63,723 bases of DNA from Vitrella brassicaformis CCMP3155 (lineage: Eukaryota; Protista; Chromerida): positions 37,631 to 101,353 of the forward strand of contig CDMY01000361.1 of the NCBI GenBank assembly GCA_001179505.1, written 5' to 3'. Position numbers and translations under genes: made by a program. This document shows positions 1 through 63,723 of this stretch, piece by piece. The first letter of the stretch is position 1; the number at the start of each line of letters is the position of its first letter. The notes under the pieces are model-generated. The model worked only from the letters and a program-made list of their open reading frames with translations, ran no database searches and was not told where the DNA came from.

Positions 1-77
1 CATATGGTGGGGGGGTGGGGGGGTCAGACGGGATGAACCCATAAGACTCCCATATGACTGGATCGTTGTCTCCGTAG

Positions 78-936
78 ATGGACAATTTGCACAACGGCGA
101 GATCATACTGCTCGAGAGGACACAACCCAATGGCGACCTCAAGTACTCATCCAGCCAACACATTCATACCCACCACATGCATCCATATGGCTTACCAACT
201 CTCCCTCCCCACCACCTCTGTCAGGCCCGCCCACCCCCTCCGATGGCGTACCTTCAAGCCCCCTGCCAGCCGTGTCATTCGGCCCCCCCTTCCGCCATCT
301 GCAGGGCGGGACCAATCACGACGGGCGACGGCAAACGACCCACGATGTTCGCGGACTCTCTCTGCGCCGGACATCCACTCCCAGGAGGTTCCCACTGACT
401 CCACTCAGCTCAAGGACGAGAGGAAACAAAACAGCCGGGACATCGGAGCAGAGGAGAGGGCGGCCCCAGCCACCGCAGCCACCCCAGCTGCTGCGCCAGA
501 CCAACAAGCCAACGAGGAACCAACGGCACCACCGGCACCAGCAGCACAAGCAGGAGGCGTCATGGACGGGCAGCTGGAGAGCAGTCGGCAGGAGGAGCAA
601 GAGCAGCCGTCGGCATCCCCTCTCGTTGATGAACATGAGCAGGAGCAGCCCTCCGACCACCATCATCCCCCCGAGCCGCCCAGCCACACGGACGAGCACG
701 AGCAAGGGAGGGAGGCGGGGCGAGATGGGGCTCATGCTTCCATCGGCGGATCGTCGTCGTTCTCGTCCTCGCTCTCCCTGACGATCCTGACGGCGCCGAC
801 TGCGCCATGGAAGATGGCGACGATGCCCGCATCTGCGTCACAGCCGAGGAGCCCCTCACGTGCACAAACAGATGGCAGCGAAGGGCGGGAGGGTGAGGGT
901 GAGGGGGATGCGGGAGAGGCTGGGGAGCCTGGCTGA
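78..936 (+). CDS. Probable last exon of a gene whose 5' part lies upstream of the window; Ala/Pro/Glu/Gln-rich low-complexity C-terminus
   Basis: Acceptor-like ctccgtag ends at 77. The long open frame (ORF 130..936, open upstream to 79) ends in TGA at 934-936. No recognisable domain. Confidence 0.45.
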
Positions 937-1439
937 CATTCGCTGTCACTGTTGTCTTGGATGTTGTGAGCTTCTGATATTATGGTGATACCCACATATA
1001 GGATGGAGGGATGGGGGGTGAGTTGCCTGGATGGGCGTATTTTTTTCGACAGATGTATTGCGGGCAACTCACGGACAGATGTATTGCGATTTCTCTCAGT
1101 GATTTCCCCTCGCTGATTGATAGAGAAAAAGAGTTCAGAGCAGCCAACAAGCAGACCGTATCGTACCATGGCCTGCCACCACTCCAGCGACACGCACACG
1201 CGAAGAAAAGGAAAAAGAAGCATACGACGGCCGAGATCGAGCTAGAAACCACGACATCCATTCATCCATCCATCCATCCGTCACTTGCGCAGCAATATCA
1301 CATCACAGCCAAACGCTGACTCACGTCAGCCACCCACGCAATCGGCGTGAGCCCGTCTTCAGTCACGGCAGACCAGAAAGGCTTGAACGGAGGGCCGGAA
1401 GGAGGACGGGGCTTGGAAGACATAGTGAGCGAGTCCCTG

Positions 1440-4400
1440 TCACTGTATGGTGCACTCGAGAGTCCTGATGCCGACGGTCTCGCCCTCACCGCCGCCCTCC
1501 GACCCCCGACGAGTAGCTGCCGCCACCAGATGCCTGGCATACCACAACGCCACATCCACAAAGGGGGCATGCACATGAAAGGATGCAGGGACGGACAGGC
1601 ATGGTGCATGCGCTCCTTACTGAAGGACGTGGGGTGACAGGTCGCGTAAATGAAGTGTCTGCATGGACTCACGGTCCATCAGCTCCTGGTTGCCCCGCAC
1701 CAGCTGCTCCAAACCGTCACCCGACTGGAGATACATACGCAATACACACATCCACACATGCACAGTGTGCACACCTGTATGGGAGTCTTCTGCGTATGTT
1801 CCTGCCTCTATTAACTTACGATGTGAAAGGGTGCGGGACTGGTGGGTCGCCAGATCTGGACGTAGTGATCGATGCCTGCTGAGGCCAGCATGCAAGTGCG
1901 GGGGTGCACCTGCACACAATTGACCACATCACTGTGGCCCTTGAGCACAGTCAGCAACGATCCTGCATACATCCATCCAAAAACAAACAAATACAGCCCC
2001 AGATGACCAACCATCCCGCATTTCTTTGCATCATTTTGTAGATGCTCACCGTCTGCGGTGCTCCAGACCAGAATGGCACCATCGTCGCTGCCCGAGAGCA
2101 GCGCCTTGTCGCCCCAGAATGCGCACTCCTTGATGTCTGTCCTCGAGTTGCAGTGGCCCGAGAACCTGCCGACAGGCATACGCGTACAAATCCGGCAGCC
2201 AAGTCGATGCAACCAGGAGTCTCGGTCAGTATTTGATGAGATATCACCTGACGGCCCGGCCCCTCGGCCGCCAGTCGACGTCATCCAGAGTGCTGAGCCA
2301 CGAGGGTCCTTCCGGATCTGTCGGCGACTCCTCATCTTCCTCTGTCTCGTCTTCATCCTCTCCCTCGTCACCACTGGCTTCGTCGCCCCACCCTTGCCCA
2401 TCACCATCACCGCCGCGCACACGGGACGACAGCTCGATGAAGCGCAGCGTCGTGCGGCAAATGCCGGGGCGCACGGGGCTCCTCTGGCCCTCCTCGCTGC
2501 TGCTCCCACGATCCTGTTGCTGACCATGCTCCTGCCCCTGCCCTTCTCTTTCTCCGCCCAGCGCCCCCTCCATCTCCACTTGCATCTCGATGCCGCTGCT
2601 GCCCTGATCCTGCTCATGTTCACGGTCCACAGATGGGGTGATGCCCTGCTGGCCGCCGTCGACGGGGACGATGGCCAGCTGGTCGGCCCCCTGCTGATGG
2701 TCCGCATCGGCATCGGCTGATGTGTCAGTTTGTGATTCCTTCTTGCGTCGCCGGAAGATGCGGTGGCGCCATCCACCGAAGGCCGGGATGGCATAGCGAT
2801 AGCAGGACGAGAGGACCGGGTGCAGCCAAGTGGGGTCCGTGGCCTCCTGCTGCTGGTCGGCCTCTACACACCTCTCGCACGGGTCACCTTCGTCCAGCGC
2901 TTTCAACTCCTCGTCGAGCGAACTAGCCCCCCTTGCACTCTCTACCCTGCTGTCAGCGCTGCTCGCCGCCTGCGTCTCGGCAGAGGAGGAGGCCACCCTC
3001 CCGTCGGTGCTCTCACGCCCCGCACCCTCCGTGTCGCACACCCGCTGCTTCTTGTTGACGCCGCCCTCCTCCTGGCTGCCGGCCGGCGACCGGGCCTCAT
3101 CAGACGCACGCTTCGGCGCCCCATCCAGCGCCAGCTGGCGCAGCGCCGGGCTGACGGTGGCCTTGCTGAGGTCGTCTTGTGCTGCGGGAGGGGGAGAGGG
3201 GGAAGGGCCGGTCGCACTTGTGTCGTCCTGCATTGCCTGAGGACCTGATAGCGACGCTGCTGGTGTTGGAGATGGATGTGAGGGTAGCGGTAGGGGTTCG
3301 AGTGAGAGCTCCTCCTCTTGCTGTGAGTCGTCCTGGCCGGTGTCATCCTGCTCAGATGAAGATTGAGATGAGTCAGTGCTGGACGAAGCGTCGGGGTTGA
3401 TCAGAAAACGGGTGGCGAACACACGACGACGCACCTACATGCATGTACAGTTGCACGCAGAGGGGAATGGTCTTTGCATGCTTCTGTACATGTATGTGCA
3501 CGTCTCACCACTGCCCTGCTCTCCTGTTGCCCCTCTCGCCCCTCCTCTGTCTCGCCACCGTCCCCCTCTCCACCACTACGCCTCTCCTCCGCTGTGCCGC
3601 CCTCTCCTTCGTGTGATGGGGACGCACCATTCCCATCATCATGACCCATTGCTGCCTCTGGTGCTGGTGCTTGTGGTGGTGGTCCGGGGGAAGCACTCTC
3701 CTCCTCTCGTGACGGCTGTGAGGGCTCCTCAGGAATGGTGTCTGGCTGGTCGTCGGGGCGGCTGATGACGCGGGGCATGCGTATTCGCCGGTGTCGCTGC
3801 CGCAGTGCCACCTTCTGCCGCTCCCTCAGCTGGTGGTCTACGGCCGCTGCGAACGTTTGGAACTCCTGAACGTGGGGAAATCTCTGTGCGGCCTCCCGAG
3901 CCAGCCTCAGAGACAACGCTGTCTGACCGGCGTTGCGGCACCCCTGCATCCGCCTGTCAATCCACATCACACCGATGCACAGATTGTGTGCCGGATTGTG
4001 TGCCTTCCCGCCATCTCTCACCTGTAGAGGCTCTTGTAGTTGGTCCTGTCCATCTCGTGTGCCTCAGCGCCGTCACACGCAGCAGACAGCCCGTCCCCAC
4101 GGCCGCCACGGCGGATGAGGGCCAGCGCACGGTTGCATAGCAGAGGAACGAGGACCTCCACGCCAGCATTGCGAGACCGTGCGATGCGCAGGGCCGCCGT
4201 GTACCGCTCGATGGCGGCGCTGAAGTGCAGCTGGCTCACTGATGGATGCATAAGGTACCAACAGGACATCGTATCATTCAAATTGTTCAGGTGCTGGATG
4301 GCGCCGTCTCACCCAGTTCGTTGCCTTGCCTCTGCAGCGTCCGCACGAGCTCAAACTCGTCATCCGGCATGTTTGCGGAGTCCCCTTTGCCGTTCGAAGC

Positions 4401-6174
4401 ACAGCCCAACCTCTGAGGTCCGTCGGTTGAGTCGCCTGCCGTCTGCTGGCCAAAGGGGAAGACGTACAGCTGCTCGGCGCTGTAGCTAACAGCGACCTGC
4501 CGACGTAGTCACGATGGAATTATGAATCCAGATGGGCCGTGCCTGCTTTGCGTACCTGTTTGCCATCCGGCCGCCAGGTCACGTGTGTGGCGAAAATCAG
4601 GTGCCTGGAGGTCGGCCGGCCCCTCCCCGTCTGCTCGAATGGGGCACTCCACAGCTCCCTCGGGCACAGGATGTCACATGGGGGTGCGCTCTCGTGCAGT
4701 GGGGTGCCCTGCAGACTGTGCAGCGTCATCTTGCGCCGATCGTAGATGCGCACCAGAGGATCAGACGCCCCCACTGCGATGTACTCCGGGCGTATGGGGT
4801 GCAATGCGATGCTCTTGACCTGAGCGCGATAGACGATAAAGACTCACAGATGGGCATCTACCGTCATGCCCCTCATCTCACCTCTCCACTGGTGGTCCGC
4901 TGCCATTTCATCTCGTCGAGTATTCGCGTCAGGCGACGAGCTCGTTCGCCCTCTGACAGTGAGTACCAGTGCTTTCGCAGCAGGCGCTTCCTGGTGCCAT
5001 CTGTCGGTGGTGCGATTGATGACGGGTCTGTCAGCTGAATGGCCGATGGTGCGATCTGAGGCTCCACGGGGCCACGGGAGAGGTTGATGACCACCTGAGG
5101 AAGGGACGGAGCAGGCAGAGGGAAGGGGCACCGTGAGTATTTCTGAGCGCATCTCTTTCCGTCCGTTGGTGTACGTTGGGATCTCACGTTGGGATCTCTT
5201 GCGCGTCGCCCGACGTCCATTCGGGAGTCGTATTGACGCACTGTGCCTGCGGGAGCGGGAGGCAGGGAGAAATGTGTTATTCTTTTTCGATGCATGAATG
5301 TCGGCGTACCATCCTCACTCGCACTCCAGAAGAGGGATGGTACGCCGGGATGGGTGGCCACCTGCTTGATGCGATTCGAGTGACACTCGTATATTGTGCT
5401 GACAAACACAGATGGACGGGCACTCAGGTGAGCGCACTTTGTGTTTGTGCATCCATCCATCCATCCATCTGTGTACCGTTTGTTCGGTGTCTGTATGCTG
5501 GTCAGCCTGACTTCGTGATCCATGGCGCCCGTCACGATGTACTCATCGTTGAGGAAGGCGACACCAAAGATGTTGTACGCGTGGCCTGCGCACACAACCA
5601 AACAGTCACTCACTCACTCATTAAATTCACACAGGGGGACGTGTGGCATGTCACATGGCTCCACCTGTTTGAATGCGGTGTTTCACTTTGGTCATGTTGG
5701 CCGTGGTCCAAAGCAGCACCGTACAGTCGTCACTGCCTGGGATATCAGTCAGACCACAAGACAAATGAAGACAGGAAGGCATATACACATCAACAACCTC
5801 GCCCCAACAGCCTACCAGATGCCAGCATGCTTCCTCTTTCGTTCCACGCGACACGATTGACACAACCAGAATGACCTGCAAGCAGCAACCGAAACATACA
5901 GACACACAAATGAAACAACAGTGGCTGCATCATCTCATAAACAACTGGTTCCGTCACATCTGAGTCATTTTCGGTGCGCACCTGTGAGTCGTTCCGCACA
6001 GGCCATTCTTTTGATGAGGCTCTCGTGGCACTGCAGCTGCTGCCGCACTCTCCCATCATCCCCTTGATGACGGCGCCGGTTCAGCAGGTCTACCAGAGGC
6101 TCGCTGTGACCCAGAAGAGGACAGCGGCGGGACGAACAGCAGCCGACTTGCTCGCCGTTCGTGCCTCCCGACAT
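1440..6174 (-). CDS. WDTC1: WD40 + TPR repeat protein (WDTC1/DCAF6-type CUL4-DDB1 substrate receptor), multi-exon
   Basis: Start MSGGTNGEQ at 6174. Spliced exons give RLTG|HSGCVNRVAWNERGSMLASG|SDDCTVLLW, GHAYNIFGVAF, TPR segment AIERYTAALR...LLCNRALALIRR, GHCNSRTDIKECAFWG...SGSDDG and GHSDVVNCVQVHP..LASAGID. Final exons 1724-1621 and 1533-1440 end ...LECTIQ*. The WD-TPR-WD order is the WDTC1 architecture. Confidence 0.85.
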
Positions 6175-6612
6175 CTCACAAACTTCTTCCTTCTCGTCAC
6201 CAATAGGTTTAACGGAACTGAATGCCTTCCTTTTCTTCCTTTTTCTTCCCTTCCTTCTTCTTCTCTGTGGAAAACACTCAAAAATCCTTACAGCCAACAA
6301 ACGAAAAAGGATCTCAGAGGGAGAAACCCAAAAGTCCCAAGTGACAGAAAACAAAAGGGGGTGCCTCGTCGTATGCTCCACGCAAACTCTCTGCCTCCAC
6401 GCATATCATACACGCACACACACAAAGCCTCGCCTTCGCTATTGCATTGTTCCGCGAAGAAGGGGCACCCCTCCACCGGCCACAACACACAAACACACAT
6501 ATATACATACACTCGTACAGACAAGAGCAAGACAATGCCGGCAGAGACACTACATGCACGCACGAGGCACAACATGTGCCATGATGTGCGTACACAAACA
6601 CGTACGTATGTA

Positions 6613-6638
6613 CAGACAGACAGACAGACAGACAGACA
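6613..6638 (+). repeat. (CAGA)6 microsatellite
   Basis: Read directly. Similar CAGA, ATCC and CA runs recur in introns and intergenic DNA across the window. Confidence 0.9.
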
Positions 6639-7494
6639 CTGTCAGACAGGCAGATGAAGTAATCAATCAATGATTTTCTTCAGTTTGCCGAGTGTCGTTG
6701 GTCGGAGGGCTATCCTCCCCTCCCCGAAAAAACAAAATCAAAGGAGATAACAATCCTGGGCAAACCCAAGGGAGGAGCTGTTCTCTCTTTCTATCTGTTC
6801 TCTCTTTTTGATTTGTGTCTCCTGCGTTGAACACCACTGCAAAGACACTGTACACTTCTTACGTAAGTGTCGGACATGGCATCGAGCGGGTCTTCCTCCT
6901 CATGACCCTCGTGAGAACGAAAGACGTGCTGGACTGTCTCACGTCGATACGTGGCACCCGCAGCACCCGTCGGCGAAAGGTACGTACGCAAGTCTGTCTG
7001 TCTGCACATTTGGTTATGACGGTGGCCCTCGCATCCGCCTCACATCCCTCTCAGCACTCTAGAGGTGACACGGGTACGTATGACAGTCGCTGCAGAAACT
7101 GTGCATCTCTTGTGTGTGTGTACCTGATTTGATGTGTCAGCTTGTGCGATGTGTATATATCCCAACTGCGTCACGTTGACTCATTTTCTGGCTAGTCGTT
7201 GCTCGGCTCGGCCCTTCGGGCCTCGCCTTCGCAATTGCTTCAATTCAGCATCTTCCCCTTGTCCGCACCCTCTGCACTAGTCAGTCAGTGTATCGTGTGC
7301 ATTGATTGTATGGCATGCATAACTGTTGGAACACTGTCAGAGACCAATAAGTGTTCATACGAGTCGTCACTCTCAAATCGCATCGAACATGCATTGAATA
7401 TACATTCAAAACGTGCCCTGGCCCACAGTACTGAGGGTAGGTAGCATTGATGGATACCCTCAATACACACACTATACCGACCAACCAACCAGCA

Positions 7495-10400
7495 TTATAC
7501 GAATGAGCAGTGTAGCTTTCCCCCAATCGGAGCGTTGCACATAGGGCATTTGTTTCTGCCGTCTGCCACACGAGCAGCGCACCGCGAGCATAGTGCAAAG
7601 TGCATGCACGGCAAGAAGAGAGTATCTCGGTCGCGCTCAAAGCAGACTTGACACACCCACATGCTCGCCTGAAGGAAACAGCCATACACGCGGTCCCCAA
7701 GCATCAGCCTGTCAAGCACCCTATCTGTTGTCACCTTTTCTTGCAACTGGGCATTCTCCGCTTGAAGCACTGCAATGCGCCCTTCATCGGCACTCACCTG
7801 CACGAGACGCGCATACTCAGGATGACGTACATGAGGGCACGTTGCCTTCATTCGTCATTGACTGACTGACTGGCTGACCGACCCGCTCATTCACCTGCTG
7901 CCTGAGCGTCGAGATGTCAGCCGTCTTGTCTCTCAGCTGTTTTTCCATCCGCCCGTGTACCTCACGCATCCGACCCACACGCCGACAATGCATCTTATGT
8001 AATGCACCCAGCACCTCGGATGCATCGCCACCAGCGTCACCCCCACTCAGCGCATCGTGGTAGAAGGCGAGCGGCGAAGTGAGCACCTGGTAGTCGTCCG
8101 CGGCCTTTCGGGCGTCCCTGTCCTTCGCTCGGGCCATTTGCTGCGCCAGGTGGATCTGCCGCTTGGCCGAACCGATTTGCTCATCCAATGCGGTTGCCAA
8201 TGGAAGTAGCGAGGGCGGCAGCAGACAGGCACGGCGTGCGAGCAGCGATGTGGCAAAGCTGAGGGCCTCATTGAGCAACGCGACACTCGATGCCGAGATA
8301 AACGAACCAAGGACGTCAGAAAGAGTCGAGAAGCCCTGAACACGCGAACACGTAACCTCATATAAGTGCTGTGTATGGCAGCGTCTTGGCGCCTTTAGGT
8401 CCATCCGCATTTTACTTACGGCAAGGGTTCGTTGGTTGTGCTGGTGGATGGCACTGACCCGCTGTGCGGTGCGCGTGGGTACGCAGCTGGCGCACTTGCC
8501 GCACCTGGCACACCGACGAGCGCCACAACCATCCGCCCTAGCCCGCTTCCCACGGCCCACTGCCGGCACCGAGTAGACGCCTACATGCCATGCCATGCCA
8601 TGCCAGGGACAACCGGAGCATACATGTACTAGCCACGCTTCTTCGCGAATGTCCTTCTCGGCGTATTCTCTTTCACTCACCGCACAAGCAGACGCTATTG
8701 CCGTCTGGCCGCTCTCCGCCACCGGAATGAGAGCTTGCCAAGCCAACATCTCTCTTGCCCCCCAAAACGGCCACCTGTACGGCCGCGCACATGTCGCTCG
8801 CCATCATCCCCTCCACACAGGACGCGCACACCGACACCTCACTGTCGGCGGCAGTGTCGCCCAACAGCAGGACATCATCCGTCTCCCGGCTCAACGAGGC
8901 CTCCTTGATGTGGTGCTGTGCATATGAGTGGGCAAAGGATGATGCCAAGCAGAGAGCGGTGTGGATGCTCTTGAGCGCCAGCCACACGAGGGACAGCAGG
9001 CCGTCCACAGCCTCCGTCATCACCCACGGCAACATGTGCATGTCCGCCGCGCGAACGAGGGGCGAAAGGCTGCTGCTCAGCGCCCGCCTGACAAAGTGCC
9101 AAGAGAGAGAATGCGCGTTACGTCGACCATTCCACCCTCATTTGCCGACTGACCTGTGCGCGTTGACGACCTTTTGCTGCTCGCGCCATCTGTCCTCTCT
9201 GTCTTGCGCCTCACTACTAGCTCCCTCGATTCTCTCCAGCAGCTGCTGCCCCCGCTTCACGCACGCATCCACCGATGCGTGGGCGTACCGAAGTCGGCAC
9301 ACGGTACTCTCCAGGATAGAAAGCCTCATCCGCCAGAGGTGCGTGTGCCTCTGGAGCAGGTCCATGAGTCCACCGAGGTGTTTCTTGTGAAGCGACACGA
9401 GGGACGTGAGGCTGAACGACAAGGCACAGGAAGAAACGACATATCTTGTATATACGCTACCCCAAGGACCGAGTGGTAATCGACTGACCCGCTCGATAAT
9501 GTCCCACCTGCAACGGCCATGTCGAAGGCGAACCCCTCCGGAAGAGAAATAGCCAACATGTGCCCAACACGCCGATAGGGTGCCACAAAGCCACATGAAG
9601 ACTCGCCCAGGAACTCATGCAGCGAGGGGATCGCAGCCCGGTCACCCGGCTTGTTTCTGTCTCCGACTCCTGGTGACGAGTCCTGGGAGAAGAGGCGGTG
9701 ATGGATGTGCGACAGAGAGGCCAGCAAAGGATTGCCGCTGCGCGGTGGAGGCGGTGGGGGAGGTGGCGGGGGAGGGCGCGATGATTGCACCGTCGTGTGC
9801 TGCTTCAGGGCTTCGTTGAGGGTCGCTGTGATGTTCCTCGCTCTTTGGAGAAGCTTCTCGCTCAGCCAGTCTCGCTTCAGAACGCGCACCAACGTGACCA
9901 GGCTCTCCTGCACGCAACATGCCATATGCAGACCAGGAGGGCGTTATCATATGGGAAAGACACTCATACTATATGGCTTTTCACATTGTCGTTGCTCACG
10001 TGGTGCTTCTGAGAATTGCCCTTGACCATCAACTGCACAATGTCCCGCCAGCCATCGAGCGTCCCGACACCCATCGCACACAGCAGGCGGGCGGCGCACT
10101 CAGCACCATCAGTGTCGCCCATGGGTGCCTCGCGCCCCTCCTTGCCCTCGAACAAACGACGGCCCACTGACCCGCATAGTGCCTGGATGATGATGTCAAA
10201 TAGCGAGCTGCGAAGCATTGCCTGCACAAGTGGGAAAGAAGAGCTGCCAGGGCATGCATTGCGTGCATATATGGGACCTGTGAGAGGGTCATGACGGTCA
10301 TATGACCAGCCAGTCGTCGCTCACTCTCGATGAGCTGCTCCAGTGTCAGCAACTCTCCCTCGTCGCTGCTGATGCTCTCACCTTCCTGAGGGCTGCACGC

Positions 10401-11192
10401 ATACTGAGGCTCAGGTGCGACAGTCGGGGCGGCTCCCTGCTCCGTGGTGAGGTAGCGGTGCAGTACGGCGGCATACGCAGACCATACGAGCGCCATCTCC
10501 TCACTCGAAGCACCTGCACAAACACATACACACGTCTTTTCGTGCTCTCGATGTGCGGCATCTCGCTCTTCTCTCTCACCGATCGCCTGTGCCTCGATGG
10601 CGATTTCCACCTCCTCAGCTGCACCGTGTTGGCGAAACATCTGGATGAGATCGTCTGCGCACCGCGCTGCAGAAGCGCTGAGGGCGTCCGTGCCCCGTGC
10701 CGCGTGGCCGTGTGGTGCTATCTGCCGCTCCTGCTGGGCTTCGAATGCAGATGGGGGTATGCGGTCATCCATCTTGAAGGACGTGGGAGACGACGAAGTG
10801 CCCTCATCGGAGGAGGCAGTGAGGGACGACGGCGGATCTGCATCGGTCATCCGCACAGACGGCCGCGGGGCAGTCGATAAGCCGCATGCAGCATCGCTTG
10901 CACCTTGCACATTGCTCGATTCCGTACGAGAAGCGCCACCGACCCTCTTCCCCGGCGCGGTGTTACTCGGCTCATCCGCAGTCTCGAAGGCGACGTGCAC
11001 TTCTGAAGACGAGCCGCCAGCATCAACAGAAGAAGAAGGTAGGGGCTGCCGCGGTAGGCCTGGAGGGCTCCGTGTCTGCTCTCCACTGTTGTGATGACGC
11101 TGCCGACGTGCAGCTCGTCTCCTGCGGGATCCGATGCGACGACGGATGGACTCGAGAGCTGAGCCACCGCATTTTGTTATCGATGACAGCAT
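7495..11192 (-). CDS. Large coiled-coil protein with C-terminal C3HC4 RING finger (putative E3 ubiquitin ligase), multi-exon
   Basis: Terminal exon CQVCFERDRDTLFLPCMHFALCSRCAARVADGRNKCPMC is a zf-C3HC4_3-type RING. It is preceded by coiled-coil exons (EKQLRDKTADISTLRQQ; IAVLQAENAQLQEK) and a poly-Pro exon. Start codon uncertain (MLSSITK at 11192). Confidence 0.7.
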
Positions 11193-11311
11193 CGTGGGAG
11201 GGTGAGCTCCTCCCGGCATAGCTCGCACTCTCCCGGCCGTTGCGGATAGGAAGGAGGAAGCGCCTCACTATTAAGGCCGACGTATACTGCCTTGTGCCGA
11301 CTCCGGGGAGG

Positions 11312-13211
11312 ATGCAGCCAGCAATACAGCGACGCAGCTTCATATCTCCGCCGAGGAGGAACAGCAGGAGCGGAAGGGAACGGCTGAGGCTGTTGCGGGG
11401 AGGGAGCCGAGGACCGCTGCACACACTGGTCTGCGCATCGCTTGGAGGATGCCTCATTGTCTCACTGGTCGTCCTGTTGACTGCGGTGCCGGGCCCTTTC
11501 TCCCTCCTCCACCAACGGTCACACGCCTGTCAGCCGAGCCAAGAAACCACAGTGGATGCGCGGATTCTGCAGGACAACGACAAGGACGGCCAACCACCGC
11601 CCCAGCACCAGCAGCAACACCAGCAGCAGCTTACACCAATCGAGGCTGAGCGGTCGGCGGCGGCCGCGTTGGTGGCGTATCTGGTGCAGAGCATTAACGA
11701 CTATGACAGGGAGGTCCAGGCCGTGGCGGATTGCGACGAGAGGACCTTCCGGGCCCCGACGGCTGCCGGCAGCCCGGAGCGGCTGTTGTCGGTGTGCGTG
11801 CCGCGGACGATGAATTTGGTGAGCGAGTCGCTGAGGCGGGAGAAGGGGGAGTGGGAGAAGCCTCAAACCATGGCCATCGCTGACAAAATGAGGGTACAAT
11901 GGGGCAGGCAGGAGAGGGGACAGAGCGCATGGAGTGTGTCAGTTGTATTTCAGGAGTGCGGGTCCCCCGGCGACGCTCGTTGTGTGTTTGTGGATGTGGG
12001 CGTGGAGGAGGGATGGTACGCTCTCAATATCGCAGCACTGGGGTATAAAGTCATCGGTACAAAGAGACAGACACGAAAATGGACACAAACACAGATACAT
12101 ATAGCTCCGTATGATGTTGCTCTGTGCAACCTCTTGCATCACTGCATCTGGATGTGTGTCTGTATGTGTGGTGTAGGTTTCGAGGCAATGCTTCGCAACG
12201 TATACGCGACCACCAGGTCCGCACACCTGCCCGCCAACAGCTTTGAGGGCTCCGCCATCCCGGATATACAAATATACCCATTTGCAGCGGGAGACAAATA
12301 CGAGAGGTAAGAGTAGATGGCCCAGCACAGTGAGTACAGAGACGACACATTTCGTGACGTGTGGTGGGTTTCGGTGACTGTACAGGTGCGTCGTCGCCTC
12401 AAGTAAGTGGTACTGACCTTCTCGTGCCAACAAGCTTCACTGTACCTTGTGTACGTTGGCTGGTGGATTGGTCTGTGATTCCTGCATCCGCTCACTCTTC
12501 CGCTGTGCAGATCCCAGGAACACCCTCGACGGTGACAAGTCGCACATATCGAGGGGTCATTCTGCCTGCGATCGATGCCTGCCTGTGTCCATTTGTGCCT
12601 GCAGGTCACACGCTGTGCGGCGCGAGCAACACCTCCCATGTGCTCGAGAGGGCCAACCTCACCAGGCGACACGATGTAATGGATGGATGGAACAGGGAAA
12701 CCAGTGCCTGTGACCGTGTGTTTCCGTGTGTGTGGATGGTGGATGGACGTGTATGTGCAGGTGCAGACGGTGCTGCTCGACGACATGCTGGCTGATGTGT
12801 CGCCATGGATGATGAAACTGGACGTCGAGGGAGCCGAACTCAAAGTACTCAGAGGTAGGTGCGCTAAGCCAGACGTATCAGTGTGGCATTTTTCTCTGTG
12901 TGGCATGTCAATCAGGTGCCCGTGAGGTGCTGAAGCGAGTCAAATACGTGTTCCACGAAGCATCCAGGTAGCATTGTCAGCAACGCCCTGCAACCATTGG
13001 CACTTATGTCTCTTGTATCGTCCACGACAGAGAGTTGCTAGAGGAGAAGGGCGACACGCCCGAGGAGTTGCTCGACTTCTGGAAGGCCATGGGGTTCTCC
13101 TGCCGGCCGTTCCAGTTCTCGCGTGAGGACCTCCGCACCGTCTTCAGGAGACGACGCTTTATGGCAGACATCCTCTGCACAAACCTCAAATTCGTTAGCC
13201 TATACACATAG
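11312..13211 (+). CDS. FkbM-family (Methyltransf_21) methyltransferase with N-terminal membrane anchor, multi-exon
   Basis: Hydrophobic anchor LVCASLGGCLIVSLVVLLTAV, then VFVDVGVEEGWYALNIAALGYKVIG|FEAM, VQTVLLDDML...MMKLDVEGAELKVLRG|AREVL. Last exon ends ...TNLKFVSLYT TAG at 13209-13211. Confidence 0.8.
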
Positions 13212-13711
13212 CATGACACGGCCGACATGCTCAGTGGTTCGGCCGGTGGGTGGGATGTGATGCGACGTGAGGCGCTGATGCACAAATGGTGCAAGTGATT
13301 TGATCGGCGTGTTGCTGAGTGAGAAGTGATTTGATCGCACTGTGGTGGGTGGGGGTGTGGTGGGTCTGTTTTGTAGGCGGGTGCTGTTGTATCTGTCCTG
13401 TCTGTCCTGCGTGCTCACGTGCTGTCGACATCACTTAGTCGGTGATGACTGATCGACAGTGTGCAGCCAGTGCACCTAGCTGTGCTGTGTGGCATGCATG
13501 TGGCGTGATGCGGGCTTGTCCATGTGCTGGTTCGTGTAAGGCATGACTTATGTATATAGATAGGTCAATGCACGTGTGTATATAGACATCGTCAGACACG
13601 CCCTCTGACACAAATGCCCGAACGCGAATACACCGAGAAATACATACGCACCCTACACCCTACTGAACCGGCACACTGATTAATCCTGCATCCCGCGATG
13701 AGGGGAGTGCG

Positions 13712-15173
13712 TCACGATTTGTCCGACACTTCATTGATGAATGCCGCCACTTGCTCGACGAACGCCTGCCGGTACTCCTGTTTCTCCAGACCATGGTCGC
13801 CGTCCAGAAACACCAACTTGGCACAGTCAGAGAAACTGACGCACAGCACACGGCCTCAAAGGCAAACATTCAGTGCACTGTTGGTTCGATAGACACCTTG
13901 ATGCGGTTGGCATGAAGGTGTCGTTGAGGAAGGCCTTCAACGCATCCATATCCTTGACGTACTCATCGTCCTCACTGAAATCACACGAATGGGTGACAGA
14001 CATCAGACATCTACACTGCGGGCTAGCTACGCCACCTGTAAACAAACAGTGAGGGTACGGTGAGGGGCTTGAGCCGCGGTGCCAGCTCCTCCTGGGTCAA
14101 GTCGGTTGAGAAGAAATCCTCATCACCCAACTTGGACGCCATGCTGTGAAAACTGCACACACACGCAACACAAACTAACCCCCTGCTCGTTCTTGCCTGC
14201 GTGCCTGTGTCCTCGGCCATTACCGACCGGTATGCGCTGATGGATACGATGCCAAAGAGCTTCTCTGACAGGACCTTGTCGGGCTGTCCCTCGGCCAGTG
14301 CTGCATTGGCCTCAGCCAGCAGACCGTCGAACCCATGAGTGCCCACCTACACATCAAGGAATCGTCGCAGTGTACAGATTGGTTTGCATGTCCGAGTGTA
14401 CGCACCATGGCCTGCCTGTCTGAGATGCCGCCCTGGAATACTGCAAAGTCCAGCGACCGGTGCGGTGGACATCCTGCAGCCAGGCATCAATGTATTTGGA
14501 CAAGTGGATATTCCGTCTTCGGGTGTGTACGGTGTCACGACCTTGCTCATCGTATTGCTTCATCATGTGCATGATGTCCTGGCAACCTGAAGCATAGAGG
14601 AATGATCGTCTCACCAGTGCGTGTGCGCTGCATGCAGGACAGCGCATTGCATACCCGTAGAGTGCCCGATGATGCCTATCCGGTGGAAGCCCCTCTGTTT
14701 CCGAAGATGGTCCACCAGCAGCCAGAGCTCCTTCGCATCTTGCATCACGGACGATGTGCCAAACTGGTTCCAGCTGCTCGACAAATTCACCTGGCAGGCA
14801 GTGACTCATCCGATTCAACTCGACTGCGAAGGTGAGGCCTGGGGCACTGCCTGTCCCTCAAGACTGCATATGTCAAGAGTGTTCACCTGGCAGACACTCC
14901 AGCCCATCGCGTTGAGCCTCTCGGCCAGGGATGGGACATACCGAAGACTAAGAAACCCTGAAACGATAGACACACAATACTGCATGTTTGGTTCGCTGTT
15001 ATAGATCTGATCTGACCATCAGTAAGACCTCCCACGACGATGCAGCACGATGCCTTGGAGGTCTTAATCTGTCGTGATGGCGTGATAAAGCCCAGCAGAT
15101 GGCGACCCTCGTCGACATCGAAGTGAAACATCAAACCCTCCTGCTCCTGCGCTTCACTGCCCTCCTTCGCCAT
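13712..15173 (-). CDS. DUF1749/UPF0613 alpha/beta hydrolase, multi-exon
   Basis: Spliced peptide CIVVGGLTDG|FLSLRYVPSLAERLNAMGWSVCQ|VNLSSSWNQFGTSSVMQDA...IGHSTG|CQDIMH, then GDEDFFSTDLT, SEDDEYV and DGDHGL. The GHSTG nucleophile elbow and Asp/His triad candidates are present. Confidence 0.85.
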
Positions 15174-15292
15174 GATTCAGTGGCTGGGGTATGAGGCAAC
15201 ACGACAGATTGGCTGATGCTTTAGGGCGTCTTTTCGCGAAACAGCTTCAGGGCAGCTCGTAAAACACTATTCCCTGACAAAGCTCCCACGTC

Positions 15293-17860
15293 ATGAGGAG
15301 CCTGGTGAGAGGAGCCGCATCTAGTCTCTTCCGGCCTTCGAATCAGTTTCGAGCGGTCTCTTCCGTGCCGGCATTCATCAATGGGACCTTCAGCGAGAGC
15401 TCCGGCACACAGTTCTTTGAAGTGCGGAATCCGGCCACGCAAGAGCTGAGTAAGTGATCAGGAAGTTGCCTGCTGACGCCTGTATGATGTGGCGTTTGAT
15501 CTCATGCAGTTGCCAAGACTCCTCAGTCAACAGACGCGGAGCTGAAGGATGCAGCAAGTGCAGCGCAGAAGGCCTTCTTGTCGTGGCGCAACACACCCGT
15601 GTCGGTGCGCCAGAGATACATGTTCAAGTTGCAGTCAATCATCCGCGAGAGAACCGACGAACTGGCCGCAATCCTCACCAAGGAGCAGGGCAAGACTCTA
15701 GACGATGCCAAAGGTGACATCTTCCGGTGAGCCAACCGACCAGCCGCAGCCGCGCCGCAAAGAGCAAACACCCATGAGTGCCTGTTGTGATGTCAGGGGC
15801 CTGGAGGTTGTGGAGTATGCTTGCAGCGCATCTTCTGTACTCATGGGCGAGACCATCGAGAACGTCTCCAAGGTGAGGCGGGCAACCTGAGAGCACCGGT
15901 TGACGCACCTGGATCCCGTCACATGGTTTGTTTGATGTAGGGCGTTGACACCTATTCGTACAGACAGCCACTCGGTGTTTGTGCGGGAGTGGCGCCATTC
16001 AACTTCCCCGCAATGTGAGTATCTGAGCGGGAGGGGCAGGTTGTTTCTCTTTTTCATTTCCTTCTTCCTCTTTTCTGTAGGATTCCGTTGTGGATGTTCC
16101 CATTAGCAATTGCAGGTCAGGTGCTCTTCTCTGCCCATCGTTCGCTGCAAGAGCCGATTGTGCTATTTCAGCCGGCAACACCTTCGTCCTCAAGCCGTCT
16201 GAGCGGGTGCCATTGTCGTCAATGAAGCTGGCAGAGTGGCTGAACGAAATTGGGCTCCCTCCTGGTGTCGTCAACATCGTGGTACGCACACACAAAAGGC
16301 AGCATTCAACGATGGTATGTACTTTGCTGCATGCCTTCTCTTGTCAGCATGGCGGGAAGCCGACTGTGGACTTCATTTGTGAAGACCCTCACATTCGCGC
16401 CATATCGTTTGTCGGCTCGAACAGAGCCGGCGAGTACATCTTCGAACAGGGGACCAAGAACGGCAAGCGCGTCCAGGCCAACCTGGGAGCAAAGGTTCGC
16501 AGGGCAGCAGGGTGGGATGAGGCACACGTGTTCGTGGCTTCCTGATCATGGTGGGATCTTTGCTTTCAATCTAGAACCACGCGGTCGTCATGCCAGACGC
16601 GGACAAGGAGGACACAATCAATATGCTCTGCAATTCGGCATTTGGTGGGCTGGAGAAAGGAAGGAGAAATGCATCTGGATGGTCTCAATTGCAGGGGCTG
16701 CCGGACAGCGCTGCATGGCCATTTCTGTTGCCATGATGGTGGGGGAAGCGTCTGCCTGGATACCGTAAGCTAAGGCGCACTCGCTCTCTCAACGAAGAGC
16801 TTTGATTGAGCTCGTTCTTGTCAGAGAGATCGTGAAGCGAGCGTCTTCATTCAAGGTCAACACAGGGAGCGAGCCTGGGACCGACATCGGCCCTCTGATC
16901 TCCCCAGAGGCAAAGAAGCGCGTCATTCAGCTCGTTTCACAAGTAGGGATTTTTGAACAGTTCGCATCCGTCACCATGTTCCCGTGTGTGTCGAATAGGG
17001 GGTGGAGGAAGGCGCGACGCTAGCGCTGAATGGTTTGGACGTGACCGTGCCGGGCTACGAAAATGGTACACACGTCAACACCAGCAGTCTGCATCATTCT
17101 CTCCCTTGTTCATTCTCGGCAGGCAACTTCGTCGGACCTACCCTCCTCACAGACGTCACTCCCGACAACGTCGCATACAACGAAGAGATTTTCGGTATGG
17201 ATATGCACCTGCCAAACGACATGGTCCTGTTGCACAGGTGCGGTGTACTACAACAGGTCCGGTGTTGTGCACGATGAACTGCGACAGCCTTGACGATGCT
17301 TTGGCAACTGTCAACAAGAACCCAAAAGGCAATGGGACAGGTAACACGCTCGTGGTCTGCATGCATCAAGACGCGACTTGCATTTCTTTTTTCCTTTAGC
17401 AATCTTCACCAAGAATGGTGCTACAGCCAGAAGGTTCCAGTATGAAGTGGACGTGGGGCAAGGTGAGCGACCACGAGACCACGAAGACACCTGCAACAAA
17501 TACAAGACAATTAACCAATGTTCGTCTCCTCCAGTTGGCATCAATCTGCCCATTCCGGTTCCACTTCCGATGTACGCACACACAGGCATCAGCTAGACGC
17601 AGCCCCATTTTCTGTTTCCACTACCGCTTTCAGGTTCTCATTCACTGGCTGGAAAGGAAGCATCAGAGGCGACCTGAACTTCTACGGCAAATATGGTACG
17701 TGTCAAGAACGACAAAGACTCAGTTTGTTTTCCTTGGATCTGAACGCTCCCTTGTTCTGCAGGGCTCTACTTTTACACACAGGTCAAGACCATTACCAGT
17801 CGCTGGAAAGATGAAGCCAAGGTGGCTAAGTTGAGTGGGGCAATGCCAACTTTGGGGTAG
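15293..17860 (+). CDS. ALDH6A1: Methylmalonate-semialdehyde dehydrogenase (acylating), mitochondrial
   Basis: All exons join in frame: [15 protein letters not shown] presequence, [69 protein letters not shown] (catalytic Cys), [27 protein letters not shown] at 17858-17860. Confidence 0.95.
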
Positions 17861-18100
17861 CGGGTCTGTGATTCAAGTCTGTCAAATAATGTCATTGGGG
17901 TGGGGGGCAGTTCTGTCCAGAGGTTCATGCAGGTGCATAGTGTAGCACTGCGCGTTCTCGTTTGGGACTTATGACACTCTTGTGGTGGAGGGTGCAGAGA
18001 GGCACACATACACACAGCCATCAATCAATTCAGCGTATCCTGATGCACGCATTGATCGATGAGAATAGGCACACACAGAGAGGGGCCGTCCCCAACCGTC

Positions 18101-21100
18101 TCATGCGACCTTGACGAACACACCGTCCTGCGTCGACAACATTTGTGCACATTCATATTGCATAGGGAATTTTGTTTGTAGTGGACATGCCTGAAGAAAG
18201 GCCGCATCAAACATCCGGTCAAGCCCTTCACGAACTGAGTAGCAACTCCCATTCAAGCTGAAAAAAATCGGCCAAAGCCAAAGGCTTCATGCACCTCCTC
18301 AGCATCTTTCAAACCTACCTCATGTCAAGTATGGAGACATTTGAGCTTTCTGCGACTGCCGATTTGAGCAAAGCAATGATCTCTCCCTGCGAATCTCCCA
18401 CATCATTTGCAGCCAATGAGAGGTATTGAAGCGTAGGATGTGTCTTGACTACATCTGCCCATATCGAAGCGCCTGGAGCAGAAGGGAAATTGTGTGCGTC
18501 TCTGCCCGCCTTTTTCTAACCTACCAATTTCTCCAATCTGATTCCAGCTGAGATCCAGATAGCGTAGAGCCGGAGGCGACCGCATTTCGCTAGACGAGTT
18601 GAATCTTCTGACGCTGGTAGTATGTCCCTCCGCGATGGGAACGTGCAACGTTCTGTTCACGCCGCATAACAATCCAGCGCCTCCACGTTCTGTTTCGGAC
18701 AGAGATGCAGCTTTGGTTGGGATGCCAGCCACTGCAGCCGCCAAGGCCAATGAGCCTACAAGCAGAGGGAGAAGCAAAGAACAAGTGCTCGACACGGAAG
18801 CTGGTACGACCGAGGACCTTCTGCAGTGATTTGATTTTTGGCCAGATCCAGAGCCGTCAATTTGCGTAAGCTGCTGACGACAGCCGACGCGACTTCAACA
18901 CAGCCCTGGACCAACAACGAAGACTTCCAACAGGAGAATGCCACAGCATGTTTCAGGGACTCACCCTGCTCCCGATTTGATTGTCTCGCAATGTGATGGT
19001 CTCCAACCAGCACCTGGTGTCAATGGAGAATGCGTAAGGGAATGTGAGGACGCGTGTCTTTCTCACCTTGTCCTTTCAAGCGCGGAACAGAGCAAAAACG
19101 CCCCCCGGTCAGAAACGCTACAGCCATCCAACGTCAAATGGGACAAAGACGAGAAGACCATGCCCTTTCCAAAAAGATGCGCCTCGAGTCGCGCCCCAAG
19201 AAAGAGGGAAAAGAGGGAGAAGGAGGAAGCCAATCCGACAACTTCTTGCAGCACCGGCAAGAACGCCGAGCCCTCGGGGAAGTCCACCTGTCCATCACAT
19301 GTGGCGATACATATGTATGAGAACGCCAAAATGGCTTTTCTTTTTTTTGTACCTTTTCGCTGTCGTGAATGCCTTTTCTGACTTGAGCACCGAGACACTG
19401 GGCTCCGCCATATGAAAGTCGATCCGCTAAGCGCTGTTGCAATAAGTCTCCAGCTCCATGGAGTAATGCCTGCTGACGTCTCTGACTTCGGGCTTTCCAT
19501 CTCTTCTCCTTCAAGAGGCCACGGCTGATGAGCTCCGTCTCCACTCCTGCCAGCTCTCCGGGTTCTTCTCGCGCCAGTCCTCGCCAGATTTGCAATCTGG
19601 TCCGCAGCTCTTTGAGGAGTTTGTCTCCGTTTGGAGACACCCCTTCTGATGCTTCAGCCGCAAAGCCATCATTGCCACTTATTTCCGTTTTGAACGAAGG
19701 AACGACGGAAGGAATGTCTTGCGTTGTCTCCAAAGCAGGGCCGATTGACAAACGTTTCTCGATGACAGCAGGGCAGGCCGAAAACAACAGCTTGATGTTC
19801 TCGAAAGGCTGCCGCAGACTCGCGTCGTTCATGTCGAAGGGTTCTGGGAAAGGCCGGAAGACGCGCTGGTTCCTGTCAGGAGGTAATGCAACAGCAGAGC
19901 CAGAAAAGCGATAATCGGTACACGGCGCTATGGGGGTGTCGTCCAATGGCGGAAGGGAGGGGTCGCTCGTGTCTCTTGTGGTCCGTCCGAAACTCAAGAT
20001 GACGTGAAGAACGGCAGCATAAGGGTACAGGTGCAGCACATGACCGAAGAGAATCGCGTCGCATTGAGTGATGTTTGACCATGGTGACATCTGAATCTGG
20101 ATAACGACTGCTGCGCCTGAGGAATACAAAAGTTCGGTCATAGCACCCATCAGGAGCCCCGGTGCAGTTACCCAGCTGTCCTGCTTTTTGGAGCGACTCC
20201 AAGTCGATCCCATTGAAGAATGTTAACGTTCCAAAACGGCTCTATGATACGAAAGGAGACGTGCAGGTCTCGCCAGACTGCTTTTTTCTTCACTTTTCGT
20301 ACCTGGAGTATCTTGACCATTTCCAATGCACTGCACACTCCCAAGGAGAGACAGCTTCGAGCATCGAAATATCTCAAGGATGGAAGCGGCATTTCGGCCC
20401 TGTCCATTTTGTATGGAGGCGATAGGATATTCGCGAGGCGGGAAATGGCCGCATCGGTGATCGTGTTCTGAGACAAATCGAGGTGCGTCACAGCCGCGAG
20501 ACGTCGAAAGCCGGGAGCTTCCCGAGGCCACTTGCTCTCCAGCAGTGAGCACAGCCCTTGCATTCCTTCGTCGCTCGAACTCCGTGAACACCGAAGGAAA
20601 GCGGTTTCGAGCCGGAGGTGTTCAAAGACCTGTAGGAAAGCAGGCACCAGATAGGGGGGAGGATTGGCATAGCTTCCTTTATTTCTTATTACCTCTGGAG
20701 TCTTTTCGCACAGCCGACCAAGCAGGGCGAGAGTGGTGTCATTCCATAGCACATCGGAGTCTTCAGGCTGGTCTTGCTTTTGTAGCTGAATACCGTTGAA
20801 CGACGTGAGATTGGTCCTTCCAGCCGCTGCGGACGCCAACATGGACGAACCTCTGTATGTGAAAAACGCTCGTTAAAGCGGTCATTCAAGCAATATTCGG
20901 TCCTCATGGAATGTCGTTACTTTGCGCTCGTTTTGAAGCCTGGGCCGAACTGCAAATGCTTGATAGTCTGATTGCCGACCACAATATCGGCGAGGAAGAC
21001 CAAGGAGTTGTCAGGAATAGTGTGTCTCGACAGTCGCAGAGAGACGAGAAGCGGGAAGTTTGCTGGCGTGACAAGGCTACCGAGGAGCAGGGCGTCACCC

Positions 21101-24100
21101 TCGTCGAGACGAACTTCTCTCGTAGCTTCTGGTCCTTCTCCGCCCGTGTTGATGGCAGCCCGCGCGTATGCCACTCCTGCAGGATCGTCGAAATCGCCAA
21201 AATCTATTGCTCCGTCATCAGCTCCGTTGAAGTGCAAGAGCTGGAGAATCGCAAGCTGTCAAAGTCGAATGTGTGAGGGAAGCCTTACCTTTGTCTTTTG
21301 CGCATTGGCGATTAGAACGGGAATACAGTTGAGCGTCTCCACATTTGTGTTTTCGTTCTGAAGCAGGTGGAGCAAATACAGCCCGTCCGATTCAGTGAGG
21401 TAGTTTCCACGCTGACCAAACAAGGGTAAACAGATAGTCGAGTCAAATCCAAGTAACGCTCTTGCATTGTACCAGGTCAAGCTTCCTTAGAGAAGGACTC
21501 ATTAGGAGGGAGCGAAGGACGCGGCGAAAGAAGGAAGGCACTCGCTCTATCGCTGCGTCATGGTCTTCGTTCTCCTCACTGCAAGAAACAATGAGGTGTG
21601 CTGAAAAGGAGATGTATCTACACGTACCCGGCGGCATACTCATCAGGGTGCATCGATTCGCACATTTTCCGCAGACCTTGCATGGCAAGACTTAAGGAAA
21701 TGAGCGACTCAGTCAGCGGCAGAGCTAATGGCCTGACAATGGCGCAATCAGACGACGACATCACACGTGAAACACGAGAAGGACGCACCTGTCCAATTGC
21801 GGGAAGGGGAAATTTCTCGGCGCCTCACACACCGGCACGTGAAGGGCGGGGGTATAGATTGTCTGCAGAGACATGCAATGTGTCCATGTATTGTGTCTCG
21901 GTGGCTCAGACGCCTTTTTCATCTGTTCCTTTACTCGATAGGTGCCGGCCGGTCCCTCGACCACAGTGCCGCTCATCACTTCCTCAAAGTCTTCTGGAGA
22001 CATGGATGAAAGCTGCTCCTTGGTGAGAGATCTGATGAGACAATTCGTCGTGAACCAGCAAGCGACGTGGGCACTGACAATCATTTGCCTCTCACCTGCC
22101 ACCTGCGGCAACCTCTTCGAACCGCGGGAGCGTCATGAGAGTTGCCTTGAGCAGATTTATCATGCGTGCCGTCTCGTCTGAAAATGGCAGCCGTTTCCTC
22201 CTCACTGGCATCACGCTTTCTTGCACCGAAAGCCGCCTCAAATGGGTTCCAGCGCCCGAAGACAAGTATGTGAGCAGAGAGCAGACCGAGTTTGTGTTCA
22301 TCCTGGCTCCGTCAATGGGCAGCTCCGTGATTTGGAGGGAGGGATTGGCGAGACATCTCAGCAGGCTTACACAGACATGGGTGCTCCGGATGCTCAGCTG
22401 ATGGGGAAAGCTCCCCTCGCTCAAGCTGCTCACCAAGGCCGCGAGACGCTGGCACTGGTCAGTAACCACAGTCACGCGCTTGTCAATGAAGTATAGGCAC
22501 ACTCGCAGCGGCCGCTTATGCGCCACGAGTGCACGGAAGACCCCTTCGGAATCAGCGTTGCCCCTTAACCTCAGTGTGAGCGACTCGATGGCATCTTCAC
22601 CGTCAATTGAATGCACGACGCCCCGCGTGCTCTCTGCAAGCGGTAAGGACTTGGTTTGCTACCTGTGCAACCACAACTCACTTTACCAAGCCGAAGAAGC
22701 AATCGAAGGTCTTCATCATCGTACGAACTGAATGAAGCACACCAGGCCCCTCAGATATCTTCGACAGGTGTGTGTCTGTTCTCTCACCCGAGCTGCATGT
22801 CATTGAATGTCTCAAGCGATCCTCGATGCGTCGGCCGGCATACCTTCCACAGACACGAGAAGCGGGCCTCGGCTTGTTCCACCTCGGCGTCGCGGGATTC
22901 TCTTTCGGTCCGAAGACGGGCCCCAAGGCCTCCTGAAAGCCTACAGAGAGTGAGACACACAGGCACCATCTGACAGATTGCTCTTGTTCCCTTGTGTGTT
23001 GCCTCTCCGATTACTTGCAAAGTGTGGAGCTGTAGCCCTGTATTGTAAGCGTCTGCACACGGGTCTTCCTTGAAGGCTCCGCGAACAAGGCCATGAGCTC
23101 GTCGATGCCGTCCGTCCCCGGTGGCAGAGCAAGGCTGACCTCGCGTAGCTCTGCCGAGTCTTTCTCGAGGAGCCTAGCCAATCATTCGCGGAGGGATATG
23201 CACAAGGATGCGTCTCGTTTTGCGACAACTCACCTCTTGACTGAGAAGAAGAGATGAGCCGACACGAAAGGCGGATACGGAACGACATCAACGAAACCGT
23301 CGGCAGAAGTGGAAACCTGCCATAGTGAGACATGCTTCTCTTCGTCATTAATCTGGGACTTAATAGCATTACTTGGCCGAATCTGAGGCTTCGAAGCTCT
23401 CGCATGCTACCCAGGGTCAGCATTTTGAGTTGAAGGACCAAGTCGGTTGTAGAAGCGCGCGGGCTTGAAGACCACGATTGGAGCGACGAGGCGCCGAAAT
23501 GTTTCGCCTCGTCCGAGGTATCGACGTCAAACTCCTTGCCTCCGCACGGCTTTCTGAAGTCTTCAACACGTGTGGGAAGACTCCCCCACGCTTCAAGTTT
23601 GGGATGGAGCAGCAATGCCTCCGCAAGGGCGTTCAGCCCCTGCACCTTGTCCCACGTTGGGTGGCCGATAGCCGCACAGGCAATGGGGAAGCTGAGACGT
23701 CGCAAGCTCCTGTTACCGCGGACACCCTTGGTCAGCATCGCCAGACCCTGCGGCATCACATTATATATGCATGTATATGGCAGCGGCATGTGAAGATATC
23801 AGAATGTGCCTCTCACCTGCAGGTCGACAGGAATGTTGTCAAGAGTCAGACTCTCGATCGCCCCGCTGTGAAGGACGTATCTTGCGATCTTTTTGATCCC
23901 TTCATGGCCGAAGGAGCTGTTAGACAAGTCGAGCTCCTTGACACAATCAAATCTAAAAGACAAAGACACAATCCGCCGAGACCTGCCATGCCTCGGCCAG
24001 TGATCGGTCTTTCGCACCTCAAGAGCCATTCCTCGAGGAATATGATGTCTTCGTCAACAAGAAGGCGGTTCGCGAGGTTCAACGAATTTGCATGGCCACT

Positions 24101-24960
24101 TCGGAAGCGACGAAAGTCGATCTTCATGGTATTGACGCTTTCAAGAGGAGAGCTGGCATTCCCGATAAGGCTTTGAGCAATCGCCTGACACGAGAGTGGG
24201 AAGACGGTCTGTGAATGCGTTCCTATTGGTGACAATGGGTACCTTGGCTCCTTCCTTCTGCACTGAGCAGAGACACAAGATAGAGCAAGTGTGAAATGAG
24301 CAAGACGTACAGGGTCTGTTGGGGCATACCGTCGTTGCGTCTGAAGACGATCTGTTTCAGTGATTCGTTGAATCTGAGGAAGTGCGACAGGATGATTGCT
24401 CCCACCACCTCGATGCCATACAGGCCGCTGTGGCCTCTCCAATTGGACAGATTGAGCGACGTTGCGGTGTTGTCCTTCAAAGGCCGCACATGTACCCCAT
24501 TAACTTTGGTCAGCAAGACGTAGCGGCGACCCAGCGCCTGCAGACAGTCGTGACGGAGCACCTGGGTTGGGGGCTCGTGTGCGGCCAGCCTCCTTTTTTG
24601 TCTCTCACGGTCCCTACCTTCATGAGCTCCCAGCCAAATCCTGGGCTAAGCTGATTCCCTCTCAGATCTGCAGACAAGACAGTCAGACGCACATTCATGC
24701 ATTCAACTTCAATCAAATCATGGCGCACCATGATCACCTTACCGAGCTCCATTAGGTTGGGGCTTGATATAACGAGACTGAATATGATGTTGGCGTCGAG
24801 TCTGCTGCCCACTGGCAAGTCATATTATGACAGACAGCCACGAATCACGTTCCCCTGCGATGTTCTCTGGTCCCTTACTCAAGTGCAGCTTGTCGAATGT
24901 GCCGCTGTCTCCACCGAAGGAGAGATTGAGAGCGCAGGAATCCGCCTTTATCGCCGCCAT
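18101..24960 (-). CDS. Very large RNI-like leucine-rich-repeat protein (NLRC3/CARMIL-type LRRs), multi-exon
   Basis: Repeated LRR units across about 15 exons: DLRGNQL, LNLSNWR, ELDLSNSSFGHEG, HLDLSQNTITDAA, HLTLDGCSVSDRG, ALDLAKNQITAEG, YLDLSWNQIGEIG, YLSLAANDVGDS. Inferred start MAAIKADS at 24960; stop TGA at 18101-18103. Confidence 0.7.
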
Positions 24961-26606
24961 GATGGTTTGGATTGACTCTTAGCCGCCGCTAGTGCGACAA
25001 TCACTGAAGACGGCAACAAAAGATTGCAAAACGGACTTCGGGTATCACATACCGTGAACCTTATGCCCGTGAACCTCATGCCGTGACAACCATGACTCCA
25101 TGAGATCGGCTTTCTACATCGTTTATTTTTCGACCACTATTTGTCCAGTAGGTATCGAAAACCTACCTAGCGAGTGCACGCAGACAGGGTCAAAATTGGA
25201 CGCAGACCAAAACCACTCTCCCCGCGATGTACATGGATGCAGGCAGGCAGATACAAGCAGACGGACAGACATGTGATGGATGGATGGATGGACACTGACT
25301 TTTTATGCGTGTCCCTATCTTTCCGCACCCAGACAAAATCTTGACAAAACCAGCAACGAACACGGACACGGGGGCAAAATTGGCATTCATAGACGGGTAG
25401 ACACAACATGCGCAAAAAAGAACCCGTAAAAAAGACTTCCGCACGCAAGACGACGGCGATTTTCTGCGCCGACTCCCTCGCTCGATTCTCATCCACTTCA
25501 CCTACCTATGCTGTAGAATAGAACACGCGTTGCATTGGCAACATGCACCCATAGGACGCCACACGGCGCCCCTCTCGCACACAGGCGCCACGCGAACAAA
25601 AACGTGTATACGGTTACGCACATATATACATGCATCCATACAGGCGGCATGCACACGCAGAGGAGTGATGATTTTCACTGACTGGCTGCGTGTGTTGTAA
25701 TTCTGACAAAAAGGCAAAAAGGACCACCCACGCACACAGATGAGATCCATTCCATCGACTGGAAAGGAACATTCATCGATCGATCCCTCTGCGTTGCCCC
25801 TCTCCCCCCCTCCTTCCCTCTCTCTCCGTCGCTCTGCGACCTACCTCTGACCACCACCGACCGACGCATCTCTCTCACCCCCTCCCTCTCTCTGCTCTTT
25901 CTGTGCCATTTTCAACCGGTGGACGGTGTGGTAACTGCTCTCTTGATGCAAACAGACGAACGGCTTGCATTCAGGGGAGCGCTCGCGTACGTACAAACAT
26001 GTTTTGAAAAACACCAGCACTCATCCATTCGTTGACTGCATGTGTAGCGTGCGTCGGTTGAGTGTATGTTCATAACACTCGGGTGACACAGCCATCCATC
26101 CATCCAGCCAGCCAGCAAACCAGCAAACCAGACAGACAGACAGACAGGCAGACGATCGATCGAATGATGCAACCGCACCACACCACATACGCGTTTACAT
26201 ACATACGTAGAAGACAGGCAGGCTTGTTCCCTTCCTTCTCTTCCCCCACCACCCATTCCCCTCCCCTGCCCTCCCCTACCTACTTACGTACGCACATGGT
26301 ATTATGTATGTACATAAATAAATAGACAGGCACACACCGATGCCTGCGACTAAACATTTTCAATACTCACACACACACACACACCGCTCAGCCGACATGA
26401 CGACCGCCGCCCCGCAGCCACGTGGAAAAGACGGCCAACCCCACACGGACAAAACAAAAAAGCCACGGATAGACATCGCCGAGCCACGGTGCCATACATG
26501 TGTCATCTACTCCCCTACCTCCGCAGGCACACCGCACAGATGCAAGCCAGGGCTCCCGCCCCCAACAAGACAATCGGCCCACAACCACACCCCCACACCC
26601 ACACCC

Positions 26607-26638
26607 AATGAATGAATGAATGAATGAATGAATGAATG
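26607..26638 (+). repeat. (AATG)8 microsatellite
   Basis: Read directly, within the microsatellite-rich 25.2-26.7 kb intergenic stretch. Confidence 0.9.
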
Positions 26639-26705
26639 GACACATCCAGACGACCGACGGACCGACCGACAACACATCACAGCACCAACATGGACCGCCC
26701 CCCAG

Positions 26706-29421
26706 CTACAAGTGGTTCCTGTCTCCCTTGCCGCCCGCCTGGCCCTGTCCCGCCTTGGCCGCCGCCTTGATGGGCGTGGATCTCTCCTGCTCCAGCTTGC
26801 GGAAGAGCCGACTGGCGTGTGTGCGCATGCGTTGCTTGCAGAGGCGCAGCCCTGCCCAGACGCTACCGATGACGAATGGGAGTGCGATGGCCATGCAACA
26901 GTCGGCGCTGATTGACAGCACGCCCAAACTCACCAACGCCTTGAATATCGTGCTGTCGGACACGCACAAAAAAAGACAAGAGATGGCCAAAGGGGGAAGG
27001 TGTCTCTGGGTGATTAGGAGGGGGGATTGTGGCTGACTTGAGCAGTTGTGCGGTGTAGTATGAGAGGCATATGAATGAGAGGCCCTCCACTGCCTCGGAC
27101 AGCTGCAGCTTCATCACGGAATTCTTCTGCATCTCGGACATTCGCGATGCCTTGCTCTCCTCCAACTCGACAAACACGCGCGTCTGAAGCAAATCTGCCG
27201 ACCAACACAGCACAACAATTGATCAGAGGTTTGCTGTGTGTCGTCTTTGAGGATGGAAGGATACCTGCGGTTCTTTGCAGTGACTTGCAGAGCTCCTCTG
27301 CACGGTACTCGGCGCTCTGACATGTCCGGATGGCAGGGTTCATACGGTAGTGGACAAACGACCCTGTCATGCATTAACAGACACCAAAGCTACGAGCATG
27401 CTCCTACGTCATATGTTGGGAGTGTACCTAGTGGCTGTATGCCGTCGATGCGCTCCTCTCGGAGGTGCTGCAAACGCTCTTCGAGTATCTGGTAGTACTG
27501 GTTGGTGGCAGAGAACCTACACGAACAGACGGAATGCCCGTGGTTGGGCGTTGACAGAAGGCGGTGTTGCCTGCCTGCGGATACCTGATCTGCGCCTGTG
27601 CAAACATCTGCTCGGATGAGAGCACCATCTCCGTCAACTCCTGCACACATCATGGTGACATTCTGTATGGAGGGATCCATCGACGGATCTTCCATGAGTT
27701 TCTATATCCACCTGCAGTAGTTTGGACTCTTCCTGCGGTGACTGTATTCGGTTAATGGTCTTGAGGATGTGGTGCTGCTGCGCCTGGATGGCGTCCACTC
27801 GTCCCGTCACCTCTGTGGCCACGGGCAGGCCCAGCAGAGCCAAAATCCGGTACACGTCCAACTCCAACATCTGGTGAACTGATATAACAGCGACCAGGGG
27901 AGGGAGCACCAAACCACGCCCATGTGTGCGGATATGTGTGGGTAGGGGTGGTTAAGTTATTGCTTACTGAGGCGTCCGACTGATCGCGAGGCCAGGTCTT
28001 GCACTAGGATGCGGCCAAATCCATCTGAGTGGATGCGGCAGTCAGTGAAGACGCGGGCGCTCTTTGAATGCATGTAAGAGCCGACCTACCCATTACCCCC
28101 AAACACATGCATCGATTCAAAGACCAGCTTGCGTGTTCAGTTGTGTGTCTGTGATACCACGTAGTTGTGTGCAAACATCTCTCTAAGCTGCCTCTGTGAG
28201 GGCGGCGGATCGCCCTCATCACCCTTCACCACCTGCACCAGAGAATCACACAGTCACAACCACCCCGTCCAGTGTACAGTCCATGAGTGCAGCGAAGCTG
28301 TGCGTACCGTCACGTGGGCCGCACAGATGATCGACGACGGAAGGGTTTCTATCCAATCGGACGGCAGACACGAAAACACTGACCTGTACGACGACACGTA
28401 GAGAGAGAAGACAGCACAGAATGAGGTCCATATGGCTGGTGTCTTGTGTGCGTGCATACTAACGTCTCGAAGGCGTTGTCTAGCGACACGTTGAACTGTG
28501 GGCATGATGCAGGTGTGTCGAACGGGTGGATGTAGTGCTCGGGCGACTGGATGAAGACAAACGACGAGAACTCCTCGGACCGCTCCCAACGCAGCTGGAA
28601 CGGACCCACATCGGCATGGAAGTACCGCTGGCCCACCGCGGGCTCGGGAACTGATGGATACACGAGTCCAGACACCAAGACGATATATATCGCGTCTTTC
28701 AGCCAACGACCCCTCCTTCCTTGCCGGTCCCCTTGCCTCACTTACTAGCGTATCTGCGGCAGAGCGATGTGACGGCTTTGATGGGGTCGATGCCCACGGC
28801 CTCCTCGGCCTTCCTGCCATCCATGCTGTCAACCCGACCCTCACCCTCACCCTGCCGATGCAGCAGCGCAAACATCGAGATGCGCGCCGGGCTGGTGATG
28901 TGCTGCAACGGCCGGAACAGGATCTCGTTGGCGAGCTGTTTGCGCATAGGGTGATTCAGGCGCTTCATGACCGCAAAGTTGTTGACCGTCGCTGGGGTCA
29001 TCGGGAAGGGGTTGAGCAGAGGGGTGGGCAGCGGGCGCGGCTCACTGACTAGTGAAGATGGGCTGGCCGTGCTGGCGGTGTCCTTGTGTGCCGTCCCGTT
29101 GGCATAGATGATGGCGTAGAGGTCGCCAGACACGCCGCTGTGGTGGTGCATCAGGTCCACCTCATGTGCGTCATGGCCATTTTGACGAGCCAGGGAGGAA
29201 GAAGCCGACGAACAGCTCCGGTGCACGAAAGCACTGGTGCCTCCAAACGCACTTGCTGGGCCCGCCCACACACCTGGGGAACGAAAGCCAACACAAATAT
29301 TTCCACCGCCAATGTTTCCGTTAGTGGGAGGTGCTCATCCTGTGTCTGCCAGTGCCAAGGGCCCACCAGAGAGCTTTCTGTTGGAGACTCCGAGGCGGCT
29401 AGCCAGGCGATAGAGCACCAT
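26706..29421 (-). CDS. DUF3422-family membrane-anchored protein with putative mitochondrial presequence, multi-exon
   Basis: Family-like motifs HPMRKQLANEILFRP...PARISMFALL, FQLRWERSEEFSSFVF, MLELDVYRILALLGLPVA, FSATNQYYQILEERLQHLREERIDG, DLLQTRVFVELEE...KLQLSEAVEGLSFICLSYY, and a second TM helix ALPFVIGSVWAGL. Exon 1 is 29421-29367, joined G|GT to the exon starting at 29273. Confidence 0.85.
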
Positions 29422-29615
29422 CGTAAGCGTACGGTTTCTTCAGGGGCCGGTGAGTGCCAGCGTCATGGTCCTTACACCGACGAACGGGCTGTGGTGTTTC
29501 CAACACGAGGAGGGAAAAGAGAAGGGAGAGAAAGACGAGAACCAACGAACACTCTTCAGCTCGCAATCGGTTTTACGGGAACCCATCTCGCGGCAGAGGT
29601 GCACGACGTGTGCGA

Positions 29616-30932
29616 ATGCTTCACTTGTTCTTCATATCACTCGGCTGTTTTTTTTCCGGCTCGTGCGAGGCGGCGGCATTCGTCCCCCTTGCTCGGCAGA
29701 CGCTGACCACTTATCCTGGTGAGCAGCTGCCACTCAGGTCTACTCACCGAAGGATCTGCAGCAATGTCTTGATGGCAAAAGATGCCGACACTCTCACACC
29801 CCGCTTTCGCCTCGCTGACCCATCGGCGGGCACAGAGGAGTCATCCCCCGCCCCGCCACAACAGCAAACTGCCCCTGGTGACATGAGTCCGCTCCGCGCG
29901 CGGATGGTGGGTGCTGTGCGTGAGCAGAAGGAGCGTTTGGGTCTCAAGTACGAGTCGCGGAAGAAGGACATGATAGACGAGGGGCTGCTGCCCATCGACT
30001 TCGACGACGAACGGGACCGGATGGGCATCACGCGACAAGAGCTGAGGGAGAGGGAGAGGGACAACGCCACAGACCTTACCAAGCCCCTGCGTGACTGGGA
30101 CCGCAATGAGCTGGCTGCTGATGAGCGGTTGGAGCTACTGCAGGGCATCAACCCTGTCGAGCCCCTCTTCGCCTCAGTGGTGGCTGCAGTGGTGGCCTAT
30201 GGTGGCTTCTCGTTTATGGGTCAGCTGCTGGAGATCTTTCGTGCATCGCCCATCCCGGCAGATGCAGCCTACCCGGTGCAGCGGCTGGGTGGGGCCTTCC
30301 AGCAAATGCTCTTCGGCGTCGTGTCGCTCGGAACCTTCTCGGTCGCCATCAACGCTGTAGGCCTGCTCGTGCTGGCGATGCGCGTGGCCTACGGCATATG
30401 GCGGGGGGAGCTGGACCCCAACAAGAGAGACCCCACCCTTCCCTCATACTTCGACATTCAAGGCTGGATCGACTACACCGACCGGCAAAGACAACAGCTC
30501 AAGGAACAGCGAGAAGGGGACAGGACGGTCGGCGAGGGGCAGGGGGACAAGGGTCAGGAGAAGCGACAGCCATTCGTATACAAGAGCGCCCTAGTGACCT
30601 TGTTCCAGGAGGCTTTCGACAAGGCCAGGAGCGACACAGCAGCTCAGCAGTCGACGTCCGTCAGCCATCAGCACCCACCCCGGCCGTCGGTGGCCGCCTC
30701 TGAGCAGCATGGCCATGCTCCCCCATCATCACGCCAAGGGCGGCAGGAACTTGACACGTTCTTGGACTCGATCATCGATGAGAGTGTTGGTGAGAGGGGC
30801 CGAGGGGACAGTGCAGACAGAGGTCGAGAGAAGCAGCGGGGTGAAACGAGGGGGGCGGAACGGAAGGGGACGACCAGGGGGGAAGAAAGTGAAATCGATT
30901 TTTCCCGTTTTGCACCTCTGTCGACGAAGTAA
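29616..30932 (+). CDS. DUF3082-family membrane protein with bipartite plastid-targeting leader, single exon
   Basis: Signal peptide MLHLFFISLGCFFSGSCEA, then AAFVP and a basic transit-like stretch. The two-TM core ...YPVQRLGGAFQQMLFGVVSLGTF...GLLVLAMRVAYGIWRGELDP resembles algal/plant DUF3082 proteins. Confidence 0.7.
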   Translation: MLHLFFISLGCFFSGSCEAAAFVPLARQTLTTYPGEQLPLRSTHRRICSNVLMAKDADTLTPRFRLADPSAGTEESSPAPPQQQTAPGDMSPLRARMVGAVREQKERLGLKYESRKKDMIDEGLLPIDFDDERDRMGITRQELRERERDNATDLTKPLRDWDRNELAADERLELLQGINPVEPLFASVVAAVVAYGGFSFMGQLLEIFRASPIPADAAYPVQRLGGAFQQMLFGVVSLGTFSVAINAVGLLVLAMRVAYGIWRGELDPNKRDPTLPSYFDIQGWIDYTDRQRQQLKEQREGDRTVGEGQGDKGQEKRQPFVYKSALVTLFQEAFDKARSDTAAQQSTSVSHQHPPRPSVAASEQHGHAPPSSRQGRQELDTFLDSIIDESVGERGRGDSADRGREKQRGETRGAERKGTTRGEESEIDFSRFAPLSTK

Positions 30933-31466
30933 TGCATGATGGATGACTGGATGGATAGATGCTGTTGGTTGTGGACGTGAGACGTGCAATATTACATGTG
31001 ACGTGCACGAGGGCTTTGACTTTTCGATTGTAGCAATGTCAAGACAGTCCAAAAGTCAAAAGTCTCCAACTGAGATGTCATCCCCACAGTTAACTGGTGC
31101 TTGGTTGGTTGGTTATTGTGTTTAACGAGACTCGTAACCCCGGAGGGGATCCTGTCCATGCACACGGCCTATCTCCCCATGCCAGCCACCCACCCGACAT
31201 GCTCGTGCCACCCTATGAGGGTCAGAAAAATCACTGTCCACACCGGCTGCACATGTACGACAAGACAGCCAGACAAAGGCGTAGAGCAGCCTGAGAGAAC
31301 CGTGCTGGAGCATACCAACCCTAGAGAGAGCGGTTTCACGGAACGTCATAGTTCTCGCCACGGAACGCTTGCCGTGGTGCACGGAACTGGAAAGAAGAAT
31401 CTCTCCTTTCCCTCTCGACTGTCTGTCTGTCGAAGCAGGAAAGTGAAGACGCTGCTGCTATCTACG

Positions 31467-34400
31467 ATGGAGAAAAGGAAAGATGTTGGCGAGGAGGGGA
31501 ACGATGCCAAGAGAATGCGCATGGACGGACCGAAGCCACCTGCTGCTAAGGTACCGCGTTGCTCGGAATGCGTCGCACCAGCTCTGATCTACCACCTTCG
31601 CTTGCGGGTTGCAGGTCACCTTCAAAACGAAGAAGCAGCGTGAGCACTTGGCCCTCCAACAAAAGCAAGAAGCCGAGGAAGCAGACAGGCTCAAAGCCGA
31701 AAAGCGGGAGGCTATTCGTCATGAGTTTTTGCTGTCTGAGGAGCTGCAGCGCGAGAAGGAGAGGCAGCTGCGCATGAAAGAAAGAGAGCGCGCGCGAGGA
31801 AGGATGGAGGAGGAGAGAAGGGGCAAAGAAGAGAATGCTCCGCGAAGGCAGATTGAGTACGCACACAAGCTTGTCCTGAAACTGATGGTTGTCATCTTTG
31901 TGGGAATGGCTGGATCAGGAAACGGACAGCAGTCGGTCAGCATGGAGGTGACGGAGATCGAAGCGAGATGCGAACCAGACAACAAGAAGCGGAGCTTGCT
32001 CAGGTAAGCACTAGCACTGAATGCGGCCGAAGGACTCGATACGAAGGTGGGTCCGTGTCTTTTGGGTTTTTTCTGCCTTTCTGTCTCAGATCAAAGAACA
32101 CGTAAGCTATTATTCTTATCTGGTGTTCAATCTTGCTGGATTTGGTGCTCCGTGCAGTATTTGGGAACACGCCGTGCAGAGAAGAAAGTTCAGAAACCTT
32201 CAGGTGAACAATGTGATCAATAAGACGCTAAGTTGTTCATGTTTGCATTGTTTGTTGGGTTCGCATTCTTCAGAGAGATTCAGGTGAACTATGATGCCCA
32301 GGCGGTGGATTGTCGTGCTCCAGACGCTCGATCCCTAGCTACGACATGATCACCCTTTACCTGTGTCTCTTCTTCTCCTTTCTTAATATGTTTCGCTGGG
32401 CAGAAACACATTCAGTGACAAGTGGGACCTCTCAGAGGATACTAATCGCAATGACTCCAACCCTATCTACCAAGAAAGACGGGAACCTCAACTACTCTTC
32501 GGGCGGGGCCTCCGTGCCGGAATCGATGTCAGGTATCCCACGGTTTCTTTCCACGCACGAATTATCTCCACGGTTTCTTTCCACTTTATGAAAAAAAGGG
32601 AACAGCGGAGGCAGAGCAACTTCTACGACGAGCTGTCCAAACGGAGAGCCCGTCAGTCAGGAGAACACATCTTCAAGGAAAGGGGACACTTCCTGGAATC
32701 ACGCGACATTGAGGACGATTTATCACTCGTTGGTCTACAGGAGGAGTCGAGGAATATGTATCGGGCCGACAAGAAGCGGGAAGAAATGAACGACAGGCAA
32801 GTAAATAGCCAACGACAGGGTACACAAGCCGACTGGTCCATGCGGCTTGGTTTTCAGAGATTGGAAAATTTTCAGAGAGGAGCAGGGTATGTTCTGAAGC
32901 AAACTTCAGGGAGGCAGTGTCAAGCGGCCTTCTTTCTTCGTCTCTCAGGGATCATCATCAGAGGAGGGCGTGTGCCAGCACCGATGCGCACATGGGCAGA
33001 GTCTTTGTTGCCATGTGAGTTGCTGGAGGCGATTGGGAGGGTCAGCGCTATTGACTGTGTCCTCGCTGTCGAGCTACATTATGAAGTTCGCCTTCCTTCA
33101 TAGATCGGCTACAAGAGCCCTACTCCCATTCAAATGCAAGCAATTCCAATCGCATTGGAGGTAGGGAGGAATAATCGCATCACGTTGCACATGGACCATT
33201 TTCTCTCTGCTGATGTTGTGTGAAGATGCGAGACCTGGTTGGGATTGCTAAAACTGGGTGAGACCGAAGAGGGAGCTACTACCTTGATCAGCTCACTCCT
33301 GTCTTTTACTTGTTTGTCAGTTCTGGCAAGACCGCAGCATTCGTTCTTCCGATGCTCACCTACGTAAAACAACTGCCTCTTCTCAACGACGAGACCTCAC
33401 AAGACGGACCCTATGCGCTTGTCTTGGCGCCTTCGAGGTGACGGAAAAAAATCAAAGACGATTGAGTCGAGGCAACGATTTTTTGGCTGCTCCAGGGAGC
33501 TGGCGATTCAAATCAAAGAAGAGATCACACAATTCGCGTCATTTTGCAAATGTCGCAGTGTAGCTGTTGTTGGTGGAAGAAGTGCGGAGGCCCAGGCATT
33601 CCAGCTTCGCCGAGGATGCGAAATCGTTATTGGAACGCCCGGGCGGGTAGGCTGTCAACACACTGTGCTAATATATGGTGTCGTTTGGAGCTGCGGTGTT
33701 TCAGGTCAAGGATTGCGTGGAGAAATCTTACATAGTCTTGAATCAGTGCTCGTATGTGTGCCTGGATGAGGTACTCGCTGTGTACGAGTGGAAAGGTGTC
33801 CGACGCATTGAGGTCATCTTGTTGTCTTCTTTTCAGGCTGACAGGTACGGGACTTGACCGACTGGGACGTGCTCGACTTGGTTGTTCCTCTCTTAGGATG
33901 ATAGATTTGGGATTTGAAGAGATCGTCAATTGGATTCTGGACCAGATCCCGCGCTCAAACTTCAAGTCCGAGAATGAAGATCAAGCCATGAAAGAGGAAC
34001 TGGAGGCGAAGGCAGGGCACCGGAAGTATCGCACGACGTACATGTTCTCCGCAACGATGCCGCCGGCGGTAGAGCGCCTTGCAAGGTATTCTTCATGAAA
34101 CTCCTCCTCATTTGCACAAATATCGCTTGTTCTGCTTCAGGAAGTACCTCCGTGCACCAGCTTATGTATCAATCGAAGACGCGGGCGCCGGAAAGCCCTC
34201 AATTGAGCAACGCCTTGAATTCATAGCGGAAGCCAAGAAAAGACAGGTCAGACTGCCGCAAAAAATCCGTGTGTCATCGTACTCATCGTGTCATCGTTTT
34301 CGACTGCAGCGATTGCAAGAGATTCTTGGAGAAACAGAGCCACCGATCATGGTTTTTGTCAATCAGAGGAAAGTGGCTGATGTGCTGGCAACATCACTGT

Positions 34401-35075
34401 GCAAGCTGAAATTCAAGTAGATACAGCTCAGCTCAGCAGTTGAATTACATTTCCGATTTGTCCATCGTTGCTCGCAGAGCGACATCGTTGCATGTCGGGA
34501 AGGCGCAAGAAATTCGCGAGGCAGCCCTGGGGGGATTCAAGGATAGAACCTTCGATGTCCTTGTCGCGACAGACGTCGCAGGTAAGGAGGAATTCTGTTG
34601 ACTTGTCTGTTTATTGCTGATCCTTGCAACGCTTTGTTTGCAGGTCGCGGGATCCATATCGAAGTGTAAAGTCTCACTGATGGCGGCCGGTCTATCACCT
34701 CTGCTGTCGACTTCAGGTGTTCAACACGTGATCAACTTCGATATGCCCAAGACCATAGAAGGCTACATACACAGAATAGGTATATCTCAACTGCGGATGG
34801 TAGGAGAGTTCGTGTACGGTTCTCATTGGCCGAGCAGGACGTACTGCACGAGCTGGGAAGAAAGGCGTCGCCACTTCGTTTGTGACTGACGAAGACTCAC
34901 ACCTGCTTCGGGACCTCCGCATCCAGGCAAGAGGAAAGAACGCAAGTGGCTTGCCCGTGTAGCCGCGATTCCTTTTTGCTTGGTGTTTTTTCTCTCTCTC
35001 TCTCTTTTACAGCTTGTTTCGTCGAATAACGTCGTCCCAGGGATATTAAACGCAAAGCTCAAGTCTCAGGGCTGA
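31467..35075 (+). CDS. DDX23: U5 snRNP DEAD-box helicase PRP28/DDX23; divergent, reading frame broken at one splice junction as assembled
   Basis: [65 protein letters not shown]|AD|[32 protein letters not shown] at 35073-35075. The donor near 34664 cannot give an in-frame join (see findings). Confidence 0.9.
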
Positions 35076-35400
35076 TCATGACAGAGGAGCGCGATCCCCG
35101 CAGTCACACGTAGGTAAGGTCTCATCAGAGGATGCATGCGATTTATACAATGCAGTCCGTCAATACGTGTTGTCTGTTTTTCAGGTCTCATGTGAGCCTC
35201 ATGCGTAGGAGCGTGTGCGGCACGTTTTAGTTGATGTTAAGTCACTGAAGCTAGGCAGGACAGACACTCGTGTGCAGCGTATTAGGCGAGCGGATCAGTC
35301 GCAGTGATCCTTCCTCTGCCTGCTATTATTCCCCGTTAAATGCAAATGATTCACTCTCCGAGTCGCTGTCGAAATTGGGGAGCTGCGTAGATAGGCCACG

Positions 35401-38037
35401 ATGGCCACAGTTGCGCCGTCTCTGAATGGCGGACCGACTGTTCCTGCAGGTGCCTACACAGGCCTCTCTCCTCAATCCAGACTTGTTCCGCCGCACGACA
35501 GCTCACGACGACAAGTGTCGTTATTCGGCGCCACTGGCACACTCGTCGCGCATATAAGTAGGTGGTTTTTCGCACAGTCAGTGAGGGAAGAACTGCACAC
35601 ATTCTGCTTCACTGATTCGTGTCTGCCCTTTTTGATTCATAGTTGGCGGCGGCGTGTTGGCGTTCCCCTATGCGTACTCCCAGGCCGGGATCGTGCTGGG
35701 AGGCGTCCTAACAGTCGTCGCAGGCATCCTGGCTGACCTCTCCCTCCAGCTGATTGTCCTCACTGCACGAGCTACTGGACAGGTCTTCCTTCTGTGACCG
35801 TCAGCTCGTGCAGTGCTCAGGTATGATGGACGCTCTTGTGTATCTCTGCTCGTGCAGATTGAGTATTACGATATCGCCGCGAAGCTGTATGGCCCTGTCG
35901 CGCGGATCATAGTGGCTGCGCTGGTGTGCTTGGCGAGCTTCCTCAACCTGTGTCTACTCACTATACTCATTGCTGACCTGTCAGCGCCCGTGCTCGAGTA
36001 TGCCTTCGGCTCAGCCTGGACGGCACGAGGTGACTGGGGGCTGATTGAGGTGAAGGTGGTAGCCTGTGTGCTCGTCCTGCCGCTCCATCTGTGCACGTCC
36101 CTCCACGCACTGCGCTACCTGGCTATCGCAACGGCCAGCACCGCATTGATGCTTGCACTGATGGTGCTTATCAGGTAAATAAGACTGGGACGAATCCATG
36201 CGAGCTGAGCGCTTCGTGTGCGTTGTTTGCGTGCATGGCATGCAGGTCGAGTGAGTCGTTGGGCGCCCCATCGCACTCGGTAGCCATCGCTCACCAATGC
36301 GGGCTGTCTATCGTGCAGGCGCACACCGACAGGCTACTCTTTATCACAGAAAGATGGCAGGTTCGTTAACATGGGTGTCATGAAGCATTTTCGCAGAACA
36401 TGGTTGCCTGCCTTCTGTGTGCTGTCCGCAGTCTCTGTTGTCGGCATTGCCCATATTTGTGTGTGCATACATGTAAGCTGATGTATGCGCACGTTGTGGA
36501 TGCGTGCATGTGTGATGATTGTGTGTCTGTCAGGTGTCACACGAATGTGCTGCGGCTCCACGCAGAGTTCGTGAGTAAGGACAGATGAGCACGCACTCCA
36601 AAACACTGCTCCCCTATGACTCTTCNNNNNNNNNNNNNNNNNNNNNNNNNNNNNNNNNNNNNNNNNNNNNNNNNNNNNNNNNNNNNNNNNNNNNNNNNNN
36701 NNNNNNNNNNNNNNNNNNNNNNNNNNNNNNNNNNNNNNNNNNNNNNNNNNNNNNNNNNNNNNNNNNNNNNNNNNNNNNNNNNNNNNNNNNNNNNNNNNNN
36801 NNNNNNNNNNNNNNNNNNNNNNNNNNNNNNNNNNNNNNNNNNNNNNNNNNNNNNNNNNNNNNNNNNNNNNNNNNNNNNNNNNNNNNNNNNNNNNNNNNNN
36901 NNNNNNNNNNNNNNNNNNNNNNNNNCCCCCCCCTTCCCGTTGCTGCAGTGCCGACGCGCAACAGGGTGAAACGCGTCATTCACTCGAGCCTCTCCATCGT
37001 CATGGTGATCTACCTCATCGTGGGCTCCTTTGGCTATCTGTATGCCATCGAACGCACATGCGGCAATGTGTTGCTCAACTTTCGAAGGTAGGCCAGCCCT
37101 GCCGCACGGCGACAGAACAACGCTCTGATATGTTCCCGCAGGGATGACAGTCTAGCGATAATGTTGCGGGTCTGTCTGGCCTTCATCTCTCTAGGGTGTA
37201 TGCCATTGCAGCTGATGCCGGGAAGGCGAGCCCTCTTCTATGTCATACACCACCTACCGTCATCCCTAGCGTGCTGGTGCCCCTCCATTCTCTCACCCCG
37301 CGCTCTGGCCACCTTTAGCCAACAAAACGACTCAGCGCATCACCACAACCAGCAGACCGACACCCTTTCGAGCACCGGCAGCCCGCCTGAGCTCTTGAGA
37401 CAGCCGATGATTGCAGGGAAGGGCAGAAGCAGCGACGGGGAAGACGGCGCGATGACGGTTGACATTATGGAGCAGACAGATCTGCAACAAGAGGGGTCGC
37501 CAGAGCCTGATGGAGAGTCGCCGGACAGAGAAGCCCGGCGATTGTCGCTGGAGCGGGGTGGGACGATTGACGTGTTAGATAAGGTTGGTTGGGTACATTA
37601 CGTCATTGGCACAGTTTTGTACGCGGGGACGGCGACTCTTGTGTCCATCTACGTGAGATCTCTCAGCTCGATCTTAACGCTAGGAGGTGAGGGGGAGCGG
37701 TGCCTGAAAGTCAACCACCACACGAGCTGCCCATTGATTGTGACGGGTCTGTGTAGGTTCTACAGTGGCCATGACGATCGCGTTCGTTCTTCCCAGTGGC
37801 CTATACTTGAGGGCCAATTGGGCCCGGCAGGGAGGACGGGCCTTCAAGATATGTTCGATCCTCTTCCTCGTGTTCGCTGTGCCTTTGGGCCTGCTTGGTA
37901 CTATCGAGGCCATTTACAAGCTGAGTAGTCCGCGCTGCCCCGTTCCGTCGCCTCTGCTGCAGCGGCACCTTACGCACATGGTGCACAGGCAGTGCAGAGA
38001 CACGGTACTTATACCGTCGGTCCTCAGGCACTTCTGA
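35401..38037 (+). CDS. Amino-acid transporter, Aa_trans/SLC38 (AAAP) family; spans an assembly gap
   Basis: VGGGVLAFPYAYSQAGIVLG, YYDIAAKLYGP, multiple TM helices, IYLIVGSFGYL....CGNVLLNF, GSTVAMTIAFVLPSGLYL. Confidence 0.85.
36626..36925. other. Assembly gap (300 N) inside the transporter gene
   Basis: Run of N. Confidence 1.
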
Positions 38038-38195
38038 CAGATAGGTGGAGAATGGGAAGCCTTTTTTCCATCGACTTTTTGACGGTGTATATTGGGTGTG
38101 TGGCCGCGTGTGCGAAAAAAAAGACGTCGAAAAAAGAAGAAAAAGGACAAAAGGCTTAGGGGCGTCCTTTAAACACTAGCCTGTATGTGTAGTGG

Positions 38196-38310
38196 AGAGA
38201 CGATGTGGTGGAGAGACGACACAAGAGCAGAGAGGGCTGCAACGATGTGAAGGAATGCAGTGGAGAGACGCCAGATCACTATGGAGAGGGCGGGAGAAGT
38301 CGGAGAGACG
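38196..38310 (+). promoter_or_regulatory. Cluster of four GGAGAGACG (contains WGAGACG) motifs
   Basis: AGAGACG at 38196, 38212, 38264 and 38304. A regulatory role is inferred from similarity to the Toxoplasma WGAGACG promoter element. Confidence 0.4.
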
Positions 38311-38470
38311 ACTTCGTAGTGCCCTTTCTCACCGTTGCTTTCTGCCTCCGCCTGCAATAGCTGTTTCAAAGCAACCTTTTTTGTGCGCTTTGTGGGGCAG
38401 ATGTGTGGCAGTGTCTTTCTGCGTGCGTTTTTCGCCGTTTCTTTTGCCCTTCTTGCGCCAAGCGTGCTCT

Positions 38471-38691
38471 ATGAGTTGCCCTCCTCCGTCGGGGGGTCGG
38501 GACTCGCTCCGCGTTCCGGCGGCCGCGTCGCGAAATGCATGCAAAGCCCCCAAGCTCGCATGCAAGCCCCCATCAAGAAAGACGGTACCGAATGAAAGAG
38601 TCTCGATGGCCCCAATTACGAACGAACGAACGAACACGAACTTCGGGTAAGAGCGTGCCTCGCTCGCTAAAAGCTCGCGAGTCCCGAATGG
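38471..38691 (+). repeat. Dispersed ~200-bp structured non-coding element, copy A
   Basis: Shares blocks with 58724-58918, including 41 identical nt (38531-38571). Perfect 11-bp inverted repeat at 38497-38507 / 38677-38687. Confidence 0.85.
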
Positions 38692-39003
38692 GTTTCTTTC
38701 GCTGGTGTGTGGCCTCCTGCGTGCCTTCTGCAGTGTCCCTTTGGTTCCCTCTCTGTTTGTCTTGGTGTGTTCCCCGCTTCTGGTGCTGTTTTCACCGTTT
38801 TTTTCGCTCGTCCTGGACGCCCCTGAGGTACCCTGAGGTGTGGGGGTCTGCTGTGTGCTGCTGGTGTGCTGAGAACCGTGTCGGCAATGGATGCAATTTT
38901 TTCCACGGGTTTTTTGCAAAAGCTCGCCAAGGCTCGACAGACTCTTTGAGCACAATAACCAACCAATCAACCAGCCGCCTCACTGCGGCTCGTAACACCC
39001 ATC

Positions 39004-40233
39004 ATGCTTCACCGTCTGCCTGCGGAGCTACTGAGGAATTTTGTTTTGTTTGTCGGTTCGTCGTCGTGTGATCTTGCTGCCCTGAGAGCCACGTCACAAG
39101 GATGCTGCTCAGGCATCACTGCAGAGCTCATTGTGCTGATCATCGATACGTCCCTCGCCCGCCACTCGCTCGACGACCTCGTCAGCATCGACCGCACAGC
39201 CCCTCTGTCATTCGACTACTTGTTTCGCGTGGCCTATGTGCTGGAGCAGGGCAGTGACGAGTGGCATGTGATGGGTGTGTTTGTGCGTCTGGCAGCCATC
39301 TATCGGCTGATCCCTCAGGCGCTGTCTCAGCAAGGGCCGCGCATTATGCTGTCAGCTGACTGTATTTCCACTCATGTGCCCACCCGGGCTGCTTTCCACC
39401 GGCTGCCCCTCACGATGACCATTTTCAAGATGATTCAGGGCTGTCTCATCTACAAGGGCAGGAGCCTCACACTCGTGCAGGAAGAGCAAGATGGTGGTGC
39501 AGCCGGTCGGGGAGTTGGGGACATTGAATTTTGTGTGGTCACCCTGGTCGAACTCCCGCGCCTTCACAGTTACCGCAGGTATGCGAGACATCACACGCTG
39601 AATACAAGAAAAAAGTCGGGAAACACACAGCGCGGTGTATGTGTGTACAGTTGCTATAAGAATAGCGACCCGGTCGTACGCGAGAACGACTCGCTCTACC
39701 CCAGCTTCTCCGCCTTCCTGCTGCACAGCGTCATGTACCGGTGGTGTGCCGAGGAGGTGGTGGGCGAGAAGCGCACCCTCTTCGGCACCATCCACCCGCG
39801 ATTTCTCTCCAGATACCGGGCCATCATCACAGACCCGATTGAGAAAGAGCAGCATGGGGCCTTCATCATGGTCGATGGACAGCATGATGGGGGAGATGTC
39901 AACGCGGACCCGACGTCAGTGGTTGAGTTCAGGCTGGTGTTGATGACCGGCTTCCGACAAGATGATTCCTTCGCTTCATACATGACCCTGGGACAGGGGT
40001 TTGTTGAGGTGCGGTTGGATCAGCATGCTTGCTGAGGATGTAAGTCATGGCTGTGATGGTGTCGTGTTGTTGTGTTTTGTCAGGTGTACACTACAGAAGG
40101 CGCTGCGAGAGGTGTGACGAGCGGCAGCAACTTGGATGTCCGCCTTCCCGTGACGATGCCCAAGATGCGGAGCGTGTTGGGACGTTATGGCCTGCCGGCC
40201 CCTTCAGCTCTGTTCCGCACTGGGCATACCTGA
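39004..40233 (+). CDS. Lineage-specific hypothetical protein with F-box-like N-terminus (3 exons)
   Basis: MLHRLPAELLRNFVLFV start. Introns 39579-39650 and 40009-40083 are canonical GT-AG. Ends ...RYGLPAPSALFRTGHT TGA at 40231-40233. Confidence 0.75.
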
Positions 40234-40508
40234 ACCATCGAATTGCTCAGTGTTTGCTCTGTGCAAAGGGACAAGTCTGTCCACTGAAGTCATTCAAGTA
40301 TGTCCATGTGCATTTCCATGGATAGACGAGGGGTGGGATGGGGGGTAGAGGAGTGAAGAGGGGAGGGCAACGTGAAGTTTCATGGGACCTGGTCAGGACA
40401 ATCATGTGACCCAATCGTTGTAGACACCACGTGCCAACCAAGACCAACAGAGCCAACTCACACACAAAGAAAGTAGCAGCAGCACCAGAGGAGGTCTGGC
40501 TGCTCAGT

Positions 40509-43500
40509 TCATACTTGATCGCTCGCTAAGCCTTCTAGCGAGACTCCCTTCACCCTGCCGTCCCTGGTCACCGCTTCCCCTCTTGCCACACCGATGCTGC
40601 TTATCTCATCCACTAGCACGCCTGCATCAATGGCTGCCAGAGGCAGATGTTCGAGCGTCGCCTCCATCACAGACGTAGCGTCCATCGGGCTGGGGGGGAG
40701 GAGGGGGACGCTGTGGGGAGAGCCGGGGGCATGCCTCCCTTCACGACGGTGTGCGCCTGTGGCAGACCAAATAGCGGTACAGCGGCCATAGGACGTCCAG
40801 AGAAAGACAAGACATGCGCTCTTTCCTTCAGCAATCATGCTCTCTTCTGTTTATCTTACCGTGAGTGTGAATATCGTTCCACACGTGAAAGCCATGGTCA
40901 TTTGTATGTGTCTCCTTTGCGGGCCGTGTCTCTTTTGCGGTGACTCTGTACGATCGATGCATGCGCCACTTGCCGTCCCGTTCACCATCTGGTGGGCTCG
41001 TGTGGCTTGCAGGCGACAGCCGAAGAGCCATTGGATAGCCGGTGTCCTGTCGTATCGCAGCGGGTATGTCCACATCATAGCCTATGTCGACGTCAACAGT
41101 GTACTGGTTCCCCTCTCCGGCTGCCTGCTGTGTTTTTGTGGACTGTGACGAAGCGGAGCTTCGAGCGATCAACCTCTGTTTGGTCGTGACGCGCGACGGC
41201 TTGGTGCCCTTGACTCTGCCTGGCGGCGACTTGACCGCTCTGGGCGGAGCTGTCGCTGTCGAATGGCCGCGTTCGTACGAAGTCGGTCGTCTCTCGAGCT
41301 TCGCGATTCGTTGCTCCAGCTCTCCCACACGGTCTGTGTCGATGCTCCTAAGACTCAAAAGCAACGTCTCGAGCTGACGGCAGAAAAAGATTCATATGAT
41401 TAAGGGCCATGTGCAGTTCCCTCCTCTCGTCACCATTCTGCTGTCTCCAGTCGGCTGATGGGACAACAGGTCAGGGGGGGTCGGTGCCAACACCGACGTA
41501 TGGTCCATGGCGCACGCTACTGGGTAGCGACTGTAAGGGGATCGCCGATCATCCGCTGGGGCTGCTTTGGAGGTGGGGATGGAGGGAGCAGGGCTGCTGG
41601 AGGGATGAGAGGACCACGACGCGTCATCCGTCAGCCTCTCTTGACGCAACTCCGGCCTTTTGCCCCGAACACCTACAGGACCGCTCTTTGCTCGATTGGC
41701 CGCAGTCATGGCTCGCCTGCCCCCGTCTTTCGTCATCGGACTGGCGGATCGGCTCCGCATAACAGGAACGGCCTTGACTGCCTTGATGGGAGGCGGCATA
41801 AGTCGCTTCCTGGGCGGCGCTTTGGGCACTCTGATGCCCCGCTTGGCGTCGGGCCCTTGGTGTGGGGCGGCAATGATGTCGCCGGTTTGGTGAGTGTCGT
41901 GGGAGGGCCTTGTCCCAACATCGCCAAAGCTGCTTCGCTCCATGGGCGAGCTGCCAGGCTGTGTCGTCGTCTGAGAGTCGCGGAAGGCTTTCGTCGGCAC
42001 GGCCTGTCGAAGCAATGGAAAATATTTATCTGGGTGGTGCTTGCTGTGGTTGATTGATGCACCTGTTGATGTGACCCGGCTGCTGATACGGGGGACACCT
42101 TTGGGTGGTCCAGCCCATCCTGTTGCATACGCAATGAAGTCCCGTCGACTGTCTCGATTTCTATGTGTGTCCCGCCGTGTGGCGTGCGTCCATCGTGGCT
42201 CACGCACCTTGTTTGGCTGCTGCTGGTGGGGCGACTCAGCGGCCTGCCGTGCAGCGATGCCCTCGGCGATGGCAGCCAGCTGCCTGATAGCCGCTTGCAT
42301 CTCGAGTACGCAGCCCTTCCACTGTTCAAATTGCCGCTCCTGCCTCTCCATGGCATCCTGGCGCTCCCTCAGCGTGTCGAGGATCATGTCACTGCCCGCT
42401 GGCAGGGGAGACACGGTGGAGGGATGCACCGACGGGGCCGACCTGTCTGGGCTGCCTGCCGTCGACGACGGCTGGCGAGACAGATGCGCCAACTCCATCA
42501 GTACTTGTTGCTGCCATGCCGCCATCCTGGCCTCGATGATGCGATTGACCTCCTCACGCTGCCGGGGGGTCTGAACAGAAAAGAGGGGACATCATGCATG
42601 GATCCATGCGGACGCGTGGCGCGCTTACAAGACTCGAGAGGCAATCCACAGGTGTCCGGGCCTCGGTTTCTGATGGTTGTGTCATCTCCTGCTTATTGTT
42701 ATTGTTCTCTCCCGTCTCGTCGCCGCCCCTGGCTGCCCGCTGCGAGAGACTGGATGCGCTTGATGTGGCAGAGGCAGAGCGGATAGCAGCCGCCGCCGGC
42801 AGATGTGCATTGTCATTGTGGGCGTCAGAAGGGATGATACGGATGGTGCAGCGAGGCCGTGGCTCCCTCTCTCTCTCCTTGCTCCCCTCGGTGCGATCAT
42901 AGGAGCTCAATCGGTCCACAGCTGGAGACGGCAGAGGCTCAGCTCTGAACGGCAGATGAAGTGGCGTTCCCATTCCCTGTTGCTCAGCCGGGCCAGTCGT
43001 GACAGCTTGTGGTGGTGGGCTGGCTGTTGCCGAAAGAGGTGCCAAAGGACACCGCACAGCTGGCTGGTGTGGCGACAGCACATGGAGGAGGGAGGAAGAG
43101 GACGAATGGAGCAGTGGTGGGGAGAGGGGTGGCACTGCTGGCTGGTGCAGCACCACGTCGACTGTCAGACCCTGGCGGCCTCTCCTACGGCGCTTGTGCT
43201 CGTAGCCGCTGCGGTGGGCTGACGGGGAGGCCTCCCGCCGTCTGCTCGGACGCTCATCTGTCTTCGAGGAAGGGGATGGCTCTTTGACTCGTACATCGCC
43301 ATGCTCCGTTGGATAAACTTGTACAGAAGGCAGGTAAGGGCTGTTCTCATGTTCGCGCCGTTGTGGATACCACATCCTGCTCTTCTCTCGTCTCAAGCTG
43401 ATTCCTTTCGACTCGTCAGCCTCCCGCATTCGCTGCGATCGGTGACGAGGCGACAGGGACGTAGAATTGCCAGCCTCCTGTCTCTCGTGCCTGCGCATAT

Positions 43501-46500
43501 AATCTGAGTCACCTCGATCTGTCCCAGGGCTGCGGTTATCAGTGTGCCGCCTTCTCTTCCTCGATCGCTTCAGGTCGCTCGCATCCCTTGCGGCAACAGC
43601 TGCCGCAGGGGGACTCGACGACCGTCGTCTGCGATCATGTGAAGGCACTGGCTGTCTGCTGGCTCTCCGCCCTCGGTTTCTTTGATCCCTCCCATTGCGA
43701 TGCCGACTTGCCGCAGCAGCCCCCTGATGCTCTTCCAAGCTCTCAATCGCCGACTCAAATGAGTCTTTCGGCCTCAGGTTAGGGAAGCAGCGGCTTCTCC
43801 TGGCCTGGCTTTGTATTGTCTGATGGTCGTCCGAGTGGCGGATCCGCCCCATCGGCGACCTGGATGAGTTGCTGCCTTCATCATCCACTTCAGCTTCCGC
43901 TGTGCTGACGTGTGTGGCGGCCGAATCAGCTGTGGACGAGAAGTTGCCGTCGCGGCGGTCGTGCGCATTCCCTCTGTCTGAACTCCCCTCGTCATCTTCA
44001 TGATGGTACCTCTCCATCTCTTCCTCTCTGCGATCGCGAGCCGGACTGAATTGTGGCATTGGAAAGAAGCCATCCGAGTCCCAGTCTTCCTCGAATTCAG
44101 TGTCCCGGTCTGACGAGACATAGCTTTTCCTCATGTCGCCCATTTTGGCGTACTTCTTGTCTAGTGCGTCTTGGTCGTCGAACTCATACAGCTCCCAGTT
44201 CGTGCAAAAGGATGCGTCCTCCTCGCGTCGAAAAGGCACGGCTGCCGCTGCCGCTGCTGCAGCTGCAGCTGCAGCTGCATTTGGCGATGGTGCCCGTTTC
44301 TCTTTCTCCTTTCTGCGGTGACCAGTCCCGTCTCTCGCGTCCTTGCCCCTTCCCGCCCTATCATCCTTCCTCCTGTCCCTGGTCCGATCCAACATGCCGT
44401 CTCCATCGCTGTGTCTCCGGCCGGTGTCTTTCTCCTCTTCCATCTGACGCGACTTGGGGGAGGTCCGTCTGCCACGACTGCAACGAACCTGCCTGTGGTC
44501 GTCGTTGTCTTCCCTTTCTTCCCGACTCGCTCGTGTGGAGCCCCTTCGCGTCGGCTGCTGGTGTCTCCGGCCGGCAGGATCAAGAGATACCTCATTTGCC
44601 GGTGCTCGTGCTTGCTTTGGCGTGCTAAGGCTGGATGGGGCCACATCGGCTTCTCTGGTGGCCGGCACAGTAACGGAGGACCGCTTTCTCGCAACATGTG
44701 TTGGCCCTGGTGGCTGAACCCGCTCCTCCGAGGGTGAGAAGCAAAGGCGCAGATCTCGCGAGCCAATCAGATTGCCCGCCGAGAGGTGGGTCCTAAATCG
44801 CTGCGCCTCTGATTTGGCGAGATTGAGCTCTTCAGAAGGCTCCCCGTTAGTCTGCTGCGAGTAGGATAATTGGTCGATGGCGGGTTGCGCTGGGTGGACC
44901 TTGGTGCGAAAGCCGCTGCTGCGCCTTCTTGCCCATGCCAGCTGCTCTGATGGCAGGGCAAGCGAGGCAGGGGGCGGTGCACTGCTTCGCCGATGCCCCA
45001 TGCCCTTGGCGTCCCTGAGTTGCTGCGATGAAGCGATTGGGGCGTCCAAATGTCCCAAATCCAACGTAGGTGCTGGTGTTTTGCTGAACGAGGGCATGTC
45101 TGGCTCGCTAGACCGGTGACTGGCGAATAGCTGGAACGTGTCGCCTGTCCTCAAAGGCGCAAGCACGTGCATGTCGGGTCGCATGTCGGGAGTTGACCGG
45201 CGCCGGTATGCCTCATCGTCTGGAAAGAAATCGCCGGCCGCCCAGCCATCCGATGGATGCGTGACAACAAGTGGCACAGCGAACGACTGCGGTCGGTCAG
45301 CTCTCGCTGGCAAGTCGTCCTTGAAGCTGATAAACTGCGGTCTGTCCCTTTCCTCGTCCTTGCTCTTCATGTGTGGCGGTATGTCTCCCTCACTGCCCTG
45401 ACGATCGAATGTCATCGATCGGCTGGAGATCGAGTCCGATGGCTGCGACTTGAAGGACAGAATGGGGGCAATGGCGTTGTCGGAAGTCGCATTCTCCATC
45501 GTATCAGCTAGCATAGGCTTCATGTCTCTGTCCTTGGGCATGGTTGGGCTGAGGGGCACTGGAGGAGACGGAAAAAACGGCGTGATGGCACGATCACTGC
45601 CGTTTTCGATGTCCAGCCGTTTCGCCGTCTCAAGCCGATGAATCTGGAGTCGAACGTTGAGTGCTTCGCAGAGGGACGAGAGCGCGGCCGCCTCATCAGC
45701 TGTGCCATCTTCCACTGTCACTTCCAGCTCCTCGAGGGGCGGCGTGGAGGAAGCGGCAGTGCTCGTTGTACTCGCTGCTCTTCTGGGCACGGCACATCAG
45801 ACACCAACAGGAGAAAAAAGTAGCAGGAATATAATTTGCTGCGTCTGCTGAGCTCTTCTTTGACCTTTGCAGCCCTTCGATGATGGACCGCAAGCCATCT
45901 CTTGACAGCACATTCCCTCTCAACCGGAGGCATCTGCAGGGGCCAAGCTACAGCAAGAGTTTGAAACACATGTACGTAAGATACCTGAGGGGACATGCGA
46001 CATCGGAAATGCCACCCAGTTGACGTTCTTTCTGGTGATGTCCGATGGGGGTGCCTTGATCCCCCCCATGTCGTCCGCAAAGAGCAGCAATTCCTTGATC
46101 CGTGATGCTGGGGGCACATGTATCGATCACACTTTGCTGCACAGTCGCCATGTCTCCGTTTTACGTACGCATTGTTTGTGAGGTCCAGCTCCTCAAGACC
46201 AGAACCACATAGAGCTGCAGCCAAAGCTTCAGCACCTGCATGCGGCAAATGCTCTCCACAATGCGTCCATCGCTGTGATCAACGCACAGTCACCTCCGTC
46301 ACCGATGACATTGTGCGACAAGTCAAGCAGGCGCAAGGTGGGACGCACCTGAACAAAACACGTTCATGACGAGCAATGGTCTCGCAGCAGATTTTTTAGT
46401 TGCTATCGGCGGGGCGAAGTGCGTACGTGAAGAATGGAAGCAATCGAGGCGGCGCCGGACTTGCCGATACACTTGCCGATACATCCGACCAATCGAAGTG

Positions 46501-47329
46501 ATGCCACTCTTGTCAGCCCTTTTCTGTCGGACAGACATTGTGGCGAGTGATTGCGGTCGCCTGAATCAGATAATTAAGTTTCTCTTTGCTTTCTCACTTG
46601 ATGAACACGAGGGACAGAGCCGTGACGTCACTGTCGCTGAGACCCTCCAGCGACAGTGACGCCTGAGGGTCCGTGTGCGCCTGAGTATTACAGACATATC
46701 ATCTCGTATGTTGTTCTTCGCCCATACCAGGGCGCTGGAGACGGCCGGGTTGATGAACACATTCAAAAGACGGCACGCGTCCTGCATAGACCCATGATGA
46801 ATAGGTAAAATGCCACCTCTGAATGCACACATCACATAGAAATGCCTTACCTCAAAGATTCGACTATCGGTCATCGACTGATTGATTGATTGATGGTGAA
46901 GGGTGTGAGGACCCGATGTGTGAGGGGACTATCATCGTTATGCGAAAGAGGCATGCACCACAAAGACGAGTCCAGCAGGCCCCTCTCGACCAGTGGCTCA
47001 GAGACCCAGTCTCGCGGGGGCCAGTGGGGGCCCGGCCCTCTATTACGGCGCTTAAAAACTTTTTGGAGACGCAAATTGGTACAAGCCCCGTTCGTCTACC
47101 TCGTCTCTCTCTGTCTGCCTGTCGAGGACTATCAAATATTGGTTAATCAGTCAACAACAAATCGTCCTCTGGGCAACGCCTCTTCTGACTTCCTCTTCCC
47201 TGGCCTCGTGCGCATGGCCACACACTCCTTAGCATCCACTGCCAACATGGTCTGGGCCTTGGCCACCTCAGCGGCGAGCTCTAACGAACGTACCTCACCC
47301 CGCGCCCACTCCCTATACCCAACTGCCAT
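40509..47329 (-). CDS. Giant protein: N-terminal RNI-like LRRs followed by >1400 aa of Ser/Arg/Pro-rich disordered sequence
   Basis: LRR-like exons (LRLVGCIGK..GAASIASIL, LEELDLTNN, GNVLSRDGLRSIIEGL), a 3.2-kb open exon 42554-45790, further long ORFs 41392-42525 and 40828-41364, and a terminal exon ending SDQV* at 40509. The 5' end is uncertain and this could be two genes. Confidence 0.55.
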
Positions 47330-48564
47330 CTCAATAACCCTATCTATATCCTCTCTGTATGACTGTGTCGCTACTCAGATCCAACACCTGCACACGCAAA
47401 TCGATGGATTAAGAGGATGGATGGAGGAGTTGGCTGGTGAGGAAAAATAGTGTTTTTCAATCACCTTTCCCAAAGGCACCCAAGCATGATACATGAATGT
47501 CCGCGGCCGCGTCTCGAGTAAGTGAAAGATGATGGGCAGCTGGGTGTCCAGGCGCCTCGCTGATTATGGTAGAAATAAAGAAATAACCGCCCAGGCAGTC
47601 CATGCAGGGCGCGGGCCCATTTCGAGTTGACCCCCTACGCCTTAATCAAATTTAGCAGAGACAGTCCACCCAGCTGATGCAGCTGATGACAACCCACCCG
47701 GTCAAAAGCCTCACTCACACCAAGCAGAGCCTCACTCACCCGGTCACCTGCTTGGGCTCGCAAGATGTGTCTCACACAAGTCTGCACAGAGACACGGGGT
47801 ACCTGCCTGCCTGGTTTCTCCGCATTGACTGTGCAGACAAGCACGGGGCTGACTGCACCGATCATTCATTTCCTGCTACAATTTCCTGTTATATCCCCCC
47901 CGAGGAATGTGTAGGAGCGTGCGATGGATGCCGCGCGCGTTTGCGGTGTGACTGTAGGTTTTTTTTTCTTTTCCTTCCTTGGGGCCAAAACACCTTTTCA
48001 GTCTGTGTGTGTGCCTGAGCACACTCGAGCCCGCCCGACGAGACATCAAGTGAAAGTCTCTGCTTGGTGTCTGCGTTGGGATCTCTCACAGCTTTGGATG
48101 TGTTTGTCTGCGTGCGCGAAGATGGCATACGTGTTGGTAGTTCTTAAAACAACAAGTGAAGAAGTCGGTGTACAGACAAACTAAAAGACATCTCGGCTCA
48201 CTGACCACGTGCTGATGCTGCTCATCTCGTGACATGCACCATTACAGCTAGGAAAACTGACCAGGCCCCCCCGGCTTCATATGTGGAAATCCCGCTTTAA
48301 GTAGATAGATCTTGACAAATAGGCATGAGCGGCACATTTATTGACGCATAGAATACAAAGCCAACCAGCCAGCACAGCTCAGTGTGTTTGTTTGTGTCAC
48401 TCACTATATGATGCATACACACGCAAGTACGGAGCTCATTTCGACGCCCCGGCCTGCCTTGGCAGTGTTCGGGGCGTCCGAGCACATACAACACTCACAG
48501 CAGAAGAGCAAGCAAGCAGAAGGGCTGGCGTGGGAAAATTGTGCCCGCCCATCCATCCATCCAT

Positions 48565-48864
48565 NNNNNNNNNNNNNNNNNNNNNNNNNNNNNNNNNNNN
48601 NNNNNNNNNNNNNNNNNNNNNNNNNNNNNNNNNNNNNNNNNNNNNNNNNNNNNNNNNNNNNNNNNNNNNNNNNNNNNNNNNNNNNNNNNNNNNNNNNNNN
48701 NNNNNNNNNNNNNNNNNNNNNNNNNNNNNNNNNNNNNNNNNNNNNNNNNNNNNNNNNNNNNNNNNNNNNNNNNNNNNNNNNNNNNNNNNNNNNNNNNNNN
48801 NNNNNNNNNNNNNNNNNNNNNNNNNNNNNNNNNNNNNNNNNNNNNNNNNNNNNNNNNNNNNNNN
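48565..48864. other. Assembly gap (300 N) flanked on both sides by (CATC)n
   Basis: Run of N with ccatccatccat before and gcatccatccatccat after. Confidence 1.
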
Positions 48865-49098
48865 GCATCCATCCATCCATGTAAGTAATGGTTCGCACGC
48901 GTCATCTCATCGCACAGCAATACATGCACCTTCCGGCCCCATTTGCCATGCCAGGCGCCGCACAAATCGACCTGTCCGCTCCGCAACAGGTGGGGAAAGG
49001 CCTATCCTGTGCACAGCGGCACACGCAGCCACATCATGCCCTGAGCACTGATCTTCATGTTCTGACCTACCGATTAGATGCCGGCGAAGAGACCGATC

Positions 49099-49639
49099 TC
49101 ACGGGGAGCCGAGCAATTTGAATGCAGAGGTGAAGCCGTTTGCGTCGTTCGCTGTGGCGAAGCTATTCCCCGTGGTAGATTCCCGCCCCTGCAAAGAAGG
49201 AAAGAAAGAAAGAGAACTAAGTATGTTGGTTGCACTTTGGCTGCACTTTTCGTTCGGACAGCACCTACCTTGAGTTCACAGTCGTTCGCCCCATCAAAGG
49301 TGTAGGCAACGCACGTGTTGTCATCCTGGCACGCCTCTCGGCAGTCAAACTCATTGGCGACCGTGATAGTGTTGAAGGTGCCACCGTTGAACTGCACATC
49401 TGTTGGGGCACAGCAATAAAGGAAGGGACCGACCATGTGAGCAATGCAATTGTCATTAATTGAGGAGTGCCAACCAGCTTCTTACTCGTGTATCGCACGA
49501 AGAAGGTGGTGAAAGCAGGCCCGTGCTTCGGGGCTTCCTGCTTCGGGGTCTTGGCCTTGCCGCCGTCGCCGCCCTTCAGGCCCTCGGGGCCGGCCAGCGA
49601 GGACACAACCAGCAGGGCGAAAATGAGCAGCACGCGCAT
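49099..49639 (-). CDS. Small secreted PAN/apple-domain protein (~130 aa, 3 exons)
   Basis: Signal peptide MRVLLIFALLVVSSLA. Spliced domain ...FDCREACQDDNTCVAYTFDGANDCELK|GRES shows the C-x3-C-x5-C-x9-C PAN pattern. TGA at 49099-49101. Confidence 0.8.
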
Positions 49640-50199
49640 GGTTGCTGGAGAAGGCCATCAGGCAGACAGACAAGAGTGCACACAACACACCATGACCAGT
49701 GCCTGCCTCGCCTTCGCTTCTCACCTTGGCTGGCGACGGGTGAGTGAGACGAGGAGAGAGAAGCAGAAGAAACAAATCCGGAGGACCTTTGACAGACAAG
49801 CAAGGAGGGGGCGGGAAGTGGTGTGGTGCACGTGTCGGAGCTCGGATGCGGAGCGGTCTGACTTCCCTCCTAGATCTTCCGTCCTCCTCCAACGCCGAGG
49901 TCAGTTAGATCTGCAGTTGAGAGTTGCGGTTGCCAATGGGGCTTTTGTTAAACGGAAAATGGACACGAGCTCGACCCGTGGCACCTTCTCCGCCTGATAA
50001 ACGGCTTACCTTGGCTCAAGGGACCGAGACACGCACGAGGAGTCTTTCGGCGGCAGCGGCAGCAGGAGCATCTTTTCCGATGGGTTCTGACGTGATGATC
50101 GCGACTTTGCCTCTCCCTTGCACCCCCAAGCAGCCAAAGAAACTGGGGCCATTGAGCAAACACAATAATGAGCCTGTGCGGCTCTCCTTGCCCTCCGTC

Positions 50200-53100
50200 A
50201 TTCTTGTCTTGAGGTGCCTCCCCACTGGCCCATTGATTCTTTTTTTCTCGAAATGCTTTTCGTTTCCTGGGCACGCTGCAAGCTAACGAGCAAACAGACA
50301 ACTTCATTTGATGGACCGATACGTGAATCGGTGAATGCGCAGATGCGTGGCGGATTGCTTTCACTCGAGTTGTCCAGTGAGTCCATCGATACGTACGTGT
50401 CTCACCCTGCTATCATATTGATGTCTTTCCCTCCCTCCTTACAAATGAAAGACTCATGAGAAAAGACCTATCTATCAGTCGAAAGACTTATGGCTGTGAA
50501 GGCACCAAGTGAAGCAGGACAGATCTACATACAAAGAGAGCACACATGTGTGGATGCCATCCCCACATGTGTACGACGATAGAGGCAAGCAAACAAATGC
50601 ACACAAACAACACCAGACAGAGCTTTGGTGTGTGGCTATTGTGTGTGGGGAAGAAGGGCTTACCGCTCTTCCTCTTGAGGCGGTTGCTGGCGGGCTGGCT
50701 GGACGCCCTCGTGCGCTCCTCCGCCAGCGCCATCGTCACGTCGCCGTCCTTGCCCGCCTTGGAATCCTTCGAGGATTTCGTTTGTTGTGGTGTGCCTGGT
50801 GTCTGCCGGCAAAGGTCATGTTGTAGGCCAAGGGCGACAGCCGAGGGAATGACCTGCTGCTGCAGCCACCTGCATGCACCACCCACAAAACGCCCTGCTT
50901 TATTCACTCACCGCTTGCTTCTCGTTGCATGTAAGCACTCATTGTTACGTCTGCAGTGGATGATAATCTGGCTCCACTTGCCGTCGCGGCACACCACACG
51001 GTGCGCCGCTCGGGCAGCGCCGTGTCTCCGCCGTTTCGTCTCATCACGGCAGCGGACATACCGCACAGCCCCGTGAGAGAAATACCGCGTCAGACGGCCT
51101 GTGGCGTCTGGTTGCATCATCTGTCTGCGGTCGATGTGCGTCTCGGGCGCGTCATCGTCGGGGCTGAGTGAGACGATGTATGAACTGGTGGATGGATGTG
51201 ATGGTGATAGGTGCTCCTCCATTGTGTGGTCAAAGGGCGGGCACAGCTCTGGTGACGGTCAGAGAAGACAGTGACATGACCGAGCTGGTCTGATGTTTGT
51301 TGTGGGGGGTACTGTGGCAGTGAAGAGTGACAACGTCGAATCGCCCATCATTGCATGTGATTATCTGCTGCTCCGGGGCACCGAACGCCACGCTGAAGCC
51401 ATCTGAGAAGCGACACAGCTGTTCGCTTCGTTTGCTAAGTGTCGGTTTCTTCCTGCCTACCTGCACATGCGATCTTGAGCGTTTCGCCGTGTGCATGCAT
51501 GCCCTTGACCACCTCGCCATCGGCCGCCGTCACTCCCGGTGCCAGTGTGTCATTGAATGGGTTCGGACACATGGCTCTGCATTCGAACGACCTTGGCGAC
51601 CAGTGGCCGTCAGTGCACACGACCGTCTCGCACAAGGACGAGACACCGACCCGCCCACCTGCACACGGCACGCTGCTGTGCCACTGGCTAGGCGCCACAC
51701 TTGGAGAGTAACCATCCTTGCAGCCCACCATCACACAACTGCCTGCTTGACACGTGACAAGCAGGCAGTCCGTCGTGCATCGTGGTGTGGAAGGTGTGAG
51801 TGTCTCACCGTGCTCTGGTGGGCGAGGTAGAGTGTCCATGCCGGTCTCATTGCTTGTCTGTGTACAGCAGGAGGTGCTTGATTCTGTCTCAACACTGTTG
51901 TCTGGCAGGTCATCAAGTATCCGGATGGTCTGGTGGGCAAATCGGCGCTCGTCCAGCACATCAGATAAAGGGCGGCAAGACCCTGGCACAGCCACACGAA
52001 CAAGGCGTCTTGTGATGCCTGTGAGGCGATAGTTCATGTATGATGACTCACTGTGGCAAGATAGAGACGGGTTTGGCATGCTCCAGAGGCCGTCGAGACA
52101 CTCCACCGTCCCATGTAAGGCATGGCCGGTGCTGTGGTAGCCTCGGGCGGCGTTGCATTGGAGGACCAGACTCTCACCGCTCCAGTATCCGTGTCCCCAA
52201 CCGCCATGTGTATGTGAGTGACGACCACCGTGAGCAATGGTGTACCGCTCTTGCACAGTGTAGTTCCTGCATGGACCTGATAAGAACAAAATCTGATGCA
52301 TCCAGGAGTTGTCCGATTGTGTCTCTGCTCACGAAGACACTTGATGTGCGGTGGGAACGGCTGCCAATTCCCGCTGTTGCACGCGACACGGGCCACTCCT
52401 GGCTCTGCTGGTTCAGGCCTTGCGCGTGCATGCTTGTTGCACGTGTACTCGACAGCGGTTCCGTGAGGGAAGGGTGCATTCATGAGGGACGTGTCCACTG
52501 TGTGGTTGTGCGGGCGGTGGCCAGTGAGGCGAAGTGAGTACATCTCCGAGTGGCGGAGTGGCGGCAAGGGGCCGCAGGCTCCTGTGATTCACAGCACATA
52601 GACAGAGAACAGAGGATGATTAATGTCTGAAATAACAAAGTGACGTGCCTACTGAAGCACTTCATCGGCACTTCTGTCCATGCGCCCTGGTCGCACACAA
52701 TCTCCTGTGCAGTCAGCTTCGCCTCGAGTGATGCTGTGACCGTGTGGCTATGCCTTTCAGCGCAGCGGATGCGGGCCACCGTGCCGTGGGGATGTTTGTC
52801 AAAGTGAATCAGCTCCTCCAGCAGACGAGGAGACGTGATCTCCTCGTCAGCCTCTCCATTGGCGCGAGCCACCTCTTCCTGCCCCTCTAGCTGGGCCAGC
52901 GATGTTGTTGGTCGCCTGATGGCCACCAACTCATATGCATTGGGGGGAAGGAGAGAGGGGATGGCCGGGCACTCGACTGAATGGCGACATGGGGGAAGAG
53001 AGGCAGATGTCAGTGTGTGTGGCTCACCAGCCTACCTGCGCAGAGTATCGTCTGTGGGCTCCACTTGCCATTGAGGCACGTGACGGTGTCCTCAGCCACA

Positions 53101-56100
53101 CCTGTGGAAATACCATGGCGTTGTGTGTTGTGTCTCTTGTCGATCCAAGCAAGTACCTTCATCAGTATTGCATTTGATGGCAGCCTTTGTGCCATGCGGT
53201 GAGGGGCCGATGAGCACCTCAGCTGGCTCCACAGTGTACACAGAGGACACTGGCAGATCGCCAACGGGAATGAGGGTCAGGTCCTCACAACTAGCTGAAA
53301 AGGACAATGGGCAGCGGAACGCATGACGGCTGGAATCGTTGTAACATGATGCATACGTGCACACGTCTTCTGAAGCGCAGTGTACTGCCCGTCATGACAG
53401 GTAACGGTCTCCTCCTCCCCTGTGTGTCTGTACTTGGACCCACACAGAGATACACGTCCATGCCCACACTAGTCCACACAAACACACGGTCACCTGCAGG
53501 CGACGGTAATGCTAAACCCGTGAGACGACGCACCCCGTGCGAGCAGCTCCTCTTGTGACCAGGGTTTGGTGAAATAATGCTCATCAGACAGAATGGGCCA
53601 CGTCTCACAGTCAGCTGCTCACACACACACAGAGTGTCACGGTGCCTTCCTCCTCCCTATGTTCCCACCCACCTTTGCACACGAGTCGCCTGTCGGTCCA
53701 CTGGCCGTTTGTACATTCGATACGGTCGGACTGGGGCATGACGGTGGGGTCTTCAGGTGAATAGCCACTCTCGCAGCCAATGATACGCGAGGAGCCGTGA
53801 CGGTAGGGCTCACTCACATCACCTGGCGGGAGGAAGAGAGAGATAGAGCGACCTGTGTGCTCTGCGAAGAAGAGAGAGAGGGGGGGAGTGAAGGTTTCAC
53901 TCACCCGTCCATTGCACAGTGTAGCCGACAGATGGTACGTCAGGCTCTGACAGACACTTCTCTGAACACCAGAGCGGTCCGCATCCACATCTCAGTGTAT
54001 GTCTGTGCCCCCTTTACACTGACTCGCTGTAGCACAGCAGCGTCCGGACGTCGTAGTCACTACCCAGGCACCGAATCGTCTCAGAGTCGGTCTGTGAGTC
54101 CACTGGCACCGAGAAGTTGGCAGCTGCATCACATGTCACCACCACCTCTGCACCGAACGGCACTCGCCCGTCGGACCCGGCCGTGAGCGAAACGCGAGGG
54201 TCGACGTATGATGAGACATAGCCTAAGTCCGATAGCTCGTAAGGGGTGCAGGAGCCTGAGTGAGAGGAGAGGAAAGATAGGGCAGCGGCGTGCTCAGTGT
54301 CTCTCTCTGCGTGGTCCTTGTGGCCGTACCAACGCACTGAAGGTCAATGTCCGCCCACTGCCACAGATCCTCATCGACGCGACATGCCTCCCTGCTGCCG
54401 TAGCAGGAACACGCCACACTCTGCCTCGGTGATCGCCCAGGGGACGGGTGCAGGCCCGGTGCACACTCGATCGTTATCTGGGCGTTCTCCCGACGGTCTT
54501 CCTGCCCGATGGGAGGGGTGGTGACGAAGGTGTGCTTGGTGGACAGGGGCAGCTGGAAAGGCGGGCAGTGACCTGACAGCCAGACAATCCGCCAGTGTAT
54601 ATGTGAGTTTTGGGTGTTAATCTCCCTGTAGCCATGCGCACCCCCACAGTGCAGCAGGACGGGTGTCCATCGGCCCGCCACACACGTGATGGTCTGCGTG
54701 TCATCAGTCCACATGGCGTTCGCAGGCGGCTCATACCCGCCCTTGCATGAAAGCCTACGCTGCGACCCTTCCTCGAACCCTCGGCCGTCGATCGCATAGC
54801 GCTGTGTTGGCAGGGGATACTGGTAGTCCGGGGGGGACAGCAATGCTGGCGGACAGAGGGCTGCAGACAGAGAGGGACGGCCATGCAGTCACCCATCTGT
54901 GTATGTGTATGCGTCGGCATACGTACCTCTGCAAGGCAGCACAAGGGGGTCCAGCACTCCGTCGTAGCACCAGAGCATCTCTGTGCCCGACAGCCCCTTC
55001 AGTGGTGGGTAGGCATCGCTGCAGCGCACCTCGGCTGCCGTGCCGTGCCGCATCCTCTCGTCTGATAGACGCCTGGGCGTCACCAGCATGAGGGGCGCGC
55101 TGTGGATAGACCTGTTGTGGGAAGCCGCCCCAACATCCGTCAAGGCATACCACGGCTCGCCAGCCAGATCGCAGTCCACTGCAACAAATAGAATTCGATT
55201 CAGATACAGACAGCGTCATCTCTCTTTGCGCACATGGCCCACTGACTGACTGATTCACTCGCTCACTGACTCCAGCATTCGAGGCTCTTTTCTGTCCATT
55301 CTCCCCTCCGTTCTGCTCCGCACACGACCGTATCTGAACTCATCTTGCCGTCGCCGTGGTAGGCATCATCACACGCAATCTCCAGTTCTGTGTGTCTGGG
55401 CCAGTTGCGATTCAGGGCGTCTCTCGTGTGCAAGGTCGGTTGACTGACCATTTGACTGGCCGGGCGGCCGAGATAGCGGTCAGAGGAATCGCGTAGCACG
55501 TTGGCGTAGGAAGGGCAGAGATCTGCATGGGTTGGTTGAAATACTAGCACTCTCGTGTGTGACTTAGTCATCACACATGTGTCGCTCTCTGTGTGTGTTG
55601 TCGACTGGTCTACCTACCCACCCGCACAGTCGCATCCACATGAGTGTGGCGAGAGGGCAATGTCGCACTCCTCTGAGACGTCATCCACAGCGCCATCTCC
55701 GCAGTAGTGATCAAGACCTGACCAATCCACGGAAAGAGTTACACGCATGCGCCAGCCTCTACGTCCGTGTCTCTAATCGCGCTGACCCAAATTCTCCACA
55801 ATTTCCGTGACGCTCTCACGCACCAAGCTGTCGACCAACGCCCCGCTTTCATTTCCCCCCCTCACAAAGTGGAGATACCTCAGCCGCCCTTCAAAGCAGT
55901 GTCGCCCACCGGCGTCGCATCCCAGTGTCCACGCCGACAAGCCCGTCATCGGCGCAGAAGTGATAAGGCCAGACGCGTCGGCTTCAGAACCTGGACTCCC
56001 CATCGGTGGATTTCGAGCTGTCCGTTGCTCACCGTCACGTGATATACGGCCCCCTCTCTGTCTTTCCAGCACACCAGAGCGGCCCTCGAGCCAATTATCC

Positions 56101-56752
56101 CAAACAGCACCATGTCGGGGTCATTCGGCGCTGACATGAAGCCGATCTGTATGCCGTTCCCGGCGTCGAGCAGCACCTGGGGAGACGAGTCATCCCAGAT
56201 GCTGCTCGACGAAAGGAAAAACGCGAGCGAGAATGACATCGTCGGTGCTTCCAGCAGCTGGAAGCACCGATGCGGCCCTGGAGGCATCGCAAAGTAGGCT
56301 CCAGGGCCGAACTCCAGCCACACTGACGAGCCCAGCGCCGCATCCACTCTGTCATACAGAGAGTACAGAGAGAGAGACAGAGACGGCCATGACCCGATGG
56401 GGCCGTTGTACTTTGTAATTTTCTTGGGCGGATGGTTTTCTGAGACAAAGACGAGCCTGTTGTCCGCGTCCCGCCACTGCAGCGGCGATTGGTCTTCCCC
56501 CACCACGAGAGTCAGTACCTCAGCATTCACACTGAAGGCCACACAGTCAGCGGTTAACTGCCCACCCGAAGCGACTTGTACACGCGCCCTCTCCTCGCCA
56601 TCATCAACCAGCGACTTCAAGCTCGTTTGTGCATCGTGCAGTGCCGCTGCGGCACTACCGACTTGCAATGCAATGAAGACCAGGAAGCTGCAGCTTTTCC
56701 AGTTTCGAGTCGGCCGACTCATGGTCGCGCTGGGCTCTTCTTGTGCATCCAT
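50200..56752 (-). CDS. Large secreted protein: LamG/concanavalin-like domain plus about 13-14 Sushi/CCP modules; apparent frameshift near 55950; 3' end uncertain
   Basis: N-terminal hydrophobic CSFLVFIALQVGSAAAA. LamG-like YHVTVSNGQL and WTLGCDAGGRHCFEGRLRYL. Repeated C..P...HG....C..GY....I.C..G.W.....C units, e.g. CKGGYEPP..TITCVAGRWTPVLLHC, CESGYSP..IECTNGQWTDRRLVC, VTCLNGKWSPQTILC, ITCNDGRFDVVTLHC. Confidence 0.75.
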
Positions 56753-56898
56753 CTGACGGTTTTGAATTGTCGACGCTAGAATTGTCTTATTCGCGCGATC
56801 GGTCCGCGAGCTAAGCTCGCATGGCAGGACCCTTCGGCGAAGGGTGCCAGGGTGTGGCGTGAGGCCCTGAGGGCAGATAAGCGACGGAGTAAAAAACC

Positions 56899-58570
56899 AT
56901 GTATCACCATTCGAGCAGTTCGCGTCCCTCTCTCATGTTGAATGCCTCTCCTGATGATCCGCTCGTGGGGCGCCTGGTGTGGAAGCGCAGGCAAATGGCT
57001 CCCGGACAGCCGGACGAAATCATCTGCGGTCAGCACCTCACCGCATTCATCGAGATCCAGCATATCTGCCGACACTGTGTGTGTGTCCTCAGGTTTGGTT
57101 GTCGGTCGTGTGGCTCAGCAGCGGTGGATGACTACCAACCTGTCGACTGCCTCAGCGTATTCCATCCTCTTTGACGACGGGCGGCTGGAACTCCTCGGGC
57201 GGGAGGCCCTCTGCCGCCAACTGCGTCAACAGCTCACAGATACGGCACAGAAGCCGCCACCAGCCAGTCGCTCCACCCTCCCACCGTCACTCGCGCCCGA
57301 CCAAGACGCCGTGCACCACGTCATGGCGGGCGCTGGGGGGACCACCACCACCCCTGCTGCTCCCTCTTCCTCCCCTGCACCACCACCGACAGTCGACATG
57401 CGCCAGGGCACTCCCGATGGACGCCTCACCATGGCGGCACTTCTGGCTTCCATGAGCGCCCCTCAGCAGCTCGCCCAGCAGTCGCCATCGTCCCTCATCA
57501 GACAGATAACAATGCTGCAACACGTGACTAATACGCAACAACAACAACTAATGCAACAGCAACAGCAGCAGCAGCAGCAGCTGCTGCCAGCAGCGGAGGA
57601 TTCAAAGGACGACTCGAAGCCGCAAGAGACAGAAAGTGAGGAGAGTAATCCGAGATGGGAGGTTGCTATAAGTTGTTTGTTGTATGTTATGTGCAGGGTT
57701 TGGTGAGGTGGTTTGGTACCGGTTCAGAGGTCGCATGCTGCCAGGACTCGTTGTTGACCCGGACGACAAAAGTAAGACAAGACAGCGCACACACACACAC
57801 ACACACAGAGATAAGATTGGCACCATGTGGGTGCGGTCTGCGTTGCTGAGCAGATCCGCGCGTCAGGTTCGGCCCCGACGTCTTAGTACTGAGAAGACCC
57901 GACGCACACCTGAGTAGGTCAAGTACCTGCCTGTCAGACACGCCCGTCACTGTCTGTCTGTGCATTCTTGCTTCTCTCGCTCGTGTGTGCAGTCTTGTCG
58001 TTGGACGACAACCAGTACGTGTGGACAACGGTGGGCGGCAACAGGGTCATGGATTGGAAGTCAGACAAGAACTTCGAACTCTTTGGGCCGCGCATGGCCA
58101 AGTCGCAGGCCGGCACCAAGGCCGTCCAGGTCGCTATCCAGCTGTCGGGCTGGAAACCATCAGAGGAGCTTCTCACAAGAGCGTGAGCACATACAGAGCA
58201 CTGCATCCCGATTTCTACATCTATCGTCGTTATCCACCCGTGCAGCGGTTTCCACGACCTGGATCTTGAGAGTGAGGAAGATGAGCTGAGCAGCGAGGCT
58301 CCTCCGCCTCCCAAAAGGCGCGGCCGTCCCCCCAAGCGTGGCCGTGGCGGGTACCACGTTGGAGGGAAGCGTGGCCGGCGAGCGGTGCGAGTAGTGGAGG
58401 AGCACCCTGAGGAAGAAGAAGAAGACGATGACGACGAGGACGAGGACGAGGTGGAGGCGGCGGGCGGACAGCCAGTGGGTCAAGGCGACAGTGGCAACGA
58501 GGGTGAGGGCAGCGAAGGGGATGATGAGGATGACTCAGATGATGGGGCAGATGCGGCGCCGACTGACTGA
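56899..58570 (+). CDS. Putative chromatin reader: Tudor-like + poly-Gln + PWWP-like + AT-hook + acidic tail
   Basis: DPLVGRLVWKR...C G|LVVGRV...YSILFDDGRLELL; poly-Q; FGEVVWYRFRGRMLPGLVVDPDD; last exon PKRRGRPPKRGRGG and E/D tract. TGA at 58568-58570. Confidence 0.65.
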
Positions 58571-58723
58571 TCGCTGATTGGACTGACCCGATAGATAGAT
58601 CTGCGATTGGCCAGTGTGTGGAGGTGGTTGCGGGGTGTGACGATGCATGGTGCGTGTGGTGACGGTGCATGGCACAATGGAGGCCCCCAGAGGCCCCCAC
58701 CGGGAAAGTCCTGCTTCGCGCAC

Positions 58724-58918
58724 ATGAAGTTTCCCTCCTCCGTCGGGCTGGCGGGACTCGCTACGCTTTCGCCGCTCCCCGAAATGCATGCAAAGCCCCC
58801 AAGCTCGCATGCAAGCCCCCGCAAGGAACCGAAGGAAGTGCTAGCTTGGCCCCAATTGCGGACACTTTGTTTCGTAAGAGCGTGCCACGCTCAGCAAGCT
58901 TCGCGGGTCCCGAACTGG
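58724..58918 (+). repeat. Dispersed ~200-bp structured non-coding element, copy B, immediately upstream of LDH
   Basis: The 41 nt at 58780-58820 are identical to 38531-38571. Inverted repeat 58752-58761 / 58903-58912 with one U-G wobble. Confidence 0.85.
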
Positions 58919-58965
58919 CGGTTGTTTGAGTCGCCATAGGGTCAGGTTGCTCGAGTTCGGCCGCC

Positions 58966-61193
<2,228 letters not shown>

Positions 61194-61997
61194 AGGGCCG
61201 TGGAGATGTATTACGGTCATGCCAACCAGGACACGGCTCAGTTGCAGTCACCCCTTTCTTTTGCGCCTGATCGAATGAATGATCGAATTTTGCGGCATGA
61301 CTTAATGGCCAAATAGGTCTAGCACGGCCATCTGATTTTGCATAGTCTCGGTCTGCAAGCGAGCTTGTGTGTCCCTGCCTGCCTCGCCTGGGTGTACGTG
61401 GCTGGCGGCTTCTAGCTCGTTGTGTTCTTTGTTTTAGCACGTCCGTCTGCAAGTGAGGTCGGGGCACGTGGGCTGTAAGGGCATTGAGGAAGGCGTGAAT
61501 GGCACCCTGGGACAAAAGAATGGACGATGAGCTCAAAGACACGAATGCGCCCGAGCTTCGAAGAAAGATCCCGTGTGCACACAACACTGGTCGCGCGCAT
61601 GGCATTGCTTGCAGTGATTGCAATGCTCGATGAGTAGTACACTATCTTCTGCGCCAAGACCTGGTTCCGCTTCATTTGCCGTCGGCGAGCGGTAGGGGAT
61701 CGCTGTCAGCCGTTCAGTGTCCATCCGAGGGCATCTGAAAGAGACGGCGCCACTTTAGTGCTCACCACCAATGAAAACCGAGGGAGGGGCTCATGCTAGG
61801 GCCTCGCCTTCGCAGCTGCATCGTCAGACAGACAGACGAATTGTTCATGAGCCTGAAGTGGAGAAGGGACCCACAAGGTCCCATAGACCATGCATCCCAT
61901 AGCAATCGGCGAAGCGAGCGCATCCCATAACATCCAACTGCATTGAGTCGCATGTCATACATTGACAAAACGTCACTAGTGTCTTGTATGAGAGTGC

Positions 61998-63723
61998 TCA
62001 AAGCAGCCACTCCGAACGTTGTCCGAGCTTGCGCCGAAGAGCGGACATAGATGAGACATCATCATCATCGTCAGCGACACCACCACCTCCTCGGCTTGCC
62101 TCCCTCTCCTCTGGCACGTCCTCGTTGTCCATCTCGCTCTCATCCTCATCTTCTTCCACATTCGTCACGTCACCTTCCCCTTCATATTTGTCAGTCCCGC
62201 CGTAGCTGCGAGTCCGGTGCAGCCTCGGGCAGCACAAACAGCAATCCTCTTTGTAGTACCACATCCATGAATCCTGAAGTAGAAGCTAGAGACAGAACGT
62301 CGCTGGTATCAATTAAGCGAATTGCCCATCTTACCGCATTGTTTGCGTTCCAGAAAGGCTTCCAAGGCCCAGTGTAGTGCAGCACTCGTGCGTCTGGTGA
62401 CAGTGTCGTGTTGCGATATCCAGCCCTGATTCGTAGATTCTCTTATCTTTCGAAAACAGCGTTGGCCTTGTGTCTTACTACTGACCGCAGCACGTTCCAT
62501 GTCTCATCCAGTCTGACCATTCCCCACTTGTTTGAAATAACGGAAAATGGCAGCGAAGTGGCCTCGTCCGTATGGATGCCACTGCCCTGCAATGCGGAGT
62601 GCTCTCGAATATACTCAGCGATTCGTTCCACCACCTCAGTAACCCGCAACTGACGCAGTCGAGAAAGATTCGCCACGAACACCTGGAGGCATACAGTCAA
62701 CAACATTTGGGGTCAATTGTGTATCCGTTCTCTGCCTGAATTGCCACCCCTGGATTGACAGTGCGAGACATCTTTGGGTCGACGTTGAGGCGAGTACACA
62801 GCTGCCATCCCAGGTCAGAAAAGGCCTTTCTTAATGGTTGGTAGTGTCGATGCATTGGGACCGCAATTGGTTTCCATCGTCGCAGAAGGACCTGAACGAC
62901 TTTCGTTCCCCCTTGGTAAAATGATGTGGGGGGCGCCATTGACTCAGTCTTATTCCGGTGAGAACGTCTCCGAATGTATTCCCAGGTCCTGCACCAGAGC
63001 CTGAAGACCAAATTCGAAGAGGATATAAGACTAACCAACTCGCTGCACTACTTGTTCCTGTTCGGCAACGGAAAAAGGGGGTCGTGATCGCGGATCTGAT
63101 GATGGTGTCCCAGGGTCTAGCCAAGCCCTCGACTGCCGCCCCGTACATTTGAGAAATGTCGGCGAGGGCAACAACATCTGTGTCTAGCCACATGGCGAAT
63201 CGAGCGGCCGGGAGAAGGCGGGTCATGTAGAACATCAAGAAATTGAGGTGCATGTGGGCAGGAAGGACCCAAGCATGACATGGAGGGCTGGTGCTTGGAC
63301 CCGATGCGTTCAGGGGGATGATGTTAATGTGTGCCGATCGCGTTCGATTGCTCCGAAAAATGTAACACTCGATTGCCCTCTCGAAACAGTCGAGTTCATC
63401 TAGCGGTAGGAAGATGTGAAAATGGAGTCGTTCCGGTCTGGCTGCGTGGAAAAGGACCGATGCAATCGCAACCAAAAGACCGGCAAATCGCTCCCTTTCA
63501 CCTGGAAAAAAAGCGGAAGGAGGGACAGCAGCATGTTCCGGTCTCTTCGGTGTTGGTGTCTCACCAGCCATGACAATGTTGACTGGAGATTCTGCAGGCA
63601 AGAGAAGCCAGAAGAAGCCAGTGACACGCCACCAGAAGCAGAGGGGGATGGTGCGGGTGTATGTGTGTGTTCTGATGTAGAAGGTGTTGGAGTTGGTGAG
63701 GAGGAGAGTTTGTCGGCCTCGTC
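61998..63723 (-). CDS. Glycosyltransferase family 8 (GLT8D/GATL-like), 5' end beyond the window
   Basis: VNIVMA|GERERFAGLLVAIASV...LHFHIF, AMWLDTDVVALADI (DxD), NPG|VFVANL, WNVLR|AG, VLHYTGPWKPFW, acidic tail. Stop at 61998-62000. Confidence 0.8.

Follow-up and report, generated by a model that had tools for sequence, protein, structure and literature searches.

The window considered here is a stretch of 63,723 nucleotides from a contig of the chromerid Vitrella brassicaformis. Two similar stretches of roughly 200 bp lie on its plus strand in the same orientation. The first (copy A) precedes an open reading frame (ORF) without recognised relatives, which starts at 39004. The second (copy B) ends 52 bp before the start codon, at 58966, of a gene of the lactate/malate dehydrogenase (LDH) family. 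This gene is spliced, and its exons were searched singly; the exon near 59654–59780 matches Ldh_1_N with an E value of 7e-11. Upstream of copy B, a coding-like segment (58196–58567, plus strand) with a long, acidic run rich in E and D stops about 150 bp short of it, so that copy B occupies a spacer of only ~400 bp between two same-strand genes. Elsewhere in the window, an assembly gap (a run of N) at ~36625–36920 falls inside the ORF listed at 36585–37091.

A preliminary description of the window had noted these two stretches as a set of conserved blocks separated by variable spacers, and had offered three readings: a promoter and leader cassette shared by the two downstream genes, a structured RNA, or a non-autonomous transposable element. 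Its observations hold up. When both regions are read and then aligned pairwise, the two stretches are found where they had been placed, with the block pattern as described, including a 41-nt core that is identical in both. The core is a tandem repeat of two ~21-nt units, each with a GCATGC palindrome and a run of five C residues; some copies elsewhere in the genome have three units. The second and the last block are complementary over 11 bp in copy A, and one A>G change in copy B leaves a single T·G pair. The expanded spacer of copy A is an (ACGA)n microsatellite, the length of which varies across the family. Alignment of the family trimmed the limits of the two copies slightly, to those given in Table 1; one boundary base of copy A (38471 or 38688) is a T/A of the host. 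A search with a model of the family finds only these two members within the window.

Table 1. Coordinates of the two copies, their internal features and the interrupted host repeat in the window
Feature	Position	Strand	Basis or remark
Copy A, full-length, subfamily A	38471..38688	- (element's own 5'->3')	genome searches, family alignment
5' asymmetric inverted repeat, copy A, 1 nt from 5' end	38677..38687	-	overlaps 8-bp palindrome
5' hairpin, 5-bp stem, 5-nt loop	38651..38665	-	pairing in copies
Internal microsatellite, (ACGA)n on plus strand	38618..38641	-	alignment; variable length
Central tandem repeat, copy A, 41-nt core	38531..38571	-	two ~21-nt units
3' asymmetric inverted repeat, copy A, 26 nt from 3' end	38497..38507	-	pairing analysis
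3' terminal segment, weak GC-rich imperfect palindrome	38471..38496	-	folding
Copy B, full-length, subfamily B	58724..58914	-	genome searches, family alignment
5' inverted repeat, copy B, carries private A>G	58903..58912	-	family alignment
Central tandem-repeat core, copy B	58780..58820	-	pairwise alignment
3' inverted repeat, copy B	58752..58761	-	family alignment
Repeat Y, left half, split by copy A (context, not element)	38182..38470	-	flank comparison, paralogues
Repeat Y, right half	38689..38901	-	flank comparison, paralogues

The immediate surroundings of both copies contain further repetitive DNA. Repeat Y, which is interrupted by copy A, is a dispersed sequence of ~525 bp that is unrelated to the element; at least 20 further copies are present in the genome, and several of these span the site of copy A without interruption. 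The reverse arrangement occurs on contig C231, where a copy of the element harbours a composite of Y and a ~325-bp unit with a 3-bp TCA duplication at its borders. Each family is thus found nested within the other, depending on the locus. Close to copy B, at 58679–58700 on its upstream side, lies a tandem pair of AGGCCCCC motifs; the pair resembles the variant core of some subfamily A copies, is left unscored by the family model, and may have remained from an older element fragment.

The preliminary description had proposed a genome-wide search with the core. In the V. brassicaformis assembly (72,700,666 bases in 1064 contigs), BLAST-type searches return 49 matches with copy A and 54 with copy B. 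Searches with terminal motifs give 50 and 29 matches, and none in reversed-pattern controls. With a covariance model that uses sequence only and was trained on 23 full-length copies, at least 87 matches are found at ~70 dispersed loci across the whole assembly; 28 of these are full length, 35 consist of the 3' end only, 16 of the 5' end only, and eight are internal pieces. The copies fall into two subfamilies, A and B, with consensus sequences that are 79% identical and most alike at the ends, in the hairpin and in the central repeat. The blocks that had been taken as a sign of selection on the window copies reflect this difference between the two consensus sequences.

Copies A and B are independent insertions. 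Copy A is 97.2–99.1% identical to copies on C282, C470 and C770, and the four youngest copies of subfamily A share 97.2–99.5% pairwise identity; one of the two subfamilies has thus been active recently, and copy A is young. Copy B is older, with 94% identity to the consensus of subfamily B. The exact 26-nt pattern of the core has no match in the metagenome collection searched, and no description of this element family was found in the literature. In the published repeat table for Vitrella, Helitrons account for ~18 kb, next to a large unclassified fraction (PMC4501334, supplement).

The limits of the element are sharp. In 26 of 26 copies aligned with their flanks, similarity halts abruptly at the same two positions. 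These copies have neither inverted repeats at both tips nor a poly-A or simple-repeat tail; no duplication is visible beside them, and their wider flanks show no further target preference. All-against-all comparison of flanks yielded two paralogous empty sites, and a nested copy provides a third informative site. At copy A (locus L001), the filled site reads A-element-A, and the paralogue of Y in locus L025 has a single A. The second case is a copy of subfamily B on C430 (L026), which is absent from a paralogue on C254 (L046) and follows the same single-base rule. In the third, on C629, one copy of the element has a full second copy inserted into it, and the sequence of the host copy resumes exactly and without duplication. 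None of these three filled/empty or nested sites has a target duplication of more than 1 bp. Each insertion adds the element and one T/A beside a single T/A of the host; in sequence terms, a 1-bp duplication and a T carried by the element look the same. In the element's own direction there is a T at both boundaries, and the base after the T of the empty site is A, T and A, respectively, at the three sites. The young copy on C470, also considered for an empty site, has flanks that are unique in the genome.

Between these ends, the element is ~190–220 bp long and non-coding. Its own 5'->3' direction corresponds to the minus strand of the window. In this direction it consists of a T, an inverted repeat of 10–11 bp, a hairpin, the microsatellite, a conserved 10-mer, the 21-nt tandem repeat, the partner of the inverted repeat, and a GC-rich tail that ends in ...CA-T. 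The inverted repeats are asymmetric, that is, placed at different distances from the two ends. Across the 23 copies, 10 of 11 positions of the 5' repeat are near-invariant, and the two repeats are paired in 94% of cells. All 23 copies have the hairpin, 9–11 nt inward of the 5' repeat; its stem measures 5–6 bp (6 in subfamily B), and 91% of its cells are paired. Some bases of the 5' repeat can, in subfamily A, also pair with bases downstream. The microsatellite is (ACGA/ACAA)n on the plus strand across the family, which corresponds to (TTCG/TTTG)n in the element direction. The palindrome in the 3' segment has a stem of 6 bp with one G·T pair in subfamily A and only 3–4 bp in subfamily B, and local folding of this segment gives z-scores of +0.55 and -0.54.

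Two other kinds of short mobile sequence can be set aside. A miniature inverted-repeat element (MITE) was rejected, as one repeat arm lies 26 nt inside the end and no duplication exceeds 1 bp. An introner was considered, since one copy begins with GTGAGT, but the ends form no splice sites.

The anatomy and insertion behaviour point to rolling-circle transposons. We consider the unit to be probably a non-autonomous DNA transposon of Helitron-like group 2, that is, a Helitron2 or a Helentron-associated element of the HINE type, similar to DINE-1 of Drosophila; the assignment is made from sequence. HLE2 is the current name for this group (PMC11417382). Of the three readings offered at the outset, this is the one that the genome-wide data favour, through the ~70 loci, sharp ends, empty sites, end anatomy, microsatellite and nesting. 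The likeness of copies A and B would then reflect transposition rather than a common regulatory leader.

Helitron2 elements have asymmetric inverted repeats of 8–15 bp, 0–2 bp from the 5' end and 20–30 bp from the 3' end; they also have a T and a hairpin at the 5' side, as a rule do not duplicate the target, and are represented by more 3' than 5' ends (PMC3627910). HINE and DINE-1 elements have subterminal inverted repeats, palindromes, a microsatellite, central repeats and T targets, and insert without target modification (PMC4067079). For group 2 as a whole, the 5' repeat is expected 0–4 nt and the 3' repeat ~20–60 nt from the respective ends, and the repeats of the Vitrella element fall within both ranges. 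The 5' hairpin typical of the group is present in 23 of 23 copies, and both of its optional internal features, microsatellite and central tandem repeats, are found.

Comparison with individual systems reveals differences as well as likenesses. With Helitron-1N1_CRe, a non-autonomous Helitron2 of Chlamydomonas (PMC3627910), the element shares asymmetric repeats and a 5' hairpin that touches or lies near the 5' repeat, and with Helitron2 in general the 5' T, insertion after a T with no duplication of more than 1 bp, and the reported excess of 3' ends (PMC3627910). However, it measures ~200 bp and the Chlamydomonas elements ~660 bp; its 3' hairpin is weak, especially in subfamily B; and a single T seems to be needed rather than a run of T. 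For group 2 a T-T dinucleotide is usually quoted, whereas here the host contributes only one T. Similarities to HINE and DINE-1 elements (PMC4067079) include a palindrome inside the 5' subterminal repeat, a short inverted repeat a few nucleotides downstream, tandem repeats in the centre along with a microsatellite, T-flanked insertions that seem to leave the target unmodified, and the formation of arrays. The published 3' repeat of HINEs lies 38–60 bp from the end, in contrast to 26–37 bp in the Vitrella element, which has no sequence similarity to any described family. Canonical Helitrons (HLE1) leave no duplication, in line with the limit of 1 bp seen here; they also lack inverted repeats at the tips, have hairpin-bearing ends and a host T on the 3' side, and occur in tandem or multi-terminus arrangements; but their ends are 5'-TC and CTRR-3', they insert between A and T, and they have no paired repeats, while the Vitrella element ends in ...TCA(T) and does have paired repeats. 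The best reading is an ordinary small transposon of a known kind that is new as a family.

Genes for RepHel proteins, which combine a Rep (HUH) nuclease and a Pif1 helicase, are present in the genome. There are 14 matches to Helitron_like_N. One uninterrupted frame of 801 amino acids contains a full Helitron_like_N Rep domain with an E value of 3.8e-52 (L061:1102–3504, corresponding to C366:90545–92947, plus strand), and Rep adjoins PIF1 on C326 and C200. Related, more broken Rep and Pif1 loci occur on C200, C326, C227, C571, C219, C347 and C239. HINEs are tied to Helentrons with an AP-endonuclease domain; in contrast, the RepHel stretches read in Vitrella have Rep and Pif1 and no endonuclease. 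A RepHel element with the same ends as the small element was not found. Terminus matches do not occur close to any of the 14 Rep matches; fuzzy searches for termini at 17 Rep loci and, with up to 2–6 mismatches, around the 14 Rep matches, in which several RepHel loci were covered short of their 3' sides, gave nothing convincing; and comparison among the Rep loci revealed no element boundaries. The proposed membership of HLE2 thus rests on end anatomy and insertion behaviour.

By analogy with the known family, a RepHel protein encoded elsewhere in the genome would nick the element at its 5' T, unwind one strand, and stop at the terminus, as signalled by both inverted repeats and the 3' structure. 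The freed single strand would then be joined next to a T in the target. In this way, copy A would have entered repeat Y upstream of the orphan ORF, and copy B the narrow gap that precedes the LDH-family gene. The conserved blocks of the two copies would correspond to the sequences without which a master copy could not transpose.

Insertions of the element into itself show a strong regularity. All inserts into resident copies share one site, at positions equivalent to 38648–38650 of copy A and directly beside the 5' hairpin, and one orientation, always head-to-tail. Nine junction events were found at eight loci. Junctions from host to insert are seen on C629, C249, C254, C359 (two, which could be copies of each other) and C788, and 'tail' junctions from insert to host on C374, C629, C642 and C822, the last with three stacked tails. 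The C822 nest (L021; C822:7551–10684) contains at least six element pieces, including these tails, along with an assembly gap and AT-rich low-complexity DNA; reverse-transcriptase (RT) matches lie 5.5 kb away on the same contig. Serial nesting at the hotspot produces head-to-tail arrays, stacked short tails and apparent truncations that cluster at model positions 164–175. A target choice that is confined to one strand and adjacent to a structure would fit a single-strand HUH nuclease, and the hairpin-adjacent, one-orientation hotspot may be a natural read-out of how the nuclease of a group-2 Helitron chooses its target. Such recurrent insertion at the same site and in the same orientation amounts to a natural dataset on target choice in a poorly understood group of transposons.

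The prevalence of incomplete copies could suggest a different mobile element, namely a tail-less retroposon similar to a SINE. Its minus-strand RNA would be copied into DNA at nicked T sites by the reverse transcriptase of a LINE, an enzyme specific for the 3' end, and many of the resulting copies would be truncated at their 5' side. There are indeed more pieces with the 3' end alone than with the 5' end alone (35 versus 16), the genome holds at least 82 RT matches, and the asymmetric ends of DINE-1-type elements once led to their misclassification as non-LTR elements (PMC4067079). We nonetheless regard this as an unlikely origin. The 35:16 excess is partly a detection effect that stems from the host pieces of nested insertions, the ~36-nt tails of which are hard to find; and many truncation points coincide at the nested-insertion hotspot, model positions 164–175, instead of being random. 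The three sites described above lack a duplication of more than 1 bp, the 3' end has no A-rich or simple-repeat tail, and inverted repeats 1 nt and 26 nt from the ends would have no role in retroposition. Searches with Rfam and ARAGORN detect no tRNA, 5S or 7SL head, and in subfamily A a run of four T residues 17 nt from the would-be 5' end of the RNA would be a terminator for RNA polymerase III. When the 82 RT matches were compared with the copies, no 3'-end-only copy was found just downstream of an RT domain; two full-length copies of subfamily B lie 2.2–2.6 kb downstream of RT domains, and one of these has its own empty site. SINEs that are moved by stringent-type LINEs resemble the Vitrella element in being small and non-coding, with asymmetric ends and many copies that lack the 5' part, but the Pol III head, the tail repeat, the duplications and the LINE with a shared 3' end are absent here.

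A further reading is that of a structured RNA: the unit would either encode, in many copies, a non-coding RNA that a long-range helix closes, or act as a cis-regulatory RNA. The 11-bp closing helix is indeed predicted in every fold. The fold energies are ordinary, however: copies A and B, folded as RNA and as DNA, give z-scores of -0.38 to -0.82, and 44–74 of 200 shuffled sequences fold as well. Among the 23 pairs examined for covariation in the 23 copies, there is no case in which both partners have changed, and the covariation score is the same as the mean after shuffling. Rfam yields no match at gathering thresholds, nor any at E<=10 save one chance match, and ARAGORN is negative. The A>G change of copy B, which had been read as pairing-compatible and thus selected, is a singleton among the 23 copies and an ordinary mutation in an older copy. 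As most copies are, in addition, truncated or interrupted, the existence of such an RNA gene is scarcely credible.

The remaining reading was that of a portable promoter and 5' leader under selection, which would define a set of co-regulated genes and use the double GCATGC core as a site for an AP2-type transcription factor. Both window copies are upstream of plus-strand ORFs in the same orientation, and the core is the best-conserved internal block between the subfamilies. In addition, TGCATGCA occurs eight times in the window, where 2.9 occurrences are expected, and only one of 100 shuffled sequences reaches eight. Helitrons are also known to spread transcription-factor sites (PMC6927752). 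On the other side, the family behaves as a transposon, with empty sites, nesting, truncation and arrays. Its copies are truncated and stacked in each other and in other repeats; copy A itself sits inside repeat Y, and many element loci have other repeats in common within 1.5 kb. Four ATG triplets on the plus strand of the element would be upstream start codons if it served as a leader. Nor does the orientation towards genes that this reading would imply emerge: the nearest downstream coding segment at 44 loci is on the same strand in 16 cases, on the opposite strand in 10, and missing within 1.5 kb in 18, a survey that indicates only the absence of a strong bias because it relied on a crude, insensitive codon-bias detector (trained on 43 long ORFs, and finding only one LDH exon at a threshold of 15). 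Taken as a regulon-defining cassette, the unit is thus highly improbable. Since the common 'leader' is transposon sequence, the two downstream genes need not be co-regulated.

A more restricted regulatory role concerns the core and individual copies. In its 15-nt form, the core is present at 37 places in the genome, of which only about three lie outside copies of the element. The composite core is thus nearly confined to the element and is not a general promoter motif. It is conceivable, but on balance unlikely, that the double GCATGC/C5 core is a putative AP2-type binding module that transposition has scattered to ~70 loci, with some insertions, such as copy B, driving or tuning their neighbours. 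If so, a transposon would have built regulatory wiring in the free-living organisms most closely related to the apicomplexan parasites. Single copies, above all copy B in the case of the LDH-family gene, may contribute to a putative promoter of the neighbouring gene.

Recognition of the unit as a probable transposon removes the false lead of a common regulatory leader, and provides a curated, end-defined family of small elements of the rolling-circle type for Vitrella. This should be useful for masking, for the curation of gene models near 5' ends, and in work on transposon-borne regulatory motifs in chromerids. Six TGCATGCA octamers in the window lie outside the element, at positions 7601, 14629, 17358, 50871, 51492 and 59846.
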